A stretch of DNA of 64,000 nt from assembly GCA_028688275.1 (NCBI GenBank), contig JAQTYN010000003.1, forward strand, positions 1,358-65,357. Reading direction: 5' to 3'. The notes beneath the pieces were generated by a model, which saw only the letters and a list, made by a program, of their open reading frames with translations, had not been told where the DNA came from and ran no database searches. The stretch is from Gallionella sp. Its GTDB lineage: Bacteria; Pseudomonadota; Gammaproteobacteria; Burkholderiales; Gallionellaceae. Made by a program: the position numbers and the translations under genes. Positions 1 to 64,000 of the stretch are shown here, in pieces (the stretch's first letter is position 1; the number at the start of each line of letters is the position of its first letter).

Positions 1-2
1 GG

Positions 3-266
3 ATGGAACTGGCGGAGGTGCGGCAAGCCTTGTCCGAAGCCAGCGCGGGGATTGGGCGGGTCACGACACCTGCGCAAACGTTGGTGCGGGCAGCACGGGT
101 AAAAACAGGTTTGTCGCAACAGGCTTTTGCCGATCGCATCGCCACCCCCGTGGCAACCTTGCGCGATTGGGAACAAGGTCGATTTTCACCACCTGGTGGG
201 ATTCTCTGTCTGCTGCGGTTACTTGAGCGACATCCTGATTTAAGCGATGAATTGGCGTTGGCGTAA
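3..266 (+). CDS. XRE-family helix-turn-helix protein (HigA/NadS-like antitoxin), probably 5'-truncated by the window edge
   Basis: LSQQAFADRIATPVATLRDWEQGRFSP matches the XRE HTH 'WEQGR' signature. The frame is open to the window start. Confidence 0.8.
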   Translation: MELAEVRQALSEASAGIGRVTTPAQTLVRAARVKTGLSQQAFADRIATPVATLRDWEQGRFSPPGGILCLLRLLERHPDLSDELALA

Positions 267-306
267 GACATTCGCGTCAGCAATCTGCCTTTTTTCGCCC
301 CAATCA

Positions 307-331
307 GCGGGTTGCTCAACAGCGAACCCGC
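307..331. terminator. Hairpin between convergent TA genes, possible terminator
   Basis: GCGGGTT..AACCCGC stem with a T-run at 290-295. Confidence 0.4.
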
Positions 332-336
332 CCACC

Positions 337-423
337 TCAAGCCAACATCTCCAACCCATTCCGTTCCACAATATTCAGCAATTTCAAAGCAATACCGCTA
401 GGACTTTTCTCGCCGACTTCCCA
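337..423 (-). pseudogene. C-terminal remnant of a second XRE/HigA-type antitoxin
   Basis: The minus strand reads WEVGEKSPSGIALKLLNIVERNGLEMLA*, the typical HigA-like tail. There is an in-frame stop four codons upstream and no start codon. Confidence 0.65.
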
Positions 424-452
424 TTCAAGGCTTTATATTTGGGCGAATCAGC

Positions 453-1130
453 TTATTCAATCTGCTCAAAAATCAGCAATGCACACGCCACGCAAGTGGA
501 TTTGACGGTTTCCCAGTCATGCCAACGGGGGGCTAGGTTTTTGTATTCGGACAAATTAACGTCTTCTAAATCGTATGGCAGCGGATTGGCAAGCTGGATT
601 TGCAATTGTTGCAAGGCAGATTCACCGTTGGTTTGAGGATACAAACGGTCGAAATTTTGTAATGCTTGCACCAATGCGGCATCACCAATATGTGCCGCCA
701 GAGCAACAAAATCGAGATAATCGCGGGTGGCGTTGCGTTTGAGTATTAACACGCCTTTGATGCGCAAAATTTCCGCTTGTGTCGGCACGGTGATGGTTTT
801 GCCAAAACATTCGACTTGTGTGATTTCCAGCGGCTGTTCGCGAATCAGTTGTCGTATGCCCGTTTCAATGCCGTCCAAGCTCCCCAAAATTTGCACGGGG
901 CGTTGGACGCGGGCGGTTTTCCAGCCTGCAATGGATTCCAACTCTGCCAATATCGCATCGAAGCGCGGGCGTAGATCGGTTAAAACATGATCTGCATCCA
1001 CGGATAAGCGGTGTTCCGCATACAAAGCCGATGCCGTGCCGCCAACCAACACAGCGTCAGGCAAAATGCGTTGCAAACGCGCGGCAGAGGACAGCACTCG
1101 CTCCCAATCAGGCAAGTTGTTGTTCGACAT
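453..1130 (-). CDS. Nucleotidyltransferase, AbiEii/MenT-like (Pol-beta superfamily) putative toxin
   Basis: LVGGTASALYAEHRLSVDADH (GG..DxD) and K..KRNATRDYLD motifs. The ATG at 1130 overlaps the end of the upstream small ORF. Confidence 0.75.
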   Translation of the reverse strand: MSNNNLPDWERVLSSAARLQRILPDAVLVGGTASALYAEHRLSVDADHVLTDLRPRFDAILAELESIAGWKTARVQRPVQILGSLDGIETGIRQLIREQPLEITQVECFGKTITVPTQAEILRIKGVLILKRNATRDYLDFVALAAHIGDAALVQALQNFDRLYPQTNGESALQQLQIQLANPLPYDLEDVNLSEYKNLAPRWHDWETVKSTCVACALLIFEQIE

Positions 1131-1329
1131 AGTGTTTCCAAAGATGGTATCGCTGGGCGTAAGGGTCGTGGGTATGCGCGCCGCATACGCGGAGAATCTT
1201 TTCCAGCAACAGCGGGTTGTCCAGCACCGCATGGCGCAAGCCTGACCAGTCTTGTCGTTGACCACGCCCAATCACGTCGTCAATGGCTGCGAGGGTGAAA
1301 TTTTGGTGGTTTAGGTGGCGGTGTTGCAT
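1108..1329 (-). CDS. 73-aa hypothetical protein, putative cognate antitoxin of the nucleotidyltransferase
   Basis: ATG-started ORF overlapping the NTase start by 23 nt, the usual antitoxin-toxin layout. Confidence 0.7.
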   Translation of the reverse strand: MQHRHLNHQNFTLAAIDDVIGRGQRQDWSGLRHAVLDNPLLLEKILRVCGAHTHDPYAQRYHLWKHYVEQQLA

Positions 1330-1543
1330 GATTTTGGGGTAAAAAGTGAGGAGGTCGAATTATATACCGTTGCCTTATTTTTTTACCCATCACCTTCTCA
1401 ACACTCGCATCGGTTTAAACGCACACCTTAGTCAAATTGCGCTTAAGATAAGCACTTGCATCCAAAGTATAAGCAACTGGGTGTGATGCAAATATCCGTA
1501 ACTTCCCTTGCGCCTTGAAAAGCGCGTCCAACAGGAGATAATC

Positions 1544-2560
1544 ATGACGATTGCAGATGAACTACAAAGTACGATAGACCAGATGGTGCAGCGCGGCAAA
1601 GGCATACTGGCGGCGGATGAGAGCCAGCCGACTATTGCCAAACGCTTTGCTGCGATTGGGGTGGAAGCGACGGCGGAGCATTGTCGAACTTACCGTAGCC
1701 TGTTGTTTGCCGCACCTGGGATTGAGGAGTACATCAGCGGTGTGATTGAATTCGAGGACACTCTCGCGCAGACTGATGATGCTGGCGTGTTGCTACCTAT
1801 GGTGTTGGCGCAGCGCGGCATTGTGCCAGGGGTGAAGGTCGATAAAGGCAAAGGAGCGTTGGCACTGTCACCTGACGATTCGATTACTTACGGTTTGGAT
1901 GGATTGGCGGAACGCTTGGCGCACTATAAAAGCCAAGGCGCGTGCTTTGCCAAGTGGCGAGAAGTGTATGCGATTGGTGAACATTTCCCTTCCGCACTGG
2001 GCATCACTGCCAACGCCGAAATGCTGGCACGTTATGCAGCCGTTTGTCAGGAACAAGGTATCGTGCCCATCGTCGAGCCAGAGGTGCTGATTGACGGCAA
2101 TCACAGCATGGCGCGCTGCGCCGAGGTGACCGAAGCGGTGCAAAAGGAGATTTTTCACGCGCTGCACCGCCATCATGTGGTGCTGGAACACATCATCCTC
2201 AAACCCAATATGGTGCTGCCAGGCAAAGATCATCCCGTGCGCGCCAGTGCCGAAGCCATCGCAGCCGCCACATTGCAAGTTTTCCGCCGCACCGTTCCCA
2301 TGGCAGTCCCTAGCATCAATTTCCTGTCAGGGGGCTTGAGTCCAGAAGCGGCAACCGCCAACCTCAACGCCATGAATGTCGCCATGCCGAATGCCCCTTG
2401 GCTGCTGTCATTTTCTTATGGTCGCGCCCTGCAAGAGACCGTGTTGCAAGCGTGGCAGGGCAAAGCCGAAAACATCGCCGCCGCCCAACAAGCCTTGTTG
2501 AAACGCGCAAGACTGAATGGCGCAGCGCAACGGGGTGAGTATTCATCGGCGATGGAGTGA
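1544..2560 (+). CDS. fba: Class I fructose-bisphosphate aldolase (eukaryote-like family)
   Basis: GKGILAADES, FAKWR, PIVEPEV, LKPNMV, FLSGG and FSYGRALQ motifs. AGGAG RBS precedes the ATG at 1544. Confidence 0.95.
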   Translation: MTIADELQSTIDQMVQRGKGILAADESQPTIAKRFAAIGVEATAEHCRTYRSLLFAAPGIEEYISGVIEFEDTLAQTDDAGVLLPMVLAQRGIVPGVKVDKGKGALALSPDDSITYGLDGLAERLAHYKSQGACFAKWREVYAIGEHFPSALGITANAEMLARYAAVCQEQGIVPIVEPEVLIDGNHSMARCAEVTEAVQKEIFHALHRHHVVLEHIILKPNMVLPGKDHPVRASAEAIAAATLQVFRRTVPMAVPSINFLSGGLSPEAATANLNAMNVAMPNAPWLLSFSYGRALQETVLQAWQGKAENIAAAQQALLKRARLNGAAQRGEYSSAME

Positions 2561-2577
2561 TTTTTGTTGAGTGAATT

Positions 2578-2677
2578 GTAGGGGCGGATGCGTGGGCGCA
2601 TGTTTTGCAGCAGCTTGTTAAGGTAAAATCAGTCGCAAATCATTTTATCTTCTTTGTGTGCTACATCGTGCCCACGC
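2578..2677. repeat. Degenerate GTAG-type REP doublet
   Basis: GTAGGGG..GCGTGGGCGCATG pairs imperfectly with CATCGTGCCCACGC. Confidence 0.4.
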
Positions 2678-2694
2678 TTTAATTCCTAATCTAC

Positions 2695-3990
2695 ATGAAT
2701 CTAAATCAAAAAATAGCCATAATCGGCGGTGGCTACGCGGGCATGGCGGCGGCGGTGACACTGGCGCAGCGCGGCGTTGCCGTCACCGTGTTTGAAAGTG
2801 CCAAGCAACTCGGCGGACGGGCGCGGGGTGTGAGCTATCAAGACACGCAATTGGATAACGGGCAGCATTTGTTGCTGGGCTGTTATCGGGAAACTTTGCG
2901 CCTGATTGAGTTAGTCGGCGGCAATATCGAACAAGACTTTGTGCGCTTCCCGCTGCAATTGGAGTTGCATGAACAGTTTTCCTTAAAAGCCCCCAACTTG
3001 CCCGCACCGCTGCATTTGTTGGTGGCGTTTGTGCAGGCGCAAGGGCTGACGTGGGCGGATCGTTTGAAGGCGGCGGGGTTTATGGTGCGCTTGCAACTGG
3101 CGAAGTTTCGTTTGGATCAGTTGCAACGCGGCATGACGGATTGCACCGTGGAGGAACTGATGACCCGTTATGGGCAAACAGGCGATCTGACCTTAAAGCT
3201 GTGGGAACCGCTGTGCATCGCCGCTTTGAATACGCCCATTGCACAGGCTTCGGCGCAAGTGTTGCTGAATGTGCTGCGTGATTCGCTGAATCAAACCCGT
3301 GCCGACAGCGATATGTTGTTGCCGCGTATGAATTTCACCGCCTTGTTTCCGCAACGCGCCGCGCAATATGTGGAGGCGCAGGGCGGAAAAGTGCATCTTG
3401 TGTGTGGTGTTGAAACGCTACGGCAAGTCGAGCATGGTTTTGAGCTGACTACGCCGCAAGGCACGGAATTGTTCGATAAAGTCATCTGCGCCACCTCGCC
3501 CAGCGTCGCCGCGCGCTTGCTACGTGACACGTTGGACGTGAGTTTAATTGCCGCTTTGCCGCAACAACCGATTTACACCGTGTATTTGCAATACCCCGCC
3601 GAATGCCGTTTGCCCACGCCGATGTTGGGCTTGCATCAGTGCACTAGCCAATGGCTATTCGACAAAGGACAAATCGCGGGGCAGCACGGCTTAATCGCCT
3701 CGGTGATTAGCGCGGAAGGCTTGCACCAAGAGTTAAGCCAAGACCAGCTCGCACTCGCGGTTGCAGCTGAACTCCAACAAAAATTTGCCTTCCCCGAAGC
3801 CCCCGTTTGGTACAAAGTCATCGCCGAAAAGCGCGCCACCTTCTCCTGCAACGCTCACCTCGTCCGCCCCGACCAATGCACCAGCGTGTCAAATTTATGG
3901 CTGGCGGGCGATTACACCGCAGGCGATTATCCTGCCACCTTGGAAGGCGCGGTGATGAGTGGGGTCAAGTGCGCGAGGGAAATTTCGTAG
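2695..3990 (+). CDS. hpnE: Hydroxysqualene dehydroxylase (FAD-dependent oxidoreductase)
   Basis: IAIIGGGYAG FAD motif, LGGRAR, DNGQHLLLGCY, EKRATF and AGDYT..YPATLEGAV. Confidence 0.85.
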   Translation: MNLNQKIAIIGGGYAGMAAAVTLAQRGVAVTVFESAKQLGGRARGVSYQDTQLDNGQHLLLGCYRETLRLIELVGGNIEQDFVRFPLQLELHEQFSLKAPNLPAPLHLLVAFVQAQGLTWADRLKAAGFMVRLQLAKFRLDQLQRGMTDCTVEELMTRYGQTGDLTLKLWEPLCIAALNTPIAQASAQVLLNVLRDSLNQTRADSDMLLPRMNFTALFPQRAAQYVEAQGGKVHLVCGVETLRQVEHGFELTTPQGTELFDKVICATSPSVAARLLRDTLDVSLIAALPQQPIYTVYLQYPAECRLPTPMLGLHQCTSQWLFDKGQIAGQHGLIASVISAEGLHQELSQDQLALAVAAELQQKFAFPEAPVWYKVIAEKRATFSCNAHLVRPDQCTSVSNLWLAGDYTAGDYPATLEGAVMSGVKCAREIS

Positions 3991-4020
3991 GTCGAGTAAG
4001 GTGATTGCACCGTACCCGAC
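3987..4020 (+). repeat. GTAG-type REP hairpin overlapping the hpnE stop
   Basis: GTAG followed by GTCGAGTAAGGTG-ATTG-CACCGTACCCGAC imperfect palindrome. Confidence 0.6.
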
Positions 4021-4145
4021 TTTTTTGAGGTTCTTGTTGGGCTGCGTTATAAAACCACAAACACGACCAGAGTTTATACGTTGCATTCATACTTTGAATA
4101 CGCTACATTATTCTCCATTAACTTCCTACTTTTTAGGAGACTATT

Positions 4146-4370
4146 ATGTATGCGGAAAAACTGTCTGTTTCGATTCCTGCGGGACTCGTTGGATTTATTG
4201 AACAATATCGCGCCACGCACGCGCTCAAAAGCCGTTCTCAAGTGATCGGGGCTGCGCTGGAATTGCTGCGTCAGCGCGAATTGGAAACGGCGTATCTCGC
4301 CGCCAGCCAAGAAGTCGATGCCGATTGGGAGCAAACCACAGCGGATGGGTTGAATCATGAAACGTGGTGA
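4146..4370 (+). CDS. Ribbon-helix-helix (CopG/MazE-type) antitoxin
   Basis: KLSVSIP..SRSQVI..AL RHH pattern and acidic tail. It overlaps the toxin start and has an AGGAG RBS. Confidence 0.85.
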   Translation: MYAEKLSVSIPAGLVGFIEQYRATHALKSRSQVIGAALELLRQRELETAYLAASQEVDADWEQTTADGLNHETW

Positions 4371-4692
4371 AATTTGGTTTGCCGATTTAAATCCTACACG
4401 AGGCTCGGAAATCGCCAAATGCCGCCCCGTGCTGATCGTCAGTAACGATGCAAACAACCGCGCCGCCAGCACCATCACCATCCTGCCGCTGACTTCCAAT
4501 GTGGCAAAGGTCTATCCCTTTGAAGTCCTGCTCACCGCCGCCGAATCAGGCTTACCCAAAGACTCCAAAATCCAAGCCCAACAAATCCGCACCATTACCA
4601 AAGAACGCATCACGGGCAACGCGGTCGGGAGTGTGTCAAAACCAACGCTACAATTGGTTGACGCGGCGATTCGGTTGCATTTGGGGGTGTAA
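4357..4692 (+). CDS. mazF: PemK/MazF-family endoribonuclease toxin
   Basis: MKRGEIWFADLNPTRGSEIAKCRPVLIVSND..ILPLTS..SKIQAQQIRTI. Confidence 0.92.
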   Translation: MKRGEIWFADLNPTRGSEIAKCRPVLIVSNDANNRAASTITILPLTSNVAKVYPFEVLLTAAESGLPKDSKIQAQQIRTITKERITGNAVGSVSKPTLQLVDAAIRLHLGV

Positions 4693-4706
4693 AAATAACA
4701 TGGAGA

Positions 4707-4925
4707 ATGCAGATGAATACTTTGATTCGCCCAACTGATAACGAAAACGCAGCTATCACAACGGCGGCATTATCCGATCCCGACGCGCTGCTGCTGACCG
4801 ATATCGAACGGGTGCAAGTTTGTCTTTCGGGCAGTGATTTTGCCCAAAGCATTCACAAGCACTTTGCCGATCTTGGCTTAGATGAACTACCGATTCCACC
4901 GCGTCAGGTTTGGCAAGTGCGTTAA
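4707..4925 (+). pseudogene. 72-aa chimeric antitoxin-like ORF (BrnA-like N-terminus, FitA/StbC-like C-terminus)
   Basis: GGAGA RBS. PTDNENAAITTAALSDPDALLLTD resembles the BrnA N-terminus and SIHKHFADLGLDELPIPPR resembles the FitA-like tail (recognised from memory). Confidence 0.45.
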
Positions 4926-4986
4926 TGGTAAACTTGCCCCCGCGTGCTTCAATTTAAGTTAGCAAATTTTCAGCACATAGCTTTAA

Positions 4987-5088
4987 CTCCCCTCGCCCAC
5001 TTGTGGGAGAGGGGCTGGGGGAGAGGGAATGCACCCGAAAATCAAAACGCCCCTCTCCCTAACCCTCTCCCGCAAGCGTGAGAGGGAA
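4987..5088. repeat. CCCTCTCCC/GGGAGAGGG palindromic repeat, copy A
   Basis: Two nested hairpins, closely similar to 29376-29473. Confidence 0.85.
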
Positions 5089-5158
5089 TTGCCGCATTAG
5101 TGATGGATAGGGTGGATGGTAAAATTGCCCCTCGCAAGAAAGGAAGCGGTCGATTGAT

Positions 5159-5350
5159 ATGAAAGCAAATGAGTTTGAACAACGATTTGAGGCGGGGAAG
5201 ATATTTTGGATGCGCTTGATCTTTCCAAAGCCCGTCGAGTTGCACAGGGTCAAAAACGGGTCAACGTGGATCTCCCTGCTTGGATGGTGGAGTCTTTGGA
5301 TAGAGAGGCCAGCCGCGTCGGGGTGAGCCGACATCCATTATCAAAGTTTC
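5159..5350 (+). pseudogene. Frameshifted CopG/BrnA-type antitoxin preceded by a BrnT-like 3' remnant
   Basis: Restoring two 1-nt deletions gives MKANEFEQRFEAG-EDILDALDLSKARRVAQGQKRVNVDLPAWMVESLDREASRVGVSR-SIIKV. Confidence 0.7.
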
Positions 5351-5392
5351 GTAAGGCAGTTTCGCGCAGCAACCCACCAAAATAGGACGAAT

Positions 5393-6277
5393 TTGAATAT
5401 GAATACCTTTAATCCTCTACTTGATTATCTGCATCAGTCTTTGTGCATAGACTATTTTAGTCCTTATAATTGTTATTATTATTATGATGGAGAGAAAAAA
5501 CTCGAAGGGAGGGCTACTTTTTTCATGCGTCCTTCTAATTACTCCCCTTGTGCGCCTTTACAGCTACAAATAATGATCGCATTTACTATTCTTGACGGAC
5601 TTATTGATGAAGCCAATCCCGACCTTGTTGATTATAGCTTCGATAAAAAATATAAGGCGTTGCCAGTATCAACAAACATCGAAAAAATTAAACAATCTAT
5701 TTATCGTATTATTCGGTTGATTCGGAACAAGATAACGCATTCCCCAACAGAAATAGGCTATTCGGATGAGGAATTAACAATTAAGGAATTCAAAATATCT
5801 AGACACGCATTAACTGCGCTAATAGAGTTGATACTTGTATTTGTTGAATATAAAACCGTTACGGATAAATACTTTGAGTTAATCGTCAGTAGCTACTACA
5901 GGAGTATTCAACGTGGCATTTCTGGCTCCCCAGACACTCACACACCCTCACTTCATAATGTCTCCGTGGAAAATAAAAACTTCTATCACAAACAACGACA
6001 TTTATTTTGCATTAAAAATGTTGATTTAAACCTAAATAATTGTGTTTCTATTAAGCGCTCCCATTGTGACTATGAAATTATCGACTCTGATGGACAAAAA
6101 TTTCGAGTGAAAGATCGGGATGATTATTTAATAAAGATCAAAGATGATGGTCTATTTCTTATTCCTGGGTTTCAGATTGCAGATAGGGAGCTGATTGAAT
6201 ATGAGTTGCTAAATCAATGGCGCATTGAGGAAAATTGGTTTGGCAAATTGAAAATTCTTACGCAAATAGAGATATAG
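5393..6277 (+). CDS. AT-rich hypothetical protein with an RxxxxH (HEPN-like) motif
   Basis: 294-aa ORF with an AGGA RBS and a helical segment ending RLIRNKITH. Confidence 0.7.
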   Translation: MNMNTFNPLLDYLHQSLCIDYFSPYNCYYYYDGEKKLEGRATFFMRPSNYSPCAPLQLQIMIAFTILDGLIDEANPDLVDYSFDKKYKALPVSTNIEKIKQSIYRIIRLIRNKITHSPTEIGYSDEELTIKEFKISRHALTALIELILVFVEYKTVTDKYFELIVSSYYRSIQRGISGSPDTHTPSLHNVSVENKNFYHKQRHLFCIKNVDLNLNNCVSIKRSHCDYEIIDSDGQKFRVKDRDDYLIKIKDDGLFLIPGFQIADRELIEYELLNQWRIEENWFGKLKILTQIEI

Positions 6278-6284
6278 TTCACCG

Positions 6285-6362
6285 TTGTGGCTTAAGCGCG
6301 AAGCCCAACATTCCCCCGCGTTAATTTGTTTGTTGGGCTTCACTTCGTTCAACCCAACCTAC
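6285..6362. repeat. GTAG-type REP doublet (AAGCCCAACA/TGTTGGGCTT family)
   Basis: Ends in CAACCCAACCTAC (reverse complement GTAGGTTGGGTTG). Homologous to 27311-27388. Confidence 0.8.
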
Positions 6363-6367
6363 TAACA

Positions 6368-6395
6368 TTTCACCTTTCCCGTTTCACTTTTCACC
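6368..6395. repeat. Degenerate heptamer tandem repeat (TTTCACC)4
   Basis: TTTCACC TTTCCCG TTTCACT TTTCACC directly upstream of uvrB. Confidence 0.6.
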
Positions 6396-6402
6396 ATCAT
6401 AA

Positions 6403-8421
6403 ATGTCAATAAAAACCTTCCCCAACAGCCCGTACCGCCTACATCAACCCTTTGAACCTGCTGGCGATCAGCCGACGGCGATTGCGCAGTTGATCGAGGG
6501 GATTAACGACGGGTTGGCGTTTCAGACTTTGTTGGGGGTGACGGGGTCGGGCAAGACGTTCACAATGGCGAATGTGATTGCGCGGACGGGGAGGCCTGCG
6601 ATGGTGATGGCACCGAATAAGACGTTGGCGGCGCAATTGTATTCCGAGATGCGTGAGTTTTTCCCTGAAAATGCGGTGGAATACTTTGTTTCCTACTACG
6701 ATTATTACCAGCCCGAAGCCTACGTGCCGTCGCGGGATATGTTTATCGAAAAGGATTCGAGCATTAACGAGCAAATCGAGCAGATGCGGCTGTCGGCGAC
6801 TAAGGCGATTTTGGAACGGCAAGATTGCATTATCGTGGCGACGGTGTCGGCGATTTATGGCATTGGCGATCCTGTGGATTATCACGGCATGATTTTGCAT
6901 TTGCGGGCACAGGAAAAAACCAGCCAGCGCGACATGATTAAACGCTTGATTGATATGCAATATGAGCGCAATGAGCTGGATTTTTCACGTGGCAAGTTTC
7001 GGGTGCGCGGCGATGTGATTGATATTTTTCCTGCGGAAAGCAACGAATTCGCGCTGCGTGTCACGCTATTTGATGACGAAGTGGAAACACTCGCGCTGTT
7101 TGACCCACTGACGGGGCATATTTTGCAAAAAATGCCGCGCTACACGGTGTATCCGTCCAGCCATTATGTGACCCCGCGCAGCACGGTGTTGGGCGCGATT
7201 GAAACCATTAAGACTGAACTTGCGTCCCGCATTGCGTTTTATCAACGCGAAAATCAATTGGTGGAAGCCCAGCGTATTGAGCAGCGCACGCGGCACGACT
7301 TGGAAATGCTGAATGAAATCGGCTTTTGCAAAGGCATTGAAAATTATTCGCGGCATTTGTCGGGACGACCCGAAGGAGCTGCGCCACCAACCTTATTGGA
7401 CTATCTGCCGCCCGACGCGCTGATGTTTCTGGACGAAAGCCATGTGATGATTCCGCAAATCGGCGGGATGTACAAAGGGGATCGTGCCCGTAAAGAAAAT
7501 CTGGTGAATTACGGCTTTCGGTTGCCGTCGGCGATGGATAACCGCCCGCTGCGCTTTGATGAATTTGAAGGGATGATGCGCCAAAGCGTGTTTATTTCTG
7601 CCACGCCTGCGGTGTATGAAGCCGAACATGCAGGGCAAGTGGTGGAGCAAGTGGTGCGCCCGACGGGGTTGATTGATCCTGTGATTGAAGTGCGTCCTGC
7701 CGTTAATCAAGTCGATGATTTAATGTCTGAAATTCGCTTACGTATCAAAGCGGGTGAACGGGTGTTGGTGACTACCTTGACCAAGCGCATGTCGGAAGAT
7801 TTGACCGACTATCTTTCCGAACACGGCATCAAAGTGCGTTATTTGCATTCCGACATCGAAACGGTGGAGCGCGTGGAAATCATCCGCGATTTGCGCCTTG
7901 GGATGTTCGATGTGCTGATTGGGATTAACCTGCTGCGCGAAGGGCTGGACATTCCCGAAGTGTCGCTGGTGGCGATTTTAGATGCGGACAAAGAAGGCTT
8001 TTTGCGCTCGGAACGCTCGCTGATTCAAACCATCGGACGCGCTGCCCGTCATTTGCACGGCAAAGCCTTGTTGTATGGTGACAAAATTACCCGCTCCATG
8101 CAGGCGGCAATTAGCGAAACCGACCGCCGCCGCGAAAAACAAATCGCCCACAACCTCGCCCACGGCATTACCCCTGTTGGTGTGCAAAAACGCATCAAAG
8201 ACATTATCGAAGGCGGCTATGAGTCCGATGTGGCGCGCAGCGATCTCAAAATGGCGCAAAGCAAGGCAAAATATCAAGCGATGAGCGAGAAGGAAATCTC
8301 CAAAGAAATCACCAAGCTGGAAAAATCCATGCTCGAAGCTGCCAAGAATCTGGAATTTGAAAAAGCCAGCGAATTCCGCGACCAATTACGCAAGCTGCGG
8401 GATAGTGTGTTGTTGGGGTAA
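6403..8421 (+). CDS. uvrB: Excinuclease ABC subunit B
   Basis: [35 protein letters not shown] and C-terminal UVR motif. Confidence 0.99.
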
Positions 8422-8506
8422 AACTTGGTAGGGCAGGGGGGGGGGTAGGATAGGCAGTTTAACGCGGTTAGGGACGTGTGCTGACTCAGTCTTCCCTTCG
8501 CGGTGG

Positions 8507-8573
8507 CCTTGAGCTTGCCGAAGCTGGCACTAGGATTATTTCGCTCACCCTTCGACAGGCTCAGGGCGAGCGG
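8507..8573. repeat. CCCTTCGACAGGCTCAGGG-family palindromic repeat
   Basis: CCTTGAGCTTGCCGAAG pairs with CTTCGACAGGCTCAGG. Confidence 0.7.
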
Positions 8574-8590
8574 ATTCAATCTGTGCTGCT

Positions 8591-9970
8591 TTAGTATTCT
8601 ACGTGTAAGCGAACCGCATATACCTTTATGGGTCCGCGATCTGCGTTATAGGCAGGATTTTGGATATGCTGATAATCGGTCGTCAACCAAGCCCCACGGA
8701 ATAAGTTAAAGCTGTAATAACCCTCGACGATGGTTTCGGGTTGATAGCGCAAGCCTTTATCACCAATAAAGAAGGAAATTCCACCTGCCTCAAGAAATTG
8801 CCGGCGTTCAGTGGAAAGTGTGTTGCGCATCAAGGCGATGCCTGCGCCATCTTCGCTACGCCCCCAAACGTTGCCTTTGAGGGTAAGACCCGTCGCCAAC
8901 GAGCCGTCGACTTCGGTAAATGCCAAGGTTTCTGTTCGTCCATCTGCTTGCATGACGCGCAAGAAATAGCCGATACCATCAGTCATTTCTTGTTCCACAT
9001 TGATGCCTAGACCGTACTTAATTTTTTCTGTGCCTCGAACGGCCAATAGTGCGTCTGGACCTGTGTACTGCCCAGGATGTCCTTTTAACCATGTGAGCGC
9101 ATCGTTAAAGCTTGCCATTTTGGCGCGATTTCGCCAGCCCAGCATCCTGATTTTTCCAGGATGACCTTGCCATTGATGTGCGTGTTCAAGTTCAATTTGG
9201 TCGCCATAGTGATTACCTAATGCATAATCGGTGGGCAGCCCATTAGGGTCTTTCGGACCTGACATGCGTCCGAAACGTAATACCCAATCCTGTTGATACC
9301 ATTCTGCGGCAAAGCCAAACCCAAAGCCACGTGCATCTGCGGCATAGTCGTAAGAGGCGTAGGTCCATCCTCCCCAGTTCATAAATTGTGTATGAGGATC
9401 TTTCGCGTATAGATTGGGATCGAACACATCGAGGGTAGAGAAATTGCCTACCGTTAAAACGAAGCGATTTTTATCGACCATGCCTGCCAGTTGATTTTGG
9501 TTGGAATCTAGTTGCTGGGAGTCACCCCCTTGATTCCAAGTTTGTCTCAAAAATAGGCGTTGGCGATACAGTACAGGATTGGTGCCTGCTGCGCGCGTAA
9601 TTTCACCATTGGTAAAACTACCCAGTCCCACTAAGTTGGTCGAGAATGGCACGCCCTGAGAAATTTCTGGATTAAAATATATTTCCCCATTATCCCAAGG
9701 TCGAAATCCAAAAAATCCCGTCGTTGTGAAGGTGTACATCTTCTCCGCACCCGAAATAATGCTGTTGGGACCAGAATAGGCTGCTGAATAAGCGGGATGC
9801 TTTTGCCAGTTATAGGTAAGTTGTAGTCTAGCAGTATTTTCCTCTATGAGAGGTGCAGTGTGCGCCTGACAACTAAACGAAAAAGATAAGCCCAGCAACA
9901 GCATGGACAGGTGCGAGACGGAGAAGCCTCCTCCACGAGAGGCGGCAGATTGCAGTTTCATGATTGACAT
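8591..9970 (-). CDS. Carbohydrate-selective porin family protein (OprB / MnoP-like)
   Basis: Signal peptide, EIYFNPEISQG, DPHTQFMNW..YDYAADARG and C-terminal YAVRLHVEY beta-signal. Confidence 0.75.
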   Translation of the reverse strand: MSIMKLQSAASRGGGFSVSHLSMLLLGLSFSFSCQAHTAPLIEENTARLQLTYNWQKHPAYSAAYSGPNSIISGAEKMYTFTTTGFFGFRPWDNGEIYFNPEISQGVPFSTNLVGLGSFTNGEITRAAGTNPVLYRQRLFLRQTWNQGGDSQQLDSNQNQLAGMVDKNRFVLTVGNFSTLDVFDPNLYAKDPHTQFMNWGGWTYASYDYAADARGFGFGFAAEWYQQDWVLRFGRMSGPKDPNGLPTDYALGNHYGDQIELEHAHQWQGHPGKIRMLGWRNRAKMASFNDALTWLKGHPGQYTGPDALLAVRGTEKIKYGLGINVEQEMTDGIGYFLRVMQADGRTETLAFTEVDGSLATGLTLKGNVWGRSEDGAGIALMRNTLSTERRQFLEAGGISFFIGDKGLRYQPETIVEGYYSFNLFRGAWLTTDYQHIQNPAYNADRGPIKVYAVRLHVEY

Positions 9971-10178
9971 CCTTTAGTTATTGTTCTTAATTTTTTATTT
10001 CTTGGCCAAAGAAATATACAATACAGGCCGCTAGGTTTATTGTTATAGATTATAATAACAAGTTAAAACAACAACCTAGATTATTGCATCTCAGGAATAG
10101 TGGTCAATCAACCTTTCCAGATCAACATCGTTCAAACGCGGTTTCAAAGGGCGTGAAGATGCATAAAACAGATTGCAA

Positions 10179-13100
10179 TTACTGCTGTTCGTACCCTCTC
10201 CGCGCTTCATCCGCAAATTTAGGGAATAACATAGGTAATAGCAATAAGGTAAAGATCGTACCTGACACAATCCCGCCCACAATCACCACTGCAAACGGAC
10301 GTTGTGTTTCAGAGCCTGCACCATGGGACAGCGCGGCGGGCAACAACCCTAAACCAGCCATCAAGGCAGTCATCAGGATGGCGCGCAAACGAGTCACAGC
10401 ACCATCCAGCACGGCTTCGATCACTGATTTGCCTTTCATGATTTCAAGCATAAATTCTTCGACCATGATGACCCCGTTTTGCACAGAAATCCCGGCCACT
10501 GCGATAAAACCGACCGCAGCGGAGACGGACATATGCAATCCTGCCAAGCCTAAGCCCGCGAATCCACCGATAAAGGTAAAAGGCACCATCAGCAGCACCA
10601 GCACCGCTTTACTCGTGGAACGGAATGCCCAGAACAACAGCACGAAAATCAGCATCACTGATATAGGGACAATGATTTTTAAGCGAGCGACCGCACGTTG
10701 TTGATTCTCGAACTGACCGCCCCATGTTATTTCATACCCTGGTGGCAGTTTCACTTGTTCATTCACTTTCGCCATGGCTTCTTCGACGAATCCACCTTGG
10801 TCTCGATTGACTAAGTTAGCCTTGACTGCAACTAATCGTCCACCATTTTCCCGACTAATCCGCCCCGCGCCCTGCTTGACCTGAATATCTGCAATAGAGC
10901 CTAAAGGAATCGTCGGTGTCGTATCGACAGGCGCATTGTCCGCATTTGGATGATTTTGATCTGATGGCGGTAGGGGGGGTAAATTAATTGGCAAATCTGC
11001 TACATCATCTACCGCATCACGGAAACCACTACTTAATCGTAAGGTCACATCAAATCGTCTATCCCCTTCATAAAACACATTGACGCCATCGCCCGCCAGC
11101 GCGGTTTGTATGGTGCTGTTGACATCGGCCACATTGAGACCATAGCGCGCCATCTGTTCACGATTCAAAATGATATTTAACTCGGTTTGACCGCCAATTT
11201 TAATTGCCGCGACATCAGTTGCGCCTTTAATACTACGCAATACATCTGCAATTTGTTCGCTTTTATCTTCCAAAATTTCCAAATCTGGCCCATAAATTTT
11301 GACTGCAATTTCCCCTTTTACGCCCGACAAAGCTTCCTCCAAATTATCTTGAATAACTTGTGAGAAATTGGTTGGCACCCCTGGCATTTTGTGTATCTCT
11401 GCCTCCATGGCTGCAATAAGACTTTCCTTATCATGGAACTGTGGTCGCCAAGTGCTTTTATCATTTAAGTCGGCCATGACTTCTAAATTGTTGAAACCCT
11501 TGGGATCGGTTCCATCGTCAGGTCGTCCCACTTGGGTAATGACATTATTAATTTCGGGATAGGAAGTTAATATCGTGCGAACGCGTTGTTCCACTTCTTT
11601 GGTTTTTTCAAGTGCGGTAGCGGGTGGTAAAGTAATGGTGAGCCAGATATTGCCCTCATCCAACTTTGGCAAAAACTCACTGCCCAAGCGAGGTGAGAGA
11701 AGCAAGGTGATTACTAGCAATCCAACGGAGAAGCTTACGACCCAACGACGTTTATCTTGCGACCACATTAACAGGCGCAGGTAGCTGACTTGTAACGAGT
11801 GCATCCAATCGCTATGTTTTTCGGCGAGGTCACCGTTCTTGATGGCATAGCTCATGAGCACGGGTATTAAGGTCAGCGTCAACAGCACTGCACCTAATAG
11901 TGCAAAAGTTAACGTAAATGCCATAGGGGAAAAAATTTTCCCTTCCACGCGCTGAAACGTGAAAATGGGCATGAACGCTAAAATAATGATGCCTTTGGAA
12001 AAGAGAATCGGTGTACCCAATTCAATGGCTGTCTTTTTCAACGCGTGAATACGCCAAGGATAGTGCCCCTGCTGTGGGAATCTTTCTGGATTGGCGGTTG
12101 CTAATCTCACCATCAGTGCTTCAACCAACACCACTGCACTGTCGATAATAATCCCAAAATCCACCCCCCCTAGTGATATCAAGTTAGCAGATACCCCTCG
12201 CAAATCCATCAAAATAAAGGCGAATAAAAGCGACAAGGGGATAACCGTGGCGACTGCCAATGCGGCTTGCCAACTACGTAGGAATACGATCAGAATGGCC
12301 ACCACGAGTAGGGCACCCACTAACAGATTTTCGACTACCGTATGTACCGTGTGGTCAACCAGTAACGTTCGATCATAATAAGGAACGAGCCGAACCCCTT
12401 CAGGGAGTTTATGATCGAGATCTTCAATTTCTTTTTTGAGCTTACCAACTACTGTCGTGGCATTTTGTCCTTTAGTCATCTGAACAATGCCTTGCACGAC
12501 ATTGCCGCGCTCGTTAAATGCAACCATGCCCGATAAAGGGCGTGGACCAATGGCTACTTCAGCCACATCGCTGACTAAAATTCCCCGTCCTTGGCGTGTT
12601 TCAATCACTACGCGACCAATGTCGTCCAAGCTTTGAAAGAGTCCAATGCCACGAATGACCAATGCCTCATCCCCGCGCCGCATCACACCGCCGCCACTAT
12701 TGGCACTGTTTGAGGTTAACACCTTGGCGACCTGATCTATCGTCACGTTATACTTGCGCAATAAATAGGGTTTAATGCGAACTTGATACTCTTTAACTTC
12801 CCCACCGAAACCGATGACATCTGCAATTCCTGGCACCGTACGCAATGCAGGACGTATGACCCAGTCTTGTAGTGCGCGCACTTCTCTTGCGGGCATGGTG
12901 GCGGGTGCTTCGATTACATATCGAAAAACCTCACCAACCGCATTCGTGAGTGGCGCAATGCTGGCATTGATGCCAGGCGGGAGGTTTACATTTTGTAATT
13001 TTTCTAAGGTTTGTTGGCGGGCAAAGTAGTCATCGGTACCATCTAAAAATGTCAGGGTAACTATAGACAAGCCCATGATAGAAACGGAACGTAGTTGTGT

Positions 13101-13337
13101 CATTCTTGCGACACCGCTCATTTCTCGTTCAATCGGTAATGTAATGGCTCGCTCAACTTCCTCAGGGGCAAGTCCAAGGGCTTGTGTGACCACTTGCACT
13201 TGGACATCCTGCACGTCAGGTGAGGCTTCGATAGGCAGATTGCTCCATGCGACTGAACCTGCTAACACAAGAGCCGCCGTTGCGATCAAGACAAAAACGC
13301 GCTGTTGCAGCGCAAAAGTAATAAGTTTTTCTAGCAT
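10179..13337 (-). CDS. CusA/CzcA-family heavy-metal efflux RND transporter
   Basis: LPIEASPDV, DFGIIIDSAVVLVE proton-relay motif, RLRAILMT and SETQRPFA. Confidence 0.95.
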   Translation of the reverse strand: MLEKLITFALQQRVFVLIATAALVLAGSVAWSNLPIEASPDVQDVQVQVVTQALGLAPEEVERAITLPIEREMSGVARMTQLRSVSIMGLSIVTLTFLDGTDDYFARQQTLEKLQNVNLPPGINASIAPLTNAVGEVFRYVIEAPATMPAREVRALQDWVIRPALRTVPGIADVIGFGGEVKEYQVRIKPYLLRKYNVTIDQVAKVLTSNSANSGGGVMRRGDEALVIRGIGLFQSLDDIGRVVIETRQGRGILVSDVAEVAIGPRPLSGMVAFNERGNVVQGIVQMTKGQNATTVVGKLKKEIEDLDHKLPEGVRLVPYYDRTLLVDHTVHTVVENLLVGALLVVAILIVFLRSWQAALAVATVIPLSLLFAFILMDLRGVSANLISLGGVDFGIIIDSAVVLVEALMVRLATANPERFPQQGHYPWRIHALKKTAIELGTPILFSKGIIILAFMPIFTFQRVEGKIFSPMAFTLTFALLGAVLLTLTLIPVLMSYAIKNGDLAEKHSDWMHSLQVSYLRLLMWSQDKRRWVVSFSVGLLVITLLLSPRLGSEFLPKLDEGNIWLTITLPPATALEKTKEVEQRVRTILTSYPEINNVITQVGRPDDGTDPKGFNNLEVMADLNDKSTWRPQFHDKESLIAAMEAEIHKMPGVPTNFSQVIQDNLEEALSGVKGEIAVKIYGPDLEILEDKSEQIADVLRSIKGATDVAAIKIGGQTELNIILNREQMARYGLNVADVNSTIQTALAGDGVNVFYEGDRRFDVTLRLSSGFRDAVDDVADLPINLPPLPPSDQNHPNADNAPVDTTPTIPLGSIADIQVKQGAGRISRENGGRLVAVKANLVNRDQGGFVEEAMAKVNEQVKLPPGYEITWGGQFENQQRAVARLKIIVPISVMLIFVLLFWAFRSTSKAVLVLLMVPFTFIGGFAGLGLAGLHMSVSAAVGFIAVAGISVQNGVIMVEEFMLEIMKGKSVIEAVLDGAVTRLRAILMTALMAGLGLLPAALSHGAGSETQRPFAVVIVGGIVSGTIFTLLLLPMLFPKFADEARRGYEQQ

Positions 13338-13338
13338 A

Positions 13339-14496
13339 TCAAATAACGCCAGATAATTCAGAGTTCAACAACAACGCGCCTGTTGTAACGACTCGCTCAT
13401 TGATACGTAGTCCTGTTTTGACGAAGCTGTATTCTCGTCCTTGTATACTGAGCGACACTCGTCGGCGTTGAAATACCCCAGGAGATAACTCCACGAATAG
13501 GTAGCTGGAAACCCCTTGGGTAAAGATGGCGGAGTTCGGTACTCTAGGTAATTCAGAGGCGCGCTCAGAAATAGGCGTTACACGCGCAAACATTTCAGCC
13601 TTCAATTTATTTGGCTTGTCGTTGACTAATTCACAGCGCACCTGGATACGTCGTGTTTGTGGATCAAGCACATCCGCAATCACCGTCACTTTGCTATCAA
13701 AGAACTCGTTAGGATAAGCATCTACTTCGACCCGCATGGTTTGTCCAACTTTTACTTTATCGAGATATTGTTCGGGCAAGTCTACGATGACCCACAAGTT
13801 TTTGGGGTCGGTAATGACGAAAAGGGGATGCGTGGCATCTGGACGAACTTCTGTACCCGCATTTACTTGACGTTCACTCACTACTCCAGAAATAGGGGAG
13901 CGTAAAATAAAATGCCGATCAACCCCATTGAGTCCTAAATTTTGCAATCGTGCTCTTGTTCGTTCCGCCTCTGCTTGGGCTTGTTGGAGATCCGCATTAG
14001 CGGTATCAAGTTCACGTTGCGCAATACCTTTGCTTTTAATGAGCAACAAGTCACGTTCATAAACCTGTTCTCGATTCGCTAAATCTGCTTCTGCCTTAGC
14101 AAGCTCAGCTTCAGCTGTAGCAAACTCAGGGGAATCAATTTCAACCAAAGGTGCACCCGCTTTCACGAACTGTCCTAGTTCGGCAATAATGTTAGTGACA
14201 CGCCCTGCCAAAGGTGTATAAATATCCGCCGTGTGATTGTCATCGTAATCAAGACGCGCATTTAACGAGTCAATCGCTGGCTCAGGAAAGGCTTCGGCGA
14301 CTTGCACCTTCAAAAAGGCTAACTGGGGCGCGGTATAGGGATAAGTAATGGTGTCTGACTTCGCTGCCTTAACTGGTTCCACCGTGGCAGGGGGAGGCGC
14401 AGTGAGGGTAACATAGGCTTTCCAGCCCAAAAAACCGCCCACGACCAATAAAGGTACAGCGATTAACCAAGTCTTCTTTGTTGTTATTGTAATCAT
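13339..14496 (-). CDS. RND periplasmic adaptor (CzcB-like)
   Basis: N-terminal anchor, SPISGVV lipoyl halves and LDPQTRRIQVR. Confidence 0.92.
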   Translation of the reverse strand: MITITTKKTWLIAVPLLVVGGFLGWKAYVTLTAPPPATVEPVKAAKSDTITYPYTAPQLAFLKVQVAEAFPEPAIDSLNARLDYDDNHTADIYTPLAGRVTNIIAELGQFVKAGAPLVEIDSPEFATAEAELAKAEADLANREQVYERDLLLIKSKGIAQRELDTANADLQQAQAEAERTRARLQNLGLNGVDRHFILRSPISGVVSERQVNAGTEVRPDATHPLFVITDPKNLWVIVDLPEQYLDKVKVGQTMRVEVDAYPNEFFDSKVTVIADVLDPQTRRIQVRCELVNDKPNKLKAEMFARVTPISERASELPRVPNSAIFTQGVSSYLFVELSPGVFQRRRVSLSIQGREYSFVKTGLRINERVVTTGALLLNSELSGVI

Positions 14497-16109
14497 TGAA
14501 TTGACTCTCCAGAAACAGGTACAGGTACGACATTTGAAACAACAGGAGACAAAGCTGATACAGACACACCGTCTCCATCAGTACGATTCCACCATCCCCC
14601 ACCTAATGCTTGATACAAGGCTGCTGTGTCACCTAATCGATTGGTTTTTGCTTGAATCAAATTGATTTCAGATAATTGATATGCTTGCTCAGCTGCAAGC
14701 TGAGTTTGATAGTTTACCTGACCAAGCTGATATTGCTGACGTGTTAATTCGAGTGCATGTTGCGCGGCTTGCGTTGACTTACTCGCAGCGTGCAGTGCGT
14801 CAGCATCCGACTGTATGGTGTATAGCGCATTGGCAACATCTTGCAAAGCAACCATGACAGTGCTGCGATATTGGGCATCGGCCAGAATGACAGCTTGTTG
14901 CGCTGCGCGTGATTTTGCTTTTAAAGTGCCTCCATCAAAAATTGTGGCGGCGACATTGCCCGCTATATTGAAAAACCCACCCCCATGTTTGAACATCCAG
15001 TCTGGCGAGGTCGCCATTCCGCCTATGCCAGCCACTAATGCGAATTGAGGAAAGCGATTGGCCTCTGCGACACCAGCTTGTGCACTGGCAACATGAAGTT
15101 GAGCCTCTGCTGCCCGCACATCGGGACGCTGTTTAACCAGCTTAGAGGGCAAGGTTAAGGGGAGTTCTTGAGGTAGCTGTAGATCTGCTAATTCAAATTT
15201 TTCGGTTAACTCAGCATTGGGAGCCTCTCCTGCTAAAGTGCGCAGTAGGTTGCGGGTCAGTTCCAGTTGTCTTTTTAGTGGGATTAATGACTGCTCGGCA
15301 ATCGCCAAGGCGGATTCTTGTGCGGCAACTTCCATTCCCGATGTATAGCCTAATTTTAATTGGGTATTCTGGATGCTCAGATACTCTTGATTCACTTGAA
15401 CCACTTTTTCTGCGGCGGCTATTTGTGCGCGCAATGAAGCTTCTTGTAGGGCTGCAGCAACGACATTATTGCTCAGACTAAGATAAGCCGCTTCTAGTTG
15501 CAGTTTTTGCACTTCAATCTGCGCCTCAGCAGATTCCATCATGCGCCGATTTAAACCAAATACATCTGGCACATAACCCACCGTCAATTGCGCGACATGA
15601 AAGCTGTAATAAGCAGGGGCATTAAACACAGGACCGTTGGGGTTGTTATAGACTTGAATGTTTTGACCATTCGCCTGTACGCCAGGGGAGTTTCCCCCCA
15701 TATTCCCTGCCAACTTATTACGCGAAGGGGTATAGCTCACCCCTACCGTAGGGTAAAAGAATCCTTGTTGCGCATTGGCATACTCTTGCGCCTGGTTTAA
15801 CGCGGCTTGAGCTGATTCAATTGAAGGGTTGTTTTTGAGGGCGCGCTGAATCAAAGAATTGAGCTGCGGAGAACGAAACAGCGTCCACCAATCATGGGGT
15901 ATATCGATTGCGGTATTAAAGTGTTGTGACTCACCCAAGTGCCCTGATGTGGTGATGGTTTTTTCGGGGGCAGCGGTGTCGGCATATCGATCACTCTTGG
16001 GTGCTTCGGGTCGCTTAAAGTCTGTTCCAACCGCGCAACCTGTCAGCGCAGTCAACATGATCCAACTGGACAGTGATAATTTGAAGTTTTTTGTTCGTGC
16101 AATAGCCAC
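14493..16109 (-). CDS. Outer-membrane efflux channel, NodT family lipoprotein
   Basis: Lipobox LTGC, WWTLFRSPQL, LVKQRPDVRAAE and LYQALGGGW. Confidence 0.93.
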   Translation of the reverse strand: MAIARTKNFKLSLSSWIMLTALTGCAVGTDFKRPEAPKSDRYADTAAPEKTITTSGHLGESQHFNTAIDIPHDWWTLFRSPQLNSLIQRALKNNPSIESAQAALNQAQEYANAQQGFFYPTVGVSYTPSRNKLAGNMGGNSPGVQANGQNIQVYNNPNGPVFNAPAYYSFHVAQLTVGYVPDVFGLNRRMMESAEAQIEVQKLQLEAAYLSLSNNVVAAALQEASLRAQIAAAEKVVQVNQEYLSIQNTQLKLGYTSGMEVAAQESALAIAEQSLIPLKRQLELTRNLLRTLAGEAPNAELTEKFELADLQLPQELPLTLPSKLVKQRPDVRAAEAQLHVASAQAGVAEANRFPQFALVAGIGGMATSPDWMFKHGGGFFNIAGNVAATIFDGGTLKAKSRAAQQAVILADAQYRSTVMVALQDVANALYTIQSDADALHAASKSTQAAQHALELTRQQYQLGQVNYQTQLAAEQAYQLSEINLIQAKTNRLGDTAALYQALGGGWWNRTDGDGVSVSALSPVVSNVVPVPVSGESIQ

Positions 16110-16392
16110 TGAGATGGGATCCTAGATTTCAATAAATAACAAGCCAAACTTCCATAATCGACTATTTAGATTGTCAACCAAAACAGCCATCATGGTTCGT
16201 TTTGGTAAAGTATCTTGATTTTAACCGTATCTCATTGCAATCACAAACCTAATTTAATTTTAAAAATTCAGAATATCTAACCCTCTCGTGATATCCATAG
16301 ATATTCTTCTAGCGAAAAATGTTGTTTCATTGCAAAATGAAATCTTGCGGTCTTGAGTCCAAGATTGATTTACATATTTTACTTTAAAAGCC

Positions 16393-17067
16393 ATGCGAAT
16401 ACTCCTTATTGAAGATGATCCTGTTTTGGTCGATGGGCTGATGCGTATTTTGAGTCAGTCGAAACATGCTATGACGCATGAAAGTAATGGGCTGCGAGCA
16501 GACGAGCTTTTGTCAACACAGGAATACGATCTTGTTATATTGGATATGGGATTGCCTGGCTTGGATGGGGGCGAAATTTTGCGTCGCTTGCGATATCGAA
16601 ATAACCAAACTCCCGTGCTGATTCTAACCGCGCATGACAAGGTGAGTGATCGTGTTGCAGGCTTAGATTTGGGTGCAGACGATTACATGACCAAGCCTTT
16701 TGATTTGCCAGAGCTGGAGGCGCGTATTCGAGCCTTATTGCGTCGAGGACACTCAGCGAGTGGTGTAAATTTACGAATAGGCGATTTGCACCTCGATACG
16801 ATAGGACACCGCGCCACTTTGCTGGGTACAACCTTGGAGTTGTCTGCTCGAGAAATTAGTGTACTGGAAATTTTAATGCTGCGAGCTGGGCGTATTGTTA
16901 GCAAAGAGCAAATAAGCCAACAACTTTCTAGTCTTAATGAGGAAATTAGCAATAATGCCATTGAAGTTTACGTTCATCGTTTACGTAAGAAGCTTGAAAT
17001 AGGCCACATCGATATTCGTACTTTACGCGGGTTAGGGTACTTGCTCGAAAAAACGGAAACAGTATGA
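16393..17067 (+). CDS. OmpR-family response regulator (TctD/QseB-like)
   Basis: LLIEDD, ILDMGLPG, ADDYMTKPF and winged helix IRTLRGLGY. Confidence 0.95.
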   Translation: MRILLIEDDPVLVDGLMRILSQSKHAMTHESNGLRADELLSTQEYDLVILDMGLPGLDGGEILRRLRYRNNQTPVLILTAHDKVSDRVAGLDLGADDYMTKPFDLPELEARIRALLRRGHSASGVNLRIGDLHLDTIGHRATLLGTTLELSAREISVLEILMLRAGRIVSKEQISQQLSSLNEEISNNAIEVYVHRLRKKLEIGHIDIRTLRGLGYLLEKTETV

Positions 17068-18479
17068 CCCCCTCACCGCCAACGCTTCGTCGTCAACTGC
17101 TGTTGTGGCTCACCGTTCCGCTTTCTGCTTTATGGCTGATTAGCAGCACGATTGATTATAACGTTGCGATGGAGGCTGCAAATCATGCTTACGATCAAAG
17201 CCTATTGAGTAAGTTGATTGGTTTGGTTAAACAGGTTGTGGTCGAGAATGGACAACTTGTGGTCAAACTCCCGCCTGAAGCCGTGGCAATCTTGAGGTCT
17301 TCGGATCAAGATAAAATTTATTTTCAAGTGCAGGATGCGCACAATCAATTTATTTTTGGTTATATTGATTTGCCCATGCCGATGAGTGCCATCACCCAAG
17401 GCGTGCCGTTTTATCGTGATGAAACTTATCGGGGAGGGAATGTTCGTATTATTTCGCTCAATACCCAAATTGAGGGGCGAAACGTGCTGATACAGCTTGC
17501 TCGAACAACCAATAAGCGAGAAGAAACCATCGCCGAAATGTTAGTTAGCATGATCATTCCACAAATTGTGCTGGTTTTAATGGCGATGCTCTCAGTATGG
17601 TATGCCGTTGGTCGGAGTTTAACGCCCTTGATGCAAATTCGTGATGAAATTATTCATCGTTCCCATTTAGATTTGAGTCCTGTGTCTCATGCTAATGTAC
17701 CTTTAGAAATTCAGCCTTTGATTCAGGGATTCAATGAATTGATCGCAAGATTGAGTGGATTATTGAATGCACAGCAGCGTTTTGTAGCAGATGCGGCACA
17801 TCAGCTACGCACGCCACTTGCTGGATTGAAGGCACAAACAGAATTGGCTTTGCGTTTAGAGAATCCAGTCGAAATTCATCATTCCTTGCAGCAAATGCAC
17901 ACCGCAGCCAAGCAAGCTAACCATTTAATTCAACAATTATTAGTGCTAGCCAGAGCTGAGCCTGACGCGCAGCAAGAGAGTTTAATGAGATCATTTGATT
18001 TAGCAGAACTTGCTAAGAAAATTACAATGACATGGATACCACGCGCTCTCCACAAAAAAATAGATCTGGGATTTGAAGGCGATGACTCAAGTGCCACAGT
18101 GCATGGTAATGCTACGCTCATTGGTGAATTACTTAACAATCTTATTGATAATGCCTTGCGCTATACGCCTGAAAATGGTGTTGTAACCGTACGTATTGTT
18201 TCTCAGCTAGATGACCTCATATTGGAAGTGGAGGACAATGGCACTGGCATTCCGATTGAAATGCACGATCTTGTCTTTAATCGATTTTTCCGTATATTAG
18301 GCAGCAATCAAGAGGGGTGCGGCTTAGGGCTTGCTATCGTTAGAGAAATTGCGAATGGACACGATACGGATGTACAGCTTTTGTCGGGTGGAAACAATCA
18401 AGGCACCCTGATGAGGGTGCCCTTTAAGCGAATAAAATCCGAATTTAACCCGCTTAATACGCAAACTCTCAAACAATAG
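17064..18479 (+). CDS. Sensor histidine kinase (TctE/QseC-like)
   Basis: Two TM segments, FVADAAHQLRTPL H-box, NLIDNALRY and GCGLGLAIV. Confidence 0.95.
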   Translation: MTPSPPTLRRQLLLWLTVPLSALWLISSTIDYNVAMEAANHAYDQSLLSKLIGLVKQVVVENGQLVVKLPPEAVAILRSSDQDKIYFQVQDAHNQFIFGYIDLPMPMSAITQGVPFYRDETYRGGNVRIISLNTQIEGRNVLIQLARTTNKREETIAEMLVSMIIPQIVLVLMAMLSVWYAVGRSLTPLMQIRDEIIHRSHLDLSPVSHANVPLEIQPLIQGFNELIARLSGLLNAQQRFVADAAHQLRTPLAGLKAQTELALRLENPVEIHHSLQQMHTAAKQANHLIQQLLVLARAEPDAQQESLMRSFDLAELAKKITMTWIPRALHKKIDLGFEGDDSSATVHGNATLIGELLNNLIDNALRYTPENGVVTVRIVSQLDDLILEVEDNGTGIPIEMHDLVFNRFFRILGSNQEGCGLGLAIVREIANGHDTDVQLLSGGNNQGTLMRVPFKRIKSEFNPLNTQTLKQ

Positions 18480-18715
18480 CTGTCGTAAATTCGTTTAATC
18501 ATGTCAGCTTCCTTTTACAGTGGGCTATTTAAGAACTCGCTGTATTCGCTTATTAGTTTGTTTTTGCCTTTGCTTTAACGCCATGATTAAGCTATGATTT
18601 TCACATCGTGTATCAGTGTTAATTACATGGATTTATATCGGGGCAGCGGACGTGCCGCTGCGTGGTAACGCTTGACAACTTTGTTGCTATTAAGCGTAAT
18701 TGAAATAGAGGTGAC

Positions 18716-19366
18716 GTGATGAAAAAAATGAAGAAACTTTTACCTTGGGCATTGGCATTGGGTATGGCAAACGTGGTATTTGCAGCTGATTTTCATCCCC
18801 CGATGCGGGGTGCGCCAGATTTGCGCGTAGGCGGTGGCAGTCGGGCTGTGACCATGCAAATTGCAAAAATCAATTTGTACGCGCCAAAATCTGCTGGGCT
18901 TACCATGACGGAAAGTCCTGTTTTGTATTGGCACCTTTCTAAAGCACTTTTTGTACCTGTTGAAATTCAGTTGATTACAACTGGGAGCGATAAATCCGTA
19001 TTGACGGTTTCGATGTCAACTGTGGCAGCGGGTGTGCATAAATTTAATTTGGCAGAATATGGCGTTAAGCTACAAACGGGGGTGGATTACCGCTGGCAAA
19101 CGACGATAATTTGGGATGCGACGCAGCGTGCTAAAGATACCGTGAATAGTGCAGCCATCCAATACGCGCTCCCTGCCTCGAATGCAGTTTTGAGCGGGGC
19201 TCGTCCGCGTGAGTTGGTTGAACAAGGTTTTGCTTATGATGGTATCGCATCCATTTCGGCACAAATCGAAGCAAACCCCAGCAATACAGCCTTACGCGAG
19301 GAAAGAGCCGCTTTATTAGAGCAAATCGGACAAACAGATGCGGCGAAAGCGGATCGTACCAAGTAA
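18716..19366 (+). CDS. DUF928 domain-containing exported protein
   Basis: Signal peptide, PPMRGAP..RVGGGSR, P....GLT..ESPVLYW and C-terminal GFAYDG. Confidence 0.8.
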   Translation: MMKKMKKLLPWALALGMANVVFAADFHPPMRGAPDLRVGGGSRAVTMQIAKINLYAPKSAGLTMTESPVLYWHLSKALFVPVEIQLITTGSDKSVLTVSMSTVAAGVHKFNLAEYGVKLQTGVDYRWQTTIIWDATQRAKDTVNSAAIQYALPASNAVLSGARPRELVEQGFAYDGIASISAQIEANPSNTALREERAALLEQIGQTDAAKADRTK

Positions 19367-19482
19367 GCGTGCTTTAATCCGCTAAGTGGGGAAGAGAGGA
19401 GAGGTAAGGGAAAGACCAAATATCTCTTCCTTGTTAGAATAGAATTTTTTGCCCTTTACCCTGCGCTTTCCCTCTTGTCCGT

Positions 19483-19520
19483 AAAAAAAGCCATCCCATT
19501 GATTGGGGATGGCTTTTTTA
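19483..19520. terminator. Bidirectional intrinsic terminator
   Basis: AAAAAAAGCCATCCC..GGGATGGCTTTTTT between convergent genes. Confidence 0.85.
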
Positions 19521-21452
19521 CAAGGCGAGTGTGGGATTGTCGTCATAGTCATCGACCTGAAAAACAGTGATGGGCTGTTCTTTACCTTTGAGTTGAATGG
19601 AGCCAACCAAGTGGGTGCGATAACGGTTATTGAGACAGTGTAAAGTTCGTTCTCCAATCAAAATACGGCAGGCTTCGTGGTCTTCTACCCCTTTGTAGCT
19701 TTCTAAGCGTGAAGCGACATTCACCGTGTCGCCGATGACGGTATACTCCACCCGTTGTGCACTGCCCAAGGTGCCCGCTGCGAGTTGACCAGTGAAAATG
19801 CCAATACGCATTCCGAGTGGCGGCGCATCAGGGTGTTCTGCGTTCATTTTTTCAATGGCGGCGCGCATGGCCAAGGCACAATCCACGGCGGAAGTGGCAT
19901 CACGGGCGATTTCGGCTTCTGTGGTGCGGGGAATGGGGACACCAAACAATGCCATGACGGCATCGCCTATGTATTTGTTAATCATACCGTGATGTACCAG
20001 TACGATTTGTGACATGACCTCCATATAGCTATTGAGCCAGTCAAATAAAGCAGGGGGATCTAACTTTTCGGAGATGGTGGTAAACCCTCGGATATCAGTG
20101 AACATCACTGTCGCGGTGATTTGCTGTGGACGTGGGCGGTGACCATCCAAAAATTGATCCCGTTCACGCCACATGGCTTCAGCCACATCATTGGAAACAT
20201 GACTTGAAAAAATTTGCATCAACTGCTTGCGTTGATTTCTCTCTTGCCCAGACAAATACGCAACAGTGGTGCTGGCTGAAATAACCCAACCGAATAACGC
20301 TGGGAGTATGGGTATCCACCAGTTGTAGCCTATACTGACGAAAGCGAGCGTGCCCAAGCCGACAATACCCAGCACAACAGTAGCACCAAATAGCCAAAGT
20401 GATCGCATTCTAAAGCCGATGAGTGCACTCAGTGTACATGCCAACCAAAGTAGCAAGCCTTCATCACGTTCTGACAAGCTATGAATATGACGCTCCCCCT
20501 TAAGTGCCATTTCGATCAATTGATTGACGATTTGAGCATGAAGTTCAAACCCCGCAATACGTTGATGTATACCTGTTCCGCCACTATATGGCGTATAGAA
20601 ATGATCATTCAGGCTTTTGGCTGTAGTACCGATAATGACAATTTTGCCTTTTATAGCATCAGCAGGCACTTTGCCATCCAATACATCCGAAAAAGTATAA
20701 ATTGGCAATCGAGACGGCATCGTGCGATAGTCGATTAAAAACTGGTAGCCAGCTGCATCTTCATCCACATATCCTCCCTCATTGGACTCAAAAGGGGGTA
20801 ATGTTGTGTTGCCGATTTTGACGAAATCAGGATTTTTGTCATCACCCTGTAGATTGATGCCGTATTGTTCCAAATAACGCAACGCGATGACCAATGCAAA
20901 TGCATAACTGGTTTCTTTGCCGTCATCCATAAACAATGCCCCGCGTCGTATTACGCCGCCCGCATCATCAGTGAGATCATTGAAGCCTACTTGATCCGTC
21001 CCTTTCAATTCAGGAGGCGGGGGAACCCGCAGACTACTGGATTTACCAAATTTACTAATCCAAATGATATTGCGATGTTTTCGTAGTACTTCGGAGAGTT
21101 GTTCTTGGCCAGGTGCCACAGAAATGTCACGATACTTGTCAACGCCAATGACCTGAGCACCACCGTCTTCCAAGCGTTGTAGGATCGTGGAGAGAGTGCC
21201 ATCTGGCACGGGAAATCCCCAGCGGCGCAAGTCATCTTCCGTTTGGTCTACGAGTATGATGCGTGAATCCGCTGACAGGATTGTACGGGAGCGTAAAGTC
21301 CAGTCGTATACCATCAAATCCAGCGACTCCAATGTGCCAACTTGCTTCAATCCCAAAATCACTAGAAAAATAATCTGCCCTAAAAGGATCGTTATCAATA
21401 GAGGTTGATTAAGTTTATGCAACAAAGTACGAAGGGAAACCATGGTATACAT
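19518..21452 (-). CDS. CHASE2-domain class III adenylate/guanylate cyclase
   Basis: CHASE2 (DDAGGVIRR, GKIVIIG..LNDHFYTP), 3 TM, MFTDIRGFT, NKYIGDAVMA and YTVIGDTVNVASRLE. Confidence 0.95.
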   Translation of the reverse strand: MYTMVSLRTLLHKLNQPLLITILLGQIIFLVILGLKQVGTLESLDLMVYDWTLRSRTILSADSRIILVDQTEDDLRRWGFPVPDGTLSTILQRLEDGGAQVIGVDKYRDISVAPGQEQLSEVLRKHRNIIWISKFGKSSSLRVPPPPELKGTDQVGFNDLTDDAGGVIRRGALFMDDGKETSYAFALVIALRYLEQYGINLQGDDKNPDFVKIGNTTLPPFESNEGGYVDEDAAGYQFLIDYRTMPSRLPIYTFSDVLDGKVPADAIKGKIVIIGTTAKSLNDHFYTPYSGGTGIHQRIAGFELHAQIVNQLIEMALKGERHIHSLSERDEGLLLWLACTLSALIGFRMRSLWLFGATVVLGIVGLGTLAFVSIGYNWWIPILPALFGWVISASTTVAYLSGQERNQRKQLMQIFSSHVSNDVAEAMWRERDQFLDGHRPRPQQITATVMFTDIRGFTTISEKLDPPALFDWLNSYMEVMSQIVLVHHGMINKYIGDAVMALFGVPIPRTTEAEIARDATSAVDCALAMRAAIEKMNAEHPDAPPLGMRIGIFTGQLAAGTLGSAQRVEYTVIGDTVNVASRLESYKGVEDHEACRILIGERTLHCLNNRYRTHLVGSIQLKGKEQPITVFQVDDYDDNPTLAL

Positions 21453-21805
21453 CCTGACTAATAATTGATGTCGGTGATTAGTAATATGGGCATGCTTAAT
21501 CGTATTACAAAATCATAAGCGGCATATTGCCACTACCATTGCATTTTGCCTGTTAGCATGAATATTAACCGAGATTTTCCATTAGGAAAAATCATGACAA
21601 ATAACATTGGGATTGCTTACGTTGACAGTACAAAATTCAAGATCGATTTTTGACTTTCAGTCTAGAAATCAACATATCTAGCAAAGAGCTTGAATAGCAA
21701 GGTTTGGAGGGGTTGCGTGTGTTGGTTACTGTTGCCAAAAAGTGCTTTATTTGCATACGAAATCATACGTTATTGCTTGATTCGGTTTTGGCTTTGAGAA
21801 TGCGT

Positions 21806-21846
21806 AAAAAAATGACTTACAACTAAAAGCTGTAAGTCATTTATTT
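21806..21846 (-). terminator. Intrinsic terminator downstream of tRNA-Pro
   Basis: 12-bp stem AAATGACTTACA/TGTAAGTCATTT with a U-tract on the minus strand. Confidence 0.85.
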
Positions 21847-21847
21847 G

Positions 21848-21926
<79 letters not shown>

Positions 21927-22336
21927 AAAAGGAGCGGCATTATAGCAGAGCAAAAAATTTATGCAGCGGGTTTTTTAGATTAACGAAAATAGTTCATAAC
22001 TGACCTCAATTGTCTGTTTATAAAATATATATTGATATTTCGGATTGGAATAATGGGTATATTTAGTTCGAGCAAACAAAATTTTAGTAGAAATTTAGAT
22101 AAAAAATCGCTGTACACACACTTAAACATGTATATTTTTAAGCGGCATTGCTATGATGTGGCTGGTGTTTAGACGGCTGCAATCTTAGGAATACTGACAA
22201 ATCCTTCGTGTTCTATGAATGTGTGTAGATTCGAAAGAGGCACCTCATCAGATTGGGAGCGTGTTGAATATCGATTTAATGGTTTGCGGATATTGCCCGT
22301 ACTTTAATAATTGTTTGTTTAATAAGGATATAAATA

Positions 22337-23038
22337 ATGCGTTACATTATCTTAGGACTGCTGTTTATTTGTCAGAGCGTTTTTGCTTTGGATACTTCTG
22401 AATCTGCACAAACACGTTATGGGCAACTGGAAGTTAAAGTAAACGATAAAGGTCAACGAGAACTACGACTTGATACGCGGGTGTTGTATGTTGAAGCGGG
22501 CTATTTTGGTATGTATAAAATTATTCCCTTGGGTGAAGCGGATGTGATTCTGGTTAAGAAAACCCCTAGCACTACTGCCCCCGCTGAGTTTTTCTTCATT
22601 ACTTTGTTGGATGGCACGGTACCAATGACTTCAGAGTCATTTGTTGCGGGTGAAAAAGCACTCCGCCCCGTGGTTGATGAAAACAAAATTGTGGTTAATT
22701 TGGGATTGCGTCATGGAAATTTAGAGATCGCTACTTATCAAGCAGGTAAGGTGTCGGTAGAGAAGACCGCAGTTGTGGGCAAAAAGGCAAAAGAGGAGTA
22801 TTGCGATTATCTGTATCAACAGATTTATCGGCCTTATTCACAAGGAAAACAGTGCGTTGGTGCGCCTGAAGAAACCGTGTTGGCAGAAGGTGAGTCGCCA
22901 GCAGAAGTTTATCGTCGCTTGATGGATAACGATCCACGCTTGGATGAAGTACAATTCCAGAAGTTGGCAAAGTCTTCTTGCTTGCGGGGTAAAGCGGTTC
23001 AATATTCCGCATTCCAAAAGCAAGTTTGTGGTTGGTAA
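22337..23038 (+). CDS. Hypothetical exported protein with a Cys-containing C-terminal domain
   Basis: 233-aa ORF, signal peptide ending VFA, four C-terminal cysteines. Confidence 0.75.
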   Translation: MRYIILGLLFICQSVFALDTSESAQTRYGQLEVKVNDKGQRELRLDTRVLYVEAGYFGMYKIIPLGEADVILVKKTPSTTAPAEFFFITLLDGTVPMTSESFVAGEKALRPVVDENKIVVNLGLRHGNLEIATYQAGKVSVEKTAVVGKKAKEEYCDYLYQQIYRPYSQGKQCVGAPEETVLAEGESPAEVYRRLMDNDPRLDEVQFQKLAKSSCLRGKAVQYSAFQKQVCGW

Positions 23039-23071
23039 GTCTCGCTTAGTTTCTCAATGGGAGGTGTTGCG

Positions 23072-23506
23072 ATGAAAAAATTATGGATAGGTATATTGGT
23101 GACACCCTTGCTCGCGTCACATGCTGTATGGGCGGCAGATTCAGCTAAGGCCGTTGGTGATTCTGTACAAGCTGGGAAAAAAGCCGCAGAGAGCGGTGGT
23201 CGTCCCGTGCAGGTACTTAAAAAGGCCAATAGCGTGAGAGGATCAGCCCAATCCGTAAGCAATGCGATGGGGAGTACGGGGCATGTTATTTCAGGTACAT
23301 CGGCGATTCCTTTGTCGGTGGGTGCGGTGGTACTCAGTGCGGGCGCAACGATGAGTGCGGGTGCTGCTCAGGGTTCAGCTCAGGCAGCGGCAGCTCCTAT
23401 TGGCACACCCCTAGCCATTACCAGTGAAACGATTACCGTGATGCCACCTAATCAGGCTTTGCAGAAAAAGCCTGATACGCAACTGGAAGGTAAGCCAGAC
23501 AAATAG
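23072..23506 (+). CDS. Hypothetical exported Ala/Ser/Gly-rich protein (DUF2145-associated)
   Basis: GGAGG RBS before the ATG at 23072, signal peptide, C-terminal PLAITSETIT..PPNQAL. Confidence 0.75.
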   Translation: MKKLWIGILVTPLLASHAVWAADSAKAVGDSVQAGKKAAESGGRPVQVLKKANSVRGSAQSVSNAMGSTGHVISGTSAIPLSVGAVVLSAGATMSAGAAQGSAQAAAAPIGTPLAITSETITVMPPNQALQKKPDTQLEGKPDK

Positions 23507-23617
23507 GAAAAGGGGTAAGGGTGCAACGAAGTGACGTTTCTACGTTTCACCACGCTCACCACCTTTCACGGTGAGAGCTGGTTTTACCCTTCTCCCTTTC
23601 CTATTCACCCTTCACCC
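23507..23617. repeat. Purine/pyrimidine heptamer-repeat segment (TTTCACC-like)
   Basis: Runs of TTTCACC/TTCACCC units with an AAGGG-rich left arm. Similar segments lie at 19389-19480 and 52735-52790. Confidence 0.5.
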
Positions 23618-23653
23618 TAAAGTTTGAGTTATTTTGACAAGGAGAGCTGCATC

Positions 23654-24484
23654 ATGCGATTTTTTTTAAAAGGTATGCTGGCGATTGTGTGGGCGATGGC
23701 TATTTCCTTGCCTGTGCAAGCCGATAGTAGTCAAGCAGGCGGAGAGACACATTTTAGCGGGGAACAGATTGCCGCTTTTGCTAAGAAAGTAGAACGTACT
23801 TTGGCAAGTAAAGGGGCGTATGTGGCGATCTTGTCGCGCATGGGGAGACCCGCTTCCGAATTGCCTGAAGGCATGCATTACACGCATGTCGCTTTCGCCG
23901 TGTATTCGCAAATTACCACGGCAGATGGGCGCAATGTGCCTGGCTATGCAATTTACAATCTATACCAAAATGATGAAGCACCCGATACCAGCTCTTTGGT
24001 GAAAGATTTCCCTGTTGACTTTTTTAACGGTGTGGCAGTGTTGGAAGCGGGGGTATTGATTCCGTCCATCGAATTGCAAAAGCGTTTGTTAGACGTGATT
24101 CGCTCCCCAACTTATCAGGCTTTGCACGATCCTAATTATTCGTTGATCGCTAACCCTTACAACTTGGGCAAGCAAAATTGCACAGAACATACGCTGGATG
24201 TGATTAACGCCGCGATTTATGAAACCAGCGACATTCGCGTGATTAAGGCAAATGAAAATGCTTTTTTCAAAGCGCAGCGCGTTAATGTCAGTCCGCTTAA
24301 ACTCTTCTTTGGTTCGGTCTTTAGCGCGCAAATTTCCACCGCCGATCAAACTGGCACGCCTGTGACTGCGACATTTGAAACAATTACCCAGTATTTACAG
24401 CAATACGATCAGGGTTCTGAAGTGATGACGCTGTTGCCCGATGCACCCGTCGAGCAAGTCGAAACCCCCGCTGTACAGCCGTAA
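23654..24484 (+). CDS. DUF2145 domain-containing exported protein
   Basis: GAYVAILSRMGR, YTHVAFAVY, YNLYQ, YSLIANPY...QNCTE. Confidence 0.8.
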   Translation: MRFFLKGMLAIVWAMAISLPVQADSSQAGGETHFSGEQIAAFAKKVERTLASKGAYVAILSRMGRPASELPEGMHYTHVAFAVYSQITTADGRNVPGYAIYNLYQNDEAPDTSSLVKDFPVDFFNGVAVLEAGVLIPSIELQKRLLDVIRSPTYQALHDPNYSLIANPYNLGKQNCTEHTLDVINAAIYETSDIRVIKANENAFFKAQRVNVSPLKLFFGSVFSAQISTADQTGTPVTATFETITQYLQQYDQGSEVMTLLPDAPVEQVETPAVQP

Positions 24485-24589
24485 CCTGTTCCCTCGCCCG
24501 CTTGCGGGCGTAGTATTGTTTTTTCGTGTTTCACCTCGTTTTGCCAAGTGATCGTTCTCGTAGTTCAGATGTATTTTTGATTGGAGAAA

Positions 24590-26629
24590 ATGATGTCAAC
24601 AGGTTTAGTGATTGCGTTGCTGTGTGCCCTGACAGGGATTTTATATGGGGTGTTTGCCATACGCTGGATTTTGGCGCAGCCCACAGGTAACGAGAAAATG
24701 CAGGCGATTGCCGCTGCCATTCAAGAGGGCGCATCGGCGTATCTCAATCGCCAGTACGCGGCCATTGCCATGGTTGGGGCGGTATTGTTGGTTGCCATTT
24801 TTTTTACTTTGGATGGTAAAACTGCGGTGGGGTTTTTGCTGGGTGCGCTGCTCTCAGGCATGGCGGGCTTTATTGGCATGAACGTGTCCGTGCGTGCCAA
24901 CATTCGTACCGCAGAGGCCGCACGGGTTAGCTTAAATACCGCACTCAATGTGTCCTTCAAGGGCGGCGCGGTCACAGGGATGTTTGTGGTTGGGCTGGGT
25001 TTGTTGGGCGTGGCAGGTTATTACGCGGTGCTGGTCGGCATGGGGTCATCCCAAGCTGAGGCGACGCGCGCGCTAATTGGGCTGGCGTTTGGCGGTTCGT
25101 TGATTTCAATCTTTGCCCGCTTGGGCGGCGGCATTTTCACCAAAGGCGCGGATGTCGGGGCGGATTTGGTGGGCAAAGTCGAAGCGGGTATTCCTGAAGA
25201 CGATCCACGAAACCCAGCGGTGATTGCTGATAACGTGGGCGACAATGTCGGCGATTGTGCAGGCATGGCGGCGGATTTGTTTGAAACCTATGCGGTCACT
25301 TTGATTGCCACTATGTTGCTGGGTGGGCTGCTGTTATCGCATGTCGGTGAAAATGCGGTGATGTATCCGCTGGTCTTGGGCGGTTTTTCCATTATCGCGT
25401 CCATTATCGGCACTTGGTTTGTCAAAGCGCGACCCAATGGCAAAATTATGAATGCCTTGTATCGCGGGCTGGCAGTGGCAGGGGGCTTGGCATTGGTGGC
25501 GTTTTATCCCATCACGCGTTGGATGTTCGGTGACGGGGTGGTGATGACCGACGGCACAACCGTCAGCAGCTTGGCGTTGTACGGCACGACCGTCATTGGG
25601 CTGGTACTGACTGCCGCCTTGGTGTGGATTACCGAGTATTACACCGCGACAGAATATGCCCCTGTACGGCATATTGCCGAAGCCTCGACCACGGGACACG
25701 GCACCAACATTATCGCTGGGCTGGGCGTGTCGATGAAATCCACCGCAGCCCCTGTGTTAGCTGTCTGTGCCGCCATTTGGGGTGCACAGGAACTGGCTGG
25801 CTTATATGGTATAGCCATTGCCGCCACGTCCATGTTGTCGATGGCGGGGATTGTTGTGGCGTTGGATGCGTATGGCCCGATCACCGATAACGCGGGCGGT
25901 ATCGCCGAAATGGCACATTTGCCTGACGAGGTGCGGGTAATTACCGATGCGTTGGATGCGGTGGGTAATACCACCAAAGCCGTTACCAAAGGGTATGCCA
26001 TCGGTTCGGCAGGGCTGGCAGCCTTGGTGTTGTTTGCCGACTATACCCACGCGCTTTCCGCCAGTGGCAAGGTGCTGAACTTCGACTTATCCAATCATCT
26101 GGTCATTATTGGCTTGTTTATCGGCGGTATGGTGCCGTATTTATTTGCCGCGATGGGTATGGAAGCAGTGGGACGCGCAGCGGGGGCGGTGGTGGTGGAA
26201 GTGCGCCGTCAGTTCCGCGACATCCCTGGCATCATGGCAGGTACGGCAAAACCAGAGTATGGTACTTGCGTCAGCATGTTGACTAAAGCGGCGATCAAAG
26301 AAATGATAGTCCCATCTTTGTTGCCAGTTGCCGTACCTGTGGTGGTGGGATTGACTTTGGGTGCGCAAGCCCTGGGCGGCGTGTTGGTGGGGACGATTGT
26401 CACAGGGATTTTCGTGGCAATTTCCATGACCACAGGCGGTGGCGCATGGGATAACGCCAAGAAATACATCGAAGAAGGTCACTTCGGCGGCAAAGGTTCC
26501 GAAACGCACAAAGCTGCCGTTACAGGCGATACTGTCGGAGATCCCTACAAAGATACCGCAGGTCCTGCCATTAACCCATTGATTAAAATCATTAACATTG
26601 TTGCCTTGTTGATTGTGCCGCTACTGTAG
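24590..26629 (+). CDS. hppA: Membrane-bound H+-translocating pyrophosphatase (K+-independent type)
   Basis: [37 protein letters not shown] and [16 protein letters not shown] carries the Lys that marks K+-independent enzymes. Confidence 0.96.
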
Positions 26630-26745
26630 ATTGGTTCTATCTTATCTACCCAAAGAACCTGACATCCTCTCGCCATCACGAGGTGGGAGGGTAGCGGGTT
26701 CACTTTCTTTCATCGCTCCCCGCGCGGGTAATCAGCCGCACCAAA

Positions 26746-27234
26746 CTATTTCAAAAATGCGTTAATCACCCCGCCAAAAGTGGAGATGACCAGCATTGCG
26801 AACAACGCGAAAAGTGAAAAGATAAACCAACTGATAAACGGCGTGATCGACCTATCATTGCCCTTTTCCAGCACGATGACCAATGTCGCCACGCACAACA
26901 TCGCCACTTCCGCGCTGCCGTAATATAGCCACCACTTGCCCAGCCAACCCAGCGATTGATACCACGTTGAAAATGACCAAGGTGTTGCCGAGCCTGAACC
27001 CAGAAAGTGCGCGAAAAAGGACAGTACCCAATCGCCCAGCCACCATAACAAAGACAGCAAACCCAATACCCACGACACCGTCATCACCGCCATGGCAAGC
27101 ATTTTCATTGCGCGCAGTATCGGATGGGGTTTTCCATCCACAAACTCCGTCAATATGCCCACCCCCACGATGCCAAATAGCCAGAAATACCAAAGTTCTT
27201 TAATCCAGCTAATGTAATGTATCCAATCCGACAT
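26746..27234 (-). CDS. Hypothetical Trp-rich membrane protein
   Basis: 162-aa ORF with about 4 hydrophobic segments and a GGAG RBS. Confidence 0.6.
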   Translation of the reverse strand: MSDWIHYISWIKELWYFWLFGIVGVGILTEFVDGKPHPILRAMKMLAMAVMTVSWVLGLLSLLWWLGDWVLSFFAHFLGSGSATPWSFSTWYQSLGWLGKWWLYYGSAEVAMLCVATLVIVLEKGNDRSITPFISWFIFSLFALFAMLVISTFGGVINAFLK

Positions 27235-27310
27235 TGAGGTTCAACTCCGTGTTAAGTTAAGCGTGCCATGAGATATGGCGGATGAGTCGGGTTAAGTCTG
27301 TGGTGGCTGG

Positions 27311-27388
27311 GTAGGGTGTCAATCAGCGTAGCGAAGCCCAACAAATTCACACGGTAAACGTTGGGCTTCGTGCCTCAGCCCAACCTAC
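27311..27388. repeat. GTAG-type REP doublet
   Basis: GTAGGG..GCGAAGCCCAACA..GTTGGGCTTCG..CCCAACCTAC, same family as 6285-6362. Confidence 0.8.
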
Positions 27389-27660
27389 GGGCTGATATGA
27401 GTATGAATTAGGGTATATGACAGAACCAAAGAAATAATGGTTACGACAATCATTGCAGTTTTCAAGCTACGACGCTTGTCCAAAATAATCAATACTCCCC
27501 AAAAAATACTCCAAATTCCAGCACCGAGAGCTTTCGCAAGATATATTGAGATGAGATACCAAAAAGGTACGTCAAGTGTCGGTGAAGTTATAACGACGCT
27601 AGGAATGGACAAAATTATCCCAAACAACACAATCCATCCAATTCTTTTAAGCATATACAT
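27385..27660 (-). CDS. Hypothetical small membrane protein
   Basis: 91-aa AT-rich ORF with three hydrophobic segments and an AGGA RBS. Confidence 0.6.
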   Translation of the reverse strand: MYMLKRIGWIVLFGIILSIPSVVITSPTLDVPFWYLISIYLAKALGAGIWSIFWGVLIILDKRRSLKTAMIVVTIISLVLSYTLIHTHISP

Positions 27661-27757
27661 GCAGGATTTCCTTGTTTTATGAGGTGGTCTTCAACGCTCT
27701 CCAGTCACAATTGAGTGAAGATTAACAAAATTTACGAGGTAAAACTGAGGTTGACTC

Positions 27758-28075
27758 CTACGTTGGTTTCGCAGTAGGTGAAAAATCAACGTAGGTATTG
27801 CCTTTATGTTGGGCAATGCTTAAGACTGAGTATGCGTGACACAATTCGCATCCGAAATAGATGTTTAAACCGTGTCGTCTCATACTCGGATTGCCAGTAA
27901 GATTTTGGTCGATAGTTGCACTACCCTTTTCCACGATAATGTGAACCCCTGTGTCTTGATCTTCGTCTCGTTCAAATACTTCAATGCGATAATGATGCTG
28001 GTATTGACCACCGCAGCTGGGACACAGAAGTTCCGCATAGTGACCATTTTCTGGAGGATTAAAGGCTGGTTGCAT
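27758..28075 (-). CDS. Hypothetical protein with two CxxC motifs (possible Zn-binding)
   Basis: CPSC..HH, GNPSMRRHG, CELC and QHKGNT motifs, with a GGAG RBS. Confidence 0.7.
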   Translation of the reverse strand: MQPAFNPPENGHYAELLCPSCGGQYQHHYRIEVFERDEDQDTGVHIIVEKGSATIDQNLTGNPSMRRHGLNIYFGCELCHAYSVLSIAQHKGNTYVDFSPTAKPT

Positions 28076-28170
28076 TGAGTTTACTCCTTAAGATTGATGA
28101 AGTTGTGCGGACTGAAGCATGGCGCAATACTTTTGTGCCGCATGTTTTGTTTTGCGCGATGCGCTCGCTT

Positions 28171-29337
28171 TTACATCCCCAATCCCCGCAAATCCGCCTG
28201 AATATCCTCCACCGCTTCCAACCCCACGGCAATGCGAATCAGCCCATCGCTAATCCCCGCCGCTGCTCGCGCTTCGGGGGTGATGCGGGCGTGGGTGGTG
28301 GTGGCGGGGTGGGTGATGGTGGTGCGGGTGTCGCCGAGGTTGGCGGTGATGGACAGCATCCGCGTGTTGTCGATGACGCGCCACGCGGCTGCTTTGCCGC
28401 CTTTGACTTCAAATGACACGATGCCGCCGCCTGTTTTTTGTTGGCGCATGGCGAGTGCGTGTTGCGGGTGCGAGGGCAAGCCAGGGTAGAACACGCGGGC
28501 GACGTTGGGTTGTTGTTCCAGCCACGTTGCGAGGGCTAAGGCGTTGGCACTGTGCGCGTCCATGCGCAGCTTCAGCGTTTCCAATCCTTTCAAAAACACC
28601 CACGCGTTGAACGCGCTCATGGTCGGGCCCGTGGTGCGCAAAAAGCCGTACACGCCTTCAAGCAATTTTTTGTTGCCCAACACCGCACCCCCCAGCACGC
28701 GACCTTGTCCGTCGATGTATTTGGTGGCGGAGTGAATCACGATGTCCGCGCCCAGTTCCAGCGGGCGTTGCAGGATGGGTGTGCAGAAGCAGTTATCGAC
28801 CGCCAACAATGCGCCGCAGGCTTTTGCCACGGCGGCAATGGCGCGGATGTCGGAGATTTCGGTCAGCGGATTAGACGGGGTTTCCAAGAAAAACAGCTTG
28901 GTGTTGGGGCGTACGGCGGCTTGCCATTGCGCCACATCGGTGGCGGAAACGTAAGTGGTTTCCACGCCGAATTTTTTGATGACGTTGTTAAACAGGTTGA
29001 CGCTCGAGCCGAACAAACTTTGCGATGCGACGATGTGGTCGCCCGCCTGCAACACGCCCATCACGCACGACAAAATTGCCGCCATCCCCGACGCGGTGGC
29101 AACGCAGAATTCCGCACCTTCCAAGGCAGCGAGGCGTTCTTCAAACATGGTGACCGTGGGATTGGTGAAGCGCGAATAAATGTTGCCCGCCTCTTCGCCA
29201 ATAAAACGCGCAGCGGCTTGCGCGGCGTTTTCAAACACAAAGCTAGAGGTCAAAAACATCGCTTCGGAATGTTCGCCAAATTGGCTACGCGCCGTGCCAG
29301 CACGGACGGCGAGGGTTTCGGGTTGAAAGTCGGTCAT
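28171..29337 (-). CDS. metZ: O-succinylhomoserine sulfhydrylase
   Basis: EHSEAMFLTSSF, YSRFTNPT, HSATKYIDGQGR (PLP lysine) and NLGDTRTTITHPATTTH. Confidence 0.95.
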   Translation of the reverse strand: MTDFQPETLAVRAGTARSQFGEHSEAMFLTSSFVFENAAQAAARFIGEEAGNIYSRFTNPTVTMFEERLAALEGAEFCVATASGMAAILSCVMGVLQAGDHIVASQSLFGSSVNLFNNVIKKFGVETTYVSATDVAQWQAAVRPNTKLFFLETPSNPLTEISDIRAIAAVAKACGALLAVDNCFCTPILQRPLELGADIVIHSATKYIDGQGRVLGGAVLGNKKLLEGVYGFLRTTGPTMSAFNAWVFLKGLETLKLRMDAHSANALALATWLEQQPNVARVFYPGLPSHPQHALAMRQQKTGGGIVSFEVKGGKAAAWRVIDNTRMLSITANLGDTRTTITHPATTTHARITPEARAAAGISDGLIRIAVGLEAVEDIQADLRGLGM

Positions 29338-29375
29338 GGTTTTTCCATTTCACTGAAGTAATGATAGGTAGGAAA

Positions 29376-29473
29376 CTCCCCTCGCCCACGAGTGGGAAAG
29401 GGGGGAGAGGGAAAAATTCAGTCAATCAAGCGACTTCCCTCTCCCTAGCCCTCTCCCGCAGGCGGCGAGGGAA
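29376..29473. repeat. CCCTCTCCC/GGGAGAGGG palindromic repeat, copy B
   Basis: Closely similar to 4987-5088. Confidence 0.85.
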
Positions 29474-29514
29474 TCTACGCACGAGTGAGTTATGCGTGAT
29501 GGGCAAAAAGGAGC

Positions 29515-31029
29515 TTATTCGTCCTCTAAATCCAACGCCAGCTGGTTCTTATCTTCTTTGACATTGGCTTTGCCGTTGCTGCGGCGTGCTTCGATGGCAT
29601 CCAGATAGGCGGGGGTAATATCACCCGTGATGTAAATGCCATCAAAACACGATGCGTCAAAGCTGGTTACTTTAGGATTGGCTTTGCGTATAGCGGCTTT
29701 TAAATCGTCCAAATCTTGATAAATGATATTGTCCGCGCCAATTTCGCGGCAGATTTCGGCATCCGTGCGTCCCGTGGCAATCAGTTCTTGTGGGCTGGGC
29801 ATGTCAATACCATAGACATTGGGATAACGCACGGGCGGCGCGGCAGAGGCGAAATAGACTTTACGTGCACCTGCGTCACGGGCCATTTGCACGATTTCGC
29901 GGCTGGTGGTGCCGCGCACGATGGAGTCATCCACCAGCAACACGTTTTTGCCTTTGAATTCCACGCCTATTGGATTGAGCTTTTGGCGGACTGATTTTTT
30001 ACGCATCGCTTGCCCTGGCATGATAAAGGTGCGACCGATGTAGCGATTTTTAACAAAGCCTTCGCGGAAGCTCAAGCCTAGGTGATTCGCTAATTGCAAG
30101 GCACTGGGGCGGCTGGAATCGGGGATGGGAATGACCACGTCAATATCAACAGCTTGCCACGTGCGCTTCATTTTTTCCGCGAGGTATTCGCCCATGTACA
30201 AACGGGTTTCATATACAGATACGCCGTCGATGACCGAATCAGGACGGGCGAGATAGACATATTCAAAGATGCAGGGATTTAAACTGGCATGATCGCTGCA
30301 TAGTTGGCTGTGCAGCTTGCCTGCGAAATCTACAAAAACTGCTTCACCAGGGGCGATGTCGCGCATAAATTTGAAACCCAGCGTGTCGAGTGCAACACTT
30401 TCGGAGGCGACCAGATATTCGGTACCAGTCGGGGTGGTATTGCTGCCAATAACCAGCGGGCGTATGCCGTAAATATCTCGAAATGCCAGCAGACCATAGC
30501 CTGCAATCATGGCGACCACGGCATATGCACCCTTGCAACGGCGATGTACGCCCGCAACCGCCGCGAAGATACCTTGTTCAGTCAGACGCTCGATTTTCGA
30601 TTGTCGTTGTAATTCATTGGCTAAGACATTGAGCAAGACTTCGGAGTCTGAGTTGGTGTTGACATGACGCAAGTCTTCATCAAATAGCTGCTTTTTGAGT
30701 TCGTCGGTATTGGTCAAATTGCCGTTGTGTCCCAGCATAATGCCGAACGGGGAGTTAACGTAAAACGGTTGCGCTTCGTTGTGATCGACCGCTGAACCTG
30801 CCGTGGGATAGCGCACGTGGGCGATACCTGAATTGCCAAGTAGCGCACGCATATTGCGTGTCCGAAACACGTCGCGCACCATGCCATTGCCTTTGTGCAA
30901 ATGGAAGGTGTTGCCGTTGATGGTTGCAATGCCCGCCGCATCTTGTCCGCGATGTTGCAAAACTTGTAAGCCGTCATACAACAATTGGTTGACGGGGGTT
31001 TGTGAAATAACGCCGAGAATGCCACACAT
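29515..31029 (-). CDS. purF: Amidophosphoribosyltransferase
   Basis: N-terminal MCG, QHRGQD, HVRYPTAG and VDDSIVRGTT. Confidence 0.99.
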   Translation of the reverse strand: MCGILGVISQTPVNQLLYDGLQVLQHRGQDAAGIATINGNTFHLHKGNGMVRDVFRTRNMRALLGNSGIAHVRYPTAGSAVDHNEAQPFYVNSPFGIMLGHNGNLTNTDELKKQLFDEDLRHVNTNSDSEVLLNVLANELQRQSKIERLTEQGIFAAVAGVHRRCKGAYAVVAMIAGYGLLAFRDIYGIRPLVIGSNTTPTGTEYLVASESVALDTLGFKFMRDIAPGEAVFVDFAGKLHSQLCSDHASLNPCIFEYVYLARPDSVIDGVSVYETRLYMGEYLAEKMKRTWQAVDIDVVIPIPDSSRPSALQLANHLGLSFREGFVKNRYIGRTFIMPGQAMRKKSVRQKLNPIGVEFKGKNVLLVDDSIVRGTTSREIVQMARDAGARKVYFASAAPPVRYPNVYGIDMPSPQELIATGRTDAEICREIGADNIIYQDLDDLKAAIRKANPKVTSFDASCFDGIYITGDITPAYLDAIEARRSNGKANVKEDKNQLALDLEDE

Positions 31030-31045
31030 GTTGTGATCCTAGTAA

Positions 31046-31540
31046 TTAGTAACGATTTTTGTAATGAATATGCTGCGCAACAGTTTGAGGCAGGTAAGGT
31101 TTGTTTTGTAAGGCCATATCTTCTGCAAAAGGGGTGACAACGGCCTCTGTCCACACAGCTTGTTCGGGTAAGTTGGATAAACCACAAAGCAAGACTAATG
31201 CCAATAGGACTATCACCGCACGTATCAGTCCGAAAGCCATACCCAAAGCTTTGTCCACCCTGCCGAGTCCAACGGCTCTGACCAGTTTGAAAAATCCCAG
31301 AATAATTAGTCCCCAGACGATGAGTGTGACGATAAAAATGATGGAATAGGTAACTGGCATTAACAGCAAATCTAGATTATTGGGTAATTGTGCGGCGACG
31401 TTATTGGCGTAGGTTTTACTCATGAAATAGGCAATCGGCCAGCCAAACATCGACAATAACTCATACACAAAGCCGCGCATCCATCCTATGCCGACGGACA
31501 GGCCAATAATCACAATAACGGCAGCATCAATGAGGTTCAT
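31046..31540 (-). CDS. cvpA: CvpA family membrane protein
   Basis: RGFVYE and DKALGMAFGLIRA motifs, conserved position upstream of purF. Confidence 0.92.
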   Translation of the reverse strand: MNLIDAAVIVIIGLSVGIGWMRGFVYELLSMFGWPIAYFMSKTYANNVAAQLPNNLDLLLMPVTYSIIFIVTLIVWGLIILGFFKLVRAVGLGRVDKALGMAFGLIRAVIVLLALVLLCGLSNLPEQAVWTEAVVTPFAEDMALQNKPYLPQTVAQHIHYKNRY

Positions 31541-32160
31541 TTGGAAATAACGAGCGTTGAACGCGTACCTTGCTTTTGTAGGAGTTGACGAGCCTTGTCA
31601 GCTTGCTCACGATCCGTAAACGGCCCTACATGGATGCGCGTTTTGTTGTTAGATTTTTCAATGGTGACATTCAGGTTATTTTGCTTTAACTTTTCCGCCA
31701 CTTGCGCTGCTTTTGCAGGATTGCTGTAGTTCCCGACATGGAGCAGATAACGTTTATTATCCGTGCGCTCGGTTCGGCTCCTCACGGGGGGAATCACCAT
31801 GACGGGGTGAGTTGACTCCGCGTTCGTGCTTGAAAGTTTGTTTTTGGCTGGCGCAGTGTCATTGCGACGGGGAGCGACTGGGGTGTCGCCCGCATTGCTA
31901 TCTATAATGGCAGGCGATGTGGCTGGTGTTTCTGGTGTAGGTGCAATTGTTTCAGCGGATGGCGTGGGTGATGTAAATTCGCTGATTTTCTCAGGCGAAG
32001 GGATATCCAGACTGATATTAGTCCCAGCTTGTTTGGGTTCGTTATCCAAAAACATGGGCAATGCCACGACGATGAATAACGTCAGCGCGCCCGCACCCAA
32101 TAAACGATGACGGGTTTTGCGCTTCAGAGCTTGTTCATCAACGCTAAGTTCTTTGGTCAT
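31537..32160 (-). CDS. dedD: SPOR-domain cell division protein
   Basis: RHRLLGA..L...ALPMFLD N-terminus, C-terminal SPOR (RIHVGPF), position between folC and cvpA. Confidence 0.88.
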   Translation of the reverse strand: MTKELSVDEQALKRKTRHRLLGAGALTLFIVVALPMFLDNEPKQAGTNISLDIPSPEKISEFTSPTPSAETIAPTPETPATSPAIIDSNAGDTPVAPRRNDTAPAKNKLSSTNAESTHPVMVIPPVRSRTERTDNKRYLLHVGNYSNPAKAAQVAEKLKQNNLNVTIEKSNNKTRIHVGPFTDREQADKARQLLQKQGTRSTLVISK

Positions 32161-32206
32161 GATTGACTGTTATTCCTGAAAAATTCTGACAGCTACGTTC
32201 AATTTA

Positions 32207-32346
32207 AGCTGTTAGTCGTTAGTTTTTAGTTGATAGTTTAAGTCGGTTGGGATGTGAAATCACAGCATCCCCATATTTTTTGCTATATATTTAAATAGAT
32301 ACGCTCATGTTTTTACTCTCCCAACTAAAAGCTAACGACTAGCGAC
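32207..32346. repeat. Inverted heptamer-repeat element (TTAGTCG/CTAACGA family)
   Basis: Left arm AGCTGTTAGTCGTTAGTTTTTAGTTG is complementary to right arm CAACTAAAAGCTAACGACTAGC, with a spacer of about 90 nt. Confidence 0.75.
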
Positions 32347-32388
32347 AAGTGACTAATATCAAAATATACGTTGATTTGTGTGCACACC

Positions 32389-33795
32389 TTATCTATGCAA
32401 ACGGTGTGCTTGCAGCACCTCCGCCACGGTGTAGAACGAGCCAAAGGCGGTGATTCTATCATTTTCGCCCGCGACATTACAGGCATGAACGAAAGCAGCC
32501 GTCGGATCGTCAAATTTTTGAATGTCGCCGTGCACGTGGCAAGCCTGTAGGGCGGAACTGACTTCATCAGCGGTTGCGCCGCGCGGGGCGTGTATGCTGG
32601 CGACTAACCACACATCCACTTGGTCTTGCAGCGCGGTAATCACGCCCGCCATATCTTTGTCTTTCAGCATGGCAAATACGGCGTATCGGCGGGGAACAGG
32701 CGGTAAGCTCGTCCAGTTTTGCGCCAAACTGCGAGCCGCATGGGGATTATGGGCAACATCTAAAATGACAGTGGGCTTGCCTGGCAAAGTTTGAAAACGC
32801 CCTGTGAGCGAAACTTCTACCAAGCCACACCGCACGGCTGCCATATTGACGGGCAATTTTTCTTTCAGTACGTCCAACGCTGCCAGCACGGCACTGGCAT
32901 TACCCAGTTGGAATGCACCGCGTAAAGCAGGGTAGGGCAGTGACGCACGCGCCCCGATTGGACTGTAAAAATCCCATTGTTGCGGTGATGCAGCGGGGGT
33001 TGCAATAGATAACGGGTCATGGGCGCGCGCCGTGAGGGATACTTCATTAAAACCAAAGTCCGTGCCAATTTGCCACAAAGTCGCGCCGATGTCCTGTGCG
33101 TGCTTCACTAAAGTATCAGGCACATTGGGTTCCGCGCAAATCGCCACCTTACCGCTGCGGAAAATGCCTGCTTTTTCAAAGCCGATCAATTCCCGCGTGT
33201 CGCCTAAATAGTCGATGTGGTCTATGTCGATGCTGGTGACGATGGCGCAATCGCTATCAAACACATTCACGGCATCCAACCTACCACCTAGCCCCACTTC
33301 CAAAATTGCCACATCGACTTGTTGTTCGATAAACAACTGCATTGCCGCCAAAGTGCCGAACTCAAAATAGGTCAACGCGATGTCGGTGTTGCGTAGGTCG
33401 GGATTCATCCCGACATCTCTCTCATTTTTCTCCCTCTGGGAGAGGGCTGGGGTGAGGGCAACTCCTTGACGTGCCAGCTCAATCGCCGTAAAGGACGCGC
33501 ATAAATCCGCATCACTCACGGGTTGTTTGTCGATGCGCACCCGTTCGTTGTACTCCAGCAAATGCGGCGAGGTATAGCAACCGACGCGGTACCCCGCCGC
33601 AAACAAAATGCTTTCCAGCATGGCACAAACTGACCCTTTACCATTCGTCCCGCCCACCACAATCACAGGAAAATCAGGCGACAAATTCATGCGCTGCTTC
33701 ACTTCCGTCACACGTGATAAACCTAGGGAAATGGTTTTAGGGTTTAAAGATTCAAGATGGGTGAGCCAAGCGGGGAGATTTTTATGTACGTTCAT
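32389..33795 (-). CDS. folC: Bifunctional folylpolyglutamate synthase/dihydrofolate synthase, with two in-frame insertions
   Basis: VGGTNGKGS, YTSPHL, TYFEFGTLA, EVGLGGRLDAVN and DVAHNPHAA. Confidence 0.97.
   Translation of the reverse strand: MNVHKNLPAWLTHLESLNPKTISLGLSRVTEVKQRMNLSPDFPVIVVGGTNGKGSVCAMLESILFAAGYRVGCYTSPHLLEYNERVRIDKQPVSDADLCASFTAIELARQGVALTPALSQREKNERDVGMNPDLRNTDIALTYFEFGTLAAMQLFIEQQVDVAILEVGLGGRLDAVNVFDSDCAIVTSIDIDHIDYLGDTRELIGFEKAGIFRSGKVAICAEPNVPDTLVKHAQDIGATLWQIGTDFGFNEVSLTARAHDPLSIATPAASPQQWDFYSPIGARASLPYPALRGAFQLGNASAVLAALDVLKEKLPVNMAAVRCGLVEVSLTGRFQTLPGKPTVILDVAHNPHAARSLAQNWTSLPPVPRRYAVFAMLKDKDMAGVITALQDQVDVWLVASIHAPRGATADEVSSALQACHVHGDIQKFDDPTAAFVHACNVAGENDRITAFGSFYTVAEVLQAHRLHR
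33379..33459. repeat. GTAG-REP plus CCCTCTCCC-family repeat inserted in frame within folC
   Basis: GTAGGTCGGGATTCATCCCGAC (33393-33414) abuts TCTCCCTCTGGGAGAGGGCTGGGGTGAGGG (33429-33458). Confidence 0.85.
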
Positions 33796-33800
33796 TATGG

Positions 33801-34550
33801 TTAGTAATCGCTGAAAGCGGTGAGGCAATGTTGCCAAGCGTCGGGTTGCTGTGATTTTAGTGCCGAAAAGGGAGCCTCATTTTGTCCCGTGCCTTTAAAG
33901 CACCAGCCTAATAAACCGTGGTCGTCGGCTTCTAACAAATGGTCAACCAAGTCGTCCTGTGTTGCGGAGGGAGTTTCCAAGTAGTTGCTAATACATTGCT
34001 TGAGACGTTTATAGGTTCTCTTATAACTTTCGGCCAATCCTTCACGGCGATCTAGTTGCAGTATTTCAACGGTTTTTAATCCCTTGTTTGAATAATCATT
34101 GAGTTGCAAAATATATCGAGCAGACATTCTGCCCGTTTCAATTTCAAAATCCAGATAATCCCAAGGATCTTCTACGCAAGGATCAATTAGCAAGGGCTGT
34201 TGGTCATCGTGCAGTGGAAACTTACTACCTTTAAGGCGACCGCATTCTGTGCAACACAATAGTAAGTTTTGCCACTGAAACATCCATTCAGGAAAGGGCG
34301 ATTTAGGGCGGAAGTGTTCAATATCGCAACCATGAGAATCCACGCAATACATACAGCGTCCGCGCTTGCCCATCATGGATTGCAAGGCATTCAGCACGCT
34401 GGTCATCGATTGGGTTTGACGTGCGGATTTCCACTTGCTGGTTATATCAGGGTTTTCTCCCCGCGCCCGTGCGGTGTCGATTTCCTGTTGTTTATCATTC
34501 AGATAAGTGTGCAGGTCAGGGGCAAGGGCTGCTCGCCGAACGCGTTGCAT
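33801..34550 (-). CDS. HNH endonuclease, PtuB/TIGR02646-like
   Basis: RCMYC..DIEHFRPKS..WQNLLLCCTECGRLKG..PLLIDP. Confidence 0.88.
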   Translation of the reverse strand: MQRVRRAALAPDLHTYLNDKQQEIDTARARGENPDITSKWKSARQTQSMTSVLNALQSMMGKRGRCMYCVDSHGCDIEHFRPKSPFPEWMFQWQNLLLCCTECGRLKGSKFPLHDDQQPLLIDPCVEDPWDYLDFEIETGRMSARYILQLNDYSNKGLKTVEILQLDRREGLAESYKRTYKRLKQCISNYLETPSATQDDLVDHLLEADDHGLLGWCFKGTGQNEAPFSALKSQQPDAWQHCLTAFSDY

Positions 34551-34553
34551 GGT

Positions 34554-36191
34554 TTACAGTTCTTTATCCGCGTGGATAAAGTTGTCCAATTCAGCCAAAC
34601 GTGTTGATTCGGCTGCTGTCAGTGTCGCCCCTGCACGTTGTTTGCTACGAAGTTTGGTAAATTCGGCTAAATTTTCAACCGCCAATTCGGAGCGCGTATT
34701 TTGCAAACCAAACGCAGGCGAACGCAGTACGGCATCACTTTTGGAGGCGCGGACTTCTTGTAGTTGCGCATCGGATAATGCATAAGGTAATTCATCGCTA
34801 CCAGGTTCAGGCAATACAAAAATTTTATCCGCCGCTTGGCAAATCAACGGGCTATGCGTCGTCACCAAAAATTGAATATGCGGGAAATGGCGTTTTAACC
34901 AGCCGCTGATTTCACGTTGCCATTCGGGATGCAAATGCGCATCGACTTCATCAATCAACACCACGCCGCTGCGGGTAATGTACAAGCGACCTTCGGCATT
35001 GCGCGCTGCCAACCCTTCCACGCCAAATTTGCGAATCAATTGACGCAAAATATCCGATAACAACGCCAATGCAGCGCGATAGCCATCGCTCATATCGCGC
35101 CAAGCCAGTCGCAAACCATTGCGATCTTCTAGCCACAAACCATCTGAATTGACATCTTTTAGCGTGATTTGATTCGGCATAAACTCATCACGCAACAATT
35201 CCAACACGATTTCTAACTGTGCTTTTGCTGATTCGTTGCCTTCTAGGGTTTTATACTTTAGGTCACGCAACCAACGATCTGCTTCGTAAAGCGAGGCAGC
35301 TTCTTGAAACAAGGTGGCAAAACGCTCTACCACTTCACCCGTCATCAGTTGCGTCGCTTCTTGGGATGCGCCGAATACTCGACGGAAAGGGCCGTAACCG
35401 CAGGAGAACCAACCTTGAGAATTTTCTGACAAAAGACCATCACCTGCCATCATCGCGCTCAACATCGTAGAGATTAGCATTCGTCCCTCTAAGCTGCTTT
35501 GTATCAGCGTGGCAAATTCCTCTTCTAGAGCATTTCGTTCCGTTTCAGATAACTTGGCAATGTTCTCTTTTACTTGATTAAGCGTAGCTTTTAGTTCATG
35601 AAATTCAATCTCAACATCGTCAAAATTAGCAACCATTGATTTGGCTCGCAAGTATGAGCGGCTCTTTTCGTAAAAAGTCGTGACATCTATTGATGTCCAA
35701 TCTGGAATTGTCAATGCTTGAAGCAGATAAACCCCAAAATTCTTAGCAAAATTTTCTAAGGAGCTATTATCTTTTTTGTCTAGAGAATCCACGATGGCAT
35801 CCATAGATTCGGTTGCAGAGTTGCTAAGGCTAACATCTCGCACAGGAAGAAAATAATCCATAACTGGCGCAACTTCTTGCGGATATTCTTTATTTTGCTC
35901 AAAGAAATCGTCTTCAAGATTGCGCACAAAAGAAAGCGAAGCGTGAGCCTCTTTTTCACCATGACGAACCCATGCGTCAATCTTGGGTTCGAGTGTTAAG
36001 GCATATTGTCCTCTCACCAACCCCGCCGCAATAGCCTTTAACAGTGTGCTTTTCCCCGCGCCATTACCCCCCGTAAAAACAATCCACCCTGCGTACTTGG
36101 CTTGCCCATGCTCATCCACTCCGTGCGCAAGGTCAAAATCCAGCTCTTTGAATCCACGAATGTTTTTCAGTTTAATACGGCTGATGTGCAT
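34554..36191 (-). CDS. ABC/SMC-type ATPase, PtuA-like (AAA_21)
   Basis: LKNIRGF, Walker A GGNGAGKS, signature MSDGY, Walker B VLIDEVDAHLHP and H-loop TTHSP. Confidence 0.9.
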   Translation of the reverse strand: MHISRIKLKNIRGFKELDFDLAHGVDEHGQAKYAGWIVFTGGNGAGKSTLLKAIAAGLVRGQYALTLEPKIDAWVRHGEKEAHASLSFVRNLEDDFFEQNKEYPQEVAPVMDYFLPVRDVSLSNSATESMDAIVDSLDKKDNSSLENFAKNFGVYLLQALTIPDWTSIDVTTFYEKSRSYLRAKSMVANFDDVEIEFHELKATLNQVKENIAKLSETERNALEEEFATLIQSSLEGRMLISTMLSAMMAGDGLLSENSQGWFSCGYGPFRRVFGASQEATQLMTGEVVERFATLFQEAASLYEADRWLRDLKYKTLEGNESAKAQLEIVLELLRDEFMPNQITLKDVNSDGLWLEDRNGLRLAWRDMSDGYRAALALLSDILRQLIRKFGVEGLAARNAEGRLYITRSGVVLIDEVDAHLHPEWQREISGWLKRHFPHIQFLVTTHSPLICQAADKIFVLPEPGSDELPYALSDAQLQEVRASKSDAVLRSPAFGLQNTRSELAVENLAEFTKLRSKQRAGATLTAAESTRLAELDNFIHADKEL

Positions 36192-36212
36192 GATGTTCTC
36201 GCTCGAAGTAGC

Positions 36213-37094
36213 TTACGCCGCCTCAATCTCCGCTACAGCATCTTGTTTGTTGAGTAATGCCATCAATTTTGCCAGTTGATCCCGCATTTCGCGTCTGTCC
36301 ACAATCATATCGACTGCGCCGTGTTCCAACAGGAATTCAGCGCGTTGGAAGCCATCTGGCAGGGTTTCGCGAACGGTTTGTTGGATCACGCGTGCGCCTG
36401 CGAAGCCGATTAACGCGCCTGGTTCGGCGATGACCACGTCACCCATAAAGGCGAAGCTGGCGGATACGCCGCCCATGGTCGGGTCGGTTAATACTGAGAT
36501 AAAGGGTAATTTGGCTTCACTCAACTGCGTGAGTGCAGCACACGTTTTGGTCATTTGCATCAAGGACAGCAAGCCTTCTTGCATCCGTGCGCCACCGCTG
36601 GCAGCGAAACAGACGAACGGGCATTTTTGATCTAGGGCGACTTGCACCCCGCGCACAAAGCGTTCGCCGACCACCGAGCCCATGGAGCCGCCCATAAAAG
36701 TGAATTCAAATGCCGCTGCAACCACAGGTTGGGCGTGGATGCTGCCTTGCATGACAATCAGCGCGTCATCTTCGTCCGTCGCTTCTTTGGAGGCTAATAA
36801 ACGATCTGAGTATTTGCGGCTGTCTTTGAATTTCAACGGGTCAATCGGCAAGACTTCCGCGCCGATTTCAAAGCGACCTTCGCCGTCCAGTAGCCAATCC
36901 AGTCGGGTGCGGGCAGTGATGCGGTGGTGATGCAGGCACTTTGGGCAGACGCTGTTGTTTTTTTCCAAGTCGGCGTAATACAACACGGCTTGGCAAGACG
37001 GACATTTATGCCACAAGCCTTCAGGCACGTTTTTCTTAGCATCGCCTTCGCGGCGTTTCATTTTGGGGGGTAATAATTTTTGAAACCAGCTCAT
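36213..37094 (-). CDS. accD: Acetyl-CoA carboxylase carboxyltransferase beta subunit
   Basis: [15 protein letters not shown] zinc finger, [10 protein letters not shown] and SGGARMQEG. Confidence 0.99.
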
Positions 37095-37124
37095 GGTGAA
37101 CTCCTTGTATTTTCTGGGAAACTA

Positions 37125-37153
37125 GGTGGATGCACTGCGGTTATCCACCCTAC
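37125..37153 (-). repeat. GTAG-type REP (GTAGGGTGGAT..ATCCACC)
   Basis: Reverse complement GTAGGGTGGATAACCGCAGTGCATCCACC matches 48417-48445. Confidence 0.8.
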
Positions 37154-37177
37154 AACATTCAATTTCCGCCTCGTCAA

Positions 37178-37299
37178 TTCCCTCCCCCTAGCAGGGGGAG
37201 GGGTAGGGTGGGGGTTGGAATCGTCGCACGGATGGAAACTTTCAACCCCCATCCCAAAACCCCCTCGCTTCGCTCTCCCCCTCTGCTAGGGGGAAGGAG
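37178..37299. repeat. CCCTCCCCC/GGGGGAGGG palindromic repeat, copy C
   Basis: Nested hairpins, similar to 50488-50589. Confidence 0.8.
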
Positions 37300-37303
37300 C
37301 ATA

Positions 37304-38098
37304 TTAAGCCTGTTCCACTGCTTGTTTTAAACCACTGACCAACGCGCTAACATTAGCGATGACATTGGCTTCGGTTGAATCTTCAATTGCTTGCACGATG
37401 CGGCTGCCGACCACGACACCGTCGCATAATTTCGCGACTGCCAACGCGGTTTCCGCATCACGAATACCAAAACCTACGCCAATCGGCAGTTTAATATGCT
37501 GACGCAATTGTGGGATTTTATCGGCAATCGCGCTTAAATCCAAATTCCCCGCGCCCGTCACGCCTTTCAGCGACACGTAATAAACATACCCACGCGCCAA
37601 TTTCGCGACTTGTTGGATGCGCGATTCGGTGGTGGTGGGGGCAAGCAAGAAAATCGGCGCGATGTTGTAGCGTTGCAGATGGGCAAACGCGTCATGGCTT
37701 TCTTCGGGGGGAAAATCTACGGTCAGTACGCCGTCCACGCCCACTTCATCGCAGCGTTGCGCGAATACATCCCAGCCCATGGCTTCAATCGGATTGCCAT
37801 AGCCCATCAGCACCACGGGGGTGGTGGTGTTTTGTTGACGGAATTCTGCCACCATGTTCAACACGCTGCGTAGCGATACACCTTTTTTCAAGGCACGCTC
37901 GGACGCGCGTTGGATGGTCGGGCCATCCGCCATGGGATCAGAAAACGGCACGCCCAATTCCAAAATATCTGCACCCGAAGCCACCAGCGCGTGCATCAAT
38001 GGCACGGTCATTTCAGGCGACGGATCGCCCGCCGTAATAAAAGGAATCAATGCCTTACGCTGTCCCAGCGCGGCAAAAGTATTATCTATGCGACTCAT
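37304..38098 (-). CDS. trpA: Tryptophan synthase alpha chain
   Basis: [27 protein letters not shown] and VGFGI. Confidence 0.99.
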
Positions 38099-39291
38099 AA
38101 TGTAATCCCCGACAAACGTGCCACAGTGTTAATGTCCTTGTCGCCGCGACCCGATAAATTCACCAGCAACACTTGATCTTTGCGCATCGTGGGCGCGATT
38201 TTGGCGGCGTGCGCCAAGGCGTGGCTGGATTCCAACGCGGGAATAATCCCTTCAAAACGACACAAATTGTGAAAAGCCTGCATCGCTTCGTCGTCGTTAA
38301 TGGCGACATATTCCGCACGTCCCGTGTCTTTTAACCAGCAATGCTCAGGTCCGACCCCAGGGTAATCCAAGCCAGCCGAAATAGAATGCGTCTCGATAAT
38401 TTGCCCGTTTTCGTCTTGCATCAAATACACGCGGTTGCCGTGCAACACGCCAACTTTGCTGTTGGAAGTCAACGGCGCAGCATGTGAGCCGCTGTCGATG
38501 CCATGCCCGCCCGCTTCCACGCCGATCAGGCGCACGCCTTCAATTTCGATGTAAGGATGGAAAATCCCAATCGCATTCGAGCCGCCGCCCACGCAAGCAA
38601 TCACCGCATCGGGCTGACGACCGATCATTTCAGGCATTTGCACCTTGGCTTCATTGCCAATCACGCATTGAAAATCGCGCACCATCATCGGATACGGATG
38701 CGGGCCCGCTGCCGTGCCGAAAATGTAAAACGTGGACTCGACGTTGGTCACCCAATCCCGAATCGCCTCGTTGCACGCGTCTTTCAGCGTTTTCGAGCCG
38801 CTTTCCACTGGCACAACCGTCGCGCCCAACAACTTCATGCGGAACACGTTCGGGGCTTGGCGTTGAATATCCTCCGCGCCCATATACACCACGCATTCCA
38901 TGCCATAGCGCGCCGCCACCGTCGCCGTCGCCACGCCGTGCATCCCCGCGCCTGTTTCCGCAATCACGCGCTTTTTGCCCATGCGCTTCGCCAACAAGGC
39001 TTGCCCCATGGCGTTATTGATTTTGTGCGCGCCCGTGTGATTCAAATCCTCGCGCTTCAAATAAATCTGCGCGCCGCCTAAGCGATCCGACCAGTTTTTC
39101 GCATGGTAAATCGGACTAGGACGACCGACGTAATGCTTCAATTCATCCGCAAATTCGGCTTTAAATTCCGCATCCTCGCGGAAATGTAAATACGCATCGC
39201 GCAACTCTTCCACCGCAGGAATCAGCGTCTCCGCCATATAAATCCCACCAAATTTCCCAAAATGACCCGTGTTATCAGGGTAGTTGTACAT
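38095..39291 (-). CDS. trpB: Tryptophan synthase beta chain
   Basis: [24 protein letters not shown] and [15 protein letters not shown]. Confidence 0.99.
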
Positions 39292-39524
39292 GTTTAACCT
39301 CATTGATAAACGCAGCAAACTCGCCGCGTCTTTAAGTAAGAACCGCCCATCCATTGCAAAATGTAGCGCGTCGCAAATTACTGCCGCCACATCACGGCGC
39401 GCATTGTAGCAAATCGCCCCTAAGTTGACGCAGCTTGTCGTCGGTGTTGTTGCGAGATGCGTTGTGCTCGAACGAATTTAACAAGCAAAACACTTCGCGC
39501 TGCCAACATATTTCACATACCAAT

Positions 39525-39552
39525 AAATCGCATAATTTATATTATGTAAAAT
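39525..39552 (+). other. dif: dif-like XerC/XerD chromosome dimer resolution site
   Basis: AAATCGCATAA-TTTATA-TTATGTAAAAT versus E. coli GGTGCGCATAA-TGTATA-TTATGTTAAAT. It is intergenic and AT-rich. Confidence 0.85.
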
Positions 39553-39709
39553 ATCCAATAAAACCTTAAAACATTGACCTCCATCGCGGATCCGCTTTTT
39601 GTTGATCATTTTATTGATTCGGCCAAGTGAAGTTTGAAGCCTATGTAAAAGTTTCACTATATTTACATAGAGTTATCTGCGAAAAAATTCAAACATAACC
39701 TAGCCGTAT

Positions 39710-40884
<1,175 letters not shown>

Positions 40885-42087
40885 TTAGCTATAGCTCAAC
40901 CCCATCGCTTCCCGCACATCTCGCATGGTATCTGTTGCCAATTTGCGGGCTTTTTCGCAGCCGTCTGCGAGGATATTGCGGACTAAGGTGGGATCATCCA
41001 GATAGAGTTGGGCGCGTTCGCGCATGGGGCGTTGCTCCGCTAACACACCTTCAATTACGGGTTGCTTACATTCGATGCAGCCTATGCCCGCGCTGGTGCA
41101 GCCTTGGATCGCCCATTGCTTGGTCTCTTCATTGGAATACACTTGGTGCAGTTTCCAAACGGGACATTTTTCAGGATTGCCTGCATCCGTGCGACGTTGA
41201 CGCGCAGGGTCGGTGGGCATGGTGCGGATTTTCTTTGCCACGCTGGCTTCATCTTCACGCAAGGTAATAGTGTTGTTATAGGACTTAGACATTTTTTGTC
41301 CATCCAAGCCTGGCATACGCGATGCGGCGGTAAGCATGGCTTGTGGTTCAGACAAAATCATTTTGCCACTGCCTTCCAGATAGCCAAACAGGCGTTCGCG
41401 ATCCCCGTGATTCAAGCTTTGTTGCTCGTCCAACAAGGCTTTGGCGGAGGCTAGAGCCTCGTCATCGCCTTGTTCTTGATAGCGCGTGCGCAATTCGGCG
41501 TACAACTTGGCGCGCTTGCCGCCTAATTTTTTAATCGCCGCTTCAGCTTTTTCGACAAAACCGACTTCGCGTCCGTAGATGTGGTTAAAGCGGCGGGCAA
41601 TTTCACGGGTAAATTCAATATGCGGCACTTGGTCTTCGCCCACAGGCACTTGCGTGGCACGATAAATCAGAATATCCGCACTTTGTAGCAACGGATAACC
41701 CAAGAAGCCATATGTGCTTAAATCTTTGCCCGATAATTTTTCTTGTTGGTCTTTATAAGTCGGCATCCGTTCCAACCAACCCAAAGGCGTAATCATCGAC
41801 AACAGCAAATGCAGCTCGGCGTGTTCTGGTACGCGAGATTGAATAAACAAGGTCGCATGTGCAGGATCTACACCCGCCGCCAACCAATCCACCACCATGT
41901 CCCACACGCTTTGTTCAATCACTTGTGGCGTGTCGTAATGGGTGGTCAGTGCGTGCCAATCCGCCACAAAAAACAGGCACTCAAACTCGTGCTGCATTTG
42001 TACCCAATTTTTCAATACACCGTGGTAATGCCCTAAATGCAAACTCCCCGTGGGACGCATCCCCGATAACACGCGATCAGCAAACAT
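40885..42087 (-). CDS. trpS: Tryptophan--tRNA ligase
   Basis: SGMRPTGSLHLGH (HIGH), VPVGEDQ and KMSKS. Confidence 0.98.
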   Translation of the reverse strand: MFADRVLSGMRPTGSLHLGHYHGVLKNWVQMQHEFECLFFVADWHALTTHYDTPQVIEQSVWDMVVDWLAAGVDPAHATLFIQSRVPEHAELHLLLSMITPLGWLERMPTYKDQQEKLSGKDLSTYGFLGYPLLQSADILIYRATQVPVGEDQVPHIEFTREIARRFNHIYGREVGFVEKAEAAIKKLGGKRAKLYAELRTRYQEQGDDEALASAKALLDEQQSLNHGDRERLFGYLEGSGKMILSEPQAMLTAASRMPGLDGQKMSKSYNNTITLREDEASVAKKIRTMPTDPARQRRTDAGNPEKCPVWKLHQVYSNEETKQWAIQGCTSAGIGCIECKQPVIEGVLAEQRPMRERAQLYLDDPTLVRNILADGCEKARKLATDTMRDVREAMGLSYS

Positions 42088-42092
42088 AGCTC

Positions 42093-42740
42093 TTAAAGTC
42101 CAAATAACATAAAAATAAAACGTCTTACCCCATCAACTAACGGGAATAAAACCATGCCCAACACATTCGTAACCGCCAACCCAATCAGAATCCAAATACC
42201 ATAAGGCTCAATTTTTGCCAATTGAAACGCTTGGCGATGAGGCAATAAACTGACCAAAATGCGACCACCATCCAGTGGCGGTAAGGGGATTAAATTCAAT
42301 ACCAACAGGATGACATTGATATAAATACCAATTTCCGCCATCTGCAATAGGGGAGAGGCAAAATAATTTTCGGGAAATAGCCATGCCAATTTATAAAACA
42401 ACGCCCACATTAACGCCATCACCAAATTGGAGCCTGGCCCTGCCAGCGCGACCCATAACATATCTTTTTTGGGATGGCGTAAATTAGCAAAATTCACTGG
42501 CACAGGTTTTGCCCAACCAAATGGCAGATTAAACGCCCACAGAGTCAGCAGCGGCAACAGGATGGTGCCGAAGGGTTCAATATGATGTAAAGGATTGAAA
42601 CTGGTGCGACCTAATTGATACGCGGTCATGTCACCAAAATACTTGGCTGCATAAGCGTGTGCAGCCTCGTGTACGGTAATCGCAAATAAGATGGGAATCG
42701 CGGCAATACTAACGACTTGAATAAATTGGTCAATCTGCAT
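42093..42740 (-). CDS. Site-2 protease family (M50) metalloprotease
   Basis: HEAAH, GWAKPVPV, AGPGSN and NLIPLPPLDGG. Confidence 0.95.
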   Translation of the reverse strand: MQIDQFIQVVSIAAIPILFAITVHEAAHAYAAKYFGDMTAYQLGRTSFNPLHHIEPFGTILLPLLTLWAFNLPFGWAKPVPVNFANLRHPKKDMLWVALAGPGSNLVMALMWALFYKLAWLFPENYFASPLLQMAEIGIYINVILLVLNLIPLPPLDGGRILVSLLPHRQAFQLAKIEPYGIWILIGLAVTNVLGMVLFPLVDGVRRFIFMLFGL

Positions 42741-43063
42741 AATGGTGATTTGGATTTTTGGAGCGGGCTAATTCTGACAGTTGTGACGGGGATAAGCAAT
42801 GCACAATCAAATTTGGATGCCATCCCCTCCCTCAATTGCAAATCAAATCACATTGTTGGCCATATCCATTCAAAAGAGAATGCAATCTTGTTAGGAAAAT
42901 TTTCTTGGCGAGCCGTGTTAATGCAGCATTTAAGCGATTACGAAATCAACTAGGGTAGATTTTACGTCGGTGAAAGTCTGTGTAGACCACTTACTGATCC
43001 CGCAAGGTGGGCACAAAGCTATTAGCCGCACCCACAATGAGATTGTATATTTTTAAAGATATC

Positions 43064-43279
43064 TTATTTCGCTTGCTGATTTTCATGAGCAATTGCACAA
43101 GGGCTATTCATCAAGCAGCCTGCGCCGAACCCCAGCGAACCAATCGCAACAACGATAAATACCATACCAATCGCACTTGCACCGCTGCTGAATGCCAGTA
43201 TCACAGAAGCGAATGAAACTGCAAACATGATGGTAGCTCTTGAAAGCACTGTTTTCCGCGATTTAATTTGTTCTGCCAT
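43064..43279 (-). CDS. Small hypothetical membrane protein (71 aa)
   Basis: Strong GGAGGAGA RBS and two hydrophobic segments. Confidence 0.6.
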   Translation of the reverse strand: MAEQIKSRKTVLSRATIMFAVSFASVILAFSSGASAIGMVFIVVAIGSLGFGAGCLMNSPCAIAHENQQAK

Positions 43280-43516
43280 GATTTTTCTCCTCCGAGGTTT
43301 GAAATTATGTTGCGTTCTACACAACAAATTGAAATTCTACCGCAATATGTTGGTTACCTAAGGATAATTTTAGCGAAGTAATCACCGTATTTACTTTGCT
43401 ATTCAAAATTGATACTGAATGAGAGCAATTTCTCAATGACATAGAATTCCCCAGCCCAGCCTCGGCGTGGTAAACTTGCGCGCTGTTTTTTGCGCACCTT
43501 TAATCACACCGAAATC

Positions 43517-46108
43517 ATGGATCAATTCGCTAAAGAAACCCTCCCCGTTAGTTTAGAAGAAGAAATGCGCAAGTCCTACTTGGACTACGCGATGAGTGTC
43601 ATTGTTGGGCGTGCTTTGCCAGACGTGCGCGATGGCTTAAAACCCGTGCATCGACGCGTGTTATTTGCCATGCACGAATTGTCCAACGACTGGAATCGTG
43701 CCTACAAAAAATCGGCGCGTATCGTCGGTGACGTGATTGGTAAATACCATCCGCATGGCGATACCGCCGTGTATGACACCATCGTTCGGATGGCGCAGCC
43801 GTTTTCCTTGCGCTATACCTTGGTCGATGGGCAAGGTAACTTCGGCTCAGTCGATGGTGATAATGCGGCGGCGATGCGTTATACCGAAATCCGTATGTCG
43901 CGGATTGCACACGAATTATTGGCGGACTTGGATAAAGAAACCGTCAACTTCGGACCGAACTATGATGGCTCGGAACATGAGCCGCTGGTTTTCCCTGCGC
44001 GTTTCCCCAATTTGCTGGTCAATGGTTCATCTGGGATTGCTGTGGGTATGGCGACCAATATTCCGCCGCACAATATGGGCGAAGTGGTCGATGCTTGCTT
44101 GGCGTTGCTGCAAAATCCAGAGATGGATATTGAGCAACTGATTGAGCTGGTGCCAGCCCCCGACTTCCCTACGGGTGGCTTTATTTATGGTTTGACGGGT
44201 GTCAAAGAAGGTTATCGCACGGGACGTGGTCGCGTAGTAATGCGTGGACGCACTCACTTTGAAGACATCGGCAAAGGCGGCGATCGCCAAGCGATTATCA
44301 TTGACGAGCTGCCTTACCAAGTGAACAAAGCGAACTTGCTGATTAAAGTCGGCGAGTTGGTACGCGAAAAACGTCTGGAAGGTATTTCTGAAATCCGTGA
44401 TGAATCGGATAAATCAGGGATGCGCGCCGTCATTGAACTGAAACGCGGCGAAAACGCGGAAGTCGTGCTCAACAAGCTGTACAAAGACACCCAGTTGCAA
44501 GACAGTTTTGGCATCAATATGGTGGCGATTGTCGATGGTCAGCCTAAGCTGCTGAATCTTAAACAGGTAATAGATGCGTTCTTGCGTCATCGTCGCGAAG
44601 TGGTCACCCGCCGTACGATTTTTGAATTGCGCAAAGCGCGTGATCGCGGTCATATTCTGGAAGGGCTGGCAGTCGCTTTATCTAATGTCGATGAAATCAT
44701 CGCGCTGATTAAAGCGGCTCCTACACCAGCAGATGCGAAACGCGAATTGATGGCGCGTACTTGGCGTTCTGCCTTGGTGGAAGAAATGTTGAGCCGTGTC
44801 AGCGATGCTTCCCGCCCTGAAAACCTGTTGGCAATTTACGGCATGGTGGGCGAAGGCGAAAATCGCGCCTATCGTTTGTCGGATATTCAAGCACAAGCGA
44901 TTTTGGAATTGCGTTTGCAACGGCTGACTGGGCTGGAACAAGACAAAATCGTCGGCGAATATCGCGATGTGATGGATAAGATCGCGGATTTGTTGGATAT
45001 TTTGGCGACACCTGCCCGCGTCACGCAAATTATTCAAGATGAGCTGATCGCCGTTAAAACCCAATTTGGCGACAAACGCCGCAGCGAAATTATCACGCAC
45101 ACGCATGATATGAGCATGGAAGACCTGATCGCACCTGAAGACGTGGTGGTCACTTTGTCGCACAGCGGCTATATGAAGGCGCAAAAGCTGGACGAATATC
45201 GCGCGCAAAAACGTGGCGGTCGCGGCAAGCAAGCCACGGCGACCAAAGAAGATGATTTCATTGATAATTTGTTTATCGCTAACACGCACAACTTTATTTT
45301 GTGCTTCTCCAACAAAGGGCGCGTGTATTGGTTGAAAGTGTATGAAGTGCCGCAAGGTAGTCGTGCTGCACGCGGCAAGCCGATTGTGAATCTGCTGCCT
45401 TTGGATGCGGATGAAAAAATCAATGCAATTCTGCCTGTAACGGAATTTGTCGAAGATAAATTTATTTTCTTCGCGACTTCTAGCGGCACAGTGAAGAAAA
45501 CAGCCTTGTCGCAGTTCGCCAACCCCCGTAAAGCGGGCATCATTGCTATTTCGCTGGATGAAAATGACTTCCTGATAGGCGTGGCGTTGACCGACGGCAA
45601 ACATGATGTGATGTTGTTCTCCGACAGTGGCAAGGCCGTGCGCTTTGATGAAAACGATGTGCGCTCCATGGGTCGTGATACCCGTGGCGTGCGTGGTATG
45701 AAATTGATGGAAGGACAAAGCGTCATTTCCTTGTTGGTCGCTGAAAATGAACAACAAAGCGTGTTGACCGCCACTGAAAATGGTTTCGGTAAACGCAGCC
45801 CTATCGTGGAATACACCCGTCATGGACGCGGCACACAAGGCATGATTGCGATTTCAACCAGCAAACGCAATGGCAAAGTGGTTGCGGCAACCTTGGTGAA
45901 TCCTGAAGATGAAATCATGCTGATCGGCACCAGCGGCGTATTGATCCGTACTCGCGTGAAAGAAATCCGCGAAATGGGTCGTGCCGCGCAAGGTGTGACG
46001 CTGATGAATATGGATAAGGGTGAGAAGTTGGCTGGTTTGAGCCGCATTGCCGAAGCGGGCGATGAGGATGATGAAGATGCAACACCACAAGCGTCGCTGA
46101 CCCTATAA
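43517..46108 (+). CDS. gyrA: DNA gyrase subunit A
   Basis: [19 protein letters not shown] (catalytic Tyr) and GyrA-box QKRGGRG. Confidence 0.99.
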
Positions 46109-46135
46109 CGAATTGACAACTCTGGAGTACACAAC

Positions 46136-47215
46136 ATGACGATTTACAACTTTAGTGCAGGTCCTGCGGTATTACCAAAAGAAGTGTTGCAACAAGCGCA
46201 AGCTGAAATGATGGATTGGAACGGCAGCGGTATGTCGGTGATGGAAATGTCCCATCGCGGCAAAGAGTTTATGGGTATCGCGGCACAAGCTGAAGCAGAT
46301 TTGCGCGAATTGATGGGTATTCCTGCCAATTACAAAGTGTTGTTTTTGCAAGGCGGCGCGAGTCAGCAATTTGCCATGATCCCTATGAATCTATTGCGTG
46401 GCAAAGCTTCGGCGGATTTCTTAAATACGGGGGAATGGTCGAAAAAAGCGATTTCCGAAGCCAAAAAATTCGGTGCGGTGAATGTGGTCGCGACCAGTGC
46501 TGACAAAAACTTCTCGTATGTGCCTGAATTTGCTACATGGAAATGCGACCCGAATGCAGCGTATTTGCATTTCACCCCGAACGAAACCATCGGCGGCGTA
46601 GAGTTTGCTTGGTTGCCAACGGTTGATGTGCCGCTGGTGGCGGATATGTCGTCCTGTATCTTGTCGCGTCCAGTGGATGTGTCGAAATATGGCTTGATTT
46701 ACGCAGGCGCGCAAAAGAACATTGGGCCAGCGGGCTTGACCATCGTCATCGTTCGCGAAGATTTGATCGGGCAAACCGTGGCAGGTACGCCGACGATGTT
46801 GGACTATAAAACCCACGCCGACAATGATTCGATGTACAACACGCCGCCGACTTACGGCATCTACATCGCGGGGCTGGTGTTCCAATTGCTGAAACGCAAA
46901 GGCGGCATCGCGGCGATGGAGCAAACCAATATTGCCAAAGCGAATTTGTTGTACGCAGCAATTGATGGCAGCAACGGCTTCTACAACTGCCCAACTGCGT
47001 TGGAAAATCGTTCACGGATGAACATTCCGTTTACCTTGAAAGACAGCAGTCTAGACGGCGCATTTGTGAAACAAGCCGAAGCCGCAGGGCTGTTGCAATT
47101 GAAGGGTCACCGTTCCGTTGGCGGGATGCGTGCCTCGATTTACAACGCCATGCCGTTGGAAGGCGTGCAAGCCTTGGTCACTTTTATGCAGGCTTTCGCT
47201 GCCCAACACGCTTAA
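46136..47215 (+). CDS. serC: Phosphoserine aminotransferase
   Basis: [20 protein letters not shown] and [15 protein letters not shown]. Confidence 0.99.
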
Positions 47216-47233
47216 ACCACGGAGCGCGCTGCC

Positions 47234-48412
47234 ATGACTTATCGCATCCTCACCTTAAACAAAATTTCCAGCCTAGGCTTGAAACGTTTTCCTGCTGAAT
47301 CGTATCAAGTCGGCACGAACATCACCGAACCCGATGCGATTTTGGTGCGTTCGCAAGGTATGCACGACATGGAAATTCCCGCCAGCGTCAAAGCGATTGC
47401 GCGTGCGGGTGCGGGTACGAACAATGTGCCTGTCGCCAAGATGACTGCGCGTGGTATTCCTGTGTTTAATGCGGCAGGTGCGAATGCCAATGCAGTCAAA
47501 GAGTTAGTGTTGGCAGGCATGTTATTGGCGGCGCGCAACATTGTGCCCGCACTGCAATTTACCGCTGGGCTGCAAGGTGATGACGCGTCTATGCACAAAC
47601 AGGTCGAGGACGGCAAAAAGCATTTTGCAGGAACAGAATTGCGTGGCAGAACCTTGGGCATTGTCGGGCTGGGTGCGATTGGGCGATTGGTAGCCGATAC
47701 AGCCTTGGGGCTGGGCATGCATGTATATGGCTTTGATCCCGCGCTGACCGTGGATGCAGCATGGAGTTTGTCTTCGCAAGTGAAGAAAGCTCACACGGTA
47801 GAAGAGCTGTTGAAACACAGCGATTTCGTCACCCTACATGTGCCGCTACTGGATGCCACGCGTGGCTTAATCAATACCACACGCATACAAGGTATGAAGT
47901 CAGGCAGCGTGTTGTTGAATTTCTCTCGCGATGCCATTGTCGATAGTGACGCGGTATTGGCAAGTTTGGCAGCGAAACATCTGCGCAGCTATGTCTGTGA
48001 TTTCCCTGCACAAAATCTGCAAAATCAAGCCAATGTCATCACATTGCCGCATCTGGGTGCTTCCACCGAAGAAGCGGAAGAAAATTGCGCCGTGATGGTG
48101 GTGGATCAAGTGCGCGAGTATTTGGAACATGGCAATATTACCAATACGGTGAATTTTCCGACGGTGGTGATGCCGCGTGAATCCTCGCATCGCTTGGCGA
48201 TTGCCAATGCCAATGTGCCGAATATGTTGGGGCAAATTTCCACCGCTTTGGCGAACGCGGGCATTAACATTCACAATATGATGAACAAATCGCGGGGCGA
48301 TATGGCTTACACCTTGGTCGATAGCGACAGCGCGTTGCCAGCCGAGCTGCTTGCCCATATTGCCGCGATTTCGGGTGTGCTGATGGTGCGCGCTTTGCCT
48401 TTGCCTGAATAA
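47234..48412 (+). CDS. serA: D-3-phosphoglycerate dehydrogenase with C-terminal ACT domain
   Basis: ARAGAGTNN, GIVGLGAIG, LHVPL and PHLGASTEEAE. Confidence 0.92.
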   Translation: MTYRILTLNKISSLGLKRFPAESYQVGTNITEPDAILVRSQGMHDMEIPASVKAIARAGAGTNNVPVAKMTARGIPVFNAAGANANAVKELVLAGMLLAARNIVPALQFTAGLQGDDASMHKQVEDGKKHFAGTELRGRTLGIVGLGAIGRLVADTALGLGMHVYGFDPALTVDAAWSLSSQVKKAHTVEELLKHSDFVTLHVPLLDATRGLINTTRIQGMKSGSVLLNFSRDAIVDSDAVLASLAAKHLRSYVCDFPAQNLQNQANVITLPHLGASTEEAEENCAVMVVDQVREYLEHGNITNTVNFPTVVMPRESSHRLAIANANVPNMLGQISTALANAGINIHNMMNKSRGDMAYTLVDSDSALPAELLAHIAAISGVLMVRALPLPE

Positions 48413-48416
48413 ACGA

Positions 48417-48445
48417 GTAGGGTGGATAAGTGCAACGCATCCACC
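48417..48445 (+). repeat. GTAG-type REP
   Basis: GTAGGGTGGATAAGTGCAACGCATCCACC. Confidence 0.8.
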
Positions 48446-48515
48446 ATTTTTGCAATAAGCACCTATTCCTAAAGTTTTCGTGGATTGTCCACTACGCAAA
48501 ATTAAAGCGGATAAC

Positions 48516-48577
48516 GTAGGAGCGCAATTTATTGCGCGAGCTTTGACGTGAAATCGCGCAATAAATTGCGCTCCTAC
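48516..48577. repeat. Perfect GTAG REP doublet (REPIN-like)
   Basis: GTAGGAGCGCAATTTATTGCGCG..CGCGCAATAAATTGCGCTCCTAC, a 23-bp perfect inverted repeat. Confidence 0.9.
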
Positions 48578-48581
48578 ACCC

Positions 48582-48610
48582 CTAACGACTAGCAACTAAC
48601 GACTAACGAC
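48582..48610. repeat. Heptamer tandem repeat (CTAACGA family)
   Basis: CTAACGA CTAGCAA CTAACGA CTAACGA. Confidence 0.75.
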
Positions 48611-48621
48611 CACCACCGCTT

Positions 48622-49686
48622 ATGAGCGATAACTTGAAAGAATGCCGCGATCACATTGATCGCATTGATGCCGACATGTTGGCATTGTTAAACCAGCGTG
48701 CGACTTGGGCGCAGCGCATTGGGCATCTAAAAAATAGCGATGTGGTATTGCGCCCTGAGCGCGAAGCCCAAGTAATCCGCCGTTTGCAAGGTTTGAATGC
48801 AGGCCCGCTAAGCAATGCTGCCATTTCTGCTTTGTTTATCGAAGTCATGTCGCAATGTCGTGCTTTGGAAGCCCCAATGACCGTTGCGTATCTCGGCCCC
48901 GCAGGAACCTTTAGTGAAGCAGCGGCGTTCAAACGCTTTGGAACCGCCATCAAAGGCGAGTTATGCAGCACTTTTGACGAAGTGTTCCGCGCGGTGGAAG
49001 CGGGTGAAGTCAATTACGGGATTGTCCCTGTGGAAAACTCCACCGAAGGTGCTGTTGGGCATACTTTGGATTTATTGCTCAACAGTCCTTTGCAGGTGTG
49101 TGGCGAAGTGATGTTGCCCATTCACCAATGTTTAATGGCGAAAGATGGCGACATCAGTGCGATTCAAACCGTGTATTCCCACCCGCAATCCTTGGGACAA
49201 TGCCAAACGTGGCTCAATACCCATTTGCCCCACGCGCAACGCTTGACTGTTAGCAGCAATGCCGAAGCGGCTCGTTTAGTGGCGCAACAACCCAATTGCG
49301 CGGCAATTGCGGGGAAACAAGCGGCGGAATTATTTGGACTGGATGTGGTCGTGGAAAATATAGAAGACGATCCGCGCAATACCACGCGCTTTTTAGTCTT
49401 GGGCAATCAAAATATTGCCTCCTCTGGCAAAGACAAAACTTCGTTAGTGCTATCCGCTGCCAACCGCCCTGGTGCCGTGCATGAACTACTGATGCCATTG
49501 GCAAAGTATGGGGTAAGCATGACCAAACTCGAATCTCGTCCCGCAGGTTCGGGACTGTGGGAATATGTCTTTTACATGGACATTGAAGGTCATCAAGCGG
49601 ACGAATCCGTTGCCCCCGCATTGGCAGAGTTGAAACAATCTGCCGCGTTCGTCAAAATTTTAGGTTCATACCCTGTCGCAGTTTAA
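48622..49686 (+). CDS. pheA: Chorismate mutase/prephenate dehydratase
   Basis: RDHIDRID, YLGPAGTFSE, PVENSTEG, NTTRF and LESRP. Confidence 0.98.
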   Translation: MSDNLKECRDHIDRIDADMLALLNQRATWAQRIGHLKNSDVVLRPEREAQVIRRLQGLNAGPLSNAAISALFIEVMSQCRALEAPMTVAYLGPAGTFSEAAAFKRFGTAIKGELCSTFDEVFRAVEAGEVNYGIVPVENSTEGAVGHTLDLLLNSPLQVCGEVMLPIHQCLMAKDGDISAIQTVYSHPQSLGQCQTWLNTHLPHAQRLTVSSNAEAARLVAQQPNCAAIAGKQAAELFGLDVVVENIEDDPRNTTRFLVLGNQNIASSGKDKTSLVLSAANRPGAVHELLMPLAKYGVSMTKLESRPAGSGLWEYVFYMDIEGHQADESVAPALAELKQSAAFVKILGSYPVAV

Positions 49687-49708
49687 GCGACTTTTCTGGA
49701 GTGCAATC

Positions 49709-50482
49709 ATGGCAATGCCACAACTAGACTGGGACGTTGAGTTCCTCAAAAACAATCCTATATTGCAGGATGAAAACTATGGCATTCCGCCTGAATCAAA
49801 ACATATTGCTTATCCTATTCGCCTCGTACGCTATTGGTTTATTTACCATTTTCTGCGCGAAGACGCGGCGCGTAAGGGGCCATTGGATGTATGTGAAATT
49901 GGCGTGGATGTCGGGCAAATGCACGGTTTCATGGATGCTGCCGCAAAAAATGGTGGCGATAAAGTGTCTTTGTCCAGCTGGGATGCGGTAGATGCGTTTA
50001 TCCGCGAAGACATTTTGCGCCGTGCAGGCTATGGCAAATTCTACGAAGTCGATTTGGAAAGTCCTGAATTTACTTTGGATGAGAAAAAATACGACGCGAT
50101 GATTTTGTTGCACGTGTTAGAACACTTGTATGAACCCGAAGTACTGATGAGCAAAATTGTCGGCAATCTCAAGCCTGGTGGCATGATGATAGGAGGATTT
50201 CCTTCTTTACCTAACAGCATGGTCGCTAGCCGAGAAGCCACGCTGCGCGCTACTCGACGTAAATTTGCCCACGTCAGCGTGTTTTCACCAGAACGTGTGC
50301 GTGCGATGGCAAAATCCAATGGTTTGGAAGTTGAGTTTTTGTCTGGTGCATTCTTTATGCGCAAAAAAGGCTTCTTCTTAGAAAACAGCAAACTCTGGTT
50401 CCGTTTTAACTTGTGGTTCGGTGCCCTCTTCCCGAGCTGGCCAGGCGAAACTTATTGGATTTTGCGTAAACCTGCTAAATAA
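49709..50482 (+). CDS. Class I SAM-dependent methyltransferase
   Basis: Motif I-like CEIGVDVG, YDAMILLHVLEHL and LKPGG. Confidence 0.85.
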   Translation: MAMPQLDWDVEFLKNNPILQDENYGIPPESKHIAYPIRLVRYWFIYHFLREDAARKGPLDVCEIGVDVGQMHGFMDAAAKNGGDKVSLSSWDAVDAFIREDILRRAGYGKFYEVDLESPEFTLDEKKYDAMILLHVLEHLYEPEVLMSKIVGNLKPGGMMIGGFPSLPNSMVASREATLRATRRKFAHVSVFSPERVRAMAKSNGLEVEFLSGAFFMRKKGFFLENSKLWFRFNLWFGALFPSWPGETYWILRKPAK

Positions 50483-50487
50483 GTAAG

Positions 50488-50589
50488 CTCCTTCCCCCTC
50501 GCAGGGAGAAGGCTGGGATGGGGGTTGACGGGTTGCATGAGTTGAATTTTTCTACCCCCACCCTAGCCCTCCCCCTGCAAGGGGGTGGG
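50488..50589. repeat. CCCTCCCCC-family palindromic repeat, copy D
   Basis: Nested hairpins similar to 37178-37299. Confidence 0.8.
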
Positions 50590-50617
50590 TAAGTACACCA
50601 CCTCATTTATGATCACC

Positions 50618-51721
50618 ATGAACTACACCGAATTAGCTCCTGCATACATCCGCGCTATTGCGCCGTATCAACCTGGCAAGCCCATTTCTGAATTAGAACG
50701 AGAATTGGGTATTACAGGCATCGTCAAGTTAGCGTCCAATGAAAATCCGTTGGGTGCCAGTCCAAAAGCCATTGCCGCCGCCCGTGCTGCGTTAGATGAA
50801 ATTGGCTTGTATCCAGATGGCAACGGTTTTGCGCTAAAAGACGCGTTGGTGCAACGCTATGGCGTAGCGCACAACCAAGTTGTGTTGGGTAATGGCTCCA
50901 ATGATGTGTTGGAATTGGTCGCCCACGCCTTTTTGACCATCGGCGATAAAGCCGTGTTTTCCGATCATGCTTTTGCCGTGTATCCACTGGCAACGCAAGC
51001 CGTGGGCGCGACGGGTATCAGTGTTCCCGCAATAGACTTTGGTCATGATTTGGATGCAATGCGTATCGCGGCGGTGGACAACGGCGCGAAGGTGATTTTT
51101 ATTGCCAATCCCAATAATCCCACGGGCACGTTTTTGACGGGCGAGGCGTTGCATCAATTCTTGCGTGATTTACCTAGCCATATTTTAGTGGTGCTGGACG
51201 AAGCTTATAACGAATATCTGCCGATCGAATGCCGTTATGACAGCGTCAGTTGGTTAGCAGAATTTCCCAATTTGTTGATTTCGCGAACTTTCTCCAAGGC
51301 TTATGGCTTGGCTTCGTTGCGAGTTGGGTATGGTTTGGGTAATGCGCAAGTGATTGACATGATTAACCGTGTGCGTCAGCCGTTCAACGTCAATGCCATG
51401 GCGCAAGCTGCTGCGGTTGCCGCGCTTAATGATGCGGATTTTGTGCAGCGCACTTTTGCGTTGAATCAACAAGGTATGGCACAAATTACCCAAGGATTGA
51501 ATGCGTTAGGGCTGAACTACATTCCGTCTTACGGCAATTTCGTCGCCTTTCATGTCCCCAACGCAGCGGGTATTTACCGCCGTTTATTGGAGCTCGGCGT
51601 GATTGTGCGCCCCATTGGAAACTACGCGATGCCCGACTATTTGCGGGTCAGTATCGGATTAGCAACACAGAATGAAAAATTTTTAGCTGTCTTGAAAACA
51701 GCATTAGGAGAAACAGCATGA
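50618..51721 (+). CDS. hisC: Histidinol-phosphate aminotransferase
   Basis: KLASNENP, NPNNPTG, LDEAY and RTFSKAYGLASLRVGY. Confidence 0.98.
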   Translation: MNYTELAPAYIRAIAPYQPGKPISELERELGITGIVKLASNENPLGASPKAIAAARAALDEIGLYPDGNGFALKDALVQRYGVAHNQVVLGNGSNDVLELVAHAFLTIGDKAVFSDHAFAVYPLATQAVGATGISVPAIDFGHDLDAMRIAAVDNGAKVIFIANPNNPTGTFLTGEALHQFLRDLPSHILVVLDEAYNEYLPIECRYDSVSWLAEFPNLLISRTFSKAYGLASLRVGYGLGNAQVIDMINRVRQPFNVNAMAQAAAVAALNDADFVQRTFALNQQGMAQITQGLNALGLNYIPSYGNFVAFHVPNAAGIYRRLLELGVIVRPIGNYAMPDYLRVSIGLATQNEKFLAVLKTALGETA

Positions 51722-52734
51722 TTATTGTGATGGGTAAGGACGTAACGGATGAACAAATCGGCGCGGTAGTGAAGCGTCTGGAAGTTGCAGGACTGAAGGC
51801 AAACATTTCACGTGGTATCGAACGCACCGTGATTGGTGCCATTGGCGACGAACGCCAATTGACCGAAGATATGTTTACCCCGCTGGAAGGCGTGGAGTCG
51901 GCGATGCACATCGCCAAACAATACAAAATCGTGTCGCGTGAATCCCACCGCGAAAACACGGTGATCGACATTGGCGGTATTCCCTTGGGCGGCAATCAAA
52001 TTCAAGTGATTGCAGGTCCTTGCTCAGTCGAGACGCAATCCCAAATGGACTTGTCTGCACAATTTGTGCACGAAGCAGGTTGCCGTTTGATGCGCGGTGG
52101 CGCGTTCAAACCCCGCACCAGCCCTTATGCGTTCCAAGGTCACGGTGCAGAAGGCTTGGACATGTTCCGCAAAGCGGCTTCCCAATACAAATTGCCTATC
52201 GTCACCGAGCTAATGGACGCGCGTCAGTTGGATACCTTTATGGAATACGACGTGGATGTGATCCAAATCGGCACGCGCAATATGCAAAACTTTGATTTAT
52301 TGAAAGAAGTGGGGCGTATCAACAAACCCGTTATTCTCAAACGCGGCATGTCCGCCACGATTTCAGAATGGTTGATGGCGGCGGAATACATCGCGGCGGG
52401 CGGCAATCACAACATTATTTTTTGCGAACGCGGCATTCGCACCTTTGAAACCTACTACCGCAATGTGCTGGATGTAACGGCGATTCCCGTGTTGAAAAAA
52501 GAAACGCATCTTCCCGTGATTGTTGATCCTTCCCACGCGGGTGGCAAGGCGTGGATGGTGGCTGCATTGTCCCAAGCCGCCGTCGCAGCAGGTGCGGATG
52601 GCTTGTTAGTCGAAATGCACCCTAGCCCATGCGAAGCGTGGTGTGATGCCGATCAAGCTCTGACCCCACAAGAACTGAAAAAGCTGATGGGAACGCTGGG
52701 CGCGATTGCAGGAGCCATTGGACGGACGGTGTAA
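51718..52734 (+). CDS. aroF: DAHP synthase, type I-beta with N-terminal regulatory domain
   Basis: IAGPCSVE, RGGAFKPRTSPY, CERGIRTF and VDPSH. Confidence 0.95.
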   Translation: MIIVMGKDVTDEQIGAVVKRLEVAGLKANISRGIERTVIGAIGDERQLTEDMFTPLEGVESAMHIAKQYKIVSRESHRENTVIDIGGIPLGGNQIQVIAGPCSVETQSQMDLSAQFVHEAGCRLMRGGAFKPRTSPYAFQGHGAEGLDMFRKAASQYKLPIVTELMDARQLDTFMEYDVDVIQIGTRNMQNFDLLKEVGRINKPVILKRGMSATISEWLMAAEYIAAGGNHNIIFCERGIRTFETYYRNVLDVTAIPVLKKETHLPVIVDPSHAGGKAWMVAALSQAAVAAGADGLLVEMHPSPCEAWCDADQALTPQELKKLMGTLGAIAGAIGRTV

Positions 52735-52790
52735 GGACTGAGAAACGTAAAGAGGGAAGGGAGAAGGGGGTACTTTCCTCTATTCACACG

Positions 52791-53417
52791 ATGACACGCA
52801 TTAAAATTTGCGGGATTACCCGTCTAGTAGACTTGCAATCGGTTGCACATCATGGTGCGGATGCGATTGGCTTGGTGTTTTATCCGCCCAGCCCACGCAA
52901 CGTCAGCATAGATCAAGCAGTTGAATTGTTGGTACATTTACCGCCATTTGTCACCGTCGTGGGCTTGTTTGTTAATGCCAATGCAGAAACCGTGCGTGAA
53001 GTGTTGAGTCGTGTGAACTTGGACGTGCTGCAATTCCACGGTGATGAGTCTCCCGAGTACTGTGAACAGTTCGGTAAGCCTTATCTCAAAGCTATTCGTG
53101 TCAAAGCGGGGGTGGATTTGCAACAATGCGCAACGCGTTTTCACCGCGCGCAAGGGCTGCTGCTTGATGCTTATGTCGAAGGCATCCCTGGTGGCACGGG
53201 AGCATCATTTGACTGGGGGTTGATTCCAAAGGATTTGCCCCTCCCCATCATTTTATCGGGTGGATTAGATGGCGAAAATGTCGCCGCCGCCATCCAACAA
53301 GTACAGCCCTACGCGGTGGATGTCTCCAGTGGCGTGGAAGCATCAAAAGGCATTAAAGACGAGGCGAAGGTCACATCGTTCATTCATGAAATTCACAAAA
53401 CCGACGTAAGTCGATAG
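52791..53417 (+). CDS. trpF: Phosphoribosylanthranilate isomerase
   Basis: RIKICGIT, QFHGDE, PGGTG, LSGGL and VDVSSGVE. Confidence 0.98.
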   Translation: MTRIKICGITRLVDLQSVAHHGADAIGLVFYPPSPRNVSIDQAVELLVHLPPFVTVVGLFVNANAETVREVLSRVNLDVLQFHGDESPEYCEQFGKPYLKAIRVKAGVDLQQCATRFHRAQGLLLDAYVEGIPGGTGASFDWGLIPKDLPLPIILSGGLDGENVAAAIQQVQPYAVDVSSGVEASKGIKDEAKVTSFIHEIHKTDVSR

Positions 53418-53590
53418 CACTGCCTTCCCAAAACAACGTTTTGCGCAGAGTTTTTTCTGCCAAGAGCCGTGCGCAACAACACATTATCACACAATTTATC
53501 AGCCATCCTCACGTCCCCTCGCAGGGGTGGTGCGACTTTTATGGTTAGGAATTTTATGTGCCCCAAAAACTTTTCAAATATTAACTCAAT

Positions 53591-54109
53591 ATACTCGGCA
53601 ACTTAACGGTTTCTATCTCCTAGGTTCCCAAAGTCACCGCCTTCGCACTGGTCACGCATGTCCATCCTTTAATCTGTTTGTACGCTGCATTTATGGTCAG
53701 CTTGATTACCTCGCTCATCGGTGGTCGTCTTGGCATGATTTCAGGTGCAACAGGCGCGTTAGCCGTGGTCATGGTGGCACTGGTGGTGCAACACGGAGTG
53801 GAATATCTTTTCGCGACCGTGGTATTGATGGGCATATTGCAAATTGTATTTGGTTTGGCAAAGTTTGGTAAATTTATCCGCATGGTGCCACATCCCGTGA
53901 TGTTGGGTTTCGTCAACGGACTCGCCATTGTGATCTTCCTAGCACAACTGGGACACTTTAAAGTACCCGCTGCTGACGGCTCTAGCCATTGGATGGAAGG
54001 TGCGGCTTTGCTCACCATGCTGGGGCTGATTGCCCTAACCATGGCAACTGTTTATCTGCTCACAAAAGTCAACAGGGCAAAAACTACACCTGCCCATTGT
54101 ACTTGCTAA
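53591..54109 (+). pseudogene. Truncated SulP-family anion transporter
   Basis: LYAAFM..GGRLGMISGATGALAVVM and PHPVMLGFVNGLAIVIF motifs. There is an in-frame TAG at 53621-53623 and the gene ends after about 170 codons. Confidence 0.88.
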
Positions 54110-54237
54110 TTACTGTCATGATAATGACAATAATTGCTAGTCATATGACGTTTTTTGGACGTAAGATTACTGTAAGTAATATGCAAGGTTTCGTAAGAAT
54201 ATGTATTATTAATTTGACATCAATAGGTTAACCACTT

Positions 54238-54253
54238 TGGCACGATCTATGCT
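54238..54253 (+). promoter_or_regulatory. Sigma-54 (-24/-12) promoter of the pilin gene
   Basis: TGGCAC-GATCT-ATGCT matches the TGGCAC-N5-TTGC consensus, 63 nt upstream of the pilin ATG. Confidence 0.75.
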
Positions 54254-54316
54254 TAAAGACATACAAGCGTATTTAATGTGAATGCGCTTAACTTTCACTA
54301 AATTAGGAGCGTTAAA

Positions 54317-54793
54317 ATGAAAAACGTACAAAAAGGTTTTACCTTGATCGAACTGATGATTGTAGTCGCTATTATCGGTATTTTGGCTGCGGTTGCTATC
54401 CCTGCTTACGGTGATTACACGGCACGCGCCCAAGCTGCAGAAGCGATGACGTTAATGGATGGGCTGAAAACACCGATGACCGAAGCCTACACTACAGACG
54501 GCAGCTGGGATATAACTAAAATCAGCGCGGTCACAAAAGGTAAATATGTATCGGGCATTGTTGCAATCGCTGCTAAATCGACGATCAATGCACAGTTCAA
54601 TACCACTGGTGTGAGCAGCAAAATTGCGGGTTTGTGGGTACACATGAACTATAATACTCTGACAGGTAGCTGGTATTGTGCGAATGGAACAGATTCTGCG
54701 GAAGCAACAACTGCGGCAACCACCGCTGCACAAACGGCGGTTGTAGGTACGCTAGGCTTACCTCTTACTTTGTTGCCAAAATCTTGCCAATAA
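54317..54793 (+). CDS. pilA: Type IVa major pilin
   Basis: [27 protein letters not shown] prepilin motif and C-terminal disulfide pair. Confidence 0.95.
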
Positions 54794-54906
54794 GCCTCTA
54801 ATACCTAGCTGATTGGTTTCAATGTTTACGATTTTTCTCAAACAAGTTGCGATATAAAAGTAAATAAAGACGATCTTAAGTCACGCGCTATTTGAAGCAT
54901 TTGTCT

Positions 54907-54944
54907 ACACAAAACACCTCGTCAGAGGTGTTTTGTGTTTTTTT
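54907..54944 (+). terminator. Intrinsic terminator of the pilin gene
   Basis: 14-bp stem ACACAAAACACCTC/GAGGTGTTTTGTGT followed by a T-run. Confidence 0.9.
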
Positions 54945-54964
54945 AAATATAAAGGATAGTCGTT

Positions 54965-56344
54965 ATGATCACCCCACCCCATCCGTATCTGATCAAAATT
55001 CGAAATGCCTTGGCATATCGTTTTAGCCTGCACGCGGATCAATCAAGTTTTGTGGAAATTGATCGGAATATTCGTGATGGCGTAGAGATTAAAGGCACGA
55101 ATTTATGGTTATTGATGCTGGCAATCTTTATCGCCTCCGTTGGGCTGAATGTCAATTCAACAGCCGTCATTATTGGTGCGATGCTTATATCTCCACTCAT
55201 GGGGCCAATTATGGGGGTGGGATATGGTGCGGGGATTAATGACAGCATATTGATTCGGCGCAGCATAGGTAACCTGCTAGTATCTATCGGCATCGCTCTA
55301 TTTACATCAACATTGTATTTTTTGGTCAGTCCCTTGTCGGTAGCGCAATCAGAATTATTGGCTCGAACCACGCCCAGCATTTGGGATGTGTTAATTGCGT
55401 TGTTTGGCGGATTAGCGGGCATTATTGCTTCGACACGTAAAGAAAAATCAAATGTGATTCCAGGGGTGGCGATTGCCACGGCGTTGATGCCTCCCTTGTG
55501 TACGGCGGGATACGGTATCGCCAATGGTTCGTTGGAAATGTTTTTTGGGGCGTTCTACCTGTTTTTTATTAACAGCGTCTTTATCGCTTTTGCCACCTTG
55601 ATTGTGATTAGCTATATCCATCCACCGCACAAGCGTTTTGTCAGCAAGGAGTTAGAAGGCAGGGTCAGGAAATATATCTACATTGTCGTGGTCGTGACTA
55701 TTTTGCCCAGTATTTACTTAGCATATGGCTTGGTGACGAGAGAGATGTTCAATGCGAGAGCGAACGAATTTATCAAGAAAGAAGTTGTCTTTGAGAATAG
55801 CTTTATCGCTAAACAAACCATTTTGCCTGACCAGAAAATCATTGAGCTTTCCGTGGTTGGGCAAAAAATTGACAGTCAACGATTAAAAGCTCTCAAGAAT
55901 AAATTAGGGGGTTACCGTATCCCGAATGCAAATTTAATTGTGCATCAAACGGTGATTAAGGAACTAGATGAAGCGACATTACGGAAATCATTATTGTCTG
56001 ATGTGCTCAGCAATAATCAAGAGGTTTTTGATGCCAAAAATCATCAAATACTAGATTTAAAACAACAGCTTGCTAACTTTCAAGTACAAAAAATACAGCA
56101 AACCAGCAATCTAGCCGATCAGCAGAAAATTTTTGACGAGTTTTTGGCACAGTATCCGCAGGTTCAAAAATTAGCGATTGCAAAAACGACTGAATATCAA
56201 CCCAGTTCAGCAGTGCAAGCCACTGTTTTATTGGTGAATGTCACCACCAATAAAGCATTTAGCAAGGAAGACCGTCGCCGAAGTACTGCTTGGTTGCAAG
56301 TCAGGGCTGGCGTAGATAGCGTCAAACTCATCATTGAAAAGTAA
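54965..56344 (+). CDS. DUF389 / TIGR00341-family membrane protein
   Basis: NSTAVIIGAMLISPLMGPI, ELLARTTPSIWDVLIA and PGVAIATALMPPLC. Confidence 0.92.
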   Translation: MITPPHPYLIKIRNALAYRFSLHADQSSFVEIDRNIRDGVEIKGTNLWLLMLAIFIASVGLNVNSTAVIIGAMLISPLMGPIMGVGYGAGINDSILIRRSIGNLLVSIGIALFTSTLYFLVSPLSVAQSELLARTTPSIWDVLIALFGGLAGIIASTRKEKSNVIPGVAIATALMPPLCTAGYGIANGSLEMFFGAFYLFFINSVFIAFATLIVISYIHPPHKRFVSKELEGRVRKYIYIVVVVTILPSIYLAYGLVTREMFNARANEFIKKEVVFENSFIAKQTILPDQKIIELSVVGQKIDSQRLKALKNKLGGYRIPNANLIVHQTVIKELDEATLRKSLLSDVLSNNQEVFDAKNHQILDLKQQLANFQVQKIQQTSNLADQQKIFDEFLAQYPQVQKLAIAKTTEYQPSSAVQATVLLVNVTTNKAFSKEDRRRSTAWLQVRAGVDSVKLIIEK

Positions 56345-56436
56345 AACGTTCAAAAACTAACGCACATTTTCAACTAAACTAAGGGAATTTCGTGTCTGAT
56401 TCCATTCGTAACCCATAGCATCTCAAAGGTATCCTC

Positions 56437-57660
56437 ATGGAACTACATCAGTTTTTTCTCTTCCTCGCCATTGTGCTTATTGCAGCACGGGTGTTATCTG
56501 AAACAGTTGCTCGCTTTGGTATTCCTGCCGTCATCGGCGAGTTATTAGCTGGGCTGCTCATTGGTCCTTCATTGCTAGGTTGGGTGTCACCTGACACCAC
56601 CATGAAATTGCTGGCAGAAATTGGCATTATTTTGCTACTGTTTGAAGTGGGGATGGACACTGACTTAAGCCGTTTGGCGCGCTCTGGTCGCAAGCCCTAT
56701 ATTGTGGCAGTGGTCGGTTTCGCCTTGCCGTTCGCATTCGGCTATGGCATTAGCGTGTGGCTATTCGGTTTACCCCAACTTACTGCACTGTTTATCGCTG
56801 GTGCACTCACTGCGACCAGCATTGGTATCACCGTGCGGGTATTGAATGATCTCGGCAAACGCCATTCCGATGAGGCACAAATTGTCATTGGCGCGGCGGT
56901 ATTGGATGATATTTTGGGCGTATTGGTTTTGGCATTTCTGTATCAATTCGCTGTTGAAAAACAAGTCTCGGTGCAAGCCTTGGGCAAAGTCAGCTTGTAC
57001 ATCGTGTTGTTTATGCTCTTCACGCCTATTGTCACCAAACTTGCCGCCAAGGTCATAGACAAGCTAGACCAACGCGCCGCCTCACCTGGCTTATTGCTCA
57101 GTATGGTACTGTCTCTGATCTTGCTATTTTCTTGGCTGGCACATTTGATTGGCGCACCCGAAATTATGGGCGGCTTCGCGGCGGGATTGGCATTCAGTCA
57201 GTATTTTGGCTTTAAGTTTTCCCTAGGTAAATTTTCCCTCCATTGCGCCCCTAGCCCTAAATTAGCCCATCAACTAGAAGAGCAGATACGCCCGCTGATT
57301 CATACTTTTTCACCCTTGTTTTTTGTCATGGTGGGCGTATCACTCAATTTAAGCGATGTCAATTGGCGTACACCTGCCATTTGGGGTTTGGCTGGTTCAT
57401 TGCTGCTTGTGGCATTTATTGGGAAATTTGCAGCTGGATTTTTTATCCGTGAGCCACGGCAGAATCAAATTGCCATTGGACTTTCTATGATTCCACGCGG
57501 TGAAGTCGGATTGATTTTTGCACAACTAGGCTTTTCCCAAGGCATCTTGAACGGTGAACTTTATGCTGCGCTACTTATTGTCATAGCCATTACCACCATG
57601 ACCCCACCCTTTTTACTAAAATGGTTCTACCAACAACAAGATGCTAGCCACCCCCTTTAA
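56437..57660 (+). CDS. Cation:proton antiporter (CPA2 family)
   Basis: LAEIGIILLLFEVGMDT, TATSIGIT, AAVLDD and MIPRGEV. Confidence 0.93.
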   Translation: MELHQFFLFLAIVLIAARVLSETVARFGIPAVIGELLAGLLIGPSLLGWVSPDTTMKLLAEIGIILLLFEVGMDTDLSRLARSGRKPYIVAVVGFALPFAFGYGISVWLFGLPQLTALFIAGALTATSIGITVRVLNDLGKRHSDEAQIVIGAAVLDDILGVLVLAFLYQFAVEKQVSVQALGKVSLYIVLFMLFTPIVTKLAAKVIDKLDQRAASPGLLLSMVLSLILLFSWLAHLIGAPEIMGGFAAGLAFSQYFGFKFSLGKFSLHCAPSPKLAHQLEEQIRPLIHTFSPLFFVMVGVSLNLSDVNWRTPAIWGLAGSLLLVAFIGKFAAGFFIREPRQNQIAIGLSMIPRGEVGLIFAQLGFSQGILNGELYAALLIVIAITTMTPPFLLKWFYQQQDASHPL

Positions 57661-57668
57661 ACAGAACT

Positions 57669-58499
57669 TCAAGGATTGCCAGCAAATCGCTCGCGCAGCT
57701 CAGTCAAATTCAATGTTTCCAAAATCTGCTCTAAGCGTTCTGCGGCATTTTTGCGTAGCGTATCAGTGCGACGAGCGATAATTAGCTCGTTTTTCATGGA
57801 ATGTTCCCAGCCGACGAGTTCAGTGACCGTCAATTGATAGCCGTTGGCTTCCAATTGCAAACAACGCAGCACATTGGTGAGTTGGCTGCCAAATTCGCGC
57901 GTATGCACAGGATGTCGCCAGATTTCGGATAAAGGTGTTTTTCCAAATGATTGATTTTTATGCTTATTCAATACCTTGGCGACTTCTGCCTGACAGCAGG
58001 GCACCAGCACCATAAATTTGGCTTGTTTGCGCAGGGCAAATTGAATCGCGTCATCCGTGGCGGTGTCACATGCGTGCAATGCCGTTACAACATCAATTTG
58101 ATCGGGTAGCTCGGTACTGTGCGTTGAGGCTTCAACCGATAAATTTAAAAAGCTCATCTGTTCAAAGCCAAGCTGTGCGGCAAGATGTTGAGACTTTTGC
58201 ACCAGCTCTGCCCGCGTTTCAATGCCGTAAACATGCGCAGACGCGCGTGATTTCAAAAACAAGTCGTACAGAATAAATCCTAAATACGACTTTCCTGCAC
58301 CGTGATCCGCCAGCGTGACCCTACCCTGTTCGGCATAGACTTCGTTCAACAACGGTTCAATAAAATGGCACAGGTGATACACCTGCTTGAGCTTGCGGCG
58401 GCTATCTTGGTTAAGCTTGCCATCCCGTGTCAGGATATGCAGCTCTTTGAGTAGATCTATGGATTGGTTAGGTTTTATTTCTGGCATCAGGCTGTTCAT
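57669..58499 (-). CDS. Class I SAM-dependent methyltransferase (Methyltransf_32-like)
   Basis: [26 protein letters not shown] and HSMKNELI. Confidence 0.9.
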
Positions 58500-58951
58500 G
58501 CTGTTCGCCGCACTTTCTTCATCGCTTGTTGGGCTTCACGCTTACCTTCACGTTCCTTTTCGGTCGCGCGCTTGTCGTGTTGCTTTTTACCTTTGGCTAG
58601 CCCAATCGCCAGCTTCACCCGTCCTTCTTTGTAGTGCATATCCAGCGGCATTAAGGTATAACCCGCCCGTTGCACTTTGCCGATAATCTTTTCGATTTCA
58701 CTCTTGTGCAACAACAGCTTACGTGTCCTGATGGGGTCAGGATGAATGTGGGTAGAAGCGTTCAACAGCGGGCTAATATGCGAACCAAAAAGATACAGCT
58801 CACCGTTATTGACTGTAACATACGCTTCTTTGAGTTGCGCTCGACCCGCACGGATAGCCTTAACCTCCCAGCCTTCCAGCATAATCCCAGCTTCGTATTT
58901 GTCTTCAATGAAGTATTCATGGAAGGCTTTTTTATTTTGTATGATACTCAT
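58496..58951 (-). CDS. smpB: SsrA-binding protein
   Basis: [28 protein letters not shown] and GKKQHDKR. Confidence 0.99.
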
Positions 58952-59126
58952 CGGTAATGCTCATGCTTAATCGTTAGGCGACCATTCTACCAGCCTTTTT
59001 TGATGTCCTAGCCATTCAATGTGGTGTTAGGGTACGCACATTCGTGATGCAAACCGTGCTTGGTAAAAGCAAAAGCTCCCCGCGCTGATAAGGCTAGTAT
59101 AGAGCAACGGCTTAAATACACACGCT

Positions 59127-60311
59127 TCAAAACACCATGTCGTAGCTCGCGGTCAATAAATCGAGATGCCCCATGGGAACGGATGTATTGGGCGTGGCTA
59201 TAAAAAAAGGGATTTGTGCATTGTTTTTCCAGCGATCATATTGCAGCTTGAGCGCACTGCTGTTGTCCAATTCATAACGCAATGACAAGGAGGTTGTACT
59301 GTGCGCTTCAGCCTGCGCGGGAGCTAAATTAGCCACCACGTCTAAACGCTGCACCATGTGGTAATTGTTGTAGGTCAACATCGGCAACCATTTCCCGACG
59401 CGATAACCCAAACCATACACCTCACTAAAATCTTCACCGTAAGAGGCTTTGCGGTTGATGTACAAAAACTCAGCTCGCGCCACCCAGTGCTCTGCATCGG
59501 CATTCAAGGAAATGCCGTAAAGGTTTTGCGGTGTCTTATTATTAAATGCCAAAGGGGTGGTCGAAAAAGGATTGGTATTTTGAATATTAGATTGTAGATA
59601 CACCAAGCGCGAGGTGAACCAATCTCGATTTAATACTAAATCGGCTCCAAGAATATTGGACCAACGACTATCGGTGCGCGTGTTCCCACCGTTATAGAGC
59701 TTCCAATAACCACTGTCCTTAACGGTCTCATCACCCGCAAAAAAATTCATACTCGACGACCAGTCGCCCCAGTCATCGCGATATAACATATTGACTCCGT
59801 TGTAATTGACGATTTCCCAGCCATACATTTGCGGAGCCAAATGCACCCAAGGGTAAGACATTCCCAAGTCTTGCGATTCGGAATAATACAATAAAGGCAA
59901 ACGCTTACGCCCCACCTGCAAGGTCAGTTCATCATTCAACTTCCAATCGGCATATAACCACTCAAAATCCAGTTGACCGCCTGCGGCACCGCGCGCCACC
60001 ACTTGTCCTGTGACCGAAAAACGAGGATTAAACACCGCAGAACCTTGTAAGCCTAACTTGGTGTCAGGTCTCCATTGCACACCACCTTGTTGGTACACAC
60101 CCGTTTGTGCGAAATCAGAGACGAAGCAAGGACAGCGAAAGCTGCTGCTAGGTTGTGCCGCCCCAGCGTTAAGGGTCTTCCCTACTGCTAAGGTCAAGAA
60201 ACCAGAGCCTTCAAAATTCACCCCAGCCAGTTCAATGGCAGCACTCTGTGATGACATACCTAGCCACAACATCGCCGTTGTTAATTTGAGTATAGTTTGT
60301 AAATTCTTCAT
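59127..60311 (-). CDS. Putative outer-membrane beta-barrel porin, paralogue 1
   Basis: Signal peptide, alternating beta pattern, QVGRKRLPL and C-terminal YDMVF. Confidence 0.75.
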   Translation of the reverse strand: MKNLQTILKLTTAMLWLGMSSQSAAIELAGVNFEGSGFLTLAVGKTLNAGAAQPSSSFRCPCFVSDFAQTGVYQQGGVQWRPDTKLGLQGSAVFNPRFSVTGQVVARGAAGGQLDFEWLYADWKLNDELTLQVGRKRLPLLYYSESQDLGMSYPWVHLAPQMYGWEIVNYNGVNMLYRDDWGDWSSSMNFFAGDETVKDSGYWKLYNGGNTRTDSRWSNILGADLVLNRDWFTSRLVYLQSNIQNTNPFSTTPLAFNNKTPQNLYGISLNADAEHWVARAEFLYINRKASYGEDFSEVYGLGYRVGKWLPMLTYNNYHMVQRLDVVANLAPAQAEAHSTTSLSLRYELDNSSALKLQYDRWKNNAQIPFFIATPNTSVPMGHLDLLTASYDMVF

Positions 60312-60428
60312 ATTTTTTCTCAGAAATCGCTGATTAATTCCGAACATACCCTCGACAAGCTTTGGAAAAGCAGATTTAATCAGAGCTCCCCTCAGTTGAC
60401 AATTGCAAATATAAATACACTCGCAAGC

Positions 60429-61589
60429 TTAAAACACTTGGTCGTAACTGACCGTCAATAAATCAACATGCCCCAAAGGCGTCACCGCATTCGGATTGGC
60501 GGTAAAAAAGGCGGGATCAGCCTTGTTTTGCCAACGATCAAATTGCAACTTAACAGCACTCACGTGGGAAAGATCATAGCGCAACAAAATTGAGGTCGTA
60601 CTATGCGCTTCTGATAACAGTGCATCAGGGGCAAGTAGTGCTTGGTAATAATTATGGAAACTTATCATTGGCAGCCAATGACCTAAATGGTAGCCCAACG
60701 AGTAAGATTGACTAAAATCCTCTCCATAAGATGCACGGCGGTCAATATACATAAACTCTGTGCGTACTACCCAATGTTGGTTATCAGCATTTAGCGAGGC
60801 ACTGTAAATGTGCTGCGGCGTTTTGGCACCCAACACCAACGGATCGGGGGCAAATAGATCGGTATTCTGAATATCCGATTGGATATATGCCACACGCGCT
60901 TCAAACCAATCTTTGCTTAAACTCAAATCCGCACCGATAATGTTAGACCAGCGACTATCCGTTCGGGTATTTAGCCCATTGTACATTTGCCAAAAGCGAC
61001 TATTTTTGACCTTTTCTTCGCCCGCAAAAAAATTCATGGCAGCGTACCAGTCATTCCAATCGTCTTTGTACAAGACGTTCAGTCCGTTGTAATTCACGAT
61101 CTCCCAACCATACACTTGTTGCGCCAAATGTACCCAAGGATAAGTCCATCCCACATCTTGCGATTCGGAGTGATCAAGCAGAGGCAAACGCTTGCGTCCG
61201 ACCTGCAAAGTCAATTTGTCGTTGAGCTTCCAATCCGCATACAGCCATTCAAAATCAAGCTGCCCCCCCGCTGCCCCCCGCGCCACGATCTGCCCCGTAA
61301 CGGATAGACGTGGACTAAACACAGCGGATCCCTGCAAGCCCAACTTGGTATCGGGTTGCCATTGCACACCGCCTTGCTGGTAAACCCCACCCTGCGCTAA
61401 GTCAGACAAAAAGCAAGGGCAATGGTAAGAGCCAAAGGGCTGGGCAGCACCATGATTAAGGATAGTACCCGCCGACAAAGTTAAGAAACCCGAACCCTGA
61501 AAATCCACGCCTGCCATCTCAATCGCTGCCGTTATGGGCGAAGTTAAAACTCCAAACATGAAAAATGGGAGTGTGTATTTCAAGCGCAT
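60429..61589 (-). CDS. Putative outer-membrane beta-barrel porin, paralogue 2
   Basis: Long near-identical stretches with paralogue 1 and C-terminal YDQVF. Confidence 0.75.
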   Translation of the reverse strand: MRLKYTLPFFMFGVLTSPITAAIEMAGVDFQGSGFLTLSAGTILNHGAAQPFGSYHCPCFLSDLAQGGVYQQGGVQWQPDTKLGLQGSAVFSPRLSVTGQIVARGAAGGQLDFEWLYADWKLNDKLTLQVGRKRLPLLDHSESQDVGWTYPWVHLAQQVYGWEIVNYNGLNVLYKDDWNDWYAAMNFFAGEEKVKNSRFWQMYNGLNTRTDSRWSNIIGADLSLSKDWFEARVAYIQSDIQNTDLFAPDPLVLGAKTPQHIYSASLNADNQHWVVRTEFMYIDRRASYGEDFSQSYSLGYHLGHWLPMISFHNYYQALLAPDALLSEAHSTTSILLRYDLSHVSAVKLQFDRWQNKADPAFFTANPNAVTPLGHVDLLTVSYDQVF

Positions 61590-61694
61590 AAAAATGCTTC
61601 CATCACAAAATTGCATTGCGAGCTATTTATACAATTAAAATCAATTGATTGAATAAGAATCTTCGGAAACAAACCAAAGAGATCATCGTGTGAA

Positions 61695-62435
61695 TTACAC
61701 CGCAGCCCGCTGTCTTCGACTTTCAAATAAACAAATGCCCGCGCTGACAGAAACATTCAAACTCTCCACGCTGCCCATCATCGGGATGCGCACCAGCTCA
61801 TCGCAAGTTTCACGAGTCAGACGGCGCAAACCTTCGCCTTCCGCACCCAACACCCATGCCAGACCACCCGTATGTTTGAATTGATGCAAGTCTTGCGTCG
61901 CTTCGCCCGCCGTCCCAACCACCCAAATATCGTGTTCTTGTAACTCCCGCAAGGTACGCGCCAAGTTGGTCACGGTAATGTAAGGCACGGTTTCTGCTGC
62001 GCCACACGCTACTTTTTCAACTGTGGCAGTGATGCCCACGGCGCGATCTTTGGGCGCGATGACCGCATGTACCCCAAACGCATCGGCACTCCGTAAACAC
62101 GCGCCCAAGTTGTGCGGGTCTTGCACACCATCCAACACTAAAATCAACGGCGGTTCTTCCAAGGTTTCTAATACGTCCGACAAATGCTGCACGCGTCGCG
62201 CCGCATCCACCCGCGCTGCGATACCTTGATGCCGCGCCCCGCCCGCCATGCCATCCAAACGCGCTGCTTCAATGGGAATCATGCGCACATTGCTGTCTGC
62301 TGCCAGCTTGATGAGATCGCGCATACGCGGGTCTTGCCGCTGCGCTTGGAAATACACTTCCATCACGCCTTCAGGATTTTGGCGAATGCGCGAGGTGACG
62401 GCATGGAAACCATAAATTAAACGTAAATCAGCCAT
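61695..62435 (-). CDS. rlmB: 23S rRNA (guanosine(2251)-2'-O)-methyltransferase
   Basis: [25 protein letters not shown] and ESLNVSV. Confidence 0.98.
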
Positions 62436-62468
62436 GTTTGCTGTCTTTCTAAAGTGGGATATTTGTTT

Positions 62469-62560
62469 TTAGTCGTTAGTTATTAGCTGTTGGCTATTAG
62501 TCGTTAGTCGTTAGTCGTTAGCTATTAACAACTAACGACTAGCAGCTAGAGACTAACGAC
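62469..62560. repeat. Inverted heptamer-repeat element (TTAGTCG)n/(CTAACGA)n
   Basis: Tandem TTAGTCG units followed by complementary CTAACGA units. Confidence 0.85.
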
Positions 62561-62566
62561 CAACCA

Positions 62567-64000
62567 CTACCCCAACCTAACTTGTAAGTTTAACTTAAAC
62601 AGAAACTTATTGTTTTCTCTGTAAATTTGTCCAAAGCGATGCCGCGTACTAGAAGGCGTGTCAAAAAAAGCGTGCTGGTAAAAATAATCTTTTAATTGCT
62701 GATAGTGGTTGGTGTGGTAAAAAACCAGCTCGCCATCTTGCCGTACAACTAACGCGCCATTCGCCGACAAATTGCCGTCCCATGTTTGATTCGGGAAAAT
62801 TCCTAGCATGGAATACTGAATAAAATCACGCAATCGAATATGCACGACAGTTACGTCGTCACTTGCCGCGAGGCAAGTCTTGGGATATTCCGCCAAGTAT
62901 TTGGTGATTTTCTTTCGGAAAAACGCCAGTAGTGCGTCCGCCATCATCGAGGGCATGGCGGTATCGACTTTGCGCAAATTGGATTCGTAAGTCTTGTTTT
63001 CACAACCGTAAAAATGAAACTGCCCACCTGCGTTCAAAATAGCAAGAATACGATCTTTGATTTTTGACTTGGTTTCGATGTGGTTAATATCATCAACCGC
63101 ATCTGGATTTAATCCACTGATTTCGTAAATAAAATTGGTGGCTTGCGACGCGTTAATCAACGTCGGATTCGCGCCTAAAAAGGACTTGATACCAATACCT
63201 TGATCGGCAAATAACAGATTTCCTTCTTCAAAATCCAGATGAAAATCTGCCTTGTCGCCCGAAGTGCCTTTGGTTTTGGTGAGTTGCAACAACTCCGTTG
63301 TTTGGGTAATTTTTTCGTTAGAGAAAGTTGCTTTACCCGCTTTAATTTCTTGCGCTAAGGCACTAATTTCCTCGCTCGAAAACAAGGCACTCAGGGCAAT
63401 TTTAGTGATGGTATCTGCGTGGATAATTTCAATATCCAGCGCGTTTAAATTCAACGCCGTGTCGCCATTTTTAATCCGAATCACCCGCACCGCATCGCTG
63501 GTGGGATTGCCTTGCGCATCGCCATAATGCAGCAAACGTTGATGAATGAGTTTAATCACCGCGTACAACTCACTTAATTCGCCTTTGTTACGAGTAATCT
63601 CCATATCATTCCCCCGTAAATTTTGCTGCATATAGTGCAAAGTGCTTTTCGCCACGGCAGACACGACATCTACGCACACGCTATTGCCCAGCTGTTTCAT
63701 CGCCTGCGTTTTAGAAACAGGAAATTGATAATCGGCGGGAAAGCCCATCATTTCGGTCGCTTCTTTTAAACCAATACGGCGCACTTCGTCATTAACCCGA
63801 TAAAATTCCCAGTTGCGCCTATCATCAATGACAGAACCTTTGCCGCCGACCCGTAAAGTGAAGCCGACTTTTTTCTCGCAAGGCGCGTTAAAAATATCCG
63901 ACATAGTTTTGGTCAGAAGCAACGGTGTAGGGAAGACAAATGGACGGCGCGTATCCACGCTACAGCGATCAAATCCCACGATAAAAACCCGTGCGCGATG
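62567..64000 (-). CDS. C5-cytosine methyltransferase C-terminus in frame with an HpaII-family restriction endonuclease (5'-partial)
   Basis: Frame is open from the window edge: HRARVFIVGF (motif VIII), MMGFP, AMKQLGNSV (motif X). It continues without a stop into MEITRNKGELSELYA..GDKAD..GIKSFLGANPTLINAS..DTPSSTRHRFG (ATG at 63604). Confidence 0.88.
   Translation of the reverse strand, partial: HRARVFIVGFDRCSVDTRRPFVFPTPLLLTKTMSDIFNAPCEKKVGFTLRVGGKGSVIDDRRNWEFYRVNDEVRRIGLKEATEMMGFPADYQFPVSKTQAMKQLGNSVCVDVVSAVAKSTLHYMQQNLRGNDMEITRNKGELSELYAVIKLIHQRLLHYGDAQGNPTSDAVRVIRIKNGDTALNLNALDIEIIHADTITKIALSALFSSEEISALAQEIKAGKATFSNEKITQTTELLQLTKTKGTSGDKADFHLDFEEGNLLFADQGIGIKSFLGANPTLINASQATNFIYEISGLNPDAVDDINHIETKSKIKDRILAILNAGGQFHFYGCENKTYESNLRKVDTAMPSMMADALLAFFRKKITKYLAEYPKTCLAASDDVTVVHIRLRDFIQYSMLGIFPNQTWDGNLSANGALVVRQDGELVFYHTNHYQQLKDYFYQHAFFDTPSSTRHRFGQIYRENNKFLFKLNLQVRLG

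Follow-up and report, generated by a model that had tools for sequence, protein, structure and literature searches.

Does a single gene of Gallionella sp. encode both halves of an HpaII-type restriction-modification (R-M) system? In the window (i.e., the whole stretch of 64,000 nucleotides that was analyzed, equivalent to contig positions 1358 to 65357), the minus strand from 62567 to 64000 is a single open frame of 477 codons with a stop codon at its end, and it runs off the window edge (ORF listing with open ends). The first-pass annotation had read this frame as a C5-cytosine methyltransferase (MTase) joined to an HpaII-family endonuclease and had proposed a true R-M fusion, a dual-start gene, or a recent stop loss.

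Anatomy of the fused reading frame

The frame was indeed uninterrupted between MTase motif X and the endonuclease start, and its translation contained the strings quoted in the annotation (...AMKQLGNSVCVDVVSAVAKSTLHYMQQNLRGNDMEITRNKGE...). The MTase N terminus, correctly placed outside the window, was recovered by reading the contig past the window edge, which gave an entire ORF of 674 codons from a GTG or 663 from an ATG (at MWDEV). The product is probably the 663-aa protein that starts at the ATG. The features of the region are as follows.

61695 to 62435, minus strand: rlmB (SpoU/TrmH-type rRNA methyltransferase), located directly after rnr in congeners without the insert
62426 to 62435, minus strand: right copy of the 10-bp duplication ATGGCTGATT, at the start of rlmB
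62436 to 62566, no strand: intergenic stretch from the R-M stop to rlmB, occupied by REP-like repeats of the GTTAGTCGTTAG type in direct and inverted orientation, inside the inserted segment
62567 to 64000, minus strand: visible part of the fused R-M ORF, whose upstream end lies beyond the window edge, at window-equivalent 64591 if read from the GTG or 64558 if read from the ATG
62567 to 63604, minus strand: HpaII-family endonuclease domain (full-length PF09561) and possible internal ORF (345 aa plus stop, from Met330 of the 674-aa reading)
63602 to 63604, minus strand: internal ATG (Met330), a conserved Met at which unfused relatives begin the nuclease
63605 to 64000, minus strand: C-terminal 132 codons of the MTase and a tether of about 10 residues, with motif VIII (QHRARVF), a short target-recognition region, motif IX, motif X (GNSV), and a C-terminal helix
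63611 to 63615, minus strand: GGGGG, a run that resembles a Shine-Dalgarno (SD) sequence and precedes the internal ATG by 6 nt (anti-SD duplex, -8.6 kcal/mol)

The window part alone gave a match to the full RE_HpaII model (positions 1 to 359; residues 138 to 476; E = 2e-77) and a second match to DNA_methylase, limited to its C-terminal end (E = 4e-13). In the whole ORF, PF00145 covered residues 41 to about 325 (E = 4e-81) and PF09561 covered residues 335 to 673 (E = 8e-77), the latter with 259 to 261 bits against a cutoff of 25 and with profile positions 1 to 359 of 359. Read from the N terminus, the protein begins with a disordered tail containing QLGLF, continues with a complete C5-cytosine methyltransferase, and ends, after the tether of about 10 residues, in a complete HpaII-family endonuclease. 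AF2 models of the full-length protein (pLDDT, 85.5) and of the nuclease domain alone (pLDDT, 95.5) were confident for both domains.

The MTase motifs occurred in canonical order (I, FxGxG; IV, PCQ with the catalytic Cys113; VI, ENV; VIII, QxRxR; X, GNSV) and were invariant in 118 homologues (F47-G49-G51, P112-C113-Q114, E155-N156-V157, Q197/R199/R201, and G302-N303-V305), which suggests that the MTase is catalytically intact. On the nuclease side, an alignment of 72 sequences (i.e., the fused protein and 71 unfused HpaII-family nucleases) defined nine invariant residues (N6, G8, E12, D120, K140, L149, N151, G268, and R343 in R-domain numbering), and the fused protein carried all nine. The completeness of both domains and the presence of both sets of invariant residues support the true-fusion reading. 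Structural searches with the nuclease domain produced neither a matching chain in a PDB sequence search (best E, 0.37) nor a significant Foldseek match for the AF2 model (best E, 0.02; MspI, E = 0.21 and TM of about 0.2).

We consider it probable that this ORF specifies a naturally occurring Type II R-M enzyme of the HpaII (CCGG) kind in a single polypeptide, taken in full with the origin, products, arrival, and activity proposed below.

Conservation of the fused state

That HpaII-type systems normally have separate genes, as the annotation stated, was confirmed: of the 150 best representatives, 146 were shorter than 400 aa, a size that fits a nuclease without a fusion partner, and the fused state occurred in only 2. 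The search for fused homologues that it recommended returned more than 110, with 45 to 93% identity and the same two-domain layout. Among the matches listed, both Pfam domains were present in 120 of 120 database clusters (50 to 100% identity). Hosts of the fused gene included Gallionella, Methylotenera, Formosimonas, Moraxella nonliquefaciens, Moraxella sp. ZJ142, Psychrobacter, and a Francisella philomiragia plasmid, among others. The fusion is not unique to this Gallionella genome; the family is widespread and already present in public annotation, where the fused proteins are named "HpaII family restriction endonuclease" and the methylase half is not mentioned. All 24 congeners examined lacked the fused gene, and when 400 genomes from the same class were scanned for PF09561, only two further carriers emerged. 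Our literature searches found no experimental description of the fused family and no paper on MnoI or on HpaII-type enzymes of M. nonliquefaciens.

A continuous frame could also result from an error in assembly or sequencing, or from a stop codon lost very recently in a decaying system, and the assembly is a draft of 112 contigs. However, an indel artefact at the junction is very unlikely because an independent Gallionella MAG assembly contained the same uninterrupted frame (92 to 93% identity) and because the fused homologues came from varied sources, among them contigs of 2.27 to 2.29 Mb from Moraxella sp. ZJ142 and M. nonliquefaciens and a RefSeq plasmid. The catalytic motifs, moreover, were all intact. 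The recent stop loss offered in the annotation conflicts with a fused state that is common to homologues down to about 45% identity and to a sister group at 38 to 44%. Both forms of this explanation were ruled out on comparative evidence, and we regard them as extremely improbable.

Insertion between rnr and rlmB

The fused gene constitutes a 2.2-kb insertion between rnr and rlmB, flanked by the 10-bp duplication, whose left copy is the end of rnr (window-equivalent 64614 to 64623, outside the window). In seven congeners, rnr overlaps or abuts rlmB, or the gap is at most about 80 bp. The GTTAGTCGTTAG-type repeats of the intergenic stretch are dispersed over the genome (47 further matches), and the sister MAG has a different hairpin sequence at the stretch between the R-M gene and rlmB. 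Flanking repeats at eight other family loci did not exceed chance, and the 10-bp duplication is specific to the rnr-rlmB insertion. The gene arrived as a 2.2-kb cassette without any other coding gene and is probably transcribed from the host operon promoter.

Depletion of CCGG in the host

The fused enzyme is predicted to recognize CCGG, on the basis of its membership in a family whose specificity is presumably CCGG and of the scarcity of this site in the host. The observed/expected ratio (O/E) of CCGG was 0.114 for the whole host assembly, while the core genome contained 224 sites versus 8197 expected (O/E, 0.027), the lowest value of the 256 tetramers. Contigs of mobile elements in the same assembly had a normal CCGG density, with roughly 800 sites between them. 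Only 2 of 472 orthologous CCGG sites of congeners were kept in the host, versus 38% of GCGC and CGCG sites, and congeners without the fused gene had O/E values of 0.71 to 1.15. In a comparison based on short contigs and few genomes, the pooled flanks of nine other fused loci had an O/E of 0.067, versus 0.64 for unfused loci (whose R proteins are only 27 to 35% identical and may not cut CCGG) and 0.96 for control loci. One fused host contig (G442:C4) was only moderately depleted (0.39).

Each domain would have its own DNA-recognition surface, and with recognition self-contained in this way the enzyme should act as an orthodox, self-toxic Type IIP system, unlike the classical Type IIC/IIG enzymes. 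Such self-toxicity would explain a nearly complete loss of CCGG from the chromosome together with its normal density in mobile elements.

The depletion could also predate the fused gene or have a different cause. No Vsr homologue was found in the host genome or adjoining the fused gene; therefore, unrepaired deamination of 5-methylcytosine at methylated CCGG could contribute to the depletion. Alternatively, earlier CCGG-specific systems in the lineage may have removed the sites, and the fused gene could have settled only in genomes depleted beforehand. In one congener (G013), which has an HpaII-type pair in the unfused form, the O/E was 0.27, so CCGG systems circulate in the genus; moreover, G444 stays depleted (0.08) despite a truncated nuclease. 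Against these causes, the depletion goes together with the fused gene across several unrelated hosts. Most replacements of ancestral CCGG in the host had arisen by transversion (CAGG/CCTG, 130; CCCG/CGGG, 122), and CTGG/CCAG, which deamination would yield, accounted for only 70; this argument is weakened by synonymous saturation of the test at about 73% DNA identity. The Markov O/E of CTGG was 0.95. An origin of the depletion other than self-restriction is, in our judgment, possible but doubtful.

Comparison with known R-M systems

The closest classical system is that of Haemophilus parainfluenzae, which we take to consist of separate genes for M.HpaII and R.HpaII, with an adjacent Vsr homologue and the target CCGG. 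It shares with the Gallionella gene the nuclease family (PF09561), a C5-cytosine MTase partner, the gene order (M and then R), and a predicted target that fits the CCGG depletion of the host, whereas in Gallionella both enzymes form one polypeptide and no Vsr is present. The target-recognition region of the fused MTase is also much shorter than that of the M.HpaII-like enzyme of G013 (430-codon frame). The public fused proteins (i.e., from M. nonliquefaciens, Moraxella sp. ZJ142, Psychrobacter celer/faecalis, Methylotenera, Formosimonas, and the F. philomiragia plasmid NZ_CP009446) have the same two-domain layout at 640 to 700 aa, are 42 to 93% identical, and retain the internal Met and, in many cases, an N-terminal LxLF-type motif; they differ in that they are annotation-only entries and that the Gallionella copy lies at a different locus (rnr-rlmB).

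Having R and M in one open frame without an intervening stop codon, here as in the homologues, is the defining property of Type IIC enzymes. The classical Type IIC/IIG enzymes (BcgI, MmeI, Eco57I, and AloI) likewise carry R and M on a single polypeptide, but they combine m6A MTase modules with a single shared recognition module and cut outside mostly asymmetric sites (PMC3039593). As of 2011, all proven Type IIC enzymes had m6A MTases (PMC3039593). The Gallionella protein does not belong to the BcgI/MmeI-like subgroup, which is defined by a gamma-class m6A MTase and a shared recognition module; its MTase is of the m5C type (PF00145), and its nuclease is a self-contained member of a Type IIP family. 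RM.Eco29kI, made by fusing a Type IIP nuclease to an m5C methyltransferase (PMC3039593), also joins, in one polypeptide, an m5C MTase and a nuclease that cleaves inside its palindromic site. This enzyme is artificial, however, has the order R-M rather than M-R, and contains a GIY-YIG nuclease rather than one of the HpaII family. Natural fusions of head-to-tail Type II genes were predicted to be possible (PMC3039593), and the Gallionella gene and its 100-plus relatives are fusions of this kind.

For practical purposes, this is an ordinary defence gene whose family name is already in public annotation, and its value lies in the biology of the family, not in the single Gallionella copy. Nearly all single-chain R-M enzymes described so far combine an adenine methylase with a shared recognition module. 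The family is a compact test case for how methylation and cleavage are balanced when separate expression is impossible, for whether the retained internal start yields a second, free nuclease, and for why the hosts of the fusion lost the target site about 40-fold, far beyond usual avoidance. This loss, an extreme avoidance of the site in hosts of a fusion of two self-contained enzymes, runs contrary to the report that genomes do not avoid the sites of their classical Type IIC/IIG enzymes (0 of 107 site-genome pairs; PMC4687349).

Origin of the fusion and the internal start codon

The ancestor would have had the usual two-gene layout, in which the 3' end of M overlapped the ATG of R in a different frame; judging from the unfused relatives, a frame change may then have merged M and R, and the fused state has been kept since then across a large clade. 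At eight more distant unfused loci, the M stop codon overlaps the R start codon or sits a few nucleotides from it in a different frame. Within the clade, one unfused locus (L014) has a TTGCTAA overlap, and two others (L147/L148) have in-frame stops followed by AAGGAG and TTG.

The internal ATG and the G-rich stretch upstream of it, to which the annotation had drawn attention, were both located as described (ATG at 63604 to 63602; GGGGG at 63615 to 63611). The anti-SD score of the GGGGG run was equalled by only 0.9% of positions in the gene, and the SD signal ranked within the top 0.3 to 5.6% of gene positions in the host assembly (G000) and at L126, L012, L121, and L010. A Met precedes N(K/R)GE by 2 to 6 residues in 106 of the 118 fused homologues (2 to 9 residues in 108), while the linker from motif X to NKGE is otherwise variable (37 to 56 aa). 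Two in-clade unfused variants begin the nuclease at the same point. Met330 is, as these comparisons suggest, the ancestral start codon of the nuclease.

The old ribosome-binding site and ATG of the nuclease thus appear to be still present, and their retention would make two products probable, namely, the M-R fusion of 74 kDa and smaller amounts of a free nuclease of 39 kDa; we rate the chances as about evenly balanced. In this respect, the dual-start gene envisaged in the annotation is plausible, while actual production of the free endonuclease goes beyond what these signals establish.

The conserved Met could instead be a tolerated relic, in which case only the 74-kDa polypeptide would be made, with the internal Met and the SD-like run as functionless leftovers of the ancestral start. 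An SD-like signal was missing upstream of the internal Met at 4 of 13 fused loci, and 10 of the 118 fused proteins lack a nearby Met, so that initiation at the internal site is not universal. Several members have V, I, or L in place of the Met. Ribosomes that arrive from the M start would generally be expected to impede initiation at an internal site, and the engineered Eco29kI R-M fusion is fully functional as one polypeptide (PMC3039593). On the other hand, the Met survives across about 50% divergence amid a freely varying linker, and the in-clade split variants use the same start. The SD-like sequences are, in addition, coded by different linker residues in each lineage (RGND, EKEQI, EEES, and SEREI), which points to an RNA rather than a protein constraint. 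We regard the single-product explanation as quite possible, if a little short of probable.

A putative beta-clamp motif in the N-terminal tail

The N-terminal tail (pLDDT below 50 for residues 1 to 31) contains QLGLF at residues 24 to 28. This sequence fits the consensus for beta-clamp binding, i.e., Q-phi-x-[LM]-[FL] or Q-phi-x-[LM]-x-[FL] (PMC11139829), and it lies in a disordered region; a literature search returned no paper on clamp-binding methyltransferases. The fused clade might represent a distinct, uncharacterized class of single-gene Type II R-M enzymes, docked to the replisome via this putative motif and purging CCGG through self-toxicity, a proposal that we consider unlikely but of consequence if true. 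The protein would then act as a maintenance methylase coupled to replication, comparable in bacteria to Dnmt1-PCNA, and the motif, if real, would be the first case known to us in which a bacterial R-M enzyme is linked to the clamp of the replisome. The fixed 1:1 stoichiometry and a trickle of free nuclease from the internal start would cause unusual self-toxicity, driving the nearly complete purging of CCGG from host chromosomes. Related forms of the motif were present in 78 of the 118 homologues versus 2 of 59 control MTases, with QLGLF here and QLxLF, QLxLxF, or xLDLF in about two-thirds of the members.

Reading frame and domain architecture

The fused gene runs in a single minus-strand frame past the window edge. 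As the first-pass annotation had claimed, this frame is continuous across methylase motif X (AMKQLGNSV) and the nuclease opening (...TLHYMQQNLRGND-MEITRNKGE), and an internal ATG with a G-rich upstream stretch was confirmed. The window corresponds to C88:1358-65357 of the host assembly (3.16 Mb; 112 contigs), and extension of the sequence along contig C88 gave a complete ORF of 674 codons from a GTG, although an ATG 11 codons downstream (MWDEV...; 663 aa) is the more likely start.

Features of the fused gene (window numbering, extended beyond 64000 for the last line)
62567-64000, minus strand: part within the window; 477 codons, stop-free (ORF listing with open ends)
63615-63611, minus strand: GGGGG run
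63604-63602, minus strand: internal ATG
Residues 41 to about 325 of the 674-codon reading: PF00145, E = 4e-81
Residues 335-673 of the 674-codon reading: PF09561, E = 8e-77
64508-64522, minus strand, outside the window: QLGLF, residues 24-28

Within the window, the RE_HpaII profile was matched whole (1-359 of 359; E = 2e-77) 3' of a C5 DNA methylase C-terminal end (Pfam), and the methylase end was likewise recognized by NCBIfam. Both domains were confident in a full-length AF2 model (pLDDT, 85.5; pTM, 0.67), as was the nuclease domain modeled alone (pLDDT, 95.5). In the former, a tether of only ~10 residues separates the methylase C-terminal helix (307-324) from the first nuclease helix (336-351).

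A widespread family of fused genes

A homologue search of 5.8 billion proteins yielded at least 120 clusters among the matches listed; all 120 of the clusters listed contained both Pfam domains, mostly at 640 to 700 aa and with 50 to 100% identity to the query. Named sources were Sulfuriferula, Methylotenera, Formosimonas, Moraxella (contigs of 2.27 to 2.29 Mb among them), and Psychrobacter. The NCBI label of these proteins is "HpaII family restriction endonuclease," and a fused copy on an 8.8-kb RefSeq plasmid of Francisella philomiragia is annotated as a single gene. The closest genome match was an independent Gallionella sp. metagenome-assembled genome (the sister MAG), with an uninterrupted frame at the same locus and 92 to 93% identity. 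Across 118 aligned fused proteins, the methylase motifs FxGxG, PCQ (Cys113), ENV, QxRxR, and GNSV were invariant. Aligned with 71 stand-alone HpaII-family nucleases, the fused protein has every one of the nine invariant residues.

The fused homologues, the intact motifs, and the confident models of both domains identify a true R-M fusion, one of three readings proposed in the first-pass annotation. On the same evidence, together with the sister MAG frame, we rejected an assembly artefact; a recent stop loss, the third reading, is contradicted by the breadth of the fused clusters and by that uninterrupted frame. The claim that R and M genes are normally separate in the HpaII family held in a profile-free exhaustive search with the nuclease domain: 146 of the best 150 representatives were shorter than 400 aa (stand-alone nuclease length) and only two were fused (664 aa at 63% identity and 659 aa at 38%). 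Judged from these proteins, the fused state is the exception within the HpaII family. Type II R-M of the known sort has in the fused family a clear variant, widespread and automatically annotated, for which our literature search found no experimental description; the gene, as one more member, is therefore no new kind of system. Its interest for bench work lies in the retained internal start, the near-total CCGG loss in hosts, and the clamp-binding-like tail.

CCGG depletion in carriers

CCGG was the most depleted 4-bp palindrome of the host assembly (observed/expected ratio [O/E], 0.114; second-order Markov expectation), and the residual sites were strongly clustered: 234 of the 319 10-kb windows had none, and 802 of the 905 counted sites lay in 13 windows (O/E, about 1) on six contigs outside the stretch studied here (C8, 59 kb; C85, 20 kb; C12; C42; C48; and C53), five with a GC content (0.50 to 0.60) above the genome average. 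The four contigs inspected have the appearance of mobile elements or of co-binned DNA; C8 is phage-like (polymerase with an intein-like insert, tape measure, and primase), C85 resembles a conjugative element (relaxase, coupling protein, and N6 methylase), and C12 carries a Tn3-type transposase and an integrase. The six contigs are either recent arrivals needing methylation or mis-binned DNA. Without them, the core genome contained 224 CCGG sites in 3.05 Mb versus 8,197 expected (O/E, 0.027), the lowest value of all 256 tetramers; GGCC was second lowest (0.21). Only 2 of 472 CCGG sites of four congeners were kept at aligned host positions, versus 38% for the control tetramers GCGC and CGCG.

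CCGG in carriers and other genomes
Congeners without the gene, 100 kb each: O/E 0.71, 0.97, and 1.15
G013, congener with a two-gene pair: O/E 0.27
Sister MAG, 60 kb distant from the locus: 1/168 observed/expected; O/E 0.01
G443, fused: 0/30; O/E 0.00
G442, fused: 22/56; O/E 0.39
G444, nuclease half truncated: 10/133; O/E 0.08 (~12-fold depleted)
Nine other fused loci, flanks pooled: 9/135; O/E 0.067
Ten unfused loci, flanks: O/E 0.64 (nuclease only 27 to 35% identical, so specificity may differ)
53 loci with other C5 methylases: O/E 0.96

Fusion carriers are thus unusually intolerant of CCGG, and the depletion supports CCGG as the predicted target of the fused enzyme. Self-restriction is the standard explanation for site avoidance with orthodox Type II systems, and Type IIC/IIG sites showed no avoidance across 107 site-genome pairs (PMC4687349); in this respect, the fused enzyme behaves like an orthodox Type II system despite its architecture. 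Unrepaired 5mC deamination may contribute to the loss, because no Vsr homologue was found in the host genome. Among the replacements of CCGG, the deamination product CTGG/CCAG (70) was not in excess over CAGG/CCTG (130) and CCCG/CGGG (122), although saturation of synonymous sites at ~73% DNA identity weakens this comparison. The host genome also encodes at least one further C5 methylase (C72:7640-8146); together with the GGCC depletion, this suggests another system, specific for GGCC and either current or past.

Insertion between rnr and rlmB

The fused gene has co-directional neighbors, rnr (RNase R) upstream and rlmB downstream, and was present in none of 24 species-level congeners; the two-gene HpaII-type pair of G013 is of the ordinary kind and lies at another locus. 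Seven congeners have rnr and rlmB either overlapping or at most about 80 bp apart (in G002, the overlap is between the stop of rnr and the start of rlmB; AAAAATGGCTGAGCTG), and in the host genome and the sister MAG they are separated by ~2.2 kb. The insert is bounded by ATGGCTGATT at the rnr end and ATGGCTGATT at the rlmB start (10 bp exact; 13/14 with the preceding bases). With this duplication, rnr regains its stop and rlmB its start, as would be required for an overlapping junction to tolerate a staggered or microhomology-mediated insertion. No other gene lies within the 2.2-kb insert, which has 25 to 58 nt ahead of the ORF and a 131-nt tail. The tail (62436-62566) is filled by a dispersed REP-like repeat, whose GTTAGTCGTTAG-type units are both direct and inverted and which recurs at 47 further genomic sites (e.g., C88:70850-70901 and C29:6867-6947); at this position, the sister MAG carries a GA-rich hairpin of unrelated sequence.

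Other fused family members likewise stand alone, either just behind a host gene on the same strand or on a small plasmid, and no flanking duplication above chance was present at the other family loci examined.

Genomic contexts of other fused genes (RM)
murC-RM-ddl: Moraxella nonliquefaciens (L118/L119, gene at 4001-5926), essential cell-division (dcw) cluster, 1-nt gap after murC
valS-RM: ATGA overlap
ABC ATPase-RM-argH
Small Rep3/Mob plasmids carrying RM: Psychrobacter

Near the insert, 59127-60347 and 60429-61616 (minus strand) encode tandem paralogues (406 and 395 aa) with signal-peptide-like N termini and a common ...SYD-VF C terminus. They probably represent a duplicated outer-membrane beta-barrel protein, and the sister MAG has both.

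Origin of the fusion and the internal start

At eight more distant unfused loci, M ends a few codons inside R or a few nucleotides before it, in a different frame (e.g., ...TATGATCACAGGAAATAAAGGAGAA, where R starts with ATG and the M stop TAA lies 14 nt downstream). Overlapping or abutting M and R genes are a common translationally coupled layout, and a shift of frame immediately 5' of the R start codon would merge the two.

The ancestral nuclease start codon is retained in the fused clade. A Met lies 2 to 6 residues ahead of the nuclease-opening N(K/R)GE motif in 106 of the 118 fused proteins, with V, I, or L replacing it in most exceptions; elsewhere between motif X and NKGE, neither the sequence nor the length (37 to 56 residues) is fixed. 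Anti-Shine-Dalgarno (SD) pairing upstream of the internal start was scored at 13 fused loci against every other position of the same gene, and four had no SD-like signal.

SD-like signals ahead of the internal start (rank among gene positions)
Gallionella fused gene: -8.6 kcal/mol, top 0.9%
L126: GAGGAGGAAAGTATG, -12.0 kcal/mol, top 0.3%
L012: AAGGAG, top 1.4%
L121: top 2.7%
L010 (sister MAG): top 5.6%

Because the amino acids encoding these sequences differ between lineages, a constraint acting on the RNA at the internal start is suggested. Genuinely split variants exist within the clade, one (L014; 77% identity) with a TTGCTAA stop/start overlap and GAAGGAAG ahead, and another (L147/L148; nuclease 58% identical) with in-frame linker stops ahead of AAGGAG and a TTG start. 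Small changes are therefore enough to turn the fused state into the split one and back, and in split genes the nuclease start is functional. For the dual-start gene, the second reading of the first-pass annotation, the start stands on the conserved Met, the SD-like run, and the split variants starting there; the second product, a free nuclease from the fused gene, is plausible, with the chances about evenly balanced.

Two relatives are disrupted. One in a Sulfuriferula MAG (L013:5265-6278; G444) ends right after the nuclease start (...NDMITRNKGELKARP...), leaving an orphan methylase. In an unfused HpaII-type pair (L166; G069:C1:100300-104300), a 317-aa transposase-like ORF lies between methylase and nuclease, and the methylase is also split.

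N-terminal clamp-binding-like motif

Residues 1 to 31, which include QLGLF, are disordered in the AF2 model. The beta-clamp-binding consensus is Q-phi-x-[L/M]-[F/L] or Q-phi-x-[L/M]-x-[F/L], the best binders being QLxLF and QLxLxF, according to a 2024 review that nowhere mentions methyltransferases or methylases (PMC11139829). An xLxLF or QLxLx[LF] element was found 17 to 26 residues ahead of motif I in 78 of the 118 fused proteins (QLGLF, QLSLF, QLNLF, NLDLF, TLDLF, QLSLSF, QLPLSF, QLHLAF, QLSLNL, and QLALNL). Among methylases examined for comparison, 2 of 59 control C5 enzymes had the element; it was absent from all 10 distant unfused HpaII-type methylases with short N termini and from both unfused methylases of 58% identity. 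Two in-clade split or truncated variants retain it as NFDLF, and the M.HpaII-like enzyme of G013 has LQYKLF. The resemblance of the LDLF forms could stem partly from an old partial duplication, motif I itself containing DLFAG. We tentatively regard the tail as a candidate beta-clamp binder, a lead somewhat on the doubtful side. The fused copy of M. nonliquefaciens (L118/L119) has GTG in place of the internal Met and lacks the N-terminal LxLF motif.

Relation to known systems

By family, the fused gene is an HpaII-type system, with matches to both nuclease and methylase profiles and both activities predicted, and by architecture it qualifies as Type IIC; unlike classical IIC/IIG enzymes, it has neither an m6A module nor shared recognition. 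MnoI, a CCGG isoschizomer, comes from M. nonliquefaciens. If this origin, for which our literature search found no confirming paper on MnoI or an M. nonliquefaciens enzyme, is correct, a family member may already have been purified with its architecture unrecognized.

The nearest described analogue is the engineered RM.Eco29kI. According to its authors, every proven IIC enzyme had an m6A methylase, and fused versions of head-to-tail Type II pairs were predicted to occur in nature (PMC3039593). In monomeric form, a fused enzyme could be M+R-, with assembly controlling nuclease activity, as noted in a review (PMC12707154). Carried over by analogy to the fused gene, such control could explain its safe establishment in a new host.
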